Shown piece after piece: positions 1-64,000 of a DNA stretch of 64,000 nt; the first letter of the stretch is position 1; every line of letters starts with the position of its first letter. The stretch comes from Sedimentisphaerales bacterium (GTDB lineage Bacteria > Planctomycetota > Phycisphaerae > Sedimentisphaerales > SM23-30): the NCBI GenBank assembly GCA_963666285.1, contig OY762711.1, one strand, 5' to 3'. A program made the position numbers and the translations under genes. The notes beneath the pieces were generated by a model. The model ran no database searches and had not been told where the DNA came from. It was given only the letters and a program-made list of their open reading frames with translations.

Positions 1-390
1 AAGTAGTGTTGATATTCGGTAACTATTAGCCTTACCGTTTAACTCCCATGTGACCAATACATTCACTTTTAGTAAATCTCCGTTTATCGTCTCTAATTTT
101 GCTTCCCAGGAGTAATTAGGATAGTTTTTTGAAAAATCTCCGGAAAGACCGGTAGCTTCCTCAGGCAAATTCACTAAACCGGCACTAATGCGGCTCAATG
201 TTTCGTCTGCAAGGACAACCGCTATTTCCTTACCGGCCATTTCACTATGAATAAATACCGAACGATTAACTATTGAAAACAGTAATACCAACCCGGCAGC
301 TACTAATAATGCCGCTAATAATGCTTCTAATATTGTAAAGCCTTTATTAAAACTTGTAATTTGATTGTATTTTCTATTTAAAAACATCAT
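1..390 (-). CDS. Type II secretion GspI-like minor pseudopilin (partial, runs off window start)
   Basis: Not in the ORF track. Manual translation from ATG at 390 gives MMFLNRKYNQITSFNK-GFTILEALLAALLVAAGLVLLF..., a prepilin G/FTxxE motif, and continues ...YSWEAKLE...VNVLVTW. Overlaps the stop of the upstream pseudopilin. Confidence 0.75.
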   Translation of the reverse strand, partial: MMFLNRKYNQITSFNKGFTILEALLAALLVAAGLVLLFSIVNRSVFIHSEMAGKEIAVVLADETLSRISAGLVNLPEEATGLSGDFSKNYPNYSWEAKLETINGDLLKVNVLVTWELNGKANSYRISTLL

Positions 391-925
391 CAACTGACAA
401 TCCAAGCTCATCTAAATCTATCATTCTGGAATACAATCCTTCACTTTCTTCGGATACTATTCCAGTATATGGACATATTAAATAATTTACGACTTTATCT
501 CCTACTATTATTTGAACACTGGCTCTATCTGATGTCCCATTAGGATAAAACTGTACAATGTCTGGCACAAAGGAAGTGCTGCCATTAGCTATCTTACCTA
601 TCTTGACAGAAGACGGTGATGTGTATGATGTCATTATATTGATTACATCCGGCACTGACTCTTTTCTAACAGGCACATTCGGTGAATTAGGCACAATCAA
701 AGAAATTGTGTTCTCTTCTCGGCCAAAAGCCATGGCAACTGGTACCCCATAAGAACAGCTTAAAAGTTTGGCATTATCGGCAAGATAACTTATTTGCCCC
801 TTAACGGTTTCTTCTGACGCCACTTTGACATGCCTGTAGAGAGTCACGGCTACCGGAACGGCTAAGATGGATATTATCATTAATGATAACAAAATCTCTA
901 TTAATGTAAACGCTTTAATCTTCAT
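374..925 (-). CDS. GspH/FimT-like pseudopilin with prepilin N-terminal cleavage/methylation motif
   Basis: KAFTLIEILLSLMIISILAV N-terminus; C-terminal 'VQFYPNGTSD...ICPYTG' typical of GspH. Confidence 0.8.
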   Translation of the reverse strand: MKIKAFTLIEILLSLMIISILAVPVAVTLYRHVKVASEETVKGQISYLADNAKLLSCSYGVPVAMAFGREENTISLIVPNSPNVPVRKESVPDVINIMTSYTSPSSVKIGKIANGSTSFVPDIVQFYPNGTSDRASVQIIVGDKVVNYLICPYTGIVSEESEGLYSRMIDLDELGLSVDDVFK

Positions 926-1127
926 AAATAAATACTATTAAATAGTTTATCGAACAATAATGTTGCTGTCGAGAATAAAATTTTTCTTAAAATACCACCA
1001 ATAATATACCACTAATAATAATTAATTACCTTATCTATTTACAATTTTACTTTGTTGAATAAAGGTTTATATATTATTGCCTGTGTACTTTGATGCCAAA
1101 AATAGGTATTGTCTACTCACTTTTTTA

Positions 1128-1157
1128 TTGACTTAAACGATACACCAAATTTATAAT
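1128..1157 (+). promoter_or_regulatory. sigma70-like promoter for nrdR operon
   Basis: TTGACT-N18-TATAAT, 85 nt upstream of the nrdR ATG. Confidence 0.55.
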
Positions 1158-1242
1158 TATGTAAAAGACAAAAGGTTAAACATAATATATAATTTGGAAT
1201 TATATTGCCTTCACTATCTCGAAGGGAGAATTTGAAACTAAT

Positions 1243-1707
1243 ATGCGTTGTCCGTTCTGTAAAAATGATGATGATCGGGTTGTTGACTCTCGTTCAGGTG
1301 AAGGTGGCCAGATAATCCGTAGGCGTAGAGAGTGCCTTAGTTGCAAAAGACGCTTTACGACTTATGAAAGAGTCGAAGAAATAATTAAACTTACTGTCGT
1401 TAAAAAAGACGGAAGCAGGGTTCCATATAATAGGGAAAAAGTTAAAGAAGGTATTAGAAAATCCTGTTATAAACGCCCTGTTTCTGCTGAAGAAATTGCA
1501 AACACTGCGGAAGCTGTAGAAGATGACATTCTCCATTTGAATGCCCTCGAGGTAACTTCATCAAATATCGGTGCTATTACTATGAAGCACCTTAAAGATC
1601 TTGACAAAGTAGCATATATCAGATTTGCGAGTGTGTATCAGGAATTTGAGCAAGTTGGCCAGTTCATTAAAGAGGTTAACGAAATCATGCATCCTGACGG
1701 AGACTGA
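1243..1707 (+). CDS. nrdR: Transcriptional repressor NrdR
   Basis: MRCPFC...VVDSR...IRRRRECLSCKRRFTTYER zinc ribbon, ATP cone, DKVAYIRFASVY. Confidence 0.97.
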   Translation: MRCPFCKNDDDRVVDSRSGEGGQIIRRRRECLSCKRRFTTYERVEEIIKLTVVKKDGSRVPYNREKVKEGIRKSCYKRPVSAEEIANTAEAVEDDILHLNALEVTSSNIGAITMKHLKDLDKVAYIRFASVYQEFEQVGQFIKEVNEIMHPDGD

Positions 1708-1709
1708 AT

Positions 1710-2438
1710 TTGTCTTTAACTGTTATAAAATCAGATGGTTCAACCGAAGCGTATATTCATACGCGCGTAATGGCGACAATTTCATCAGCTATCAGCGACG
1801 CTGGATGCTATAGCGAGCAGACTGTCAGCGCTCTTGCAGATGCTGTTAGAATGTACATAGAAGACTGTCGTGACGATTCTTCAGTTAACCTGCAAATTTC
1901 CAGTGATGATATTTATTCCATGATTCTTGCAACCTTACAGGAAACTGGTCATGGCCGTGCTGCTGTTATTCTTAAGCTGCACAGAATTAATCGGCAAATT
2001 CATAGACAAAGACAACTGGTGCTGCATTGTCTTGCCCCACATTTACCTAAGGAAGACATTTTAATTCATGAGTGCTGTCTGGACAATTTTAAGCAGAGCT
2101 GTAACGTTGAAGACTGCCCTTATCTTGAACTTGAACCATGGAATAAATCCAGGCTTGCCGCCAAAGTATTAAAAGACTATAACCTTACTAAAAATGCCGC
2201 TCGTGTTGTTGCCGCTAATGTCGAAGAAAAATTATTCAGGCTTAATATTAGCGTTGCCAGATGCATGCTGATTAAACAACTTATCCTAAATGAATTATTC
2301 TTATTTCGCAATGCGCCTGATTTCATTCGCCAGAGCACAAAAACTAATCCAACAAAGACTATTGATATTGATGAAGTGCCAGGCAAAAAGGCCGATAATG
2401 CCAACCTGGTTTCCAACCGTGATTCAAAACCTGAATAA
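1710..2438 (+). CDS. Stand-alone protein with two ATP-cone-like domains
   Basis: N-terminal TVIKSDGSTEAY...ISSDDIYSMILATLQETGH and a second EPWNKSRLA...ARVVAANVEEKL unit; starts 2 nt after the nrdR stop (TTG start). Confidence 0.65.
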   Translation: MSLTVIKSDGSTEAYIHTRVMATISSAISDAGCYSEQTVSALADAVRMYIEDCRDDSSVNLQISSDDIYSMILATLQETGHGRAAVILKLHRINRQIHRQRQLVLHCLAPHLPKEDILIHECCLDNFKQSCNVEDCPYLELEPWNKSRLAAKVLKDYNLTKNAARVVAANVEEKLFRLNISVARCMLIKQLILNELFLFRNAPDFIRQSTKTNPTKTIDIDEVPGKKADNANLVSNRDSKPE

Positions 2439-2505
2439 ATACAAAGAATCTTAAATTACATGCACTTCTTTTACTCTCAAGTTTTATTTTAATAGAAATA
2501 AATAC

Positions 2506-3630
2506 ATGTTTACTAATAAACTGAATATATCTTCGATCGTGATTTTATTACTAATATCCTGTAATACTATTATCGCTGGAAATACTAATACTGTATCATA
2601 TCGATATTCTCCCTCGTTAACTGGCAATGCCGATGTCATTATTACTCAAAAGCCTAAATATAAATGGAATATTCAATTACCTGATACAATCAACAGCTGC
2701 CCGATAATTAATAATGAAAAAATGTTTGTTGGATGTAATAATAAAACTTTATATTGTCTTGATTCAACAAATGGCAAAACTATCTGGACATTCACTACCG
2801 ATGGCGGCATTGAAGCTTCTCCGGCTATACACAACAATATTGTACTGGCATGCTCGGCAGAAGGTACATTATATGCTCTTGATAAGAATGATGGAACCTT
2901 GCTATGGAAATTTACTACCGGGGCTAAAATTGCTGGAGCTGCAAATATATTTATTGACACAGAAAATAATACTGCCTTCACTCTCATTGGCAGCTACGAT
3001 AACAATATTTACTGTATTAATATATCAGATGGAAAATTAAAATGGAAATACGAAGCTGATAATTACATCAACAGCATGATTTCAATATACAACACAACAG
3101 CAATTACTGGCAGCTGTGATGGTTTTTTATATTTTATTGACATCAGAACTGGAGAGCTAAACAAAAAGATTGATTGCGAAACTTACATACCCGGATGGGC
3201 AGCTGTCAATAATGATATATGCTTTGTTGGCAATTACGATGGAAGCTTTTTCGCCTATGACACTAAAACTTACACCCTAAAATGGGTTCAAAAAGCAACT
3301 GAAAGCCCTTTCATGGAAGGTCCGGCAGTAAACGAAACTATGGTTATTGTCTCTGACAACGATGGAAAAATAAATGCACTCGACATTAACAACGGCAATG
3401 TCAAATGGAGTTTCTCTATTGATAACAAAAGACTATTTGCTCCTTGTATTGCTGGTCAATACATACTGACAAGCTCAGAAAATGGCAACCTGTACATAAT
3501 AAACATTAATGATGGTACCATCTTCTGGAAATATCTCATAGGCGACATATTAAGCACCCCTGTTTTTGTCAACTCTAAATATATTATGGTTGCTGATTCC
3601 GGCGGCAGAGTATATTGTTTTTCTTTTTAA
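2506..3630 (+). CDS. Secreted PQQ-like beta-propeller repeat protein (BamB-like)
   Basis: Signal peptide; repeated LYxLDxxxGxxxWxF units. Confidence 0.85.
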   Translation: MFTNKLNISSIVILLLISCNTIIAGNTNTVSYRYSPSLTGNADVIITQKPKYKWNIQLPDTINSCPIINNEKMFVGCNNKTLYCLDSTNGKTIWTFTTDGGIEASPAIHNNIVLACSAEGTLYALDKNDGTLLWKFTTGAKIAGAANIFIDTENNTAFTLIGSYDNNIYCINISDGKLKWKYEADNYINSMISIYNTTAITGSCDGFLYFIDIRTGELNKKIDCETYIPGWAAVNNDICFVGNYDGSFFAYDTKTYTLKWVQKATESPFMEGPAVNETMVIVSDNDGKINALDINNGNVKWSFSIDNKRLFAPCIAGQYILTSSENGNLYIININDGTIFWKYLIGDILSTPVFVNSKYIMVADSGGRVYCFSF

Positions 3631-6600
3631 CGCCCCCTCCGATCAACACCTTCACTGGAACGCATTATCCTTGTATAAGGAAGTCTGCCAAGCGAATCCA
3701 GGCGTTTTTCAATTATTTTTGAGGTCTCACTGTCTCCACAATAATAATATGCATCGGCAAGCCATAAATCATTTATTGAATCATAATTCGATAAAGAATT
3801 TGCTTTATTCAGGTATACCTTCGATGTTTCAGGAGATTTATCATATACAGAAATAGCTAACAATGAATAATTTCTTATTGCTATACTGGCTCTCATCACC
3901 TCATTATCTAGCTGTAAATTAATTTTCTCAAATACTATGTCAGAAAAATCTTTTATATCATCTGGATCGACATCTGCTAAAATATAATCATAATAAAAAT
4001 AATCATCATCCTGATTGGTACGCCCAATACAATCAGAAACTATATTCTTAAATATATCCATCTTACCTTTTCTTGCGCAATATCGTAAAGTTTCTTCTAT
4101 AAGCATGTGATCTTTACTTATCGTGTTAATGATATTATCTATAATATACATAACCAGTTTATCGGCTTCATCATCATTGCCGCAGAGCATTAACAATTTT
4201 AATTTTGCTGCCAATGCAGAAGATTCGTCAGGATTTTGTCTCAAAAAGCAATTAAGTAAATTTAGACTAACATGAATTCCATCTAGTTCTTTTTCATGAA
4301 GTTCACATAAATAATACAGAATTTCATGATAGTTAATTCGATACAGATTTTTCCCATAAGAAAAAACGTTAGAAGCAAATTGCATTTGCGCATACCTGAT
4401 TGCCTTTTCGTAATCTGCATTGTTATAATATGCTTTGGAAATTAACATCAAACCATCATCAAAAGCTGTTAATAGTACGCCAAAAGAATTTTCTACCATA
4501 TCGCAATGTCGGTTGTTCGTCAAATGCTTATGATAAAATAATGAAAATATCAGATAATTATCTATAAGAGAAAGTAATTGTTTCTTATATCTATATGATA
4601 AATCATCCTCAATTTTATTCAATAATTCTGGATCATATAGATATCTTGCATATGCTTGTGCATATGTTAATATATTAGTATTATTATCATCAATAACCGT
4701 CATCCAGAATCGTTGCAATTCTCTGAAAACTGGTTTGTTTTGAGCTATTTTATAAACTAACTTATGTTCAAAAGGCATAATAACAGTATTATCCAATTGA
4801 CGACTGGTTATTCCACCAAAAGTAAACATTTCTGGCCATTTACACGCATAACTGCTCGTAGAATTAGTACTAAATGAATCTCTAAAATATTGAAGCATAA
4901 ATTCATTATTAGACATTAAATAATAAACTGTTAAGTAATCCATTTTTCTTAGTTTATCAGGAACATTTTTCGCCATTTGAACTGCTAAATCAGATTTTCC
5001 TGCAAGACTATAATATCCGACTAAATTGTGATAGACAATAGGAGTAATGCCAGCCTTAGGTTCCAAGTTAGCCCTGAATATATCAGCTAATTCTTGATAA
5101 TCTCCTGTAGATTCGTATATACTGGCAACATTTTTTCTATATACTAAACAATTTGGTTCTTTGATATAAGCATAACCGGCATATACTTTTGCGTTTATAT
5201 AATCACCTTGATAATAATAAATTAAAGACCTTAAATAATCACATGCAGCAATATTTTTACAATTCTCCCATTGAATATTATCTGCAATAACTAATAATTC
5301 TTTTGGAGATAAAACTAAAACAAGAGTTTCTAGCATACGTGAAGAATTAACATTAATAATGGAATTATTAATTATATTTTCTATTGAAGCTATAACATCA
5401 ATAATATATTTATCCCTATCGTATGAATATTGAAAACATTTCAATTTAATAACTTGATAAGCAGGTTCTGTAGGATATTCATCAATTAGTTTAGTAATAA
5501 GCAGTAATGATAGATTCTTATTAATTACAGCACTGCTAAAAAAATTAATATAATCGTTAAAAGTATTTTCTGCATTTTCATTGCTGAATGAATATGTTTT
5601 TATCTTCTGTTCTAACAAAACGGATATGTCATCATCAATATTGGCTCCTAAATAGATAATCAATTTAAGAAATTGTAACGCAGCCTTATCTCCCAGGCTC
5701 TGCAAAAAGCGATTAATTATATTTTCGTACGATGTCATGGCTGATTTGCTTAATATTTCAATTGTGCTGATAGCAGGATCACTTGTAATATTAATAGAAC
5801 TCAAAATACAATCGTCTGGATATTGTCCTAACACACCTGAATCAAGTTTAATTAGAATAACATAATGATTATGCTCATAAGAAACACCTGCTACCACATC
5901 ATAAAATGCTAAATGCTGCTCATCCGACAATCTACTCCATATCGAATAATAGAATTGCCTGATTATTTTCTTATCAACATTTTTATTTATCTGTAGATTT
6001 TCCAAAAACACTTTTGCCGAATTAAAAACAGAATTATTTGACTGCATAACCGCACAATTGCTTAAATATAACTTTAATATATCATTATTGACAGAATAGT
6101 AGGACAACTTGGAAAACTCAGTATCAATATTAAAGTCATCAGATGCAATGTTAAAACCTGCTGGCTCCAAATCTTCAAATATCTTATCAAAGAAACTCTG
6201 TAGTTTGTCATAACAATCAAAATTGACTACTCTAATTTTATCTGCTAGTTTTAGCAAATACTCATAGCGGGAAGTCTGTCTGCAAACATAAGTCATATCC
6301 AGTATAAACTGCATCATTCGAGTGTAAACATTTTGATCACTGCAATATTCACAGCACATCATTATTTCATCTTCAATCAGGCTGACAACTTGACGATCTA
6401 TATCGCTCGCCGAATACATCATGCCGTTTAGCACGGTTTGCCTTAATTTGTTCATCTCGGCATAATTTGATGTTTGAGTTTCTCCTGAAATAGAAACTGC
6501 ATAATTCTGGTATATTAAACGAAACAATTTAAATGCTTCCTGGTATTGGCCCTCGGATACATATGTATATGCCTGCATTAATAATAAATCGTTATTATCT

Positions 6601-9600
6601 GGACTATATGTTAAAGCTTCCTGGAGAATCAAACGGCATCGATCTGTCATGCCTTCATTTCGATAATATTCTGCAACATCCATATATTCTTGCGGGTTAT
6701 ACGTATCACTTAGATAACATTTTAGTACATATTCAGCTTCATAATACATACCATTATTTAACAGGGTCATACATATCCCAAAATAATCCTGACTGGATAA
6801 TTTGCAATTTGTTATGAGTAATATTCTTGACAAATCAATTCGCAAATCTTCAGGAATATCAGCATAACGCAGCGCATGTCTGATGAGCTGGTAACTTCTA
6901 TCTGGCGCATAAACCATCGCGGTCAAAACAACATTTGATATAAGTTCATATTGCTTCATCGAATCAATTATGTCAAGAGCAAGATAATATAACATTGTAT
7001 TTTCAGGCGAATGAGTTATATATTCATACACAACATATAATGTATCGTAAAGTTCTTCTTCGGCAATATCCATATTCAAAATTGAATCTACCGCATAACT
7101 CAATAATACAATATCTGGATTGCCATGTATAACTTCTTTTACCCTGGATAGTGCTTCAGCCTGCTTACCTGCTGCTATCGAAGCATTAACCCAGGAAAGC
7201 AGCAGTTCTCCATTATCCGGATATTTATCTAACATTGGCTGCAAAAGCTGCATTGCTCGCTCGTGATCTCCGATCAAACCGGCTGCGCAGGATTGTTGAT
7301 ATACTTTAATTAAATTGTTAATCGAAATCTCTTTTAGCTCGTTACGGACAAAATTAATTACTCCTGATTCACCTCTGAGAGAAGCCAATACTCCAAGCTT
7401 TCGCAAGTACATATCATAATTATCTTTATCTTTTTCAAGAAGCTGCATAAGCATTTGTTCGCACAAATTATAATCCTGGGTGATTAGATATGCCTGATGC
7501 TTAATCTGCAATGATTCTACTGTATCACTACCGTAATACTGATCTATCAAATCTGTTACTGAAACGGAATCCTGGATACTAAGATATATTGACATTAGAA
7601 GATAAAAAGTATCTACATCTTTTGTTTGTTCATATTCATATTCGAGATCAACTGTTAATTCCGGCAGTTTCCCTGTTTTCCTGGCAAGATCCAGTAGCTT
7701 TGTCTCTGCCGATACACCATCTGAATTTTTTGTCAGCTTCCATATTTCCTGCCATGCCTGATACGCCTTATCTAAATTATTAAACTTCTCGTATAGCATA
7801 GCTACAGACACATAATATTTTATATCAGAAGACTTATTGTATGCTTGTTTTAAAAGATCTATTGCTTTTTCCGGCTCGCCAACTTTCTCGTAAATTTGTG
7901 CAATTTCAGACTGCAAACTGTAAGGAAGAGTTTCCGATTCTAATAGATATTCAAGTATTTCAAAGAGTTCTGTTTTCTTGTTTTGCGCAATTAAAGATTC
8001 AGCGTACAGAATAGCCGCCTGAAAACCGATACCCTGATCTATTTCCATCATTTTTTTGGCGGCCTTTTCTGCTGTAGAAAATAAGGAATACCTCAATGAA
8101 AAATATGCCAGACTTATCAGATTGTCAGTATCAATATTGGTATCAATATAATCACTTAACATCTGACCGGCCTCATTTCGACGCCCTGCCATTATTTTCA
8201 GTCTTGCCTGAAACAAAATACTCAGCTTGATATCTGCAAATAATTTACCTACTTCATCATGCATATCGTTATCGGAAATCGAGTATGCTGATATTAATTG
8301 CTGATCCCAGAATTTATTATTAGAAATATCTGATTCCTGCTTGTTCCTTTGCCTGTTATAGATATTAATAAATTCACGATATTCTTTATTTAATATATAT
8401 GAGACGGCTATCATATCCGAATATTTTCCACTGTCTTTTTCAGGTTCGGCGACAGCTTTTATAATATTTCCCATATGCTGGCCGTTTTTATCGGCAGACA
8501 GCAATCCCCAGGCTAAAACCATTCTCCCAAAATAATACTCCAAATCGCCTGTAAGTATCTCGCTGAACATATCTGTTGACCTGGTAAAATCACCACACTG
8601 ATAATGAGCGATTGCACTTAAACATTTCAAATGATCATCATCAATGTCTTTATAATATAGGTCTTTAGTGGCAGCAGAATAATCACCATTTAAAATAGAA
8701 CTCAATAAATAATTCTTAGATTGGGCCGGATTTAGATCGCTTCTATCTAAATCTCGTCCCTTATCGTTAACTTCACCTGCAATGGTGTTACCTGCCAGTG
8801 ATAATGTTAAAACTATAAATATCACAGCATTGAGAAATTCGACATTTTTTCTTCTGAAATATATGCCAAACAAAAAGATAGATAATGAAATCAGGACAAA
8901 AAACTGCCAGATGTTTATACTTTCCGTAATATCCACCTCATTTACAGATCCTATTTCTGGCATATTATCATTCCATGGCATTCTATTTTTTTCGTTTATT
9001 AAATTATACGAACACTGAGCGCTGTCTAACACTCTGCCGCTGGAATCTGCTATTGCAACCGAATAAAAACCTGACTCCAAATCATCAAACTCAGCATGCA
9101 AACTAATGTTGCCGGTAGATGAGCAATACATTTGTTGTTCTGCTATTACCTTATTATCCATGATTAGCCTCGCTTTGGGCTTCTGAATACAGCATTCTAC
9201 CCCTGCTTCTAATCTATATTTTATATTAAGTTTATCTCCGACCTGGGCATATTCAAGAGTATCAGTTTTGTTTTTCCTGACTAACTGCTTACATAAATTC
9301 TGAAACAAAATGCTGGTACTATCATTATTATAAAAAAGAGTATTTCCGGTACAAAAAACCACCTGTCCCAAACCATAATGCCTTATACTTAAAACCGGGT
9401 TACCGTTATTGTCATACAAGATATTCTGGCTGTCCTGTTTAGATTTTGAAAAATAATAATTCTTCGATAAACTGAGACCGGCAAAATCAACATTGCTCAT
9501 AACCCTGTGTGGTAATCCAGGTAATAGATTAACTGAATCTATTCCTGCTGCATCTCCAATATTGGAATATACCGAGTTAAAATTTAACACCGGCATCGAA

Positions 9601-11267
9601 AACCTGTCTCTGGAATGGAAGAAAACCCCTTTACCAAGATTACTGATATTATACATCTTAGAGGCATTGACAGAATTATTAACACATATTGTTGAAAGCG
9701 TAATTTTATCTTTTGTGATAAGATTTATATCTCTGGACAAATCAATCTTTTCTATATTCCCGTCTGTAATAACGACTATATGCCTGGTAGATGAGTTAAC
9801 ATTTAATAGACCATAATAAGCTTCCTGCAAAGCTGGATATAATATTGTCGAACCTCCGTACGTGAGCCGATTGATTGCACGGTTTATCTCTAATGTGTTT
9901 GCTGCAGACTGCATTGGCGCTGCCCAACGCCTATTACCATAAAATTCGACAATTCCGGCCAGATCACGTTCTGATAGATTAGCAATAGTATTCCTTATTA
10001 TCTCTTTTGCAATTAATAATCGGTCACCCTCCATACTTTTTGATGTATCAATTACAAAGACTATTGCATTAGTCGAAACGGCATTCTGATTCTTTTGGTA
10101 AATATCAACCGGAAGCATTTCTTTCATATCTTTATTGTTTATAACTTTGTCATTAAAGAAGTTAGGACTTGGCAGAATCAACAACCCCATTCCTTCAAGC
10201 AATCTCTGCTGTATTACTTCAATAAATTCACTAATATTATTATCGATTCCCATATCTTGTACTACCAGTAAATCGGCTGAGAGCAAGTCTGACACTTCAT
10301 TCAATCTGCTTAGCTCCAGGTATCCGCCCAGTACTTGCTGAATATTTTCATAAACAGCGTCTTCTTCAACAAGCACAGAAACTTTGGGCATATCGCAGGC
10401 ATTAATGGACTTATAAATTCTATCATTAAGAATATCACATTCTTTGCCTTGAAGTTCAAATTCAAGATTTACATTTTTATTACTGACAGAAACCGGAATA
10501 TTTATAATATTTCTGCCTTCAGCAATAAGTAATTCGCCATCAATAACAACTGGATTATCGTTATTTTTTACTAAAACAGTAACATTGCATTCAATATTTG
10601 AATCGACAACTAATCTTGCCGTTATATTCTGGCCAACTGATATCGATGCTGGTAAAAATACATTTTCTAATGAAATACGTGGTTTCTTATCGGGGCTGGC
10701 AAGTTCAGTGTGAACCGATATGCCGGGATATACTCTGGCCAACTCATGAAAATTAATTATATTCTGAGTTTCAACTCCATCGGTATATAAATATATATCT
10801 CCTTTCCCTTCTAATATACTTACTGCATATAGAACAGCATCCCTGATATTTGACTGGTGAAAATATGTATCTGATACATTAGAAAATATCCCGCTCTTTC
10901 GCTTCCTCATATCTGGAAGTCTGCCTGTGTTTACATCATTAGAACCAACATGCAATGGCTTTTCTGCAAAAACTATATATTCCAGCTGATCGTAGTATTC
11001 TTTTTTCAATTCACTGGAAACTAATTCATTTGCACTATCTAAACCATGGTCGGTTATGCTTGCTGACACATCTATCAAACCTACAGCTTTCCTTGCTTTT
11101 TTTGTAAAACTGAGAACTGGCTGGCAATAAGCGGCAAAAATCATAAATATGCATGAAAATGTAATTAATAGCATTATCTTCCGGCGTCTTTGCAATTTTA
11201 AAAAGAACACCACGCTTAATATTGCAAGTGATATAAATAATATGACATAATTATTCCCTGCAAACAT
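3627..11267 (-). CDS. Giant membrane-anchored protein with two vWA domains and a long TPR-like region (2546 aa)
   Basis: N-terminal TM helices; MIDAS motifs LIDVSAS and VIDTSKS...GGST...ITDG; two internal hydrophobic helices near aa 785-830; then about 1700 aa of helical TPR-like repeats. Confidence 0.75.
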   Translation of the reverse strand: MFAGNNYVILFISLAILSVVFFLKLQRRRKIMLLITFSCIFMIFAAYCQPVLSFTKKARKAVGLIDVSASITDHGLDSANELVSSELKKEYYDQLEYIVFAEKPLHVGSNDVNTGRLPDMRKRKSGIFSNVSDTYFHQSNIRDAVLYAVSILEGKGDIYLYTDGVETQNIINFHELARVYPGISVHTELASPDKKPRISLENVFLPASISVGQNITARLVVDSNIECNVTVLVKNNDNPVVIDGELLIAEGRNIINIPVSVSNKNVNLEFELQGKECDILNDRIYKSINACDMPKVSVLVEEDAVYENIQQVLGGYLELSRLNEVSDLLSADLLVVQDMGIDNNISEFIEVIQQRLLEGMGLLILPSPNFFNDKVINNKDMKEMLPVDIYQKNQNAVSTNAIVFVIDTSKSMEGDRLLIAKEIIRNTIANLSERDLAGIVEFYGNRRWAAPMQSAANTLEINRAINRLTYGGSTILYPALQEAYYGLLNVNSSTRHIVVITDGNIEKIDLSRDINLITKDKITLSTICVNNSVNASKMYNISNLGKGVFFHSRDRFSMPVLNFNSVYSNIGDAAGIDSVNLLPGLPHRVMSNVDFAGLSLSKNYYFSKSKQDSQNILYDNNGNPVLSIRHYGLGQVVFCTGNTLFYNNDSTSILFQNLCKQLVRKNKTDTLEYAQVGDKLNIKYRLEAGVECCIQKPKARLIMDNKVIAEQQMYCSSTGNISLHAEFDDLESGFYSVAIADSSGRVLDSAQCSYNLINEKNRMPWNDNMPEIGSVNEVDITESINIWQFFVLISLSIFLFGIYFRRKNVEFLNAVIFIVLTLSLAGNTIAGEVNDKGRDLDRSDLNPAQSKNYLLSSILNGDYSAATKDLYYKDIDDDHLKCLSAIAHYQCGDFTRSTDMFSEILTGDLEYYFGRMVLAWGLLSADKNGQHMGNIIKAVAEPEKDSGKYSDMIAVSYILNKEYREFINIYNRQRNKQESDISNNKFWDQQLISAYSISDNDMHDEVGKLFADIKLSILFQARLKIMAGRRNEAGQMLSDYIDTNIDTDNLISLAYFSLRYSLFSTAEKAAKKMMEIDQGIGFQAAILYAESLIAQNKKTELFEILEYLLESETLPYSLQSEIAQIYEKVGEPEKAIDLLKQAYNKSSDIKYYVSVAMLYEKFNNLDKAYQAWQEIWKLTKNSDGVSAETKLLDLARKTGKLPELTVDLEYEYEQTKDVDTFYLLMSIYLSIQDSVSVTDLIDQYYGSDTVESLQIKHQAYLITQDYNLCEQMLMQLLEKDKDNYDMYLRKLGVLASLRGESGVINFVRNELKEISINNLIKVYQQSCAAGLIGDHERAMQLLQPMLDKYPDNGELLLSWVNASIAAGKQAEALSRVKEVIHGNPDIVLLSYAVDSILNMDIAEEELYDTLYVVYEYITHSPENTMLYYLALDIIDSMKQYELISNVVLTAMVYAPDRSYQLIRHALRYADIPEDLRIDLSRILLITNCKLSSQDYFGICMTLLNNGMYYEAEYVLKCYLSDTYNPQEYMDVAEYYRNEGMTDRCRLILQEALTYSPDNNDLLLMQAYTYVSEGQYQEAFKLFRLIYQNYAVSISGETQTSNYAEMNKLRQTVLNGMMYSASDIDRQVVSLIEDEIMMCCEYCSDQNVYTRMMQFILDMTYVCRQTSRYEYLLKLADKIRVVNFDCYDKLQSFFDKIFEDLEPAGFNIASDDFNIDTEFSKLSYYSVNNDILKLYLSNCAVMQSNNSVFNSAKVFLENLQINKNVDKKIIRQFYYSIWSRLSDEQHLAFYDVVAGVSYEHNHYVILIKLDSGVLGQYPDDCILSSINITSDPAISTIEILSKSAMTSYENIINRFLQSLGDKAALQFLKLIIYLGANIDDDISVLLEQKIKTYSFSNENAENTFNDYINFFSSAVINKNLSLLLITKLIDEYPTEPAYQVIKLKCFQYSYDRDKYIIDVIASIENIINNSIINVNSSRMLETLVLVLSPKELLVIADNIQWENCKNIAACDYLRSLIYYYQGDYINAKVYAGYAYIKEPNCLVYRKNVASIYESTGDYQELADIFRANLEPKAGITPIVYHNLVGYYSLAGKSDLAVQMAKNVPDKLRKMDYLTVYYLMSNNEFMLQYFRDSFSTNSTSSYACKWPEMFTFGGITSRQLDNTVIMPFEHKLVYKIAQNKPVFRELQRFWMTVIDDNNTNILTYAQAYARYLYDPELLNKIEDDLSYRYKKQLLSLIDNYLIFSLFYHKHLTNNRHCDMVENSFGVLLTAFDDGLMLISKAYYNNADYEKAIRYAQMQFASNVFSYGKNLYRINYHEILYYLCELHEKELDGIHVSLNLLNCFLRQNPDESSALAAKLKLLMLCGNDDEADKLVMYIIDNIINTISKDHMLIEETLRYCARKGKMDIFKNIVSDCIGRTNQDDDYFYYDYILADVDPDDIKDFSDIVFEKINLQLDNEVMRASIAIRNYSLLAISVYDKSPETSKVYLNKANSLSNYDSINDLWLADAYYYCGDSETSKIIEKRLDSLGRLPYTRIMRSSEGVDRRGR

Positions 11268-12859
11268 TACTCGATAACCTCCCTTTGATATAAAACCGAT
11301 TCTAATAGCAATAAAGAGATTACTAGCAATGAGAATATTCCGTATAGACTTTTATGTTTGGACTTGAATATATTACTATCCTTTATTTTCTCAGTATTTG
11401 TGCTTATTTCATAAGTATCGAGTAACATATCCGCATTAGATTTTCCTGCCAATTCACTAAACGTATCACTTATCATATAATTCATAAACTTTATATAACT
11501 GCTTTGCTTCCAAAAACTCGATTCTAAATCAAACAAGGCCCCTGAAATATATAAATTCTCAATTTTGCCTATTTTACTTTTTGCAGCCAGATACTGACCA
11601 TTTGCATGCAATAGATACGGCCAAACACTAATATCACAAGAAAAACCGTCAGTTGATTTGATAAATATATTATCATATTCATTACTATATCCTGGAGAGT
11701 CAAAACCCATAGCAGGAGTTGCTTTAGAGTATGATTCTGCTGTTTCGTATGGCTTGACAACTATCCGAGAGTGTGTTTCATCAGCATCATCAGCAGTTAT
11801 TAGAATGTCTGCATTTGTCTTGGTTTTTACCGACTTAAACCTGATATCCGAATCCAGATAAAGCTTCAAAGAAACCGGTAATTCTATTTCAGAATAATAA
11901 TTAACATTGCACGTTGCATCTTCTAATGTGTTATCTCCGGGAAATAGGTCTTTACTCAGCAATCGAAAAACCGGCTCGTGCAAGCCAGTGGGAATTGTGT
12001 ACGCGAAGGTCTGATAGGTACCGCTTTTCATTTTTTCTGGAAATGACAATACCTCCTGATTACCATCAAATAATTTAACAGTAAAATTATACTCTTGCTC
12101 ATCCGGACCAAAGCATACTAATGACAACATCGCTTTGTCAATTGCTAATTCTTCGCTTGTAATTATTTTGACATCTAAAATCGCAATATTGAAATTAGTT
12201 TCAATCGGGTTTAAAACATAAAAACCGCCATAATCGTCAATATCTCCCGCTATACCCAAACCCTTGTCAGAAAATACAAATACCTGTGTTTCAGGCATAG
12301 AACCGACAATTGACTTGGCTGTAGCAAGGGCATAAATACAACTGCTGTCTCCGGAGTTTTTTCCAATTTTCAATTGAGCGATATTATTTAAAACTAAATT
12401 TTTATTACCTGATTGTTCTGTGTATATATCGACAGTATCACTATAACTGATTATAGTTATTTGATCATAATGATCTATATTTTCCAAAAGATCGTAGCAG
12501 TCCAGTTTTGCCTTGTCTAAACGTGAAATACCTTTCCCGGGTATAATTTCACCCATAGTATCTCTGGTATCAAAGACAAATATGTAATTTTGGTTAATCC
12601 CACGGGTTATTACCGGGTGCAGTAGTGTTATACAATAAAATATTAATATCAGTATTAAAAATAGAAAGGTTCTGATATTATAAAATTTACCGGAGATTTT
12701 ATTATATTTTACACCGCCGGATACCTGACTCCAAAAATATAATCCAGCTACTGTAATTCTTCTTCGCCTTGTATGCAAAAAATGACAGCAAAACAATACT
12801 ACTGCGCTTATTAGAAACACCAATGCAGTAATATATATTGTCAAACCACTAAAGATCAA
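11267..12859 (-). CDS. BatA-like N-terminal domain plus degenerate vWA membrane protein
   Basis: HFLHTRRRRITVAGLYFW BatA-like motif; VFDTRDTM..SRLDKAK..VFSD vWA; C-terminal TM LLLLES. Confidence 0.75.
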   Translation of the reverse strand: MIFSGLTIYITALVFLISAVVLFCCHFLHTRRRRITVAGLYFWSQVSGGVKYNKISGKFYNIRTFLFLILILIFYCITLLHPVITRGINQNYIFVFDTRDTMGEIIPGKGISRLDKAKLDCYDLLENIDHYDQITIISYSDTVDIYTEQSGNKNLVLNNIAQLKIGKNSGDSSCIYALATAKSIVGSMPETQVFVFSDKGLGIAGDIDDYGGFYVLNPIETNFNIAILDVKIITSEELAIDKAMLSLVCFGPDEQEYNFTVKLFDGNQEVLSFPEKMKSGTYQTFAYTIPTGLHEPVFRLLSKDLFPGDNTLEDATCNVNYYSEIELPVSLKLYLDSDIRFKSVKTKTNADILITADDADETHSRIVVKPYETAESYSKATPAMGFDSPGYSNEYDNIFIKSTDGFSCDISVWPYLLHANGQYLAAKSKIGKIENLYISGALFDLESSFWKQSSYIKFMNYMISDTFSELAGKSNADMLLDTYEISTNTEKIKDSNIFKSKHKSLYGIFSLLVISLLLLESVLYQREVIE

Positions 12860-13036
12860 TCAGCAAACTCCTAATAATATAGATAACCTCTGGAAATCGT
12901 TTTGATGCGATAATTTCTGGTTGCTGACAAGAAACATGAAATCGTGCATATTGGCCTGTATTCACTGTTATATGTGGCACATGTCAGCAGACATAAGAAA
13001 AACTTCACGCTTCTAATGAGTTTTCATAGGTTACCT

Positions 13037-13897
13037 TTATATATATAACATACCATTTGTAGTAATCTGTTTTAAGTTATCTATCATATCCAAATCTGCA
13101 TTGATATCATAATATGGCCAGTTATTCCTGGCTGCGCAATGCCTGATTATCTCAAAATACTTTCTATAAATCTTCTTATACTCTGATATAATATCGTTAT
13201 CCACAAAGACTGATAGTTGGCTGTCATTTTCAGCATCATCTAATATATATGAACCAGATAAGTCAGGTTGGGTCTCTATACCGGTAAAAATATTAAATAT
13301 TACGGTCTGCTGACTTTTGCCTGCCAATGCACTTAACAGATATTCCGGGCCTTGTGGGCATACCAGATCTGAGATAATGATTAATCTTTCTCCTGGCATA
13401 ACAGTAGATAATGATTCCTTTATTTTACCGGCACCTTTATCACCACCTGGAATCATATTTTCTACTACGTAAAACAAATATTCTGCATATTGAACCGGTA
13501 AAGTACTTACTTTTGAAGGGATATCAGCATTAACTAATTTTATTTTCATATTGTACTGCAATAAAAGATATATCAATACGGCTGCCGTCTTTTTTACTGC
13601 TAATATCTTTTTCTCACCTCCACATACAACTGAATCTGACAAATCTATATAAATACTAAATACCGGCGATTCTATGCGTTCACGTTCTTTTAGCACAAGC
13701 ATTCTTTTGTCTGTATAATGATGCCAGTCAATATTTCTAATATCATCACCCGGCATAAAATGCCGGTAATCTGCAAAATCATTATTACCACCTGCCCGTG
13801 AATTGGTAATACCGCCTTCAAAATTCAAACCAGCTGATTTATTGAAACTGACTGAAAGTGATTTTGTTATTTCTAATTCTTCTTTACTTAAAATCAA
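13037..13897 (-). CDS. DUF58 domain protein (MoxR partner)
   Basis: FADYRHFMPGDDIRNIDW signature, IYIDLSDS, IIISD. Confidence 0.9.
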   Translation of the reverse strand: MILSKEELEITKSLSVSFNKSAGLNFEGGITNSRAGGNNDFADYRHFMPGDDIRNIDWHHYTDKRMLVLKERERIESPVFSIYIDLSDSVVCGGEKKILAVKKTAAVLIYLLLQYNMKIKLVNADIPSKVSTLPVQYAEYLFYVVENMIPGGDKGAGKIKESLSTVMPGERLIIISDLVCPQGPEYLLSALAGKSQQTVIFNIFTGIETQPDLSGSYILDDAENDSQLSVFVDNDIISEYKKIYRKYFEIIRHCAARNNWPYYDINADLDMIDNLKQITTNGMLYI

Positions 13898-13942
13898 ATT
13901 TTCCGGCCCTCATTTATAGATCAATTGGCATTGGCTTTACCT

Positions 13943-14953
13943 TCACCGTTCATCCAGAACATCGATTATTTCAGTAATAAGCTTATCAATATTCCCAGTT
14001 GTCGAAATAACTGAAAAATGTGTTAACAATCTGTGTCTTAGAACTGCATGAGCCATTTTCTTTATATCTGACTTGGACACAGCTGTCCTGCCGTCAATCA
14101 GAGCCTTGACTTTACCGGTCATTACCAGGGCTTGAACTGCTCTGGGTCCGGCTCCCAGCACAATATCATCCCGGACTGATGTTAACCTGCTGTTTTCTGG
14201 CTGTGTATTCAAAACCAGTTGTACGGCAAAGTCTAATACGTCGTCAACTATATGCACACTTCGTACCAGTTTCCTCATCTCCATTAACACATCAACATCA
14301 ACAACTTTTACTGGCACATATGTTTTTAGTGATGTTGTTTGTGATATAATTGCCCGATAATCAGACCCGCTGGGATATTGAACCTGAAGTTTTACCATAA
14401 ATCTGTCAACTTCTGACTCAGGTAAAGGATATGTTCCTGAATGCTCTATTGGGTTTTGTGTGGCAATTATCAAATTTGGTTGCGGTAAACCATATGTCTC
14501 TCTGCCTATTGTTATCTGCCCTTCCTGCATCGCCTGCAATAATGCGGATTGAGTCTTCGGCGTTGCCCGGTTAATCTCATCTACCAGGACGTAATGCGCC
14601 ATAATCGGACCCTGCTGAAATGTTAACTCGTGTACGCCTCCTTCGGATTCAACCAGAGTTTTATACCCCAGCACATCTGCCGGCATAAGATCAGGCGTAC
14701 ATTGGATACGTTCAAAAGTAAGATTCATTGAACGAGCCAGGCTGTGAGCAAGTACGGTCTTGCCAACTCCCGGTACTCCTTCTAACAGCACATGACCTCC
14801 TGCAAAAAAAGCTGTTAACAAATTATCAACCAGCTCGTCCTGTCCGTAATAGGCCTTTTGAACCTGATCTTTTATTCTGTTATATGTCGTTACAAATAAT
14901 TCTATTTGCTCTTCAACAGACATGCCGCTGTCTATGAAATTTTTTCTCATCAT
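13943..14953 (-). CDS. moxR: MoxR-family AAA+ ATPase
   Basis: GHVLLEGVPGVGKT, RIQCTPDLMPAD, VDEINRATPKTQSALL, ATQNPIE. Confidence 0.95.
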   Translation of the reverse strand: MMRKNFIDSGMSVEEQIELFVTTYNRIKDQVQKAYYGQDELVDNLLTAFFAGGHVLLEGVPGVGKTVLAHSLARSMNLTFERIQCTPDLMPADVLGYKTLVESEGGVHELTFQQGPIMAHYVLVDEINRATPKTQSALLQAMQEGQITIGRETYGLPQPNLIIATQNPIEHSGTYPLPESEVDRFMVKLQVQYPSGSDYRAIISQTTSLKTYVPVKVVDVDVLMEMRKLVRSVHIVDDVLDFAVQLVLNTQPENSRLTSVRDDIVLGAGPRAVQALVMTGKVKALIDGRTAVSKSDIKKMAHAVLRHRLLTHFSVISTTGNIDKLITEIIDVLDER

Positions 14954-14986
14954 ACATATTCCAATTATTGTAATAAATTCTGAATG

Positions 14987-16447
14987 CTAATTACAACCAG
15001 CAGCAGAATTGCCTGAAGTACTGAAACTCTTTCTAACCAAATCAAAATAACGTTTTTGTTGTTTTATGAAATCAGTTGTATACGTAAAATTTTCAATAGA
15101 ATTCTCTGATGCAGTTCCAACTATGGGTGTTTCAAACTCGTCACTTGATGCCGGCTTTACTGCATTTACTATTCCAATATGTTCGCCTTTAGAAACCATA
15201 GGTGTTACATATATATCTTTTGTTATGCCTGTCAATACCATTGATATTGTTCGAGATTTTTTTATTTGAGACTCGTACTTTACTGTTGAATTTGTTAACC
15301 TGTTCTCATTTCTGTTACCAATATTGAAACCGGAAATATCGCTATTGGTATCTGGTAAAGATACATCACGCCTATTATTCTTATCATTTTGAAATAAACT
15401 CTGATTTTTTAAGCCGGATGAAAAATTAAATGTAAAATATTCTGGAGAATCAACCTGCCAGTTGCCCTTTTTGCTTTTAAGCGAAGAATCTACAGCATCT
15501 TGACTGCCGTCCTTTGAATTCGTGCCAAAAGTCTGGTTAGTAATATCGCTGGGAATTGATTGCTGGTTATTATATCTGTCGGTATTATTATTTACTGCTG
15601 AAGCAAGGTTAGTGCCTGCTATTTTAGAATTTGTGTGAATTTCAGCTTTGCTGTCAATAAAACCCGAATTATCGGGAGCTGCATAAGGAGATTTAAAACC
15701 GGAAATATTTGATACTTTTAACGCTGCAGAATCGCTATTTTTTAATGATTTACTATCAATTATACCGGTATTTTCCAAAGATTTAGTATCAATCGCAGTT
15801 GAAATTGAATATATTTCATCCGGCGTTTTATCAATATCCAATGAAACAACACTACTATTATTTACATTCGATTTCAATATAACATTGTCAACCAGACTGA
15901 CAGCACTCAAAATAGAAATTAGAACAATATTAAAAACCAGCAGCAATGGTAAATTAATTTTTTTCTTTTCAATTAAAACCGGAATATCATTACAACCCTG
16001 CAAGCATCTTATACCTTTATTTATCGCGTATAATGCATAATTATCTTTTTCTTGACTCTTACTTAAATAATATGAATTCAGAATAACATTGTGTAAATTG
16101 GATTCACGATCAATGACTGATATTATTTCTTCATCTGTTATTTTTTTTAACATTGAAAAAATCATTGTGACAACTATTGCTGCAATAAAAATGCATTCGT
16201 TGACAGCTATCATAACTACCCATGAAACATCGTAGTCCAGCATTAGAACAAAGCACACTTGCAATATGGCAAAAATCACTATCAATGACATAAATTTAAA
16301 AATATTCGTAACAACATTATTCCATATTATTCTGCGATGATATCTGTACTTAAAACCTGATGCCATCTCGATAATCTGGTTGTGATAATTATTATTAGAA
16401 ATATTCATAATAAGCCCTTGACTCATCGATAAAATTGACTTTTGCAT
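14987..16447 (-). CDS. Membrane protein of the MoxR cluster with low-complexity Ser/Asn-rich C-terminus
   Basis: Three TM segments, 'IDRESNLHNVI' segment and a C-terminal 'KRYFD', as in MoxR-associated coiled proteins. True start may be 16426 or 16408. Confidence 0.6.
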   Translation of the reverse strand: MQKSILSMSQGLIMNISNNNYHNQIIEMASGFKYRYHRRIIWNNVVTNIFKFMSLIVIFAILQVCFVLMLDYDVSWVVMIAVNECIFIAAIVVTMIFSMLKKITDEEIISVIDRESNLHNVILNSYYLSKSQEKDNYALYAINKGIRCLQGCNDIPVLIEKKKINLPLLLVFNIVLISILSAVSLVDNVILKSNVNNSSVVSLDIDKTPDEIYSISTAIDTKSLENTGIIDSKSLKNSDSAALKVSNISGFKSPYAAPDNSGFIDSKAEIHTNSKIAGTNLASAVNNNTDRYNNQQSIPSDITNQTFGTNSKDGSQDAVDSSLKSKKGNWQVDSPEYFTFNFSSGLKNQSLFQNDKNNRRDVSLPDTNSDISGFNIGNRNENRLTNSTVKYESQIKKSRTISMVLTGITKDIYVTPMVSKGEHIGIVNAVKPASSDEFETPIVGTASENSIENFTYTTDFIKQQKRYFDLVRKSFSTSGNSAAGCN

Positions 16448-18620
16448 ATGCTATGCATTTTTTATCAGCATCATAAAACTTAACAATCAAAAAGCTGCGA
16501 CCTGTAAAAACAGCGTTTAAGGTTTCATCATTTTTTAATAATTCTTTATTTTCAGTATTCAGATTATTTCTTTGCCAAATATAAAAATTATCCGGAAATT
16601 CTTTAATAGAATATACAGAATCAGCCTCCAGTTCAGTTCTTTCGATAGCAACAAGCATATTTCTATGAGTCCATCTATAACTTCCTGAATAGTTATCATA
16701 AAAACTAAAACCATTAAAAAACAACAACTCGGCTTCAACTGGTTTATTGCCGGGCATTTTACTAATGTCAATTTCTACAGCTTTGATTTCATCTGCGATA
16801 CGTATTATGTTACCTTCCAGAATACAGGGAATAAAGGATCTGTCACGGTCAAGAAGCTTTTGAATACCTAGTTCCTGATTTATTATATCTTCTTCGTGCA
16901 AATATATCTTGTCACCATTAATTACTATAATTGCCGGACAATCTGAAATGTCAGGCATAAGAGATTCATCCTGATGATAACCGAATGGATAATCAACCAG
17001 GTCTTTAAATTGATAATTTACAAATAAAAGATTCTCAAATTCAAATCTCTTCATAATATTTGAAAACAACTTTGATAAATTTTCTTCCTGTCGTTTATAT
17101 GCATAATGATATACTTCAATGCTTACAATATCTGAAAAGTCAGATCTGATTATTTCAATTTTCGGCTCTACTTCATGAACTTTAGTCAGATATTTTGGTC
17201 TATCATCCGACTTCATAAATAGATTTGTAAATGTTGTATCGTTACATACAGTTTCTATCTGCTCCAGATAATCATCATTATAATCATCTCCAATGCAAGC
17301 TTTCATAAATCTCGACCTTGCTCGAACAAATAAACCTTTTTTCAAAAAATAATTACCCAATGCAAAGTTATAATTAGACTTGGAAGGGTTAACAAACAAT
17401 GCCGACAATAATTGCGTATATCCTTTTTTTAATTCATTTTGATGCAGGAATATTATGCCTAGACTATAATCTATGTCGCTCACTAAATACGGGCTTACTT
17501 CGAATTCCCGAACATATAATTTGCTGGTTTCCAGAATTTTTATTATATTTTTGGAATACGATTCATCTAATATGTATTTATCAACCTTCAGGATTATAGT
17601 TCGTATCGCATGTTCCTCACTGTAAAGTCTCACTAATGCATCAAGCACACTCTTATATAGAGACAGATCGGTTATTTCACCTCTAAATATTTTGTCTAAA
17701 ATTAAATCAATTCTTTGCGAGGCTAACAGCGACTCTGAACAACGATCAAAATATCGTTTAATTGCATTATAGTCATTATTATTTATGGCATTATTAAACT
17801 CAAACTCTAATATATCGATACTGGTACCAGAATTATGAGTTAAGTGAAACTGACGAGCTTCTTTATCTATAAATAATAAATAGTCCTTTAAGTAATTATT
17901 CCCAATTTTAATATCTGAAAAACTCTCGCGTATAAGATTACTATTATCCGCGGCTTTATATGCATAATTTATTGAACCCAAATGATCAAAAACGATTTTT
18001 CCATCATTACCGTCAGAAAGCAAAATATCATTAGATAACTGGCATAAATACGTTGTAGTTTTGAAACTAAAAGTATAATCATTTTCATTCTGCAAAGTAT
18101 CTTTGAAACAGGCAAAACCATTATTGCTCTTATAGTCAAAAGACATGTCATAATTATCTGGAAACTCGACATTGTCATAATATATTATCTTATTGCTGAA
18201 ATCATATATTATTTTATCCGAAAATAGATTAGCCCCTATAATTCCAACCACTGGATACCCTGTTGTATTAAGTATCTTTATTATCGATTTGACATTATCA
18301 GTACATTTTGCAAAACTGGCATCTTTTGCAGAAAATTTATTCCCGGTATCTGTTTCAAATATATAGTCGGCTTTCTTATCTTGCTTAAATTCTCCCTCAT
18401 AAGCACACAAAAAGCAAAAGGAAGTTTCCATGCCAACATCAATCAGAAATGATACATTATATTCATATCCGGCTGCATTTAATTTACCAGTAACATATGA
18501 TACGTCCTGGACCACCTTAAATTCCAGCATCTCGGCATGACAGTTTAAATTAAATATTATTAAAATAGATAAAATAAAAAGATGCAAAAATTTATTCTTA
18601 TGTAGAAAATGTAAGCTCAT
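16395..18620 (-). CDS. Secreted protein with retropepsin-like aspartic protease folds (degenerate) and TPR region
   Basis: Signal peptide; SFLIDVG...GIIGANLF, a second KIGNNYLKDYLLFID unit, and TPR-like YSLG..NPSKSNYNFALG. Confidence 0.55.
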   Translation of the reverse strand: MSLHFLHKNKFLHLFILSILIIFNLNCHAEMLEFKVVQDVSYVTGKLNAAGYEYNVSFLIDVGMETSFCFLCAYEGEFKQDKKADYIFETDTGNKFSAKDASFAKCTDNVKSIIKILNTTGYPVVGIIGANLFSDKIIYDFSNKIIYYDNVEFPDNYDMSFDYKSNNGFACFKDTLQNENDYTFSFKTTTYLCQLSNDILLSDGNDGKIVFDHLGSINYAYKAADNSNLIRESFSDIKIGNNYLKDYLLFIDKEARQFHLTHNSGTSIDILEFEFNNAINNNDYNAIKRYFDRCSESLLASQRIDLILDKIFRGEITDLSLYKSVLDALVRLYSEEHAIRTIILKVDKYILDESYSKNIIKILETSKLYVREFEVSPYLVSDIDYSLGIIFLHQNELKKGYTQLLSALFVNPSKSNYNFALGNYFLKKGLFVRARSRFMKACIGDDYNDDYLEQIETVCNDTTFTNLFMKSDDRPKYLTKVHEVEPKIEIIRSDFSDIVSIEVYHYAYKRQEENLSKLFSNIMKRFEFENLLFVNYQFKDLVDYPFGYHQDESLMPDISDCPAIIVINGDKIYLHEEDIINQELGIQKLLDRDRSFIPCILEGNIIRIADEIKAVEIDISKMPGNKPVEAELLFFNGFSFYDNYSGSYRWTHRNMLVAIERTELEADSVYSIKEFPDNFYIWQRNNLNTENKELLKNDETLNAVFTGRSFLIVKFYDADKKCIAYAKVNFIDESRAYYEYF

Positions 18621-18660
18621 TTAAATGATTGTGTATGATACACATCTGAAAAATATAATA

Positions 18661-20139
18661 TCAATAATGTTTGATTGCACTTTCAACTATCTTGTCAATA
18701 ACTGAATTCGATGCTGCTGGGCTGTTTGTCAATACCGAAAAAACAAGCCAATTCCCGGCATCAGTCTGGCAGTAACCGCTTAAGGTATTTGCGCCGGAAA
18801 TATACCCGGTTTTGCCATAAAGCCTGCCTGTATAGTCACTGAACCGTCTTTTCTTAGCAAGTGTACCTGACTCAGGGTTTGCTAGTGACTTTTTATATAT
18901 TTCGTAATACTCTGATTGAGAAATCTTTCGTAATACCTTGCAAAAACCGTTTGCACTCATTCGATTTTCATGGCTTAAACCGCAGCCGTCATCAATAATA
19001 TATTCATTCTCAGGAACTCCTGCTCTTTCCAGGTAATCCATTACTGCCGCACGACCGTTTGCCCAGCTTCCCGGTCGATATCGTTCTCCGGGTTTACCTG
19101 GATGATCCATTTCCGGATGACTATAAACTCCTATCGTCTTAAACAGGCATTCCGCAGCCAGATTCAAACTTCGCTTATTGCTCTCGTTAAGCACATCTAC
19201 AATTGATGTTTTATGTGCGTACAATTCTTCAAATGCTGCCGGGATATTCCCAGCTTTATCCGTTAACTGGCGAATTACAAGCTGGCCTTTTATCGCTATC
19301 CCGTATTTCAAAAGATATTCAGCAAGTAGAAATCCATGATACGCCGCCGGACGATCAACCGTAACATATATCGGTACTTTCAAAGCCGTCCGGCATTTAC
19401 CTATCAGCATAACCTCGTTAGTATCAAGTTTCCTCACAGCTCCAACCGCAGTTTTCCCGCTGGTTGTCGTCTTACAGGTATTCTCAATCGCTAAATACCC
19501 TGTATCTGGAAAAAGCTTATAGTTTGCAGGCTTACCTTGCGAGCCCGGACTAAACAATATATCGACACAATTGTCATTAAAGTTCAGACCTGAAACCTGG
19601 GCTTCATACCAACGGTTCGCCTGGCTTTCCGGCCAGGATGGATGAAATCTAACATCATCAAAGATAAATGAGTCAACTACCAGGTCTCCTTCAATCTCTG
19701 ATATTCCTTTAGCCGAAAGTGCATTATATACTGCACGAAATATCTCAAATATATCACTGCCGTTCCTTTCCGCCAGAACCGGGTCTCCTGTCAACGGATC
19801 TCCTGACCCTATTATGACCAGGTCCTTGCCAAACAGGCCGTAGCGGGTAACATAGTCAAAATCTTCACCCAGTACGGATAATGCTGTCGCTGTTGTCAAA
19901 AGCTTCAAGTTACTTGCGGGTTTCAGCGGCGTACTGCTGTTATAACTGTATACACTTTCGCCAGAATCCAAACGGTTAAATGAAATCGAAAATTCCGGCT
20001 TCGCCTTAGCTTTTCTGGCATTAGCAACTATCGAATCTATGCTTTCGGCATATATAATACCTGAAAGCAAAAATACAAGTATGGGAATAATCTTTTCTTT
20101 CCTGCTAACATGTTTCATAGCTGATAAAAGAACCTTCAC
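18661..20139 (-). CDS. dacB: D-Ala-D-Ala carboxypeptidase/endopeptidase PBP4 (peptidase S13)
   Basis: PASNLK (SxxK), SLN (SxN), KTG, DGCGLSHENR. Confidence 0.93.
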   Translation of the reverse strand: MKVLLSAMKHVSRKEKIIPILVFLLSGIIYAESIDSIVANARKAKAKPEFSISFNRLDSGESVYSYNSSTPLKPASNLKLLTTATALSVLGEDFDYVTRYGLFGKDLVIIGSGDPLTGDPVLAERNGSDIFEIFRAVYNALSAKGISEIEGDLVVDSFIFDDVRFHPSWPESQANRWYEAQVSGLNFNDNCVDILFSPGSQGKPANYKLFPDTGYLAIENTCKTTTSGKTAVGAVRKLDTNEVMLIGKCRTALKVPIYVTVDRPAAYHGFLLAEYLLKYGIAIKGQLVIRQLTDKAGNIPAAFEELYAHKTSIVDVLNESNKRSLNLAAECLFKTIGVYSHPEMDHPGKPGERYRPGSWANGRAAVMDYLERAGVPENEYIIDDGCGLSHENRMSANGFCKVLRKISQSEYYEIYKKSLANPESGTLAKKRRFSDYTGRLYGKTGYISGANTLSGYCQTDAGNWLVFSVLTNSPAASNSVIDKIVESAIKHY

Positions 20140-20142
20140 TGA

Positions 20143-21141
20143 TTAACCCTTGTCTACCTTCCAGCAAGCGCACCAGTGTCCCGGCTCAACCTCTACTAGA
20201 GGCGGTTCTTCTGCGAAACATTTTTCAAAACCCTGACAATGCTCGCATCTGGTATTAAACTTACATCCTTTGGGAAACTCCAGTGGATCTGGCACCACAC
20301 CCGGTATCACATCCAGCCTGTCACGCTTCTCGTTAAGCTTTGGCAGGCTGTTCAGCAATCCCTTGGTATAAGGATGCAGTGGTTTCTTAAACGTAGTAAC
20401 AACATCAGTCTTCTCGACGATCTTGGAAGCATACATTACTGCAACCTCATCGGCATTTTCTGCCACTACCCCCAGGTCGTGCGTTATCAATATTACACTC
20501 ATATTATTCTGCTTCTGCAGGTCTTTTATCAAATCCAGAATCTGTGCCTGTATTGTTACATCCAGTGCCGTTGTCGGTTCGTCTGCTATCAGCAGTGCCG
20601 GATCGCAGCTTAGAGCCATTGCTATCATAACACGTTGACGCATTCCACCCGACAACTGATGGGGATACTCATTTACCCGCTTTTGCGGATCGGATATACC
20701 AACTTTTCGCAGCATTTCCACCGCATGCTTCAAGGCATCATGTTTATTTTTATTCTGATGCAGCATTACTGCCTCGGCTATCTGGTCTCCAACCGTATAA
20801 ACCGGGTTCAGCGATGTCATCGGTTCCTGGAAAATCATTGCTATATCATTGCCGCGAATACTCCTCATACGCTTCTCGGTATAGTCCAGCAGGTTCATCC
20901 CTCGAAACAATATCTTGCCGTTATCAACCATTCCCGGCGGCATCGGAATCAGCCGCAAGATTGACATCGCCGTTACGCTTTTGCCGCAACCGCTCTCTCC
21001 TACAACTGCCAGGGTCTTTCCTGAATATGCCGAATAACTTACATCATTTACTACTGTCACCTTACCGGCTTCTGTCTTAAATGATACTGTCAAATTTCTA
21101 ATTTCCAGTAATGGAATCGATTCTGTCATTTTTGTCACCAA
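20143..21141 (-). CDS. oppD: Oligopeptide ABC transporter ATP-binding protein
   Basis: GESGCGKS, LSGGMRQR, DEPTTALD, HPYT, C-terminal GCxFxxRC. Start may be ATG 21129. Confidence 0.93.
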   Translation of the reverse strand: MVTKMTESIPLLEIRNLTVSFKTEAGKVTVVNDVSYSAYSGKTLAVVGESGCGKSVTAMSILRLIPMPPGMVDNGKILFRGMNLLDYTEKRMRSIRGNDIAMIFQEPMTSLNPVYTVGDQIAEAVMLHQNKNKHDALKHAVEMLRKVGISDPQKRVNEYPHQLSGGMRQRVMIAMALSCDPALLIADEPTTALDVTIQAQILDLIKDLQKQNNMSVILITHDLGVVAENADEVAVMYASKIVEKTDVVTTFKKPLHPYTKGLLNSLPKLNEKRDRLDVIPGVVPDPLEFPKGCKFNTRCEHCQGFEKCFAEEPPLVEVEPGHWCACWKVDKG

Positions 21142-21254
21142 AAAATACTATTAAAAATATATTTACTTTTGTATTTTATTCTAGTTCAGTTCCGCATTTT
21201 GCGAACACCTTAACTTTTCAATCATACAAGCTGGACTTACTGCCTGTCTATAAA

Positions 21255-22325
21255 TTACCTGTTCTTTAATCTCGGATCTATCGCATCTCGCAATGCATCT
21301 CCAACAAGGTTATAGCTAAACACACCAAGGAATATAGCTATACACGGTGGATACATCAAGTGCGGCGCTGTTTGCAGATAAGATGTTGCCACCCGAAGAA
21401 TATTACCCCACGAAGGCGCCGGTGGCTGTACGCCAAAGCCAAGCCAGCTCAATCCGGCCTCGGTCAAAATCGCAGCAGCGATACCAAAAGTTATACTTAC
21501 CATAACCGGTGCCAGGGAATTCGGCAGCATATGCTTGAACATTATCCGCAGATCACCAAAACCCAATGACTTCGCCGCTAATACATAATCTGCATTTTTC
21601 AGCCTGATAAACTCACCTCGCGTATACCTCGCAATCGAAGTCCAGCGAGTCAAACCTATCACTATCATCACATTATTAATATTCGGTTCCAGCCATACCA
21701 TAATAATTAAAATAAGGAAAAACAGCGGAAAACATATCACAATTTCTATTACCCTGCTTATGATTATATCTACCCAGCCGCCGAAATAACCGGCCAGCCC
21801 GCCTATGAAAATTCCAACTGCTGCCGCAATCCCCATTGAGATAAATCCTACCCGGACCGCCACACTTGTACCATGTATCATTCTCGACGCCAAGTCTCTC
21901 CCGACATGATCTGTTCCCAGCCAGTGCTTCGCTGATGGTGGTGCAGGCCAGCAGCCACAGTTATCATCTATCTCGTATTCACCAAATGGTATCAGCGGCC
22001 ATATCGCCCAATTGTCTTCATTTGCTTCCAGGGCCGCCTTGACATTAAATGACGGTTTATCGAAATCGCCGCCTATCTTGATCCAGTGATCCACCAGACC
22101 TCTTGACTGAAATATCTGGATTATACCGGGAAAATACATCTTCCCTTCATATTTACAGATTATCGGCTTATCATTCGCAAGTAGCGGGCTGAATATCGTT
22201 ACCGCAAACATCAGCAGTACAAAACATAGACCTGCCATTGCCCGGCGGTTCTTTTTTAATCTATGCCAGATAATAGCGCGAAAACTTTTTGATTTTTGTG
22301 TTTCTTCTTGTTGTTTTTCTTCCAT
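21255..22325 (-). CDS. oppC: Oligopeptide ABC transporter permease
   Basis: HWLGTDHVGRD, EAA-loop equivalent, SWGNIL, GDALRDAIDPR. Confidence 0.92.
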   Translation of the reverse strand: MEEKQQEETQKSKSFRAIIWHRLKKNRRAMAGLCFVLLMFAVTIFSPLLANDKPIICKYEGKMYFPGIIQIFQSRGLVDHWIKIGGDFDKPSFNVKAALEANEDNWAIWPLIPFGEYEIDDNCGCWPAPPSAKHWLGTDHVGRDLASRMIHGTSVAVRVGFISMGIAAAVGIFIGGLAGYFGGWVDIIISRVIEIVICFPLFFLILIIMVWLEPNINNVMIVIGLTRWTSIARYTRGEFIRLKNADYVLAAKSLGFGDLRIMFKHMLPNSLAPVMVSITFGIAAAILTEAGLSWLGFGVQPPAPSWGNILRVATSYLQTAPHLMYPPCIAIFLGVFSYNLVGDALRDAIDPRLKNR

Positions 22326-22399
22326 TTTTACGCCTTTGGTAAGTCTTTTGCCTTTTGGCTAACACCTTGACTTTAATTCATTACATTTTCTAAACCTGA

Positions 22400-23473
22400 T
22401 CAATCATATTTTATTCTTGGATCTATCAGACCATAACTCAAATCTGCCAGCAGTGTGCCAAGCAGTACCAATGACGCCGTTATTGTCGTCAATGCCATTA
22501 CGGTTGTAAAATCCCTAATCATTATACTCTCAAACATCAAACGCCCCATGCCAGGCCAAGAAAATATCGTCTCCAGTATTACTGAACCGCCTACAATTGC
22601 CGGCAGTATCATACCCATCAAGGTCACTACTGGAATCAAAGTATTCCTGAATACATGTTTTATCGTTATATCAGCCTCGCTTACTCCTTTTGCCCTCGCC
22701 GTCCGAACATAATCCTGCCTTACAACTTCGAGCATGTTCTGGCGTACAAATCGTGAATAATACGCCCAAGCTCCATAACTGCTGCACAAACCTATCAATA
22801 CATAATGTTTTGCCAGGTCAAGAAATTGCCCCCACGCATTCATCTCATCAAAACCTTCTGACCGCATACCCTGAAACGGCAATAGCTTTAATTGAACCGC
22901 AAAAATCAATATCAACGGCAAGGCCATTACATAAGAAGGCACGGAATACAGTGCATACAATATAGTACTCGATATTTTATCAAAAGCACTATCCTGCTTC
23001 ATAGCCTGTAAAATGCCTATTGGAATAGCCAAAACTAAACTTGAACCTATAGCAAGTAGGGCCAGAGACATTGTAGCCCAAAACCGGGAACGCCAGAATT
23101 CGCCTGCACTCTTACCAAACATCTTTTCTGATACCGGCCTCCGGTCTGGCGCCATAGATGTTCCAAAATCGCCAAATAGCATGCCCTTAACACGATTTTC
23201 TTCATTTATTACTTCGCCTGCTTCATTATACTCCTTCGGATGACCTACCAGCCAGTACCAGTATCGCAATGGTATCGGTTTATCAAGCAGCAGTTCTTTA
23301 CGCAGCATCTGATATGCTTCCTGGCTCATATCACTGCTTATCTGACCTCCTGCCTGGGCTGCAATCATCGCCGGGTCACCAGGCGCAAGCGCCATTGTCA
23401 AAAATGTTATGACCGTTATACCGAACATTGTCGGTATTGCTAATAATAATCTTTTTAGAATATACTTTATCAT
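22400..23473 (-). CDS. oppB: Oligopeptide ABC transporter permease
   Basis: MIKYILKRLL..APGDP, DYVRTARAKG, ETIFSWPGMG, DPRI. ATG 23473 preferred over the upstream start at 23494. Confidence 0.92.
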   Translation of the reverse strand: MIKYILKRLLLAIPTMFGITVITFLTMALAPGDPAMIAAQAGGQISSDMSQEAYQMLRKELLLDKPIPLRYWYWLVGHPKEYNEAGEVINEENRVKGMLFGDFGTSMAPDRRPVSEKMFGKSAGEFWRSRFWATMSLALLAIGSSLVLAIPIGILQAMKQDSAFDKISSTILYALYSVPSYVMALPLILIFAVQLKLLPFQGMRSEGFDEMNAWGQFLDLAKHYVLIGLCSSYGAWAYYSRFVRQNMLEVVRQDYVRTARAKGVSEADITIKHVFRNTLIPVVTLMGMILPAIVGGSVILETIFSWPGMGRLMFESIMIRDFTTVMALTTITASLVLLGTLLADLSYGLIDPRIKYD

Positions 23474-23545
23474 TAGTTTTCTTTCACATTTCAATTTGAT
23501 ACTAACGCAGTGAGATTACGACTGCACCGTATCTATTAACTGCCG

Positions 23546-25447
23546 CTATTTATCTTTAACTGGCCGCATTTCCTCACCCTTCGGCACCCACAGGCTTCTG
23601 AAACCCGGCGCCGTGGTACTGCAAAAACCAAAACTGTTAAACAACATGCCACGCATACGTTTGTGTACTATTGAAACTGATAAGCGATTACTGGCAAATA
23701 AATATGGCTGGTCATCATAAATAATCTTATGTATCTTACGGTATATCTCTGCCCGTTTCTCATGATCAAATTCCAGCATCCCTTCTTCATACAATTTATC
23801 TACTTCAGGATTGGCATAACCTCCATAATTCCTGCCATTGTCATAATCGATTATTCGCCAGCAGCCTTTACCGCCATCTGGATCAGTACCCGAACCCCAC
23901 GCTGCCCCCCACGACTGCACATCATGCTTGAGAACTCTGTCCATAAAACTGGTCCACTCCATCAGCCTTACTTTCATATCTACCCCAATTTTTCGTAAAT
24001 CCGTCTGATATACAGTTGTAGAAGGCCTCGGCAGACCATTCGATGGTGTTGACAAATATGTATATTCAAACTTCCTTCGCTCTTTTTTCTCTTCTTTAAC
24101 CTTTTCGCCATCTTTACATTTGTATTCTGAATCATCAGCCAAAAATACTTTTCTAATCTTTGTTACCGGATCTCCCGTCAACTCATCAACTTCCTCATTT
24201 TCCACCAGTACGTACCGAACATCCTTGTAACGCCAACCATCACTTTCCAGCATCCATCCGGCCTCGTCCAGCATCTGGGCGGCCTTTTCCAGATCATAGT
24301 TAATTGGATCTACTTTATCATTAAACATCCATGACGTTGGATGATAGTTGCCATTGCATTTTGTTATCAGGTTATAGTACAGCTTGGTCTTTATCAGATC
24401 AAAATTATACGCATGAGCCAAAGCTCGTCTAACTTTTTTATCCAGGAAAAATGGATTCGAACCATCCATGTTCCATCCCTGATAGTCATATATCCACTCA
24501 GGCATCACGTACTTGCGGCCTATAGCGGCAAATTCTTCATCATTGGTCTCTCTCGCACACTGCTTTGCTAACAGCACATACATAGCATCAATATCTCCTG
24601 ACTTAAACGCCAGCAGCGCCATCGAAACATCTGGTACTATCTTATAAATAATTCTTTTCAGATATGGTTTTGGTCCGGGGTAATCTTCCCAACGCTCAAA
24701 TACAATCTTATCATTTTCTACCCACTCAATAATCTTATAAGGACCATTACCAACTGGGTTCACTGCAAGGTTCTGATAGTATTTGCCCTTCTTCAAATCT
24801 GGGTTAGCTTCCATATCTTTTTCAAATAAGTGCTTTGGTATCGGACATCCGGGATACGTCACCAGTTCCCGCCTGGTAGCCATAGGTTTATTTAGATAAT
24901 ACTTTACTGTAAGTTCATCTATTGCCTCTGCCTTATCAATATTAACTACCTCTGTCTTGAATGTATAACACGGTACCTTATCATTTTTTAGCATATCAAC
25001 TGTAAACACAAGGTCCGCAGAGGTCAGCGGATGACCATCCTGCCAGGTCAAACCTTCTTTCAGTTTTACCGTGATAATCTTGTGGTCCTCGGTCTCTTCC
25101 CAACTTTCCACCATATTAGGATTATGGTACATATTCAGCTTGGTATCTACCTCGAAAATACCATCATAAACAAGCGACATCAGAATATTATCGTAACCAG
25201 AAGAAACAAACAGCGGATTTGCTGTACTTGGCCCGCTCCTAAACGATATTATAAACGTTTCGTCCATCGCTATCTTACTTAGATCGTCCGGCGCCTGCTC
25301 AAACATCTCCGGAGTATTTACCAGCGGATCCTTATCCGGGTCATATTCACTATCATACTTCTCAGTACATCCGCCCAAAACGGCAAACAATGCCAATACC
25401 AAAACAAATAATGTTTTTCTAAATATTTCTTTTATCATACTAAACAC
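23546..25447 (-). CDS. oppA: Peptide ABC transporter substrate-binding lipoprotein (SBP family 5)
   Basis: Lipobox LGGC; WQDGHPLTSADLVFT, PVGNGPY, VRRALAHA, DDQPYLF. Confidence 0.9.
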   Translation of the reverse strand: MFSMIKEIFRKTLFVLVLALFAVLGGCTEKYDSEYDPDKDPLVNTPEMFEQAPDDLSKIAMDETFIISFRSGPSTANPLFVSSGYDNILMSLVYDGIFEVDTKLNMYHNPNMVESWEETEDHKIITVKLKEGLTWQDGHPLTSADLVFTVDMLKNDKVPCYTFKTEVVNIDKAEAIDELTVKYYLNKPMATRRELVTYPGCPIPKHLFEKDMEANPDLKKGKYYQNLAVNPVGNGPYKIIEWVENDKIVFERWEDYPGPKPYLKRIIYKIVPDVSMALLAFKSGDIDAMYVLLAKQCARETNDEEFAAIGRKYVMPEWIYDYQGWNMDGSNPFFLDKKVRRALAHAYNFDLIKTKLYYNLITKCNGNYHPTSWMFNDKVDPINYDLEKAAQMLDEAGWMLESDGWRYKDVRYVLVENEEVDELTGDPVTKIRKVFLADDSEYKCKDGEKVKEEKKERRKFEYTYLSTPSNGLPRPSTTVYQTDLRKIGVDMKVRLMEWTSFMDRVLKHDVQSWGAAWGSGTDPDGGKGCWRIIDYDNGRNYGGYANPEVDKLYEEGMLEFDHEKRAEIYRKIHKIIYDDQPYLFASNRLSVSIVHKRMRGMLFNSFGFCSTTAPGFRSLWVPKGEEMRPVKDK

Positions 25448-25509
25448 TTAATAAATAATATTGTTATATAAAATCGATAGCAAAAACTTATCTATATTTC
25501 ATGAATTGC

Positions 25510-26559
25510 TTACTTCCAATGCACCGCGCCTATATCAGCACTCGTCCCGTCATCCCACTTATGCTCGCGGATCTTCTCTCCTATCATTTCTGCCAGCTCC
25601 ATTGCCATTACGGCATCTTCCGCCGAAACCTCCGGTCTGGACTTCTCCTGAACTGACTTGACAAACGCTTCCTGCTCCAGCCTCAACGGCTCGGAATCAT
25701 CTATATCTAAATTCTCAACTTTTATCATATTCGTCCAGTCAGCACCATTCAGCTCAAGCTCTCCTTCGGAGTTCATATGCTTGCGTATCTCCTGCAGCAT
25801 ATCAATATTAGCCGTCTTACTGATCACGGTCCCGGTCTTCTTGAAATAATCCAGCGACAGATAAGCATCCTCGCTGAATACCCTTACCTTTCGTTCTGTC
25901 TTTAACGCCAGACGCGATGCTGTCATATTTGCCACACACCCGCTCTCAAACACTATTCGCACATTCGCGATATCTTCATGTTTGCCGATTACATTCACAC
26001 CCGCAGCCGAAATACTTTTTATTGGCGACTTCGCCATCGATAGGATAATATCAATATCATGGATCATCATATCCAGAACCACGCCAATATCTGTCGAACG
26101 GAAAGTAAACGGTGAAATTCGCTGTGACTCGATAAACCTGGGCTTGAAATTCAATCGTTTCATCGCCTGGGCTACCGGGTTGAACCGTTCCGAATAACCT
26201 ACCTGCAATACGCAATTATTAGTCTTCGACAACTCCAGCATCTCACGGGCAACTTCCAGGGAATCTGCCAGCGGCTTTTCTACCAAAACGGCAATTCCTC
26301 TTTCCAGAAACGGCTTCGCTATCGAATAATGATGTTCGGTGGGAACCGAGACCGTTATAGCGTCAATCTGATCCAGCAGCTCTGCCGGATCAGAAAAAGC
26401 TGATGTACCATATTCGGATGCGACCTCTTTTGCCTTTTCAAGGTTCGCATCAACCACACCAACCAGCTCTACCTGGTCCATCTGGCTGTATATCCGGCTA
26501 TGCAGTTTCCCCATTCTTCCTGCACCAACCACGGCTGTTTTCACTTTATTTACGGTCAT
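25510..26559 (-). CDS. Gfo/Idh/MocA oxidoreductase (GnnA/WlbA-like UDP-sugar 3-dehydrogenase)
   Basis: GAGRMG Rossmann motif, LVEKP, QVGYSERFNP, DIGVVLDMMIHDID. Confidence 0.85.
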   Translation of the reverse strand: MTVNKVKTAVVGAGRMGKLHSRIYSQMDQVELVGVVDANLEKAKEVASEYGTSAFSDPAELLDQIDAITVSVPTEHHYSIAKPFLERGIAVLVEKPLADSLEVAREMLELSKTNNCVLQVGYSERFNPVAQAMKRLNFKPRFIESQRISPFTFRSTDIGVVLDMMIHDIDIILSMAKSPIKSISAAGVNVIGKHEDIANVRIVFESGCVANMTASRLALKTERKVRVFSEDAYLSLDYFKKTGTVISKTANIDMLQEIRKHMNSEGELELNGADWTNMIKVENLDIDDSEPLRLEQEAFVKSVQEKSRPEVSAEDAVMAMELAEMIGEKIREHKWDDGTSADIGAVHWK

Positions 26560-26994
26560 AATATGACTTTTCCGTATATTCGGTATAAAATATTGACAAT
26601 AAATGCATTACATAATATTAAACTATATATTTCAATGGAAATTAGCCCTGTTGTCAAGACAACTTTTCTCCCGTGTAAAATAAATTTTACTATCAGACTA
26701 TTATTCAATTTTTCTGAATTATTCTTTAATTATTCTCTTACACATTAGCCACTGATAAAACTATTTAACATGTCTTCAAATTTTCATCTCAACTGCAATA
26801 TGTTCGTTATACGCTAGCCTCATACCTCTGCTTATTTCTTATTACTTCCCCCTATCCCATTAACAGTTAAAAATGCCCGCTCGAGCCCGGTATAAATGAT
26901 TACACTATCATTATTTACCTTTCTGGCGATCGGGCAAGCTCATACACTCCTCCTGCAATTACTCAAAATAATATCAATCTTTTATGAAAAATAT

Positions 26995-27023
26995 TTGACT
27001 AAAACCAAAACAAGAGATATAGT
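26995..27023 (+). promoter_or_regulatory. Near-consensus sigma70 promoter
   Basis: TTGACT-N17-TATAGT. Confidence 0.7.
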
Positions 27024-27029
27024 TTGATA

Positions 27030-27170
27030 GTTGGTTAACAGATAACTGATGAATGTTGCAATTGCAAATGACCGAAAACCTCAGAGTATCTACAACGAGG
27101 TAGGTCGGTGCGGTGGTTGATCGATTGTAGGATCGTCACGCTAAACATTTACCGCGTAATGCGGTTTTGT
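27030..27170 (+). promoter_or_regulatory. Attenuator/riboswitch-like leader or small RNA
   Basis: Hairpin accga/tcggt plus acctc/gaggt (27071-27109); terminator accgc-gtaat-gcggt-tttt (27151-27168) mutually exclusive with gcggtggttg/catttaccgc; 23-codon ORF at 27049-27120. Confidence 0.45.
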
Positions 27171-27356
27171 GTGTTGGACGCTTGAGTGTTTGAGTGTAAG
27201 TTATGTATTTCTTTACACTTAACTCCTCAACATCTCCCACACCAAACTCCTGCGCGAGTTAATGTTTATAAATAGATGATATAAGATACTGTATATCAGA
27301 TATTTAGATGCTTTCCTGCACACCTGCAAACTACGATCTTGTGAGTATAATGACAG

Positions 27357-27835
27357 AATATGTACGCCTGTTAAGCCGGCTTCTGATGGCAAGGCTGTCG
27401 GTAAATAAATCGCCTGACAATGGCAATTTACGCAGGATTGCATATTGAGACGAAACCCGCCGTGAAAGAGACTCACCATCATGGCATGTGTCCCGGCAAA
27501 ACACCAGGAAATATACAACGGGGTTCGTAGGCTGCTGATTTTGTCGGCAATCTTTGTAAAATGCTTCTTCAGGCCGGCATTATCGACCATATCCGGAACT
27601 TTCCGGGCATGAGAAAGCAGCAAACGCGGCACAAGGAACGCAACGGAATAGGTTATTGTCATTATTCCGATTGCAAGAAATGCTTTGTACTGCCAAAATA
27701 GATTGAGGAATTGCCAGACGCAGTGTACTCTGCTTTTGGCCGGTTACCCTCGGTTATTACCGGGAAACCGCACCATATATCTTGTTTCTGGCATAACAAA
27801 GCTCAATGCCCGGAGAAGCTCACGCTATTGCAGCA
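27357..27835 (+). ncRNA. Candidate large structured non-coding RNA or long structured leader (unknown family)
   Basis: Starts 6 nt after TATAAT (27346-27351). Five consecutive closed domains at 27357-27446, 27450-27528, 27531-27621, 27628-27694 and 27703-27806. G-U pairs favour the + strand. No credible protein ORF. Confidence 0.55.
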
Positions 27836-28101
27836 CGATTCAGTTTTCTGAAACCAGCTAAAACTTAAAACTGAAAACAAAACAAAGAAAGGAAACACAG
27901 TTACCCGCAAAAACCTGATATACATGAATAACAAAAATAATCTTGTCACCTCAATGGTTGTTTTATAAACTATTCAACAGTAAACAACATGAATAGGATT
28001 TCCATATGTGAACCTTTGCGCGCGAGGCGTTTATATATTCTCATAATTTACATCAATACATATTTGGAAATTGTCTATCTAATTTTATAGGAAAGGCAGC
28101 C

Positions 28102-31056
28102 ATGAGATCTAATATTCAATTATTTAAAGCTCTATCTATCGTACTGGTTTCTGCATCTCTATGTACACAGCTTTACGCCCGAACCTCTGAATCTTTCGAC
28201 AAAGGCTGGCTGTTCGCTCGTTTCGGCGACACCCCTGCCGGTAAAGTTGACGAACCTGCCAATCTTGAAACTCCAAACCTTGACGATTCCTCCTGGCGAA
28301 AACTCAACGTCCCGCACGACTGGGGTATTGAAACTGATTTCATCGAAAGTGAAGAAAACAGTACCGGCAAACTCATGTTCTACGGCATAGGTTGGTATCG
28401 CAAACACTTCTTCGTTCCTGAATCTGACAATGGCAAAAGCTTTTTCATCCAGTTTGACGGTGTTATGAGCCACCCTACTATCTACCTGAACGGCCAATTA
28501 GTCGGCCAATGGGAATATGGCTACAGCTCTTTTGGTTTCGACCTTTCACCCTACATCAAATTCGGCCGGGAAAACGTCATTGCCGTCAGAGTCGATAACC
28601 CGCCCAAGTCTTCTCGATGGTATCCAGGCGGCGGCATATACCGTCACACGTGGCTCACTAAATCCGACCCTGTCCATGTCAGCCATTGGGGAACTTACAT
28701 TACAACACCGATAATCAGTAAAGATAACGCTACTGTTAAAATTGAAACTTCTATCGATAACTTATACAACACCGATGTCATTGTTAACATCAGCCATGTG
28801 ATCAAGGAAAAGAACACCGGCAAAGTCATAGCCGGCTCTTCCAGCCTTGAGTGTGTTGTCCCTATGGGCACTGAAACTAAATCCTGCACTCAGGATATCA
28901 CAATTAGCAATCCAAATTTATGGGATATCCAAAACCCGAACCTCTATATCGCTGAAACCAGGATTGCCAAAGATGGCTTTATTGTTGATACTTACCAATC
29001 TACTTTCGGTATTCGTTCTATCGAATGGAATCCCGACAAAGGCTTTCTGCTCAACGGTGAAATTGTAAAACTCAACGGCGTTTGTCTTCATCACGATCTC
29101 GGACCGCTCGGTTCGGCCGTTCACGACCGGGCTATACAGCGTCAGATTGAGATCATGCAGGATATGGGCGTCAATAGTATCCGTACCAGCCATAATCCGC
29201 CTGCCCCGGAACTTATCAAATACTGCGATGAGATGGGCATAGTCGTCCTCGACGAAATGTTTGACTGCTGGGAACGCGGCAAAACCGATAATGATTACCA
29301 CAAGTGGTTCAAAGACTGGTATGAAAAAGATATTACAAACCTTATCAAAAGAGATAGAAACCATCCTTGTGTTATCGCATGGAGCAGTGGTAATGAAATA
29401 CTGGAACAATGGAAAGGCAACCATGTCTCACAGATGCTTACCGACCTTTACCATAAACTGGAACCTACCAGGCTGGTTACCGCCGGATGCAATAGCACCT
29501 CCAGCTATAAAACTGGTTTTAATGAAACCTTCGACGTCTACGGCTTCAACTACAAGCCTCACCTGTACGCCGAATTTAAACAAATGCACCCCAACCAGCC
29601 GGTATACAGTAGCGAGTCTGCGTCCTGTATCAGCTCTCGCGGTGAATATTACTTCCCTGTCAGCGATGTTAAAAGCGAAGGGTTCTTTAATTTCCAGGTC
29701 AGCTCTTACGATCTCTATGCTCCCGGATGGGCAATGAAACCTGATATCGAATTCTACGGCCAGGATAAATATCCTTTCGTTGCGGGCGAATATGTTTGGA
29801 CCGGATTTGATTATATCGGCGAACCTACCCCGTATAACAATGACAAGACTCTGCTTATCAATTACCATACAGAAGAAGAACGTAAAGCCATTGAAGAAAA
29901 ACTAGCTAATATCAAAGGCAGCCCTTCTCGAAGTTCTTATTTCGGCATCGTAGACCTGTGCGGATTCAAAAAGGATAGATTCTATCTGTATCAGGCACGC
30001 TGGAGACCGCAGCTGCCTATGGCACATATTCTCCCTCACTGGAACTGGCCCGGCCGTGAAGGTGAAATTACACCTGTTCACGTATATACTTCAGGCGATG
30101 AAGCTGAACTGTTCCTGAATGGAAAATCTCTCGGCAAAAAGAAAAAAGCAATCATTGGTCAGGCTGAATCAAAAGAGATCATGCCAATCTCACTTTCCTC
30201 AAAGAAAACTGCCTCTGCTTCCTCTGTTCAGGAAGGCAACCTGGTAGCAAATGGCAACGACAACAATATGAAAACTCGATGGTGTGCAAGCAGTGAAAAC
30301 AAAAATGAAGCATGGACGACCGATCTCGGCAGTATCCAGCCCGTCAAAAGCTGTGTTATATACTGGGAAAAGCAGGCAGGCAACTACTCATATACCGTTG
30401 AAGTTTCTAATAACGAATCCGACTGGTCTGTAGTAGCAGAATCGAAATTCAAAGGCAAAAACAACTGCTCCATCCATACTTTCGATACAAATGCTCGCTA
30501 CCTGAAAGTCAATATCAATGACCTTAACGATAGCACCTGGGCCAGCTTCTACGAATGCCAGGTGTTCAATACCGATAAACCGGATATATACAAGGTTACC
30601 AGCCCCGAATACTATCGCCTGCGATGGGACGATGTCAAATACCAGCCCGGCACACTAAAAGCTGTTGCCTATAAGGATGGTAAAGTATGGGCAACTGACA
30701 CTGTCAGCACTACCGGCGAAGCTGATGCTGTCAAACTCTCACCAGACGCAACCACCATCAAAGCCGACGGTTCTGACCTCTGCTACATAACTGCTGAGAT
30801 CATCGATTCAAACGGCGAAATGGTGCCGCGCACAAACAATTTCGTCCAATTTGAAATCTCTGGTCCTGGCGAAATAATCGCTACCGGTAATGGGGACGCT
30901 ACCAACCCTGATTGCTTCAAAAACACTGGACGCAATGCCTACAACGGCATGGTACTGGCTATTGTCAGATCGATTGAAGGACAAAAAGGAACGATCACCG
31001 TTACCGCCAAATCTGAAGGGTTAAAAACTGATACTGTCTCTTTCAAGGCAAAATAG
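28102..31056 (+). CDS. Secreted GH2 beta-galactosidase-like glycosidase with inserted F5/8 type C (CBM32-like) domain
   Basis: Signal peptide; VPHDW, SRWYPGGGIYR, IRTSHNPP, WSSGNE, SSES, VWTGFDYIGEPTP; ASASS...NDNNMKTRW discoidin unit. SD GGAAAGG. Confidence 0.92.
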   Translation: MRSNIQLFKALSIVLVSASLCTQLYARTSESFDKGWLFARFGDTPAGKVDEPANLETPNLDDSSWRKLNVPHDWGIETDFIESEENSTGKLMFYGIGWYRKHFFVPESDNGKSFFIQFDGVMSHPTIYLNGQLVGQWEYGYSSFGFDLSPYIKFGRENVIAVRVDNPPKSSRWYPGGGIYRHTWLTKSDPVHVSHWGTYITTPIISKDNATVKIETSIDNLYNTDVIVNISHVIKEKNTGKVIAGSSSLECVVPMGTETKSCTQDITISNPNLWDIQNPNLYIAETRIAKDGFIVDTYQSTFGIRSIEWNPDKGFLLNGEIVKLNGVCLHHDLGPLGSAVHDRAIQRQIEIMQDMGVNSIRTSHNPPAPELIKYCDEMGIVVLDEMFDCWERGKTDNDYHKWFKDWYEKDITNLIKRDRNHPCVIAWSSGNEILEQWKGNHVSQMLTDLYHKLEPTRLVTAGCNSTSSYKTGFNETFDVYGFNYKPHLYAEFKQMHPNQPVYSSESASCISSRGEYYFPVSDVKSEGFFNFQVSSYDLYAPGWAMKPDIEFYGQDKYPFVAGEYVWTGFDYIGEPTPYNNDKTLLINYHTEEERKAIEEKLANIKGSPSRSSYFGIVDLCGFKKDRFYLYQARWRPQLPMAHILPHWNWPGREGEITPVHVYTSGDEAELFLNGKSLGKKKKAIIGQAESKEIMPISLSSKKTASASSVQEGNLVANGNDNNMKTRWCASSENKNEAWTTDLGSIQPVKSCVIYWEKQAGNYSYTVEVSNNESDWSVVAESKFKGKNNCSIHTFDTNARYLKVNINDLNDSTWASFYECQVFNTDKPDIYKVTSPEYYRLRWDDVKYQPGTLKAVAYKDGKVWATDTVSTTGEADAVKLSPDATTIKADGSDLCYITAEIIDSNGEMVPRTNNFVQFEISGPGEIIATGNGDATNPDCFKNTGRNAYNGMVLAIVRSIEGQKGTITVTAKSEGLKTDTVSFKAK

Positions 31057-31080
31057 CAGTAATTCAAAGCTAGAATAAAT

Positions 31081-31113
31081 GGGCGTATTGCTTCAATGTA
31101 ATCGCCCTTTTTT
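31081..31113 (+). terminator. Intrinsic terminator after GH2 gene
   Basis: gggcg-attgc/gtaat-cgccc hairpin followed by T6. Confidence 0.7.
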
Positions 31114-31484
31114 ATAATTTGGGAGGTCGCCTGAAACGTACTTTCCACACAACTGCCAAATTGTTAATATTAGCTTGCCGCTTAGCGGCAATCCTTCCCT
31201 AATACCAAATAACAGGGTTATGCAGTATATAACTCTGATTTTTTATTTTAAACTCACCGCTTATTATTTGACTTCTTACATAAAACGTTACTATATAATA
31301 AATTAAATATTCATTTTGTTTTTTAACCTAAACCCCCACACCCTATATTGCCCATATTAACACTTATTTGATTTGATAAAAATATAGCGATTTTTTTACC
31401 TACATATCTCGTTTTATTACACTTACTTACATCACACCAATCAATCTAAACCGCCAGTATCGATAAAAAAATATCAGATAATCC

Positions 31485-31513
31485 TTGCTTTTTTATCGAA
31501 CTCGAGTTACATT
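31485..31513 (+). promoter_or_regulatory. Putative hydrogenase operon promoter overlapped by an inverted repeat
   Basis: TTGCTT-N17-TACATT; tcgataaaaaa (31460-31470) and ttttttatcga (31489-31499) flank the -35 box. Confidence 0.4.
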
Positions 31514-31642
31514 ATTATTATAGATATTCGATACTTGATCGTTCAGCGCATTATCATCTTGCTATAACTTTCTGTTTTTTGCGCTTTGGTATAAAAAGTT
31601 TTTGGGCTTTCTTAACATTCTATTTAGAGAAAGGTTTAAGCT

Positions 31643-32143
31643 ATGTTTGTTACTGAACAGCAAAACCTGATAAATGAGATAAGCCAGCTGGTGAAATCTC
31701 ATGGGACCAATCGCAGTGCACTTATTCCTATCCTGTCACAAATCCAGAAAGAGTATTCTTACATATCAGAACACGCCATGTTGGTAGTCGCTGATATGCT
31801 TGAAATTCCACCTGTAGAAGTATACGGTGTCGCTTCTTTCTACAGCTTCCTGGACCAGAAACCAAAAGGCAAATTCATCATCAGGCTATGCAAAACTATT
31901 TCTTGCGATATGCTTGGCAAAGATAAAGTTGCCGGCCAGCTGGAAAACGAACTGGGTATTAAATTTGGCGAAACCACTAAGGATGGCAAATTCACTCTCG
32001 AATGGGCGAACTGCCTCGGCATGTGTGACAAAGGCCCGGCCTTACTCGTCAATGATCAAGTGTTTACTTCTGTTACTCCCGAAAAGGTCTTTGACATTGT
32101 TGAAGGGTGCAGAAGTATGTTAAACTCTAACGTCTTACAATAA
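31643..32143 (+). CDS. hydC: [FeFe]-hydrogenase NuoE-like 2Fe-2S subunit
   Basis: VYGVASFYS, CKTISC, CLGMCDKGP. Confidence 0.9.
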   Translation: MFVTEQQNLINEISQLVKSHGTNRSALIPILSQIQKEYSYISEHAMLVVADMLEIPPVEVYGVASFYSFLDQKPKGKFIIRLCKTISCDMLGKDKVAGQLENELGIKFGETTKDGKFTLEWANCLGMCDKGPALLVNDQVFTSVTPEKVFDIVEGCRSMLNSNVLQ

Positions 32144-32161
32144 GAGAGCAGGAGCAATATC

Positions 32162-33358
32162 ATGACAGCAGATCTTAACAGCTTCACTTTCGCTACTATC
32201 AGACCGGAAGAAGGCATAAAGACTGTACTCAAAAAAAATAGTACAGATATCATAGAAATGTTAAAAGAATCCAGGCTTAAAGGACGCGGGGGCGCCGGTT
32301 TTCCTACTGCTCTGAAATGGGAATTGGCTGCTAACGCTGAACGTGAGCCTAAATATGTAGTATGTAACGCCGATGAAGGCGAACCTGGAACTTTCAAAGA
32401 CAGGTTCATTCTCAATCATTTCCCCGACCTCGTTATTGCCGGCATGACTATCGGTGCTATGGCTATCGGCTCAGAAAAAGGCGTTATTTACCTCAGGGGT
32501 GAATACTCTTATCTAAGAAATCACCTGGAATATGTACTTAAAACCAGACGCGAAACCGGGCTTCTCGGTGAAAATATCTTCGGCCGGAAAGGGCTGAATT
32601 TCGACGTTGAAATCAGAATGGGCGTCGGCGCTTACGTATGCGGCGAAGAAACCTGCCTGATCGAATCTCTTGAAGGATATCGCGGCGAAGCTAGAAACAG
32701 ACCTCCTTTCCCGGTCAACGCAGGATTCATGGGCAATTCTACCATCGTCAACAACGTTGAAACTTTTGCCTGGGTTACCAGTATCGCTGATAAAGGTGTT
32801 GACTGGTTCAAAAATATCGGAACCGATAAATCCAGCGGACTGAAATTATTCAGCGTATCCGGCGACTGCGAAAAACCTGGTATCTATGAATTCCCTATGG
32901 GAATCACCATCGAAGAACTTCTCAAAACCGTTGGTGCTGAAAATACCAAGGCCGTTCAGGTTGGCGGTGCTTCCGGGTGCTGCATTCCCGCTGCCGAATT
33001 CAACAGGACACTTGCTTTTGAAGACTGCTCTACTGGCGGCTCTATTATCGTTTTCGGCCAACACAGGGACATGCTCGAAGTAGCTGAAAACTTTCTCGAT
33101 TTCTTCGCCGAAGAATCCTGCGGACAATGCACCCCATGCAGGGAAGGCAATGTCAAACTGCTTGAAGGAGTTAAACTACTTAGGGAAGGTAAATGCCCTA
33201 TGAGATACCTGCAGGAACTATGCAGCCTCGGTGAAACTATGCAATTGGCTTCTAAATGCGGCTTAGGGCAATCCAGTCCTAATGCATTCCTGTCTATAGT
33301 TAAAAATTTCAAATCTGAAATTATGGGTCGTAAATCATCAAATGCTATTGCTGGATAA
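32162..33358 (+). CDS. hydB: [FeFe]-hydrogenase NuoF-like NAD(H)/FMN subunit, short form
   Basis: GRGGAGFPT, CNADEGEPGTFKD, GAYVCGEET, GGASG, ESCGQCTPCREG...KCGLG; no C-terminal 2x[4Fe-4S] domain. Confidence 0.9.
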   Translation: MTADLNSFTFATIRPEEGIKTVLKKNSTDIIEMLKESRLKGRGGAGFPTALKWELAANAEREPKYVVCNADEGEPGTFKDRFILNHFPDLVIAGMTIGAMAIGSEKGVIYLRGEYSYLRNHLEYVLKTRRETGLLGENIFGRKGLNFDVEIRMGVGAYVCGEETCLIESLEGYRGEARNRPPFPVNAGFMGNSTIVNNVETFAWVTSIADKGVDWFKNIGTDKSSGLKLFSVSGDCEKPGIYEFPMGITIEELLKTVGAENTKAVQVGGASGCCIPAAEFNRTLAFEDCSTGGSIIVFGQHRDMLEVAENFLDFFAEESCGQCTPCREGNVKLLEGVKLLREGKCPMRYLQELCSLGETMQLASKCGLGQSSPNAFLSIVKNFKSEIMGRKSSNAIAG

Positions 33359-33376
33359 GCATGAAAGGGTACAAAA

Positions 33377-35293
33377 ATGATACAGAGAATATTCAATAAA
33401 AATAAAGCTACGGCGAGTGAAGCTGTTGAAACCGTTCAGCAAGTTAGCAAACAGCAGACTGAAACTATTCATGTCACTATCGATGGCAAACCTATCGACG
33501 TTGAGCCTAGAACTACTATTCTTGATGCCGCTAAAAGACTTGGTATTCGCATACCTACTCTTTGCCATCATGAAGACCTTTGTAAAGCTGGCGTTTGCCG
33601 TGTTTGCCTCGTTGAAATCGAAGGTGCTCGCACTCTCGAAGCTTCTTGCTCATATCCTATTACTCGTCCGCTTACTATTCATACTCATACCAGGAAAGTT
33701 CGCAAGGCTCGCAGACATATCATCGACCTTATGCTTTCCAGTCACTATGGCGAATGCTATAGCTGTACCAGGAATAACAATTGTGAACTGCAGGCTCTGG
33801 CCAAAGAGTATGGCGTTGACTCGTTCAGGTTCGGTCATCTCGAGAAACCTCGCTACGAAATTGACAGCTCCAGTTATAGCGTTGTCCGCGATATGAACAA
33901 ATGTATTCTGTGTCGCAGATGTGTTAATACCTGTAGCGAACTCCAGGGCGTAGGCGTGCTTGGCGTTGCTAACCGTGGTGCTGATACTAAAATCACTGCT
34001 TTTGCCGACAAACCACTCGCTAATGTTGTTTGTATCAACTGCGGTCAGTGTATCAATCGCTGCCCTACCGGCGCACTTAAATCTAACGACTCTACCGACG
34101 AAATATGGAATGCTATCGACAATCCTGAAAAACATGTTGTTATCCAGACTGCTCCCGCGCCGCGTGCCAGTATCGCAGAATGTTTCGGCATGGAACCGGG
34201 CACTCCGCTTACCTTCGAGATGAACTCTGCTCTCAGGCTTTGCGGTTTCGACAAAGTTTTCGATACCAACTTCACCGCTGACCTCACTATCATCGAAGAA
34301 GGTACCGAACTGCTCATGAGACTATACAAGGCTCTCGTCGAAAAAGATGAATCCGCGGTTCTGCCTCAGTTCACGAGCTGTTCTCCTGGCTGGATCAAAT
34401 ACATCGAACATTTCTACCCTGAAATGCTCGGCCATGTATCTTCTGCCAAGAGCCCGCAGCAGATGTTCGGTGCTGTTATCAAAACATTCTATGCTAAAAA
34501 GCATAATATCGACCCTAAAGATATCGTTACTGTCGCTCTTATGCCTTGTACCGCTAAGAAATTCGAATGTAACAGGCCGGAAATGAACGACAGCGGATAC
34601 AAAGACGTCGACTATGGCGTTACCACCCGCGAACTCGCTCAGATGATCAAGGAATCAGGCATTCACCTGCCTGACATGCAGAAATCTGATTTCGATAATC
34701 CGTTCGGCAGTGCTACCGGCTCAGGCGTTATCTTCGCTGCTAGCGGTGGCGTTATGGAAGCTGCTCTCAGAACTGTTATCGAACTGGTTATGGGCGTCAA
34801 GGTCGAAAACGTATTCGAACATGCCGACATCCTTCCGGTTCGTGGTTTCAAGGGTATCAAGATGGCAGAACTCAAAATCGAAAACGTCGGCCCTGTTCCT
34901 GATATTCTTAAGATGCACTTCAAAAACTGGGACTGGCTCAAAGGTGCTACCCTTAAAGTGGCTATCGCCCACGGCACTGCTAACGCAAAACTCGTTCTGG
35001 AAGACATCAAAAACGGCGGCGAATTCAGCCAATGTCACTTTATCGAATTCATGGCTTGTCCGGGCGGTTGCCTCGGTGGCGGCGGTCAGCCAAGACCAAC
35101 TAATGCTGACATTCGGAAAGCTCGTGCCAAAGCAATTTATGCTGAAGACACGGCATATAATGTCCGGAAATCGCACGAAAATCCTGCTGTCGCAGAATTG
35201 TACACAAAATTCCTCACTGATGGACCTTGTGGGAAACGTAGCCACAAACTTCTTCATACTCACTATACATCAAGAGGTAAATTTATTCCGTAA
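33377..35293 (+). CDS. hydA: [FeFe]-hydrogenase catalytic subunit (group A)
   Basis: H-cluster motifs TSCSPGW, MPCTAKKFE, EFMACPGGCLGGGGQP; N-terminal 2Fe-2S, His-ligated and 2x4Fe-4S domains; C-terminal HKLLHTHY. Confidence 0.95.
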   Translation: MIQRIFNKNKATASEAVETVQQVSKQQTETIHVTIDGKPIDVEPRTTILDAAKRLGIRIPTLCHHEDLCKAGVCRVCLVEIEGARTLEASCSYPITRPLTIHTHTRKVRKARRHIIDLMLSSHYGECYSCTRNNNCELQALAKEYGVDSFRFGHLEKPRYEIDSSSYSVVRDMNKCILCRRCVNTCSELQGVGVLGVANRGADTKITAFADKPLANVVCINCGQCINRCPTGALKSNDSTDEIWNAIDNPEKHVVIQTAPAPRASIAECFGMEPGTPLTFEMNSALRLCGFDKVFDTNFTADLTIIEEGTELLMRLYKALVEKDESAVLPQFTSCSPGWIKYIEHFYPEMLGHVSSAKSPQQMFGAVIKTFYAKKHNIDPKDIVTVALMPCTAKKFECNRPEMNDSGYKDVDYGVTTRELAQMIKESGIHLPDMQKSDFDNPFGSATGSGVIFAASGGVMEAALRTVIELVMGVKVENVFEHADILPVRGFKGIKMAELKIENVGPVPDILKMHFKNWDWLKGATLKVAIAHGTANAKLVLEDIKNGGEFSQCHFIEFMACPGGCLGGGGQPRPTNADIRKARAKAIYAEDTAYNVRKSHENPAVAELYTKFLTDGPCGKRSHKLLHTHYTSRGKFIP

Positions 35294-35355
35294 TCTACTT
35301 GCTCCTCTCCTGGAACCTCTTTTTAAAGATGTTCATAATGTTGAGCCTTTAAGCG

Positions 35356-35387
35356 AAAAGCCTTGTCTTTCACGACAAGGCTTTTTT
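35356..35387 (+). terminator. Intrinsic terminator of hyd operon
   Basis: aaaagccttgtc-tttcac-gacaaggctttttt. Confidence 0.85.
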
Positions 35388-35942
35388 CATACCTATCTGC
35401 ACCAAACATCACATCATCGACACCTTTATATATTCGTATTCCTTACCACCGATCTACCACATACCGCAGTAGGATAATCAGCTTTTTTGACTTTATCAAT
35501 GTTTTTAACATATGTATCATAATACGTTATGTCATTATTAAATTCTCCTCAAAGAATCTTTTACGACTTTTTCTGCCATTAATATTTAAGTAAAAAAAAG
35601 GTTTACCTTTATTTTGATGCCACATTATATCAGTAATCAATGCATTTTCACGAGACGCTTTTAGTAGGTGAAATGATCATCGCCGGTGAAGTTGCCCCGA
35701 CTGTCGTGAACACGCGGGATTACCAGGCTGCTTAAACGCTCTTCCTCTATTTCAATAAAATCTATGAGAACAGAAGATTAGCTGTATTCGCCGTCGATTT
35801 GTTCGCTGCCGGAAAATATTCACTCTTTCCAGGTAAATGAATTTCTGAATTTAACAATTTCTGCTTTGTTTAAAATGCCAGGCTTAAACATATCTCTATA
35901 TATACCGACAGGTTAAACAAATACACGCCAATAATTACTACT

Positions 35943-36897
35943 TTAAATCTCAGTACCAAGAACCAACACATTGGGTAAGTTTTCTTTTAAATATTCATAA
36001 CCATATTTTGTGATAGCTGTTCTTTCTACATTTAAACTTTTAAGGTTTGGAAAAGAAATAAGATTCTGTATTGATTTATCTGTAATAATAGTTCCATCTA
36101 AACCAAGATGTTCAATTTTTTTATTATTTACTAACAAACCAACGCCTTTATCTGTCAAATGGGTATCACTTAGAATCAATTTATACAGTCTTTTTAATTG
36201 GCTAAAATCCTTCAATGCATCATCATCAATATCAAGTTGGCTAATAAACAACATCTCTATTCGTTTGAAACTAGATACTATTTTTACCCCCCTCATTTGA
36301 AACTTTAGTTCCAGAAATCCCCAACTCATAAAACTCGACAGTTCTCTTTGCCATTTCCGCCAAAGCAATATCACAAAAGTCTGTCTTGTTTAATCTTAGG
36401 TAATTCAGACCGTACAAAACACTGTTTAGCTTCAATATACCATGAGATGATATGCTGTTTTTTGACAAGGTTAAAGCTTTTAGATTTGAAAGATCACATA
36501 AATAATCTAACCCTTCATCAGTAAATATGTTTTCATTTAACCAAATATCTTCTACTGATATTATCTTTCCAACATAAGCCAATCCGCTATTACTTAGATT
36601 AACATTACCTAAATCCAATAATTTCATATCAACTGATTCTAGATATTTCAAATCATCTTCATCAAACCGTGAGTCGTGCAGGAAGACGGATTCAACTTTA
36701 TTTAATTTTGAAATCACTTCAAAAATGGTTCTATCAATTTGACAATTTTCTAAATGGATAGATCCAATAGCATGGTATTTTCGTCTACCTGGTAACCCCC
36801 ACATATCAGGCTCTTTGAGATTATGTATAACCTCAATATAACCACCGGCAGACTCAACTGCATTTCTAACTTCTTTTAATACTTTTTTATCTTCCAT
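35943..36897 (-). pseudogene. Leucine-rich repeat protein split by a 1-nt frameshift in a G6 run (possible RHS immunity protein)
   Basis: ORFs 36271-36897 and 35943-36374 both carry LxxLxLxxTxITDxG repeats. Removing one G at 36287-36292 joins ...TKVSNEG to VKIVSSFK... giving 317 aa. Confidence 0.8.
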
Positions 36898-36968
36898 AAA
36901 TCTCCAAGCATTTGAAAATACTAATATAGACCTTGATTAATATCATCTTCAAGACCTATATAATTATT

Positions 36969-37490
36969 TCAATATGTTACACTTGACCTATAATAACCAT
37001 TTCCAATCCCATCCAGAAACATATTGCCAAGAATTACACCTTCACCAAACCCCAATCCGTGAATTTCTTCAGCAGACAGCATGAATTTAGATTTTACTAT
37101 ATACATATCATTTCCAGCAATTTGACTATAGGTCTCTGTTATCTCAACATCATAATATGTAACCCTATCATAATATTCACGTGATGCGGTCGAGGTTGAC
37201 AGCGGGAACATCGAGACGCATTTTTGGAACATCTACTGTGCCGGTATAGTCGTAAGCTTTGCCTGCCCTGTTGAATTGTAATAGAGCTTTTCGATGACAT
37301 TCCCGGCAGTGTCGGCCACACCGACTATTGTGCCGCGATCATCGCGAATCGGAACATAACCAAATATCTGACCCGGGCAATCCGAATCATCATACCGTTC
37401 AACCAAAGCCAGATCAGTCAGTCCCTGACCATAATAGTAACGGGAGAGGAGCAGATTGTCAATGAGACTATATTCTATGAGGATCCAATC
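36969..37490 (-). pseudogene. RHS core remnant and possible C-terminal tip fragment
   Basis: Manual translation of 37490-37236 gives ...SRYYYGQGLTDLALVERY...YVPIRDDRGTIVGVADTAGNVIEKLYYNSTGQ, resembling the RHS core. No start codon; in-frame TAG, then the 87-aa ORF. Confidence 0.6.
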
Positions 37491-37714
37491 TATCTACATA
37501 CCGAATAAATATTTAAAATACAGACAAAATCAATGGACAAACTATCTCGCCCTAAGCGCGTATAACCAAGTCTTTGGCTCCGCCGACAACACACTTTTGA
37601 GAACACCGAGCGAAATGTAATCCGCCTCAGGCGGAGCTCACCACATACCGGCACCAGACAGCCGTCCCCGTTGAAAATCTTGAACTCGTCGATAACCCTG
37701 AGCATAATACAACC

Positions 37715-37838
37715 GTCGCGATAGCGACACCTTCACATCATTGGACTTATCCAATGATGTGCCCCAGTGCGCAGCACGTATTTCCTCTTCTCTGGCTTAC
37801 TGGTAGCTGGTTGCTGATAGCTCGTTGCTATTTCGCTG
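37715..37838. repeat. REP-like composite repeat, copy 1
   Basis: 37715-37778 matches 39625-39688 (60/64) and 37806-37838 matches 39706-39738 (32/33); contains the 12-bp hairpin cacatcattgga/tccaatgatgtg. Confidence 0.85.
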
Positions 37839-38023
37839 CTCATCTGTTCTAATTTTAAACAAGCTGTGAGCGACAGCGAATTATTCCTGATGTCAACGTA
37901 CATCAGGACACCTGTCAAGTCCTGATTTAAAGTTGTCACTTTCCGTTTCTATTTACTATTGTTTTTTGATGATATATTCCGTAGTGCAGGGAGCCCGAAG
38001 GGCGACCGGAACGGAGGAATATA

Positions 38024-38809
38024 TCACGCCGCCATATGCACTTCCTCAGGCACACGATATCCCAAAGCAAAATGTGGACGACAGGTATTATACAGTTCTA
38101 TCGCCTGTTTAACCGCAGCATGAACATGAGCTTTTTTCTTAAACGTATTCTTCAATCCATACTCGTGCTTCAATATACCGTTTAACCTCTCGGCCTGGGC
38201 ATTCTCATAACAATGATTATCTTCGGTCATACTAACTCGCAGCCCATTTCTTTTAAGCTTATCTATATATCTATGGCAGCAATACTGACTGCCACGATCT
38301 GAATGATGTATCGTATTACTACCTTTGGGCAATTGCTTTATCGCCTTTGTTAATGCACGCAAACAACCTTCTGCTTCCAAACTATCACTACAGTCATAGC
38401 CAACTATCTTGCGACTAAATGCATCCATTATCAACGACAGATACATAAATCCTTCATCTGTATATATGTACGTTATATCACTTACCAGGGCCTGATTGGC
38501 TCCTGTAAGCTCTTCATCTTTCAGTATATTCTTATAAGTCTTAAAGTTATGACGACTGTCTGTCGTTGTCACACTTCGCTTTTTACGCTCTATCAACATA
38601 TCTGCTTCTGACATCGTTTCATAAAATCTATCTCGCCCTATACTAATACCGGCTTTTGCCAGTTTGGGCTTTATACGCTTCAAAACCTTTCTGCAACCCA
38701 TCTCAGGCTGCAATGATCTTTCCAGCCTGGCCAAAGATATTATCAGGTCTTTTTCATAGTGCCGCCTGCGCCGAACTTTATGTGATTTATAATAATTCTG
38801 ACGACTCAT
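38024..38809 (-). CDS. IS3 transposase OrfB (DDE/rve)
   Basis: VSDITYI, HHSDRGSQY, ENAQAERLNGILKHE, YNTCRPH. Confidence 0.93.
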   Translation of the reverse strand: MSRQNYYKSHKVRRRRHYEKDLIISLARLERSLQPEMGCRKVLKRIKPKLAKAGISIGRDRFYETMSEADMLIERKKRSVTTTDSRHNFKTYKNILKDEELTGANQALVSDITYIYTDEGFMYLSLIMDAFSRKIVGYDCSDSLEAEGCLRALTKAIKQLPKGSNTIHHSDRGSQYCCHRYIDKLKRNGLRVSMTEDNHCYENAQAERLNGILKHEYGLKNTFKKKAHVHAAVKQAIELYNTCRPHFALGYRVPEEVHMAA

Positions 38810-38838
38810 GCCAACAGCTTTGCATAAGGAAGTTATCG

Positions 38839-39258
38839 CTATTTTTTCCTCTTTCTTTTCAACGGTTGCCTCGGACGCTTGTTGAACCGTTTGGTATCGA
38901 CTTTTTTTTTATACTCCTCGGGATCCAGCCCGTATTCTTTACAAATAACCTGAAACCTGGCTTCACTTACAATATTCTCTATATGGCTGTCTGCTAACGC
39001 TTCTTTAAGCTGCTTAATCTCTGATTCTAACTTCTTTACATGATCTTGTTCATCTAGTTTTTCCACGCGTATCACCTTTGGTATCAAATGGTTACGGCCA
39101 TATTTTCTTAGCCAACTCTTTACTGTTGTTGTACCAGAAATCCCATAGCGGGAATTAGCCTCATAAATACTGCTTAGCTTACCAGATTCAAGATCATTTA
39201 CCACCTGTAATTTAAAGGCTTCGCTGTAGCGATTATAAGTTCGTTTACTTACCAACAT
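38839..39258 (-). CDS. IS3 transposase OrfA (HTH)
   Basis: RYSEAFKLQVV...YGI...TVKSWLRKYG; A9G slippery run at 38901-38910 whose -1 frame is open into orfB. Confidence 0.88.
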   Translation of the reverse strand: MLVSKRTYNRYSEAFKLQVVNDLESGKLSSIYEANSRYGISGTTTVKSWLRKYGRNHLIPKVIRVEKLDEQDHVKKLESEIKQLKEALADSHIENIVSEARFQVICKEYGLDPEEYKKKVDTKRFNKRPRQPLKRKRKK

Positions 39259-39324
39259 TGTTGTCTCCTGTTATTTGTTAAAACATTAAATCTATAATGT
39301 GACAACTTATCACAGGACCAGACA

Positions 39325-40090
39325 ACCTCCTTTACACCTTTTATTTTACCCTTTACACTTTGATGCCGCTTCGCGGCATCTGGTCCGCCCACAAACCAAA
39401 AATAACAACTTACAACAATTCCCGCAAAATCCCCTCTCCGCCGCAACTCTTTCCTAACCCCACCACGCACTTATTATTACATCCCCGCAACCTTCAATAT
39501 CATTCCGTTTTTTAACATCTCCTTCACCCAGCCACTCTCACTTAATATGATAATTAGTCTCGCCGAAGGCGACACCTTCACACCTGGAAACGCTTAGCAC
39601 AAACTCGGCACATTATTTAAACAGGTCGCGTAAGCGACACCTTCACATCATTGGACTTGTCCAATGGTGTGCCCCAGTGCGCAGCACGAAGTTAATATAC
39701 TGACCGCTGGTCGCTGATAGCTCGTTGCTATTTCGCTGTTCTAATCTCTAACGACCTCCGGTCGCTCGGCGTCAGCTTTAAAATAAGGTCCTGTACCGTA
39801 CGGTACAAGACACCTCAACTCTTACCTCTTACCTTTAACCTCTTACTTTATCTGCCTCCCGCGTTTCCGCTTCGTCTCCGTGTTTGGGCTTCCGCACCCT
39901 TTCAACGTTCCGCCGTATACTGCCCGCAGCCCGCAATTCGCCGCCGTTCAAATCCGTTACCCTTTCCATCGCCGTCCCACCGCCGCGCAGTCTCCGTTCC
40001 AAACCGCACACCTCCCGTCACCCATCAATTACCCGCGAGCGGTAGCGAGCAACCTTCCCTGACACCTGAAACCAGATCCCTGGCCCCTGA
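39325..40090. repeat. REP-like hairpin and heptamer repeat cluster (includes copy 2 of the composite repeat)
   Basis: Hairpins ending in GACACCT at 39571, 39636 and 39809; gatgccgcttcgcggcatc; heptamers ttacctc/ttacctt/taacctc; extremely C-rich on the + strand. Confidence 0.7.
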
Positions 40091-40436
40091 TTTTCTCGAA
40101 AAAATCACCGCGTTTTTACAACCACCAAATCGCGAAAATCTAAATTTTCCAAAATATTTATCCCGCTTACTACAAACACCTTACAATTTTTCGGGCCAAC
40201 CATCCCGCCCAAAAAACCAGCGCACTTTCGACATACCATCCAATAGTAGAGAGCCGACAAAAAATGAGTACCAGCAAAAATTCGCTCTCGATAAAACAAA
40301 ACAACGACGAAAACTTCGTCTTAAACATAAATTTGCTCTTTTGACAATTAAATATCGTGTATCTGCTGCTTAGAATATACCGCCCAATAGATAATGCAAA
40401 TCCTATTAGTATCAAAGTAAAACTATGCCTGTTTAG

Positions 40437-42086
40437 CTAATCTTTCCAGTTGGTAAGCCCTACACGATCCGACCATTTCTGCCATTCATCAGCAAGTTCT
40501 TTTACTTTTTCCGGATATTTACTCGCCAGATTTGTCGTTTCCGTAATATCTTTTTTGATATTATAAAGTTCCCACTTGTCAGAAGTCCCGCTAAACGCCG
40601 ATAGCTTCCATTCGCCCTTTCGTACGGCCCTGCCATTTTCGTGCTCAAAACAAATTACATCATGCCCACCTCTGGTACCGCCATTAATAATCGGCATCAA
40701 ACTTATGCCTTCAACCGGAGTGGATTTCTTGCCATTAAATTCTGTCGGATATTTAGCTTCCGCCAGCTCCAAACATGTCGGCATTATATCCATCACATGA
40801 GCAAACTGCTTTGTAATCGAACCTTTCTTTGTTTTTAAACCATCTGGCCAGTGGATGATACATGGCGTATTACAGCCGCCTTCAAATGATTCCTTCTTCC
40901 AGTATCTAAACGGCGTATTTGCTGCATTCGCCCATGCCTGACCAATACAGTTATAACTCATCTCAGAACCAAGATCTTCTAACTTTGTTTCTCTCGCATA
41001 TGGAATCTTTTTACCTTCTCTTGTATATGCCGTACGATCATAACCCGGTGCGTACATCACCTCTGGCGATGCTCCATTGTCAGCAAACAAAAATAGCACG
41101 GTATTATCATACTGACCTGATTCTTTCAACACTTCAATAAATCTGCCAATACACTGGTCAACCCTGTCAACCATAGCGGCATGAACTGCCATCTTACGGG
41201 CATTAAATTCCTGGTCTTCTTTACTTAGCTTATTCCATTTAGCGCCGCCATCCATTAGCTTTGGCTTCTTCGCCGTCTCAGGATCAAATAAACCCATCTC
41301 TATCTGACGGTTGTAACGGTCATCTCTCAGCTTCTGCCAGCCGCCCTTATATGTATCTTTATATTTTGCTATATCTTCAGGTAAAGCCATAAGCGGCCAG
41401 TGTGGAGCACAATGGGCAAAATACATAAAGAAAGGTTTATCGCTCTTACTGAAATCCTTAACATATTCAATTGCTTTATCTGTTATCGCATCTGTAAAAT
41501 AGTAATCATCCGGCACATTTTGTACTGCTTTGTGACCATCAACCAGTGAAAATGGATCAAAATAATCGATAACGCCCCAGATTACACCATAATGCCTGTC
41601 AAATCCGCGATCAATCGGATACGTTCCTTCCGGGCCAAATGGTTCATGGTCATAATGGTGGTCCAGCCATTTCTGGTGCAAATCACCTTCCAGTATGATA
41701 TTTCGCGACAAATGCCATTTACCTACCATCGCAGTATCATAACCGGCAGTTCTCAGAACTTCCGCTATAGTAGCACTATCCTTCGATAAGCTTCTGCCAT
41801 TCCTTACCAAACCCACCTGGTGTGGATACTTACCCGTTAACAGGCTGGCCCTAGTCGGGCAGCATCTGGCAGTATTATGAAACTGGGTAAACCTCAAGCC
41901 ATTCGCTGCCAGTTTATCTATGTTAGGTGTATTAATCTCACCGCCGTAACAGCCTGGATCAGAAAAACCCATATCATCAACCATCATCACAATTATATTA
42001 GGCCTGGTATCTTTAGCCGCGAAGACAATTGAATAATCAAGTAGCAGTAAACAGGCAATAATCAAAACAAATATACTTTTTTTCAT
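40437..42086 (-). CDS. Secreted Cys-type arylsulfatase (S1 family)
   Basis: RPNIIVMMVDDMG, RCCPTRASLLTG, GKWHL, APHWP, ADNG. Confidence 0.95.
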   Translation of the reverse strand: MKKSIFVLIIACLLLLDYSIVFAAKDTRPNIIVMMVDDMGFSDPGCYGGEINTPNIDKLAANGLRFTQFHNTARCCPTRASLLTGKYPHQVGLVRNGRSLSKDSATIAEVLRTAGYDTAMVGKWHLSRNIILEGDLHQKWLDHHYDHEPFGPEGTYPIDRGFDRHYGVIWGVIDYFDPFSLVDGHKAVQNVPDDYYFTDAITDKAIEYVKDFSKSDKPFFMYFAHCAPHWPLMALPEDIAKYKDTYKGGWQKLRDDRYNRQIEMGLFDPETAKKPKLMDGGAKWNKLSKEDQEFNARKMAVHAAMVDRVDQCIGRFIEVLKESGQYDNTVLFLFADNGASPEVMYAPGYDRTAYTREGKKIPYARETKLEDLGSEMSYNCIGQAWANAANTPFRYWKKESFEGGCNTPCIIHWPDGLKTKKGSITKQFAHVMDIMPTCLELAEAKYPTEFNGKKSTPVEGISLMPIINGGTRGGHDVICFEHENGRAVRKGEWKLSAFSGTSDKWELYNIKKDITETTNLASKYPEKVKELADEWQKWSDRVGLTNWKD

Positions 42087-42162
42087 AATAAGCTCTCCGA
42101 TAAAATTATAATGCGTCTTATTATATAATGTCTTCTACACCATAAAAGTAAGCTAATATTAT

Positions 42163-42206
42163 AAAAAAAGTTGTTAACAGGTATAAACAAACCCGCTAAC
42201 AACTTT
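42163..42206 (-). terminator. Intrinsic terminator after galM
   Basis: On the minus strand aaagttgttagcggg.../...ctgttaacaacttttttt. Confidence 0.65.
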
Positions 42207-42257
42207 ATTTTTATAAATTGTAAACTTCAAATCAAACGGACTTAAGTTACTTTGCTA

Positions 42258-43409
42258 TTACTTAGTGCTGAACTTATGGATTGTTGTTGTCTTATAAGTC
42301 TGGCCCGGAAGTAATGTTACACTTGGAAATTCAGGTTTATTTGGCGAATCTGGATAATGCTGGGTTTCCAGGCAGAACGCATAACGATGCTTGTAAACCT
42401 TGCCATCCTTACCTGTCAGAGTACCATCCAGGAAGTTACCTGCATAGAACTGAATTCCTGGCTCATTTGTATCTATTTCCATAAAACGACCTGAAACAGG
42501 CTCATAAACTGTTGCTGCTACAGACATTTCGCTGCCCTTCTTGTTAAGAACCCAGTTGTGATCGTAACCACTACCGAATTTCAACTGTTCAAAATCAGCA
42601 TCAATCCTGTCACCGATTCTTGTTGGCTTGGTAAAGTCCATTGGAGTACCGGCAACCGGTAAAATCTCACCTGTTGTAATCAGGCCTTCGTCAACCGGGG
42701 TGAATTTATCAGCGTTAAGCATCAACTCATGAGAATAATTATTTCTTCTTCCCTGTCCAGCCAGGTTAAAGTAGCAGTGGTTAGTCAGATTACATACAGT
42801 TGGCTTATCTGTTGTTGCAACATATTCGATAACAAGCTCATTTTTGTTTGTTAAGAAATATGTTACTGTCACATCCAGATTACCCGGGTATCCTTCTTCC
42901 ATATCCTTGCTTAGATAATGCAATTCCAGACCTACACAGCAATCTTTCTTAAATGGCTTGGCTGTCCATACTTTTCGGTTAAACCCTTCGATTCCGCCGT
43001 GAAGATGGTTTTCGCCATTATTAATTGCCAGTTTGTCATAAACCTTGCCGTCCAGGGTAAATTTTCCTTTGCCGATACGGTTACCGTAACGACCTATAAG
43101 AGCGCCGAAATATGGATTGGATTCATCTTCATAGCCTGAGACATCCTCAAATCCTAGACAGCAATCTTCCAGCTTGCCATTACGGTCAGGCAGCCATAGC
43201 TCTACGATTGTTCCGCCATAATTTGATATTTTTGCTGTTATTCCATTAGCATTTTTCAATGTGTACAGATCAACTTTTTCGCCATATTTGGTTTTGCCAA
43301 AAGATGATTTGCTTACAGAACCCTTTCCAGAATCTCCAATCATTCCGCAACCTGAAAAGATAAAAGCTGCAGATAACATTAGCACAACTAGACTTAGCTT
43401 GTTTAACAT
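42258..43409 (-). CDS. galM: Aldose 1-epimerase (mutarotase) with lipoprotein signal
   Basis: GRYGNRI, NHLHGG, NLTNHCYFNL, GYDHN, CLETQHYPD; lipobox FSGC. Confidence 0.93.
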   Translation of the reverse strand: MLNKLSLVVLMLSAAFIFSGCGMIGDSGKGSVSKSSFGKTKYGEKVDLYTLKNANGITAKISNYGGTIVELWLPDRNGKLEDCCLGFEDVSGYEDESNPYFGALIGRYGNRIGKGKFTLDGKVYDKLAINNGENHLHGGIEGFNRKVWTAKPFKKDCCVGLELHYLSKDMEEGYPGNLDVTVTYFLTNKNELVIEYVATTDKPTVCNLTNHCYFNLAGQGRRNNYSHELMLNADKFTPVDEGLITTGEILPVAGTPMDFTKPTRIGDRIDADFEQLKFGSGYDHNWVLNKKGSEMSVAATVYEPVSGRFMEIDTNEPGIQFYAGNFLDGTLTGKDGKVYKHRYAFCLETQHYPDSPNKPEFPSVTLLPGQTYKTTTIHKFSTK

Positions 43410-43616
43410 TACATAATCTCCTTACAAGAAATAATAAAATTATAAAATTATCAAAAAGATCTATATGAACTCAGAAAAGTATTATTATATTTTAATTCCT
43501 TACTATTGAAAGCACTTTTTTAAGCATTTTCAGTAAAAGAACTTACAATTAAATACAACTTATGGAGTACATTGTATCTCGATGACAACAATTACAAATA
43601 GCAATAACGTAAGGCA

Positions 43617-45905
43617 TTATTTAAGCTGAATATTCAGTGAACTGCCGAATGTTTCATTTCTTCCACCTCGCTTTTGTCCACTATTTTTACCAGCTTTTTC
43701 AGCCATAACCGGCTTATTTCCGTTTCTGCTTTGCTTTTTATTTTCTTTTGAACCGCCCTGCTGAGCTTTCTTTTCTGTTTTCATGCTCAAGGCGATTCGC
43801 TTGCGATCAATATCAATCGACGTAACTCGTACTTTTACCTGTTGCTGAACCTTTACAACTTCGTTTGGATCGCTAATATACCTGTCAGCCATTTCACTTA
43901 TATGAACTAAACCATCCTGATGAACCCCGATATCGACAAAACAGCCAAATGCCGTTACATTGGTTACTATGCCCGGCAGCTCCATACCCTCTGCCAGATC
44001 TTTTATATCATTAACACCTTCAGCAAATTGAAATACCTCAAATTTCTCACGCGGATCACGCCCCGGCTTGCTCAATTCACTCATAATATCCGTCAACGTG
44101 GGCATACCAACAGATTCTGACACATACTTACTCAAATCAACTTTATCACGTAATGACTGATCTGCTATCAAATCCTGAACATTGCAGTTCAAATCATTTG
44201 CCATTTGAGTTACAACAGAATAACTTTCCGGATGCACAGCACTGGAATCTAATGGATTTAAAGCGCCTCGAATACGTAAAAAACCGGCTGCCTGTTCATA
44301 TGTTTTAGCACCCATGCCTGAAACTTCCAGTAATGATTTACGGGAAGAAAATGGACCATTCTGCTCCCTGAAAGTCACAATCGCCCCGGCCAAACGAGTA
44401 CTCAGCCCGGACACATAGTTTAGCAGCTGCTTGCTGGCTGTATTGACCTCAACACCCACGCTGTTTACACAGCTTTCCACGGTGTCATCAAGCGACCTTT
44501 TCAGCATATTCTGGTCAACGTCATGCTGATATTGCCCAACACCGATACTTTTAGGATCAATCTTAACCAATTCAGCTAAAGGATCCATCAAACGGCGGCC
44601 TATCGATACAGAACCGCGTACAGTCAGGTCATAATCAGCAAATTCGTCCCTGGCTGCTTCTGAAGCCGAATAGACAGAAGCTCCAGACTCATTTACCATC
44701 ACAATGGTAACATCATTTAGCTTCAATTTACGTAAAAACTCTTCTGTTTCGCGACCGGCAGTACCATTACCAACAGCAATAGCCTTTATGCCGTACTTCT
44801 GACACAAAGCAATTACCGTATCACCTGCAGCAATCTCTTGTGCCTGACCATTATGCGGATAAATCGCCTCATTATGCAGCAATTTCCCTTGCGCATCCAG
44901 ACATACAAGCTTACATCCGGTCCTGAAACCCGGATCCAATGCCATTACAGGCATTTGGCCCAGCGGTGCCGCCATTAAAAGCTGCCTAAGATTATCTGAA
45001 AAAACCTTAATTGCAACCTCATCAGCCTTTTTCTTGGTCTCCAGACGCATTTCTGTCTCCATAGACAGCGATAATAATCGTTTATATGAATCTCCCGCAG
45101 CCAGCCTGACCTGTTCACCGCATTCGTTAGAAGATTTGACAAAAAGCTGTTCCAAAATATTCAATGCATATTCTTCAGGAACACTAATACGCATTGAAAG
45201 CATCTTCTCATTTGCTCCACGCCTCATCGCCAGCACTCTATGTGATGGAGAAGACACCGCAGGCTCTGTCCAGTCAAAATAATCGCGATATTTTGCCGCT
45301 TCAGGGTCTTCATCCTTGCCGGAAGCTACTTTACAAACAAACTCACCTTTTTCCAGGTATAGCTTTCTAAGCAATTCACGCGTATTCTGATCTTCACTTA
45401 TCCATTCTGCAATGATATCTCTGGCCCCGGCTAAAGCTGCCTCGCCATCTGTAACCTCTTTTTCTTCATCGATATATTTTGCCGCTTCTTCATTTAAGGC
45501 AAAATCACCCTGTTCAAAAATCAATTTTGCCAGCGGTTCCAGGCCTTTTTCCTTGGCAATAGTCGCCCTCGTACGACGTTTAGGCTTATAAGGCAGGTAT
45601 AAATCTTCCAGGACACTCATAACTCTGGCTTCTTCAATCTTCGCCTTAAGTTCATCGGTCAGCTTACCTTGAGAAGCTATTGATTCAAGTATGGATTCTC
45701 TACGTTTATCCAGTTCTGCCAGTTGATTAAGCATATCACGTATTGTTTGCACCTGAACCTCATCCAGAGACCCGGTAGCTTCTTTTCTATACCTGGCAAT
45801 AAATGGTATGGTACCACCTTCTTCCAGCAATCCGGCTGTTGCTTCTACCGACTTTACCCTAATTCCAGTTTCTTCAGCGATACGTATTATATGCTTTTCA
45901 TCCAT
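43617..45905 (-). CDS. tex: Tex-family RNA-binding transcription accessory protein
   Basis: TIPFIARYRKEATG, LDPGFRTGCK, IGVGQYQHDV, C-terminal S1 domain. Confidence 0.95.
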   Translation of the reverse strand: MDEKHIIRIAEETGIRVKSVEATAGLLEEGGTIPFIARYRKEATGSLDEVQVQTIRDMLNQLAELDKRRESILESIASQGKLTDELKAKIEEARVMSVLEDLYLPYKPKRRTRATIAKEKGLEPLAKLIFEQGDFALNEEAAKYIDEEKEVTDGEAALAGARDIIAEWISEDQNTRELLRKLYLEKGEFVCKVASGKDEDPEAAKYRDYFDWTEPAVSSPSHRVLAMRRGANEKMLSMRISVPEEYALNILEQLFVKSSNECGEQVRLAAGDSYKRLLSLSMETEMRLETKKKADEVAIKVFSDNLRQLLMAAPLGQMPVMALDPGFRTGCKLVCLDAQGKLLHNEAIYPHNGQAQEIAAGDTVIALCQKYGIKAIAVGNGTAGRETEEFLRKLKLNDVTIVMVNESGASVYSASEAARDEFADYDLTVRGSVSIGRRLMDPLAELVKIDPKSIGVGQYQHDVDQNMLKRSLDDTVESCVNSVGVEVNTASKQLLNYVSGLSTRLAGAIVTFREQNGPFSSRKSLLEVSGMGAKTYEQAAGFLRIRGALNPLDSSAVHPESYSVVTQMANDLNCNVQDLIADQSLRDKVDLSKYVSESVGMPTLTDIMSELSKPGRDPREKFEVFQFAEGVNDIKDLAEGMELPGIVTNVTAFGCFVDIGVHQDGLVHISEMADRYISDPNEVVKVQQQVKVRVTSIDIDRKRIALSMKTEKKAQQGGSKENKKQSRNGNKPVMAEKAGKNSGQKRGGRNETFGSSLNIQLK

Positions 45906-46207
45906 GCCTGCATAAACTCCTGTTAATAATATTCATAAGTACCTTTTCTAAAGGATAGTTATTGGACATAATCTCATTAAAACTGTCAAGGTATTTTTTA
46001 ACTGATGTAGGAATATTACCGACAATATAAGTATTGACGTATAAATATGATGTGAAAACTATAAATCGTTTATTTTTCTAGCTTTCAGATGAACATACAG
46101 CTAAAATTACAGTATTAATAATTGGTTGTATATAACTTACACAACTAAGCACAACTTGACATAAATACTTACCAATACACAAGTTCCACACACAATAAGG
46201 ACATCAG

Positions 46208-48427
46208 ATGAAAAGATTATTGAAACTTACATCGATATTTGAACAAAAAATACAGATCCTGACCATATTTGCAATCATTTGCATTAATTCATTAGTAAAT
46301 GCTGGCAGTCTATCAGATGTTACAACTCAGATTGCCCAGGGAAAACTTGAAAAAGCTATTGAATTGTGGGATACAGTTCCAGAGGCAGAAAAAGTTTCTT
46401 CTGACGGGATAATAGTAAGTGATATCATCAAAAACTATCAGTCTATCACGGATATACTCATGCAGGCCCGTGAAAAAGACCAGAAAAAATATCACGTTGA
46501 ATTAGATAAGGCCTACCAAAAAGCTTTATGGCAGGAAAAACTCCTTGAAACCAGCAAAAGTTTCGATTTTGAAGCCGAAGAAAAGACCGAACAGGAAACC
46601 AAACTTGCCGAAGATACAGACAAATATTGGCTTGAATCATTAGTTAAATTGTATGATGTTCATGCTTTTTCCAAAAGAATGGACATGGATGAAGGTGTTA
46701 ACCCTGACACCAAGCAAACCATTGTCAATAAATGCCTTACAATCGCAGAAAAATTAGAAACTGAAGACAAGGAGCTGGAAGCATACAACAAAGTATATTT
46801 CTTTGTCGGGGAAGTTACCAACCAGCCTAACAAATACGACCAGATGTATCAAGAGCTGGAACGTATGGCAATTATGGAAGCTACCTACGTCAACGATCCT
46901 AATTCTGAAGGAGTTACATGGGAAGAAAGGCGTAAGGATATTACCCTTGATATAATCTATATAGCCCTGGCAACCATTGACATGGATTATGTAGAAAGCC
47001 CTCCATACCAGAATATGATAGAAAAAGGGATAGATTTCTGCCTGCTTTTAACTCAAACTGATAAGATAGACAACACTTTTGAACAACTCAAAGATGAAGA
47101 CAACGAAAGTATTTTTAGACTCAAACTAAAAACATTACAGAAAAAACTTCGAAACACATCTGTAGAGAGTATTAATTACAATGAATGTGTAAAATACCTT
47201 GCTGAAATTCTCAAAATTAACAGCACAACCCTTGAGCTGCCAAATAATGTTATTATGGCTGAGTACACAGAAGGCATGTTCGACGCCCTGGACACACATA
47301 CTTCGATAGTATGGCCACAGGCAGTTGAAAACTTCCGTAAGCAGATGACAAATGAATTTTCCGGTATCGGAGTTATTATCAAGAAAAATGATGAAGGTTA
47401 TATCGTAGCCGATTCTCTGATAAGCTATCAATCTCCGGCCTGTATAGCCGGACTTGATGCCGGTGATGTTATTATGAAAGTTGACGGAAAGCCTACCAAC
47501 GACTTAACTACAGAAAAAGCTATTGACCTGATAACCGGCCCGGACGGTACAGACGTTGTATTAACAGTAATGCGCGAAGGATTCGAAGAGCCTAAAGAAT
47601 TTACCGTCACCCGCAGGAATATTGTTGTCCCAACAGTAAAAGGCATATCCAGAGATATGATGGGTGACTGGAACCATTTCCTCGACGAACAGAAGCAGAT
47701 AGGCTATGTTCGACTAACAAATTTTAGCGGAAACACTGCCGAATCCATGCTTTCAATAATGACTAATCTTAAAAAGCAGGGTATGAAGGCAATGGTACTT
47801 GACCTGCGAAGTAATACTGGCGGCTACCTGCAGACAGCCGTTGAAATCGTTAATTATTTTATTAGTGAAGGTAGAATAGTCAGCAGTAAACACCGAATAG
47901 GAGGCGACAATGAAGATGTTTACGATGCAAAACCTTCTAGAGTGTTTGACGAAGAAATGCCTCTTGTAGTTCTGGTTAACTCTGTTTCTGCAAGCGCCTC
48001 TGAAATTGTCTCTGGGGCATTGCAAGTCAGAGACAGAGCCATAGTCGTCGGCACCCAAACCTACGGAAAAGGCAGTGTTCAGACAATAAGAAATGTTGGC
48101 TTTACGCCGGCTGAAATTAAAATGACTATTGCCAAATATTATCTCCCTGATGGTAGATGTGTTCACCGTGACCCTAAAGACAAATTGAACAAAGATTATG
48201 GCGTCATCCCTAATGTAAAAGTAGAACTTACCACAGAACAGATTACCGATTGGGCTGAAATGGTAAGAAACGCCGACACATTGCATCGTCATGATATTCC
48301 GGCAGAAAACAGAAACTGGGATGTTTGGACTGTGGATGAAGTATTAAATGTTGATCCTCAACTTCAAACAGCAAAACTTATCCTTGAAGCACAGGTTGAA
48401 AAACAGCAATTCGCTTCTAAACAATAA
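46208..48427 (+). CDS. S41 carboxy-terminal processing protease with long N-terminal extension
   Basis: FSGIG PDZ, DLRSNTGG, SASASEIVSGALQ, TYGKGSVQ. Confidence 0.92.
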   Translation: MKRLLKLTSIFEQKIQILTIFAIICINSLVNAGSLSDVTTQIAQGKLEKAIELWDTVPEAEKVSSDGIIVSDIIKNYQSITDILMQAREKDQKKYHVELDKAYQKALWQEKLLETSKSFDFEAEEKTEQETKLAEDTDKYWLESLVKLYDVHAFSKRMDMDEGVNPDTKQTIVNKCLTIAEKLETEDKELEAYNKVYFFVGEVTNQPNKYDQMYQELERMAIMEATYVNDPNSEGVTWEERRKDITLDIIYIALATIDMDYVESPPYQNMIEKGIDFCLLLTQTDKIDNTFEQLKDEDNESIFRLKLKTLQKKLRNTSVESINYNECVKYLAEILKINSTTLELPNNVIMAEYTEGMFDALDTHTSIVWPQAVENFRKQMTNEFSGIGVIIKKNDEGYIVADSLISYQSPACIAGLDAGDVIMKVDGKPTNDLTTEKAIDLITGPDGTDVVLTVMREGFEEPKEFTVTRRNIVVPTVKGISRDMMGDWNHFLDEQKQIGYVRLTNFSGNTAESMLSIMTNLKKQGMKAMVLDLRSNTGGYLQTAVEIVNYFISEGRIVSSKHRIGGDNEDVYDAKPSRVFDEEMPLVVLVNSVSASASEIVSGALQVRDRAIVVGTQTYGKGSVQTIRNVGFTPAEIKMTIAKYYLPDGRCVHRDPKDKLNKDYGVIPNVKVELTTEQITDWAEMVRNADTLHRHDIPAENRNWDVWTVDEVLNVDPQLQTAKLILEAQVEKQQFASKQ

Positions 48428-48474
48428 TCACATTTTCATTATGTACAACGGTTTTATCACTGCGTACAAAATTT

Positions 48475-50640
48475 ATGAACTACAAAATAATTACGACAAT
48501 ATTACGAAAGGAACTGCTCGAAACACTTCGAGACAGAAGAACTTTATTTGCTATGATAGGAGTGCCAATCATCCTTTATCCGGCACTTTTTATCGGCATG
48601 ACACAGTTTACACTTATCCAGCAGGGAAAACTGTCATCCCAAAAATCAAAAGTCGCGGTAATTGGTGAAAATTATTCAGAATTTCAGGAATGGCTGGAAA
48701 ACTATCAGCCAGAAAATGAAGATGATAATAACGATGAAATATCCAAAAAGCTGGAATATGTCTCCCTGGAAAATGATATAACTAATAGAATCCAGAACAA
48801 TCTGAGTGATAACAGTTCTATCAACACCATTTTAAAAGAATACAAGATTGACTCTATTGCAATCATTAACAAGGCGGATGATGATAAAGAAGATAGTAAT
48901 TCACGTTTTACTAACTTAATTGCACATATCAAATACGATAACACAATACCATCTTCCGATCAGGGAAGAAAGCGACTTATCAGGCTTATCAATTTATACG
49001 GCAAACAGTTAAAAAAAGAACGCCTAAATGAAATTGGAATCAGCAGTAACGATATTCAGCCATTAACAATTCAGGCAATAGATATCGCCCCACCAGAAAA
49101 AACGGCAGGTTCCATACTTGGACGTATTTTACCTATGCTAATGATAATTAACCTTGCTCTTGGCGCTTTTTACCCTGCATTAGATCAAACTGCCGGAGAA
49201 AAAGAACGCGGCACTTTTGAAACTCTGCTGAGCACCCCTGCTCGCAAAACTGAGATAGTCACCGGTAAATTTCTTGCCATTTTTTCACTGGCTCTTATTA
49301 CTGCTGTTTTAAGTCTGACTAGTATGGGCCTGACAATGGTCACTCAAATCGGGCAGATGGCTAATGCTGCCGGTGCCGGTACTGATAACCCGCTTGCCGC
49401 CATTCAGATATCTGCCTCAACAATTGTAATAATGTTTCTAATCCTGATACCGCTGGCATTTTTTATCTGCTCGGTAATGATGTCTATTGCACTATTTGCT
49501 CGAAATTTCCGAGAAGCACAGCATTACGTAACACCTTTTTACTTAGCCATTACAATGCCGGCAATAGTAGCAAGCTTCCCTACAGTAGAACTTACCAAGA
49601 TTACAATGCTGCTGCCAATCCTGAATGTTGCGTTATTATTTAAAGAACTGCTGATTGGTAATTTTGCACTCGATCTGATAACAGGCGTATTTATTTCAAC
49701 AGCAGGCTGGGCTACACTGGCATTAACAATCTCAGTTAAACTCTTCCAAAGCGAGCAGCTTATCCTCAACCAGGAAAAAGGGTTACCGATAACTCTGAAA
49801 CGTAATTTAATTAAGCCGTCTGACAAACCGGAAGTCGGTATGTCACTTGGCCTATTTGCTTTATGCCTGTTAACACTTTTCTACTGTGGTACATATTTTC
49901 AAAGCAAAGGAATGATTTCCGGCATAATTATTACAGAATGGGTATTTGTATTTGTTCCGGTACTGTTGATACTCTGGTTTTATAAAATCAACCTCAAACA
50001 AACATTAAGTTTAAAGCTGCCAAAATTTTACGAACCAATATTGGCAATATTGCTTATTATCGGGGCTAACATTGTAGTAATGCGTTTAGGTATCGAGCAG
50101 TCAAAATATATTCCAATGCCTGAAGCTCTTAGCAAACTGGCAGAAACCATGATGAGTAATGATAAATCATGGTTGGAAACAATTAAACTCCTGTTTGCTA
50201 TTGCATTTTCTGCCGCTGTTTGTGAGGAAATCCTGTTTCGAGGTGCGGTATTCTCCGGACTTAACAAACCAGGTAAAGGATTGATGGCAATTACTGTTAC
50301 TGCCGCACTATTTGCTATTATGCATATGAGCATATATAGGCTCATGCCAACATTTTTACTTGGCATGGTGCTGGGATATCTTACCTGGAGAACCGGTTCT
50401 ATATTTAACAGCATGCTGGCTCACTTAGTTAATAATTCAATTCCTGTTCTATTGTTTACTGGAAAACTACCGGCTCTTAAGATTTGGTTAGATCAATTTG
50501 AAGGGGATAATCCTGCAGAAATAAAACCAGTACCAATATGGCTCATAGCTGCAGCAGTTGGAATAATTCTGACAGTTATCATAATCCTAGAAACTACAAA
50601 CGAAAAAAAGACTATACAATCCTGCGAAAATGAAAATTGA
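48475..50640 (+). CDS. NatB-like ABC-2 permease fused to CPBP (CAAX/Abi) intramembrane metalloprotease
   Basis: KELLETLRDRRT, AGEKERGTFETLL; C-terminal EEILFRG, FAIMH, HLVNN. Confidence 0.88.
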   Translation: MNYKIITTILRKELLETLRDRRTLFAMIGVPIILYPALFIGMTQFTLIQQGKLSSQKSKVAVIGENYSEFQEWLENYQPENEDDNNDEISKKLEYVSLENDITNRIQNNLSDNSSINTILKEYKIDSIAIINKADDDKEDSNSRFTNLIAHIKYDNTIPSSDQGRKRLIRLINLYGKQLKKERLNEIGISSNDIQPLTIQAIDIAPPEKTAGSILGRILPMLMIINLALGAFYPALDQTAGEKERGTFETLLSTPARKTEIVTGKFLAIFSLALITAVLSLTSMGLTMVTQIGQMANAAGAGTDNPLAAIQISASTIVIMFLILIPLAFFICSVMMSIALFARNFREAQHYVTPFYLAITMPAIVASFPTVELTKITMLLPILNVALLFKELLIGNFALDLITGVFISTAGWATLALTISVKLFQSEQLILNQEKGLPITLKRNLIKPSDKPEVGMSLGLFALCLLTLFYCGTYFQSKGMISGIIITEWVFVFVPVLLILWFYKINLKQTLSLKLPKFYEPILAILLIIGANIVVMRLGIEQSKYIPMPEALSKLAETMMSNDKSWLETIKLLFAIAFSAAVCEEILFRGAVFSGLNKPGKGLMAITVTAALFAIMHMSIYRLMPTFLLGMVLGYLTWRTGSIFNSMLAHLVNNSIPVLLFTGKLPALKIWLDQFEGDNPAEIKPVPIWLIAAAVGIILTVIIILETTNEKKTIQSCENEN

Positions 50641-51046
50641 AGATTTCAAAAAATGTAAAATAGGTGAATGTACTACAGAAATTCGAGTTCGTTATTATGA
50701 AGCAGACCGTCAGAATGTAGTACACCATAGCAACTATGCCCGTTACTTTGAGTTAGGCCGTACTGAGCTATTGCGGGCCAATGGTTACAACTATAAAGAC
50801 CTGGAAGACTGCGGAGTGATGCTGGTAGTAGCCAAGCTTGAGTGCCGTTTTAAGTACCCTGCCAGCTATGATGACATACTTGAAATCCATACCAGAGTTT
50901 CAAGAGCAGATAAAGCCAGGCTGGAACACTCATATATTATTAAAAGAAAAGCCGACGGTAAAGTTCTTACCGAAGGCTCTACAACTTTAGTACATGTTGA
51001 TAAAGAAGGAAAACTCCAGCCAATGCCGGAGTTCCTTCAATCTTAA
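50630..51046 (+). CDS. YbgC/4HBT-family acyl-CoA thioesterase
   Basis: RVRYYEADRQNVVHHSNYARYFELGR, PASYDD. Confidence 0.88.
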   Translation: MKIEDFKKCKIGECTTEIRVRYYEADRQNVVHHSNYARYFELGRTELLRANGYNYKDLEDCGVMLVVAKLECRFKYPASYDDILEIHTRVSRADKARLEHSYIIKRKADGKVLTEGSTTLVHVDKEGKLQPMPEFLQS

Positions 51047-51051
51047 TCAAC

Positions 51052-54204
<3,153 letters not shown>

Positions 54205-54368
54205 ATTACTTTCCTTGGCCTACTTAAGCCTCATAATATCAATAGTTTAGGTTGAGCAGATATCATCTGTTGCGAGTTCGCGTGCAGGTATAGTATCTGC
54301 GAAAATCTCAAGCTGTACTATTATCAATATTAATACAGATTAATCAAGCCTTTACGGAAAGAGAGAAA

Positions 54369-55020
54369 CAGCAATCAGCAGCCAGCAAACAGCGGTCAGT
54401 GGTCGGTAATCAGCGGTATGCGGAGATATGAAAAAGAGTTAATCAATAAAAAGGTCAGCAAGTTATGCAGGAGACATATAAAAAAGAATATGCAATACAG
54501 GTATAAGAAATTGATATATAAAAAAACAGATATTTTATGTTTGCAGTGATGGCAGGATTGATGTTAAGTGTTGTAATAGCTATATTTTACGATGTATCAG
54601 GTCGACATGTCGGTGGGGAATTTGTGCTCTAAACACGGATTGGTCTAGCGATGAACGGATTGAAACGGAAGGTAAGCGAAGAAGAACGGAGGCAGCGCGG
54701 ATGGCTATAAAGGGGTACGGATTGGCAGCGATTTTTTGATAAAAAATTGGTGATTAAAAATACAAATATCGGGTATAAAATATGGGTTTAATGGGAAATA
54801 ATGAAGGTTGGCTGACGGCGGGGTATTTAGTTTATAGCCGAACGCATGAGATTTTGGGATTGTGGGCGGACCAGATGTCGCGGAGCGGCGAGCGACCAGC
54901 AAGCAGCTAGAAATTTTAATCCCGATGGGCATCTGGATTTCGCTATGCTCATTGGGATGGCTAAGCAGTCTGCTCAGCAGCGAGCAGCCAAGCTGCCAGT
55001 AAACAGTTATTGTTCTAGCT
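54369..55020. repeat. Second REP/heptamer repeat cluster, inverted relative to the 39.3-40.1 kb cluster
   Basis: Seven heptamers cagcaat...cagcggt (54369-54417); 54860-54889 is the reverse complement of 39365-39394 (28/30); G-rich on the + strand. Confidence 0.65.
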
Positions 55021-55244
55021 AACAAACAGCTAGTGTTTGCAGGTCGGTGATGGTGTATGTGTTGAGCCAGTTTGACGATAGTTCGCTGAAGTAATATCTT
55101 TTTGACGATATAATTCCTGCAATATCTCTCAAATCTGAATACGGTTATTTTTAAACCTTTCCATCCTACTATATTTTGGTACCATTACTACATGATACTT
55201 ACAGTCTCATTTAACATGGGATTGGCTTCGCCAGTCTTTCATTT

Positions 55245-55284
55245 AAAAAGTCGATGGTATAAATAAATATTGTACCATCGACTT
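55245..55284 (-). terminator. Intrinsic terminator after prepilin gene
   Basis: aagtcgatggta/taccatcgactt stem followed by a T-run on the minus strand. Confidence 0.75.
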
Positions 55285-55416
55285 GATTTTTATAATCACA
55301 GGTTTTAACTTATTAAATCAATTTGAAATACGCTACACAAAGGTTGGCACAGTTTGCAATAAAAACATCAGAATAAACATTCTAGTCTTTCTGCCGCCTT
55401 AACATGCGAAAATATA

Positions 55417-56295
55417 CTACCTTGGACGATAGCCTCTGGCAAGAAAATCAACATCTACATTGCCTCCACTGGCAGCTGAACTTGTAATAGTGTCTGCTTG
55501 TCCAATGTAAGAAAGAGCAAACTGTACAGTGCGTTTATCTTGCCAGTCTCTCATTTCTGCGTGGCCATCGGCATAACTAAAAGCATTTTTCTTAGGATGC
55601 CAATATGCAATAGGATCAGAGAATTCATCTGAGTTTGTGTTAAAAATCCACGACCCCATATTCCATCCCCTATTATCAAAATCATCCATAAATACAAACT
55701 TATCTACAGGTGCTTTAATCTGAGTATCTCTTGTCACATAAATATTCATATCACTCTTATCTTCACCATTCATAGGACCAACTATACTATATGAACGGAA
55801 AGCAGGTTCTTTTACAAGTGACTCATATTTAGTACGATTATCTGAAGGACACTTATACACATCAAGTATATCTAAATATTTATATAGTGTACCACGCATG
55901 ATACCACGCTGCTCATCTTCCAATAGTACCGGAGTGTTGCCACCAGTATAGTTACCACTGCTGTTTATAGGTGGCTCCACCCAAGACCAACTATCATCAA
56001 ATAAGTCTCCACCACGAAGGGTGTGTCCGTCCGGAATCACACCATCATGGTCAGCTGCATACATAGTCCAGGCCTTAACTAAACTACTGTGGTTTGTCAA
56101 ACAAGTAACCATCTTTGCCTGCTCTTTGGCTTTGTTAAGCGCCGGCATAAGAATCGACACCAGCAAAGCTATAATAGAGATTACAACCAGTAACTCGATT
56201 AAAGTAAAACCCTTTACCTTCGATGGTTTAAACTTATTGCTACAACGTATGTTTGTAAAACATACTACATTAGAATCACTTTTTTCATTCTGCAT
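55417..56295 (-). CDS. Prepilin-type N-terminal cleavage/methylation protein with H-X9-DG motif (DUF1559-like)
   Basis: KGFTLIELLVVISIIALLVSILMPAL, YKCPSD, WHPKKNAFSYADGHA. Start ATG 56295 follows SD AAGAAAGG (ORF track starts at 56352). Confidence 0.9.
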   Translation of the reverse strand: MQNEKSDSNVVCFTNIRCSNKFKPSKVKGFTLIELLVVISIIALLVSILMPALNKAKEQAKMVTCLTNHSSLVKAWTMYAADHDGVIPDGHTLRGGDLFDDSWSWVEPPINSSGNYTGGNTPVLLEDEQRGIMRGTLYKYLDILDVYKCPSDNRTKYESLVKEPAFRSYSIVGPMNGEDKSDMNIYVTRDTQIKAPVDKFVFMDDFDNRGWNMGSWIFNTNSDEFSDPIAYWHPKKNAFSYADGHAEMRDWQDKRTVQFALSYIGQADTITSSAASGGNVDVDFLARGYRPR

Positions 56296-56362
56296 AATAA
56301 AACCTTTCTTTTCAATACGTGTTTTCTTAAAATGCTGCAATACATATAACAATTAAGTATAT

Positions 56363-59101
56363 TTACTTTATTTCCACCTCCTGAGAAATTATATTCCATC
56401 CATCTATCATTACCACAGAAGAAGATAATTTATCAAAAGATTCTATCTCAACAACTTTTTCTTCACCTGGTAATAAACTAAAATAATTATCAGAATAAAA
56501 TACAGGCCTGACGGGTCTGCCTGTATTGGCATCAGCCAACACAATTCTAACCATAAATGCCAGGGCATTTGTTTGGTTTTTTATGGTAACGCAATATTTG
56601 CCATCATCATAATCATAAACTGCCGCAGCTGTCAATTCAATTTGTGACAACTTCTCTAAATCACTAAAGCCTGCATATAACGGACCGGTATAAGTTCCTT
56701 TTCCTTTATATTCGCTATTAGAACGCCAATAGAAAGTGTCTGAGACCGGCTTATCATCCGAGTCAATCACATCAAGCCGAATAAAATGGACATCTGTAAG
56801 CCCTGTCGGCAAATCAACTTCCATAACATCGTTAGCAATATCATCGGAATCAACAGAAACCTGAACACTATCCTGGTATTTCAATTTCATATCAAGATCA
56901 AACACTCGAATAGCTACAGTACCAGCAAACTTGTTATAATACTCGTTATTAACAGAAACGCTGTTCTTTATGAAATCATATTGGGCATGAATCGGCTCAT
57001 GAGCATCCTGAGAAAAATACAAAGCAGCAGTAGGTTCCAATGACCAATCCCACATCCGACCACATACCTGTCTGGTTGGACTGTTGTGATACCAGAACCA
57101 AACACCCGTAGTAAACCTATCGCCATTATTACCCCTATTGTATGTCCAGCACTCCCAGATACTTCGATATCCAACCGCACCAACCATCTGCCCCTTCCAC
57201 ACCATCTCTTCAGCTGTTTCAATAGAGCCGTACTGCTGCATGGCAGGGACATATTTTGATACAATATCATGGAATCCACCACCATCATGGTAGTCCCAGA
57301 CTTTTTTATTTATCGGCCAGATATCCTTCTTTTCCATCATTTCTTCAAGACATTCTAACGTCGGAAGACATGAAGTTCCATATTCGGGACAAAGCCCGTT
57401 GATTCTGCTGCCTCGTTCTGAAGCCGTATCGTCATAATAAAACATCGGATTGACATATTTATACGGGCTGCCATCATGAATACCTTTAATTTCAGACGCT
57501 TCCTGGTATCCGCGAGTACCGTCTAAGCTTTCAATCAAATCATTTATTTGTACAATATTGTTGGTGTTTCTCTCATTAGCCGATATATAATAGGCTAAAG
57601 AAGGATGATTCCTGATAGTCTTAATGGTATCAGCAACATTTTCTCGATAAAGATCATGGTCTAAAGGCAATTCGGTATCCCCGGTAAGCCAGAATTCCAT
57701 AGAAACCATAATCCCAATTTCATCACACAAATCAAAGAAATAGTCAGATTCAGCAATGCCACCGGCCCAAAACCTGATAAAATTAATACCTGCCTGTTGT
57801 GTATATCTCATTTCTGCATACATACGTTTATCTGTTTTCCGAAGCATTGCTTCCGGAATCCAGTTGGTGCCATGCAGAAAAACAGGTCTGCCATTAACAT
57901 AAAACTGCCTACTTTGGTCAGGAGTTTTGCGATCACTTGAAATATTGCGTACTGCAAAACGAGTTTTGCATGTATCTTTTTTAACACCATCACTTACGAA
58001 CGACAATTTCATTTCGTATAAATTCTGAGGGCCTTTGTTAATAGGCCACCAAAGCTTTGGACTCTTATAGATTAAAGATTTAAATTCTTCTGGTGACAAT
58101 TTAACCAATTTTTCTTCATGAGGCTTTAATGTTACACTTTTATTAATTTTAACATTCATGCCATCAATTTCAGCGTTGATCTTTCCAGAAGTTTCTTTAT
58201 TAGAATGATTTATAATCTCTACAGATATTTCCTGGGTACTGGTATCCATATCCGGCATTGATAAAATGCTTTTTACAAAGGGATCTCTCAGTTCGACCTG
58301 ATCTACAGGATATATAACTACATCTTTCCATATTCCGGTATTTCTATCACGAATACCATCGGAAAAAGTAAAATCCCAGCCAACTGACATAAGCATTGAT
58401 ACATTATTGCCAATTTTACCGTCCCCACCATTTTTATTTTCTCCGACCGCCCTTGCTTTCTTGTATTTATTCTTGAAACCTCCCGGCACGTCAACTGGGC
58501 GTACCAGAACAGCTAAGACATTTTTTCCATCACGTTCGACAAAATCGGTAATATCGAAAAAGCCTCTCTGAAACATGCCTGCCATGGAACCGATCTCATT
58601 TCCATTCAGCCAGATTTCAGCACGATAATTAATACCATCCAGTTTTAATATTACATTTTTGTTTAAAAAGGAATTACTCAACTCAAACTCAGTTCTAAAC
58701 CAATAAGTATAAAAATCAGAACCAACGTCGGTAATATCTGGTATAATTGATTCCTCTTTAGCATTATTGAGGCCAAAATATGGTTCCGGATAGACTTCAT
58801 TATGCACAAGACTGTTCAAAACAGTTCCTGGCACAATAGCATCATATGCAAATGGTGAACTAAATTTCAAACTTGACACCGTTACCCCATCTTTAGCTTC
58901 AGAAGAACGCCTAATAATCTGCCATGGATATTGGCCGTTATGAAAATCAGTTGAACGTAATACAAGGGCATCTTTTTGGGCAAGAAATGGGCCCCGAGAT
59001 AAACCCTTAACGCTATCTCCATGTAGTTTGGCTACAAAAACCAAAGAAACTAAAATTAACAATACCTTAATCTTCATAGAGCTTTCAGATAAATGCTGCA
59101 T
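56363..59101 (-). CDS. Secreted GH2 glycosidase (endo-beta-mannosidase/exo-beta-glucosaminidase-like)
   Basis: VPGTVL, DGINYRAEIWLNG, GWDF...RDRNTGIW, RNHPSL..ANE, PEYG, SDNYFSLLPGE. Confidence 0.88.
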   Translation of the reverse strand: MQHLSESSMKIKVLLILVSLVFVAKLHGDSVKGLSRGPFLAQKDALVLRSTDFHNGQYPWQIIRRSSEAKDGVTVSSLKFSSPFAYDAIVPGTVLNSLVHNEVYPEPYFGLNNAKEESIIPDITDVGSDFYTYWFRTEFELSNSFLNKNVILKLDGINYRAEIWLNGNEIGSMAGMFQRGFFDITDFVERDGKNVLAVLVRPVDVPGGFKNKYKKARAVGENKNGGDGKIGNNVSMLMSVGWDFTFSDGIRDRNTGIWKDVVIYPVDQVELRDPFVKSILSMPDMDTSTQEISVEIINHSNKETSGKINAEIDGMNVKINKSVTLKPHEEKLVKLSPEEFKSLIYKSPKLWWPINKGPQNLYEMKLSFVSDGVKKDTCKTRFAVRNISSDRKTPDQSRQFYVNGRPVFLHGTNWIPEAMLRKTDKRMYAEMRYTQQAGINFIRFWAGGIAESDYFFDLCDEIGIMVSMEFWLTGDTELPLDHDLYRENVADTIKTIRNHPSLAYYISANERNTNNIVQINDLIESLDGTRGYQEASEIKGIHDGSPYKYVNPMFYYDDTASERGSRINGLCPEYGTSCLPTLECLEEMMEKKDIWPINKKVWDYHDGGGFHDIVSKYVPAMQQYGSIETAEEMVWKGQMVGAVGYRSIWECWTYNRGNNGDRFTTGVWFWYHNSPTRQVCGRMWDWSLEPTAALYFSQDAHEPIHAQYDFIKNSVSVNNEYYNKFAGTVAIRVFDLDMKLKYQDSVQVSVDSDDIANDVMEVDLPTGLTDVHFIRLDVIDSDDKPVSDTFYWRSNSEYKGKGTYTGPLYAGFSDLEKLSQIELTAAAVYDYDDGKYCVTIKNQTNALAFMVRIVLADANTGRPVRPVFYSDNYFSLLPGEEKVVEIESFDKLSSSVVMIDGWNIISQEVEIK

Positions 59102-59387
59102 ACTTAGAATATCCTTTAATATACACTATTACTTTACTAATATCAATAGTTTAATTGTTATCATTCACTATCAGGTTGTATCCCAACCTGCTGTGTTCAC
59201 AGATAAAAAATAACAATTCCGTAAACTTGCCGATTGAAGCAAGCAGATCACAAACAAATACAATACAGACATTTACCCCTGCGCAATACTAATCCGGTAA
59301 AACAAATTCCAAAAGAATAAGTATTATTCAGCCAATATTATATTAAATCGTATTTTTTCCCCGACTATCCAGCAACAACACACCATA

Positions 59388-62300
59388 TTATTTTTCACAT
59401 TCAGATAAAGGATATAGTCCGCAACTCAGCCAATTATCCAGCAATACCGATAGATCTGAGATATCTACTATACAATCAGCTATATTATTAGGCCCGGAAA
59501 AGTCAAATTGCCTCCCCTGCCAGTCAGTGTTACACGTACTCACCTTATGTAATGCTGCCCCATTGTATGCCTCGATAACTCCCGCTTGATCTAAGACATA
59601 ATTATATATTCTCACATCATCCAATTGCCCCTGGAACGTCCTTCCCCCTACATCGACACCAAGCTTTAGTATACTATCAGATCCGGTACCCATATTTACC
59701 ATCCCACTATTTACCAATTCCATATCTACATATAATTGTGCTATATGGGTTTCAAGATCATATGTTACTATAAGATGGTGCCATTCATTCATTCTAAAAC
59801 CGGCCTGATCAATTGGTGTTTGAAATTCAGTTGAACCGACTGCTACAAAATTTATCCTGTTTGTTGATGGATTAAGCCCCCATACCCACATCATTTGAGA
59901 AGCATCCCAGCTATCAGATTTATCCATGATAATACTTGTCTGATTTCCACCGGTCCAGAAAACCCAACATGAAATACTGAATTTGCCAGTACTTTCAAGC
60001 GGATTCCATCTTCCAACGATACCTGTTCCGTTAACAGACGTTAAGGATATTGCCCCATTTTCATCATTGTCGGCACCGTTCAAAAAAGATGGTGCACCTG
60101 TTGCCGCAACATTTCTATCATATCCAGATTCATCCAAATAGTATCCATTTGAATAATCTTCAGCATCAAGAGACCAGTGAGCCAAAAGTTCTTTAATAAA
60201 CAAACTGGCAGTCTGCGAAACAATTGAACCTACAGAATTATCAATAATACAATAATAATCACCTTGATAGTCACTATCAGATGAATTGAATATTAACCTT
60301 GAAACATAATATCCTTTTTGGTTATCATAAGCCGGTCCATCTTCTATTATTTCACCCATAAAATCAGTTACTGGTATATCATTTCCTTCTGCAACACTCT
60401 TATACCATTTCGCTGTTGGCAATGTGCTGCTTTTGAATCGACATTCCACAATATGATCATCAAATTCTGAATTGTTTATATACAAATCCTGCGGTTCTGA
60501 AACAATAACCGGCATTAAAGGAGATCTACCTAATTTGACTATTTCCAAAGTGTTAAGAAAAGCTCTATAATCTGCTGCTGCTAAACCCTCAACAACGACA
60601 ACCAGATCTTTGTCATCAGATAAGCTGATTTGCGATATTGCAAAATTTTTATCAAACAGCCAGGACTCATATTCCTTAGTGTTTTCCAATAAAACGGAAG
60701 CTTTATCACTAAAGTCTGAATCAATAGAATCCAACTCAACATCAAAAGAATAAATATTATATGTATCATGAACTGTTGTGTTTGTGTTATTTGCAGTTAA
60801 ATATAGTCCGTAAATTCCTGCATCTAATCCTGAAATTCTTATGCCTAACGAAACATGGCTATCTTTGCCATCATTTACAAAGATCGCACTTCTGGCATTT
60901 CCAGAATAGATACCAGTATTATAGTCAATTCCAAGGCTGCTGTTATTGAAACCATGTAAATCCCAGTCAATAATCTTTTGGCCGGGTAAAGATTTACCCA
61001 GATTAACACTCAAATTTGTGCTGTTTCCATTTGAATCGAATATTCCTGAACTTTTATCTGCAGTAACCAAATTCCAGCTTATTCCGGATACTTTGCCAAT
61101 TTCATGTGCCGGGCTATTAGCATTATCAGCAATTTGTGATCCAAAATTTAACAGTACAGAAGGAAAGTCAGACGAAAATGTTTCTTTCAAACGCTGACCA
61201 TCTTGTAATAACTTAATGCGAAGTAAATCATAAGGTACATCCTGAATATCATATTCATAATCAATTGCCAGTGAAGCTGCTGTAGCAGCAGACTGCCCTA
61301 AAATCATATAAGTTGGCTCCATCCTGATACTACCAAAAGCAGCATGGCTCGCTGACAGGCAAACAGGTACAAGTAAATTTGCAGACTGCTGTCTTTGAGG
61401 AAGTATCGATCTGTAACTTATCGGATAACCTGTACTCCACCAGAGATAAAAACCACCTTCATCCCAAATTGCACCATCTATAACAACACGACGCACAACA
61501 TGAGAATCCAATGAATATGAACCCTGGCCAATTGAATCATAAATGGTATAACCTGAAGCCATTTTAACATGATGCTCAGTCATAACCATTTCACCTTCTA
61601 ATCTCCTAGCTTCCCGGACATAAGGGAAATAAGGCCAATGATCGTTATCGATAAACTCATCTTTGGGCAACCCCCATTTAATCCGGCTATTTCTTGAAGC
61701 TGCCGGCACACGCGGATGATACAGCATTGTCCATAACAACCCCTGCTGATAATCCCTTTGACGCTTAACATAATTTATGCGTTCTATATAATCGGCCTCC
61801 GAATAATTCCAGTTTTTTTCGATAGAATAGTTTCCACCCGGCCAATCCAGCGACATCAAACCACTATTATTGTTATCTGTTTTTAAGTTTGGCATACGCT
61901 GGTCGGTAAAGCCGGGATTCTGCCCAGCTTCATAAAGACGAAACAAAAGTTCATAATCTTTTTCATCGTAGCTTAAAGGCTTTGAAACAGGAACTCGGTT
62001 TGAGCTGACATCTGTCATACACATCCTGAAATTGAATGCCTGGAGCCTGTTATCTGCTTTACCTATCTGACTGACTTCAGTAAATTCATTTTCTATCTGC
62101 GGAATAAGTCCGCTCGTTGGGTCTCCCGGCACCCAATATGGGTCAATTCCACTATATGGTGATTTACCCGGACTCAAATCGGTTGATTTAAAATATATCC
62201 CATTTAAGGTTTCATTATACTCACTATTTGAATCTCTGCCTATACGATAGGACACACCGGAAGAAGCCATAAGATCACCTTCATATGAAGCATCTATAAA

Positions 62301-62882
62301 CATCTTCCCTCTATACGTTTCTGCCGGCGAAAAGCCAAAATCCTTGTCATAAGCCAGTGTTTTTATAGCAGTAATCATATTACCATGCTTCCGGACGCCA
62401 TCAGGACCTCTATCAAGCCATCGGTTACGCACAACAGTAACATTTTCTTCACTTAGCCATTGATTAAATACTTCTTCAGCAACATGCGGCTCAAAAGTCC
62501 ACATTGTCTCGGTTCCATCCTGAATACCCGCACCCGCCTGCCAGCTGACATTATAAGAACTGCGGGTTTGGTAAATCCACGCTTCAGGATCATTATAATA
62601 TAACCAGATGCGATGGTAAAACTCCCTGGACAAACCTCCGATACAGTTTGTATCTTTTGTATCAGTCCAACCAAGCCCGCTAATGGTTAAGCCGCCCAGA
62701 TGTTCTTCCGGACATACCAAAGCGACATTTTTACCCATTCGTTTTGCCTGAATAGCCGCGGTTATACCTGAACAGGTACCACCATAAACTACAATATCAA
62801 ATGAGTTATCCGCATATGAAGAGCCACATGCTGTCATAAGGACAACTAATAATAACGAAATAGATTTGACTAATTTAACCAA
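59388..62882 (-). CDS. Secreted FAD-dependent oxidoreductase with Ig-like, LamG and dockerin-like C-terminal domains
   Basis: DIVVYGGTCSG, FIDASYEGDL, YVREARR, SIRMEP; LamG FQGQLDDVRIYNY; tail DCIVDISDL..WLSCG. Confidence 0.85.
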   Translation of the reverse strand: MVKLVKSISLLLVVLMTACGSSYADNSFDIVVYGGTCSGITAAIQAKRMGKNVALVCPEEHLGGLTISGLGWTDTKDTNCIGGLSREFYHRIWLYYNDPEAWIYQTRSSYNVSWQAGAGIQDGTETMWTFEPHVAEEVFNQWLSEENVTVVRNRWLDRGPDGVRKHGNMITAIKTLAYDKDFGFSPAETYRGKMFIDASYEGDLMASSGVSYRIGRDSNSEYNETLNGIYFKSTDLSPGKSPYSGIDPYWVPGDPTSGLIPQIENEFTEVSQIGKADNRLQAFNFRMCMTDVSSNRVPVSKPLSYDEKDYELLFRLYEAGQNPGFTDQRMPNLKTDNNNSGLMSLDWPGGNYSIEKNWNYSEADYIERINYVKRQRDYQQGLLWTMLYHPRVPAASRNSRIKWGLPKDEFIDNDHWPYFPYVREARRLEGEMVMTEHHVKMASGYTIYDSIGQGSYSLDSHVVRRVVIDGAIWDEGGFYLWWSTGYPISYRSILPQRQQSANLLVPVCLSASHAAFGSIRMEPTYMILGQSAATAASLAIDYEYDIQDVPYDLLRIKLLQDGQRLKETFSSDFPSVLLNFGSQIADNANSPAHEIGKVSGISWNLVTADKSSGIFDSNGNSTNLSVNLGKSLPGQKIIDWDLHGFNNSSLGIDYNTGIYSGNARSAIFVNDGKDSHVSLGIRISGLDAGIYGLYLTANNTNTTVHDTYNIYSFDVELDSIDSDFSDKASVLLENTKEYESWLFDKNFAISQISLSDDKDLVVVVEGLAAADYRAFLNTLEIVKLGRSPLMPVIVSEPQDLYINNSEFDDHIVECRFKSSTLPTAKWYKSVAEGNDIPVTDFMGEIIEDGPAYDNQKGYYVSRLIFNSSDSDYQGDYYCIIDNSVGSIVSQTASLFIKELLAHWSLDAEDYSNGYYLDESGYDRNVAATGAPSFLNGADNDENGAISLTSVNGTGIVGRWNPLESTGKFSISCWVFWTGGNQTSIIMDKSDSWDASQMMWVWGLNPSTNRINFVAVGSTEFQTPIDQAGFRMNEWHHLIVTYDLETHIAQLYVDMELVNSGMVNMGTGSDSILKLGVDVGGRTFQGQLDDVRIYNYVLDQAGVIEAYNGAALHKVSTCNTDWQGRQFDFSGPNNIADCIVDISDLSVLLDNWLSCGLYPLSECEK

Positions 62883-62917
62883 AACTTTTTCTCCATACTT
62901 TCTACTTAAATCAAAGA

Positions 62918-62943
62918 GCGGGCATAACCTGAGATATGCCCGC
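62918..62943 (-). terminator. Hairpin/terminator after PEP-CTERM gene
   Basis: gcgggcata/tatgcccgc 9-bp stem; weak T tail. Confidence 0.6.
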
Positions 62944-62991
62944 CTTGTTCTATATTAATGAGAACAGTCATTAATAACAAAATGAAATGAA

Positions 62992-63654
62992 TTATTTACG
63001 ATATCTACGCAGCATTCCAATCAAACCTCCAAAGCCAAGAATAGCCATTGATGCAGGCTCTGGAACTAAAGTTATATTATCCAGGTAAACACCGGTACCA
63101 TCTGCACCATTACCGTCTGGAGTACCGTCAACAGAGCGGATCTTTACCTGTACCTGAGCTGTTTCACCTGGTGTTACAAAACTAAAAACAGGCGATTTCA
63201 GCCAATCTGTAGTAGATAGAATTGCGGAATCTGTTTCTTCATCAGCATCAAACAGAACCATACTAATCTCATCACCTATCTGGTTTCCGTTGGCATCTTT
63301 GAACTTGATATAAACATCAATTTGATCGCCGGTTTCATCCATTTGCCAGTTTTCGTTCGTATCACCTCGACCATACAGCCAGAAGCTCAAAGCTTCCCCA
63401 CCAGTAAAACCAGTAATTGTCTGATGAAGCATACCATAGCCATTACGAGCAGCAATCTTATATGAGTACCCCCCGTCATATACAATATCATTCTTAGCGG
63501 CATAATAAACTGTTGCACCAGTGCCTTTATACTGCGACCATATATCCGGTGCTAACGGATCACCTGACATAGATTCAAAACCAGGATTCAATATATAATT
63601 CGCATTAGCAGCAGAAACCGCAAAAACCAGTAATAATAAAAACAACTTTTTCAT
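62992..63654 (-). CDS. PEP-CTERM surface protein with CBM4/9-like fold
   Basis: Signal peptide; NYILNPGFE...VYLDNITL; VPEPASMAILGFGGLIGMLRRYRK. Confidence 0.9.
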   Translation of the reverse strand: MKKLFLLLLVFAVSAANANYILNPGFESMSGDPLAPDIWSQYKGTGATVYYAAKNDIVYDGGYSYKIAARNGYGMLHQTITGFTGGEALSFWLYGRGDTNENWQMDETGDQIDVYIKFKDANGNQIGDEISMVLFDADEETDSAILSTTDWLKSPVFSFVTPGETAQVQVKIRSVDGTPDGNGADGTGVYLDNITLVPEPASMAILGFGGLIGMLRRYRK

Positions 63655-63711
63655 CTTTTAACCTCCAAAAGTAAAATAACAAAAGCTAAAACTTTCACCA
63701 ATAAAAACAAA

Positions 63712-63745
63712 CTGGCAGAATCACCTGTTAAAGAGATTCTGCCAG
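63712..63745 (-). terminator. Intergenic hairpin
   Basis: ctggcagaatc/gattctgccag 11-bp stem followed by tttgttttt on the minus strand. Confidence 0.6.
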
Positions 63746-63758
63746 AAATACTTCTTTT

Positions 63759-64000
63759 TTAATTATCGCATGCCGGGTACAGTCCGCAATCAAGCCACAC
63801 ACCTGCCATAGCGGCAAAATCATACATATCGACTCTACAATCAGAAAATTCCGAACCTACACCCTCTGGGCCAGCCAGGTCAAATGTTGAAGCATAGGAA
63901 TTCAGACAAAGTGACTTTTCAATCACGGAATATTGATTATACATATCCAACACTTCTTTATTTGTCATCGGATAGTTAAACAATACAAATCCGTCTAAAG
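63759..64000 (-). CDS. C-terminus of a LamG/dockerin-like secreted protein (partial)
   Basis: Frame open to the window edge: LDGFVLFNYPM...DCRVDMYDFAAMAGVWLDCGLYP, the same tail type as the 1164-aa protein. Confidence 0.8.
   Translation of the reverse strand, partial: LDGFVLFNYPMTNKEVLDMYNQYSVIEKSLCLNSYASTFDLAGPEGVGSEFSDCRVDMYDFAAMAGVWLDCGLYPACDN

Follow-up and report, generated by a model that had tools for sequence, protein, structure and literature searches.

A duplicated element of about 830-870 nt predicted to encode a large structured RNA in a Sedimentisphaerales bacterium

In the window, by which we mean the whole 64-kb stretch of DNA that was analyzed, we identified a duplicated block at 26961..27898 (plus strand) that is probably a stand-alone gene for a large structured non-coding RNA, with a promoter start, an end-paired fold, and loop pairing. 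The element is ∼830-870 nt long. A sequence-only reading of this DNA had placed a candidate RNA of ∼480 nt directly after a TATAAT. We found that the element begins ∼330 nt further upstream, at 27030, with its promoter at 26995-27023, and that its 5′ and 3′ ends are predicted to pair; the earlier unit covered only the 3′ 60% of it. The suggestion of an undescribed large non-coding RNA is therefore supported and was, if anything, understated, since the longer unit, with its own predicted promoter, is present twice and is not matched by any Rfam family.

Boundaries of the duplicated block, its predicted promoter, and its tail

When the genome was searched with the block, a second copy (copy B) was found at G000:C1:3744113-3745056, 95.6% identical to that in the window (copy A) over 944 alignment columns; an nhmmer search over the same genome gave no third copy. 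The two copies lie 709 kb apart in unrelated flanks, and identity breaks off abruptly at both ends. The common part is exactly promoter, body, and tail: it opens 34 nt before the −35 hexamer, and the copies part after 27898, 5 nt past a Shine-Dalgarno (SD) word. The duplication is not a finishing artefact, since both flank pairs and a two-allele bubble are present in Logan contigs of run X1, possibly the source sample.

The best promoter-like site within 26500-28200 is of the sigma70 type, TTGACT-17-TATAGT at 26995..27023 (plus strand), with 10/12 consensus matches. Copy B carries TTGACA-17-CATAGT, so both copies retain 10/12 matches and the 17-nt spacer. The scan of this region returned 7 sites against 5.2 expected and by itself is weak evidence. 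Based on the consensus and its conservation between the copies, we infer that transcription of this strand would start at G27030, seven bases past the −10 hexamer, and helix P1 of the predicted fold starts at this same base. The TATAAT at 27346-27351, which the sequence-only reading had put at the head of its unit, found no −35 partner in the scan and sits in a linker within the predicted RNA. The copies are unlike at 27 of the 829 body positions (3.3%) and at 10 of the 69 in the upstream part, 26961-27029 (14.5%; Fisher p=2.4e-4), and both hexamer scores and the spacer length are kept despite the upstream divergence. Selection, gene conversion, or recent duplication could each be the cause of the lower divergence of the body.

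Following the body is an unpaired A-rich tail of 40 nt with AAAAC repeats (27859..27898, plus strand), terminating in AGAAAGGA (27886-27893). This word pairs over 8 bp with the 3′ end of the 16S rRNA of this genome at −11.0 kcal/mol, compared to −9.5 and −10.7 kcal/mol for the ribosome-binding sites of the two genes downstream of the copies, which encode a GH2 glycoside hydrolase and a DegT-type aminotransferase, respectively. No ATG, GTG, or TTG stands at the usual 5-8-nt spacing past the SD word in either copy, which confirms for both an observation already made on copy A, that an SD-like GAAAGGA occurs without a start codon. The A-rich tail may contain such a word by chance. If the element is a stand-alone gene, the tail is its sole visible functional handle, and it is also the main support for a leader whose gene was lost.

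That alternative would make the element an orphaned giant 5′ leader. An ORF (for example, one for a protein partner of the RNA) would once have been expressed from the promoter and the strong ribosome-binding site, with the 830 nt between them forming an insulated structure that had a regulatory or translation-enhancing role, and would have been lost at the start codon before the block duplicated. RNAs that precede the gene of their protein partner include omega RNA before IscB/IsrB and OLE before oapA. We keep this reading because the shared sequence ends 5 nt past a strong SD match, where start codons usually sit (the modal SD-start spacing in this genome is 6-7 nt, in 68/2824 long ORFs). 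The A-rich unpaired run ahead of the SD word also resembles a translation enhancer, and no intrinsic terminator was seen 3′ of copy A by scan or of copy B by eye. Yet there is no reason why a geneless leader should have its promoter and body preserved, in both copies, better than the flanks, and no ORF remnant lies behind either one. The RRXRR domain of IscB/IsrB was not found in the genome, in a search that matched no control genome either. On balance, we regard an orphaned leader as unlikely.

Predicted fold and loop-loop complementarity

The 829-nt body of the predicted RNA (27030..27858, plus strand) is closed by pairing of its 5′ and 3′ ends. Its minimum free energy is −280 kcal/mol (z −6.88), with 0/20 shuffles as good, and lies 55 kcal/mol below that of its own shuffles. 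None of 46 control windows, drawn at random from the 435 long ORF-free gaps of the genome, was as stable; the best of them, at G000:C1:4205782-4207026, reached 42 kcal/mol below shuffles. The 3′ part seen earlier (27357-27895) folds at −168.5 kcal/mol, better than 100/100 dinucleotide shuffles (z −4.35), the comparison that had been proposed for it. Since its minus strand comes close (z −4.0), folding energy alone leaves the strand unfixed. Taken as 500-nt windows with a pairing span of ≤300, the same part gave z −3.0 and −2.6, and values of −3.0 or below occur in 9 of 63 long ORF-free gaps. The short-range windows are thus unexceptional while the full unit is matched by 0/46 controls, which implies that the stability signal resides in the long-range closure.

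The minus strand also bears on whether the block is a protein gene, or a decayed one, whose folding is incidental. Both copies do have an open minus-strand frame, of 147 aa at 27219-27662 and of 195 aa in copy B, and its 147 codons are uninterrupted in each. However, the frame belongs to no Pfam family, and among 1.84 billion representatives only the frame of copy B and a low-complexity repeat protein match, so that the check for a decayed protein gene gave no protein signal. It also spans only half of the block and leaves the promoter and the end-to-end pairing unexplained, and we consider this explanation extremely improbable.

In the predicted structure of the RNA, three stacked helices, P1a-c, pair 27030-27049 with 27840-27858, and next comes P2, a 9-bp helix of 27054-27062 with 27827-27835; all have pair probabilities of ∼0.9 or more and occur in the folds of both copies. 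Inside this closure, the 5′ half is predicted to form a hairpin at 27069..27107 with a 14-nt loop, L3 (27083-27096), and a hairpin at 27113..27139 with loop L4, GAUUGUAG (27123-27130), which has competing folds and whose helix was imposed in our constrained model. A long irregular hairpin of ∼127 nt follows at 27142..27268 (z −5.8 alone, probabilities ∼0.9), and then one at 27269..27307 with loop L6, AGAUACUG (27284-27291). The segment 27340..27356 comprises UGUGAGU, which would pair with 27818-27824, and the single-stranded linker that holds the TATAAT. Behind it are D1 (27357..27446), which includes a hairpin loop UGACAAU (27415-27421), the three-way domain D2 (27450..27528), and the D3 hairpin (27536..27585) with a revised pairing of UGAU/AUCG and UGUCGGC/GCCGGCA. 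The 3′ core (27600..27816; z −5.9 for 27598-27818) is closed by a long-range helix, 27600-27613/27802-27816, and contains the D4 hairpin (27640-27674, loop 27652-27661) and the D5 arm (27683-27801).

This model keeps much of what had been read from the letters. Every quoted motif that we looked up was found in place or within a base or two, the GC contrast holds (46.8% in the block, 31-32% in the flanks), and RNAfold reproduces D1, D2, and the inner hairpins of D4 and D5. The arrangement as five independent back-to-back domains, and with it the partition of D3 to D5, does not survive. No helix of the molecule is stronger than 27600-27610/27806-27816 (−18.1 kcal/mol), which draws on tccggg and some of ctcaa and takes the place of the stems that were to close D3, D4, and D5. 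For the inner stems of D3, read as gtcg/cgac and aatgc/gcatt, RNAfold favours UGUCGGC/GCCGGCA instead. In one depth-2 contig of run X5, a G27585A change turns a U·G pair of the revised D3 into U-A and breaks gtcg/cgac.

We also asked how the differences between the copies fall on the fold, using 22 of the 27 body differences and leaving out the cluster at 27177-27181 with its gap. On the fixed model, the 22 changes break 7 pairs against 8.1 expected (P=0.37), so that pair preservation is not supported. With free refolding, the 22 point changes of copy B placed on copy A did better than 60/60 random placements, and the reverse placement, of copy A states on copy B, better than 55/60.

Several loops of the model are complementary to one another. 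In the unconstrained fold of copy A, AGUAUCU of L3 (27085-27091) can form 7 Watson-Crick pairs with 27284-27290 of L6. The overlapping CUACAA of L3 (27090-27095) is complementary to L4, which is in turn complementary to the linker CUACGAUC (27331-27338). The D1 loop UGACAAU and 27655-27661 of the D4 loop likewise allow 7 Watson-Crick pairs, which the unconstrained fold of copy B adds. Perfect 7-bp pairs between hairpin loops thus number one in copy A and two in copy B, and among refolded shuffles at least one occurred in 6/158 and at least two in 1/158. In the constrained model, with eleven helices imposed, there are 3 loop pairs of ≥6 bp (P=0.009 when loop bases are shuffled). Significance is marginal (P=0.04-0.06) when loops are compared more broadly, with all single strands, and limiting the statistic to hairpin loops was a choice made after the pairs had been seen. 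Loop complementarity is therefore above chance, and its use in kissing loops is suggested by analogy. Two loops with two possible partners each would suit a combination of intra- and intermolecular pairing, of the kind that PMC12286853 describes in GOLLD and ROOL.

Homologue searches and comparison with known large RNAs

A scan with Rfam 15 gave nothing at gathering level in the window and only chance matches, to E 10, across either copy, so neither copy has a family match. Together with a search for tRNA and tmRNA, which found neither in the 64-kb window, this bears out the earlier impression that hallmarks of tmRNA, RNase P, tRNA, and riboswitches are lacking. Using blastn, covariance models, and pattern scans, we found no homologue beyond this organism and near-identical strains. 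The search for covariation proposed in the sequence-only reading consequently turned up no distinct homologue and no covariation, since the known homologues are limited to that circle. By blastn, the element matched 0/60 relatives, 0/24 family genomes, and 0/400 genomes of the phylum. Within the class, 54 of 400 genomes had matches of 19-46 nt at E≤0.1 (best 6.7e-4), and none of the 29 loci checked by nhmmer extended beyond ∼60 nt. These genome sets overlap, and the searches may leave out records very near this genome.

Three covariance models were built from the two sequences. R1 (27589-27835) gave one weak match in 148 genomes of the order (E 0.014, within a 304-aa ORF), one in the 24 family genomes (E 0.28), 0/148 in the class, 0/4 in further records, and one weak, chance-level match (E 0.007) in 141 genomes from the phylum of a Verrucomicrobiae record. 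R2 (27060-27345) matched 0/148 genomes of the order and 0/148 of the class, and in its own genome only the two copies. R3 (27338-27595) gave one weak match in 148 genomes of the order (E 0.01, within a 560-aa ORF) and 0/148 in the phylum. Exact-pattern scans returned 28, 0, 0, 15, 1, 0, 1, and 0 loci from viral sequence, 39 from metagenomes, and 18 from GTDB, none of which extends past the pattern; with a single pattern for each large collection, such scans have little power. Against phage and plasmid sequence, blastn found two chance matches of 27-28 nt and nothing else. Because models from two near-identical sequences and word-seeded searches are weak for distant relatives, we describe the element as not found in relatives rather than absent from them.

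Sequencing runs X4 and X5, from other studies, hold pieces of 151-175 nt with 3-6 differences at a depth of 2-2.4, which are too close and too thin to be used for covariation. Loose ends in run X3 at 27037 and 27867 begin or end with GATC and are probable library junctions. Among the listed runs that hold sequence of the element, none is an RNA run. The literature that we searched describes no such RNA in this lineage, and the supplements of PMC5737381 and PMC12286853 could contain a related motif.

The pattern scans also brought up other small structured sequences. L097, L107, L121, and ∼17 marine metagenome loci share a conserved, closed stem-loop leader of ∼70 nt that follows a promoter and heads a small-gene operon, divergent from a terminase-like ORF (labeled by eye); it has no Rfam match and shares a 19-mer with the element that we judged to be chance. 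Two groups of small hairpin RNA-like sequences in phage and Lysinibacillus DNA (L079-L081, L084-L087, L093, and L133; L088, L090, and L091) both open with the same 16-mer and likewise lack an Rfam match.

Of the known large RNAs, GOLLD (RF02032) agrees with the element in size, the env-38 example being 833 nt (PMC12286853). The element resembles it in its 829-nt body with many multi-stem junctions and in its predicted loop-loop and loop-linker pairings. In contrast to GOLLD, neither copy matches RF02032 (to E 10) or has a neighbouring tRNA or prophage, the 5′ and 3′ ends pair and are followed by an SD-bearing tail, and oligomer formation would follow only from predicted loop complementarity. 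Across the genome, the best score of the GOLLD model was 10.7 bits, elsewhere, against a cut-off of 150, in a search where no control genome rose above the cut-off and a positive control was thus lacking. ROOL (RF03087) averages 581 nt (PMC5737381, PMC12286853). The element shares with it that it is large, ornate, predicted to be pseudoknotted, and sporadic among strains, but is ∼250 nt longer, lacks tRNA or phage context, and does not match RF03087 (by a genome search with no control match, with which cmscan agrees). With OLE (RF01071), it has in common a large closed form, long irregular helices, and kissing loops, here predicted. It differs in belonging to another phylum, in lacking an RF01071 match (again by a genome search with no control match, in agreement with cmscan), and in what lies directly behind it. 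The oapA gene is directly downstream of OLE; in place of a membrane-protein gene, the copies are followed by the GH2 and DegT-type aminotransferase genes.

Other known RNAs fit less well. Group II introns (RF00029) are of similar length, many ORF-less ones occur in this genome, and the element has a GUGCG at 27108; unlike them, it has no domain V/VI or AY end, its ends are predicted to pair mutually, and it has a predicted promoter of its own. Neither copy is among the 12 places that the RF00029 model picks out in the genome, and a motif scan was empty. RNase P RNA and tmRNA were rejected, as neither matches here and the canonical genes are at C1:2722187-2722563 and C1:933820-934175; a tRNA was rejected as the window has none. 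For Y RNA, the TROVE (Ro60) domain was not found in the genome, in a search that matched 2/14 controls, and the element is far larger. HEARO and omega RNA gave no Rfam match, and the RRXRR search for their protein partner was equally empty in controls. For MISL RNA, the observations are that the name does not occur in the papers examined and that R1 gave just the one weak, chance-level match among the 141 genomes from the phylum of a Verrucomicrobiae record.

Taken as a stand-alone gene, the element would be transcribed from the sigma70-type promoter at 26995-27023 starting at about G27030. The 5′ end of the transcript would pair with 27827-27858 to give a closed, multi-junction body of 829 nt, a prediction with strong statistics. 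Pairing of loops L3-L6, D1b-D4, and L3-L4 or L4-linker would then pack the molecule or join several, as in GOLLD, ROOL, and OLE. By analogy, the element would most likely work like GOLLD or ROOL as a compact or oligomeric accessory RNA without being a member of either family, and it may found a new class of large bacterial RNA. Such an RNA would be an abundant scaffold or oligomer with the unpaired 3′ tail as an exposed handle; more speculatively, the 8-nt anti-SD match, which no start codon follows, could provide a docking site for idle 30S subunits. Ribosome binding has precedents, since GOLLD was reported to bind ribosomes in pull-downs (PMC12286853), OLE is linked to ribosomal protein bS21 (PMC12054373), and SprF1, a small type I antitoxin, has a purine-rich ribosome-binding stretch at its 5′ end (PMC8938821). 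By a similar conjecture from complementarity, the purine-rich single-stranded tail of the element could compete with mRNA loading. We nonetheless find ribosome docking by the tail, on its own, rather unlikely. Decidedly unlikely is the fuller proposal of a new giant (∼870-nt) ornate class, GOLLD-sized and unrelated to GOLLD, in which kissing-loop self-assembly and an SD tail holding 30S would make an RNA-only ribosome sink. A closed 830-nt RNA that is predicted to form kissing loops and has no link in sequence with GOLLD, ROOL, or OLE is a ready target for cryo-EM and probing, albeit one known from a single organism and near-identical strains, and if its tail docks ribosomes, a large ornate RNA gains a concrete mechanism.

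Genomic setting of the two copies

Copy A lies between a divergent Gfo/Idh/MocA oxidoreductase gene (25510..26559, minus strand) and the GH2 gene (28102..31056, plus strand), and copy B between a divergent ORF of 2239 aa and the DegT-type aminotransferase gene. Both are co-oriented with the next gene, which in each case has its own ribosome-binding site ∼180-210 nt further on, and the nearest flanks are metabolic genes without prophage. That both copies point into a downstream gene with no terminator between, and lack the tRNA or prophage context of GOLLD and ROOL, speaks against a stand-alone gene. It would instead suit a cis-acting leader, whether for anti-termination or riboswitch-like, of the present GH2 and DegT genes, and a leader of the GH2 gene had been offered in the sequence-only reading. 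This is unlikely because copy B precedes the DegT gene, both downstream genes have their own ribosome-binding sites, and in genus relatives the orthologues of the oxidoreductase and DegT genes are preceded by different neighbours, with the element missing from the 1.5 kb examined. The two genes are moreover unrelated, the DegT gene has a promoter-like sequence resembling that in the element-less relatives, and neither a terminator, an SD-sequestering switch, nor a riboswitch family match is evident. Overall, a cis-acting leader appears very improbable.

A non-autonomous mobile element, or its RNA part (a degenerate intron or an RNA derived from an insertion sequence), carried without benefit to the host, could also account for a near-identical pair of copies whose loci differ from one genus relative to the next. 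The element is missing from 24/24 family genomes in our searches, and mobile repeats and group II introns abound in this genome. With both copies aligned with their flanks, however, we saw no terminal inverted repeats or target-site duplication, and there are only two copies, which removes the MITE identity that had been raised as a check. Neither copy has a group II domain V/VI, although the same search finds 12 introns elsewhere, or any similarity to the group II introns of the genome. Lastly, the upstream promoter was copied too, and an RNA intermediate would not carry it. We therefore hold a mobile origin to be improbable and retain a stand-alone RNA gene as the favored reading.

A MITE-like palindromic repeat lies beside copy A at 26853..26950, outside the element, and is absent beside copy B. 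It belongs to a family of ∼105 nt with ends TATAC...GTATA that occurs at ∼57 other places on G000:C1 (36 blastn and 60 nhmmer matches, two of the latter being reverse-strand repeats of the same places); the copy at 26853-26950 is without the usual right end. The chromosome also carries near-identical group II introns of ∼720 nt, at G000:C1:1407250-1407973 and at least seven more places (e.g. 2351425-2352148, 3633818-3634543, and 4935259-4935982), with 3-4 further copies in a related lineage. They are too short for a maturase ORF and are inserted at start codons, one base past the ATG behind an SD-like site, and we take them to resemble 'start-stop' introns. Nine tRNA genes on the minus strand occupy ∼3 kb at G000:C1:5226832-5229866, typical of a phage or island tRNA array; GOLLD and ROOL, which often sit in such arrays, have no match there. 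Contigs C2, C3, and C4 are three replicons of 65-66 kb, mutually 75-82% identical, each with a ∼100-nt repeat that is also found many times on the chromosome. The two 16S genes (G000:C1:1183649 and 1451092) are far from the single tRNA-Ile/Ala pair at 3851309-3851670, which suggests unlinked rRNA operons.
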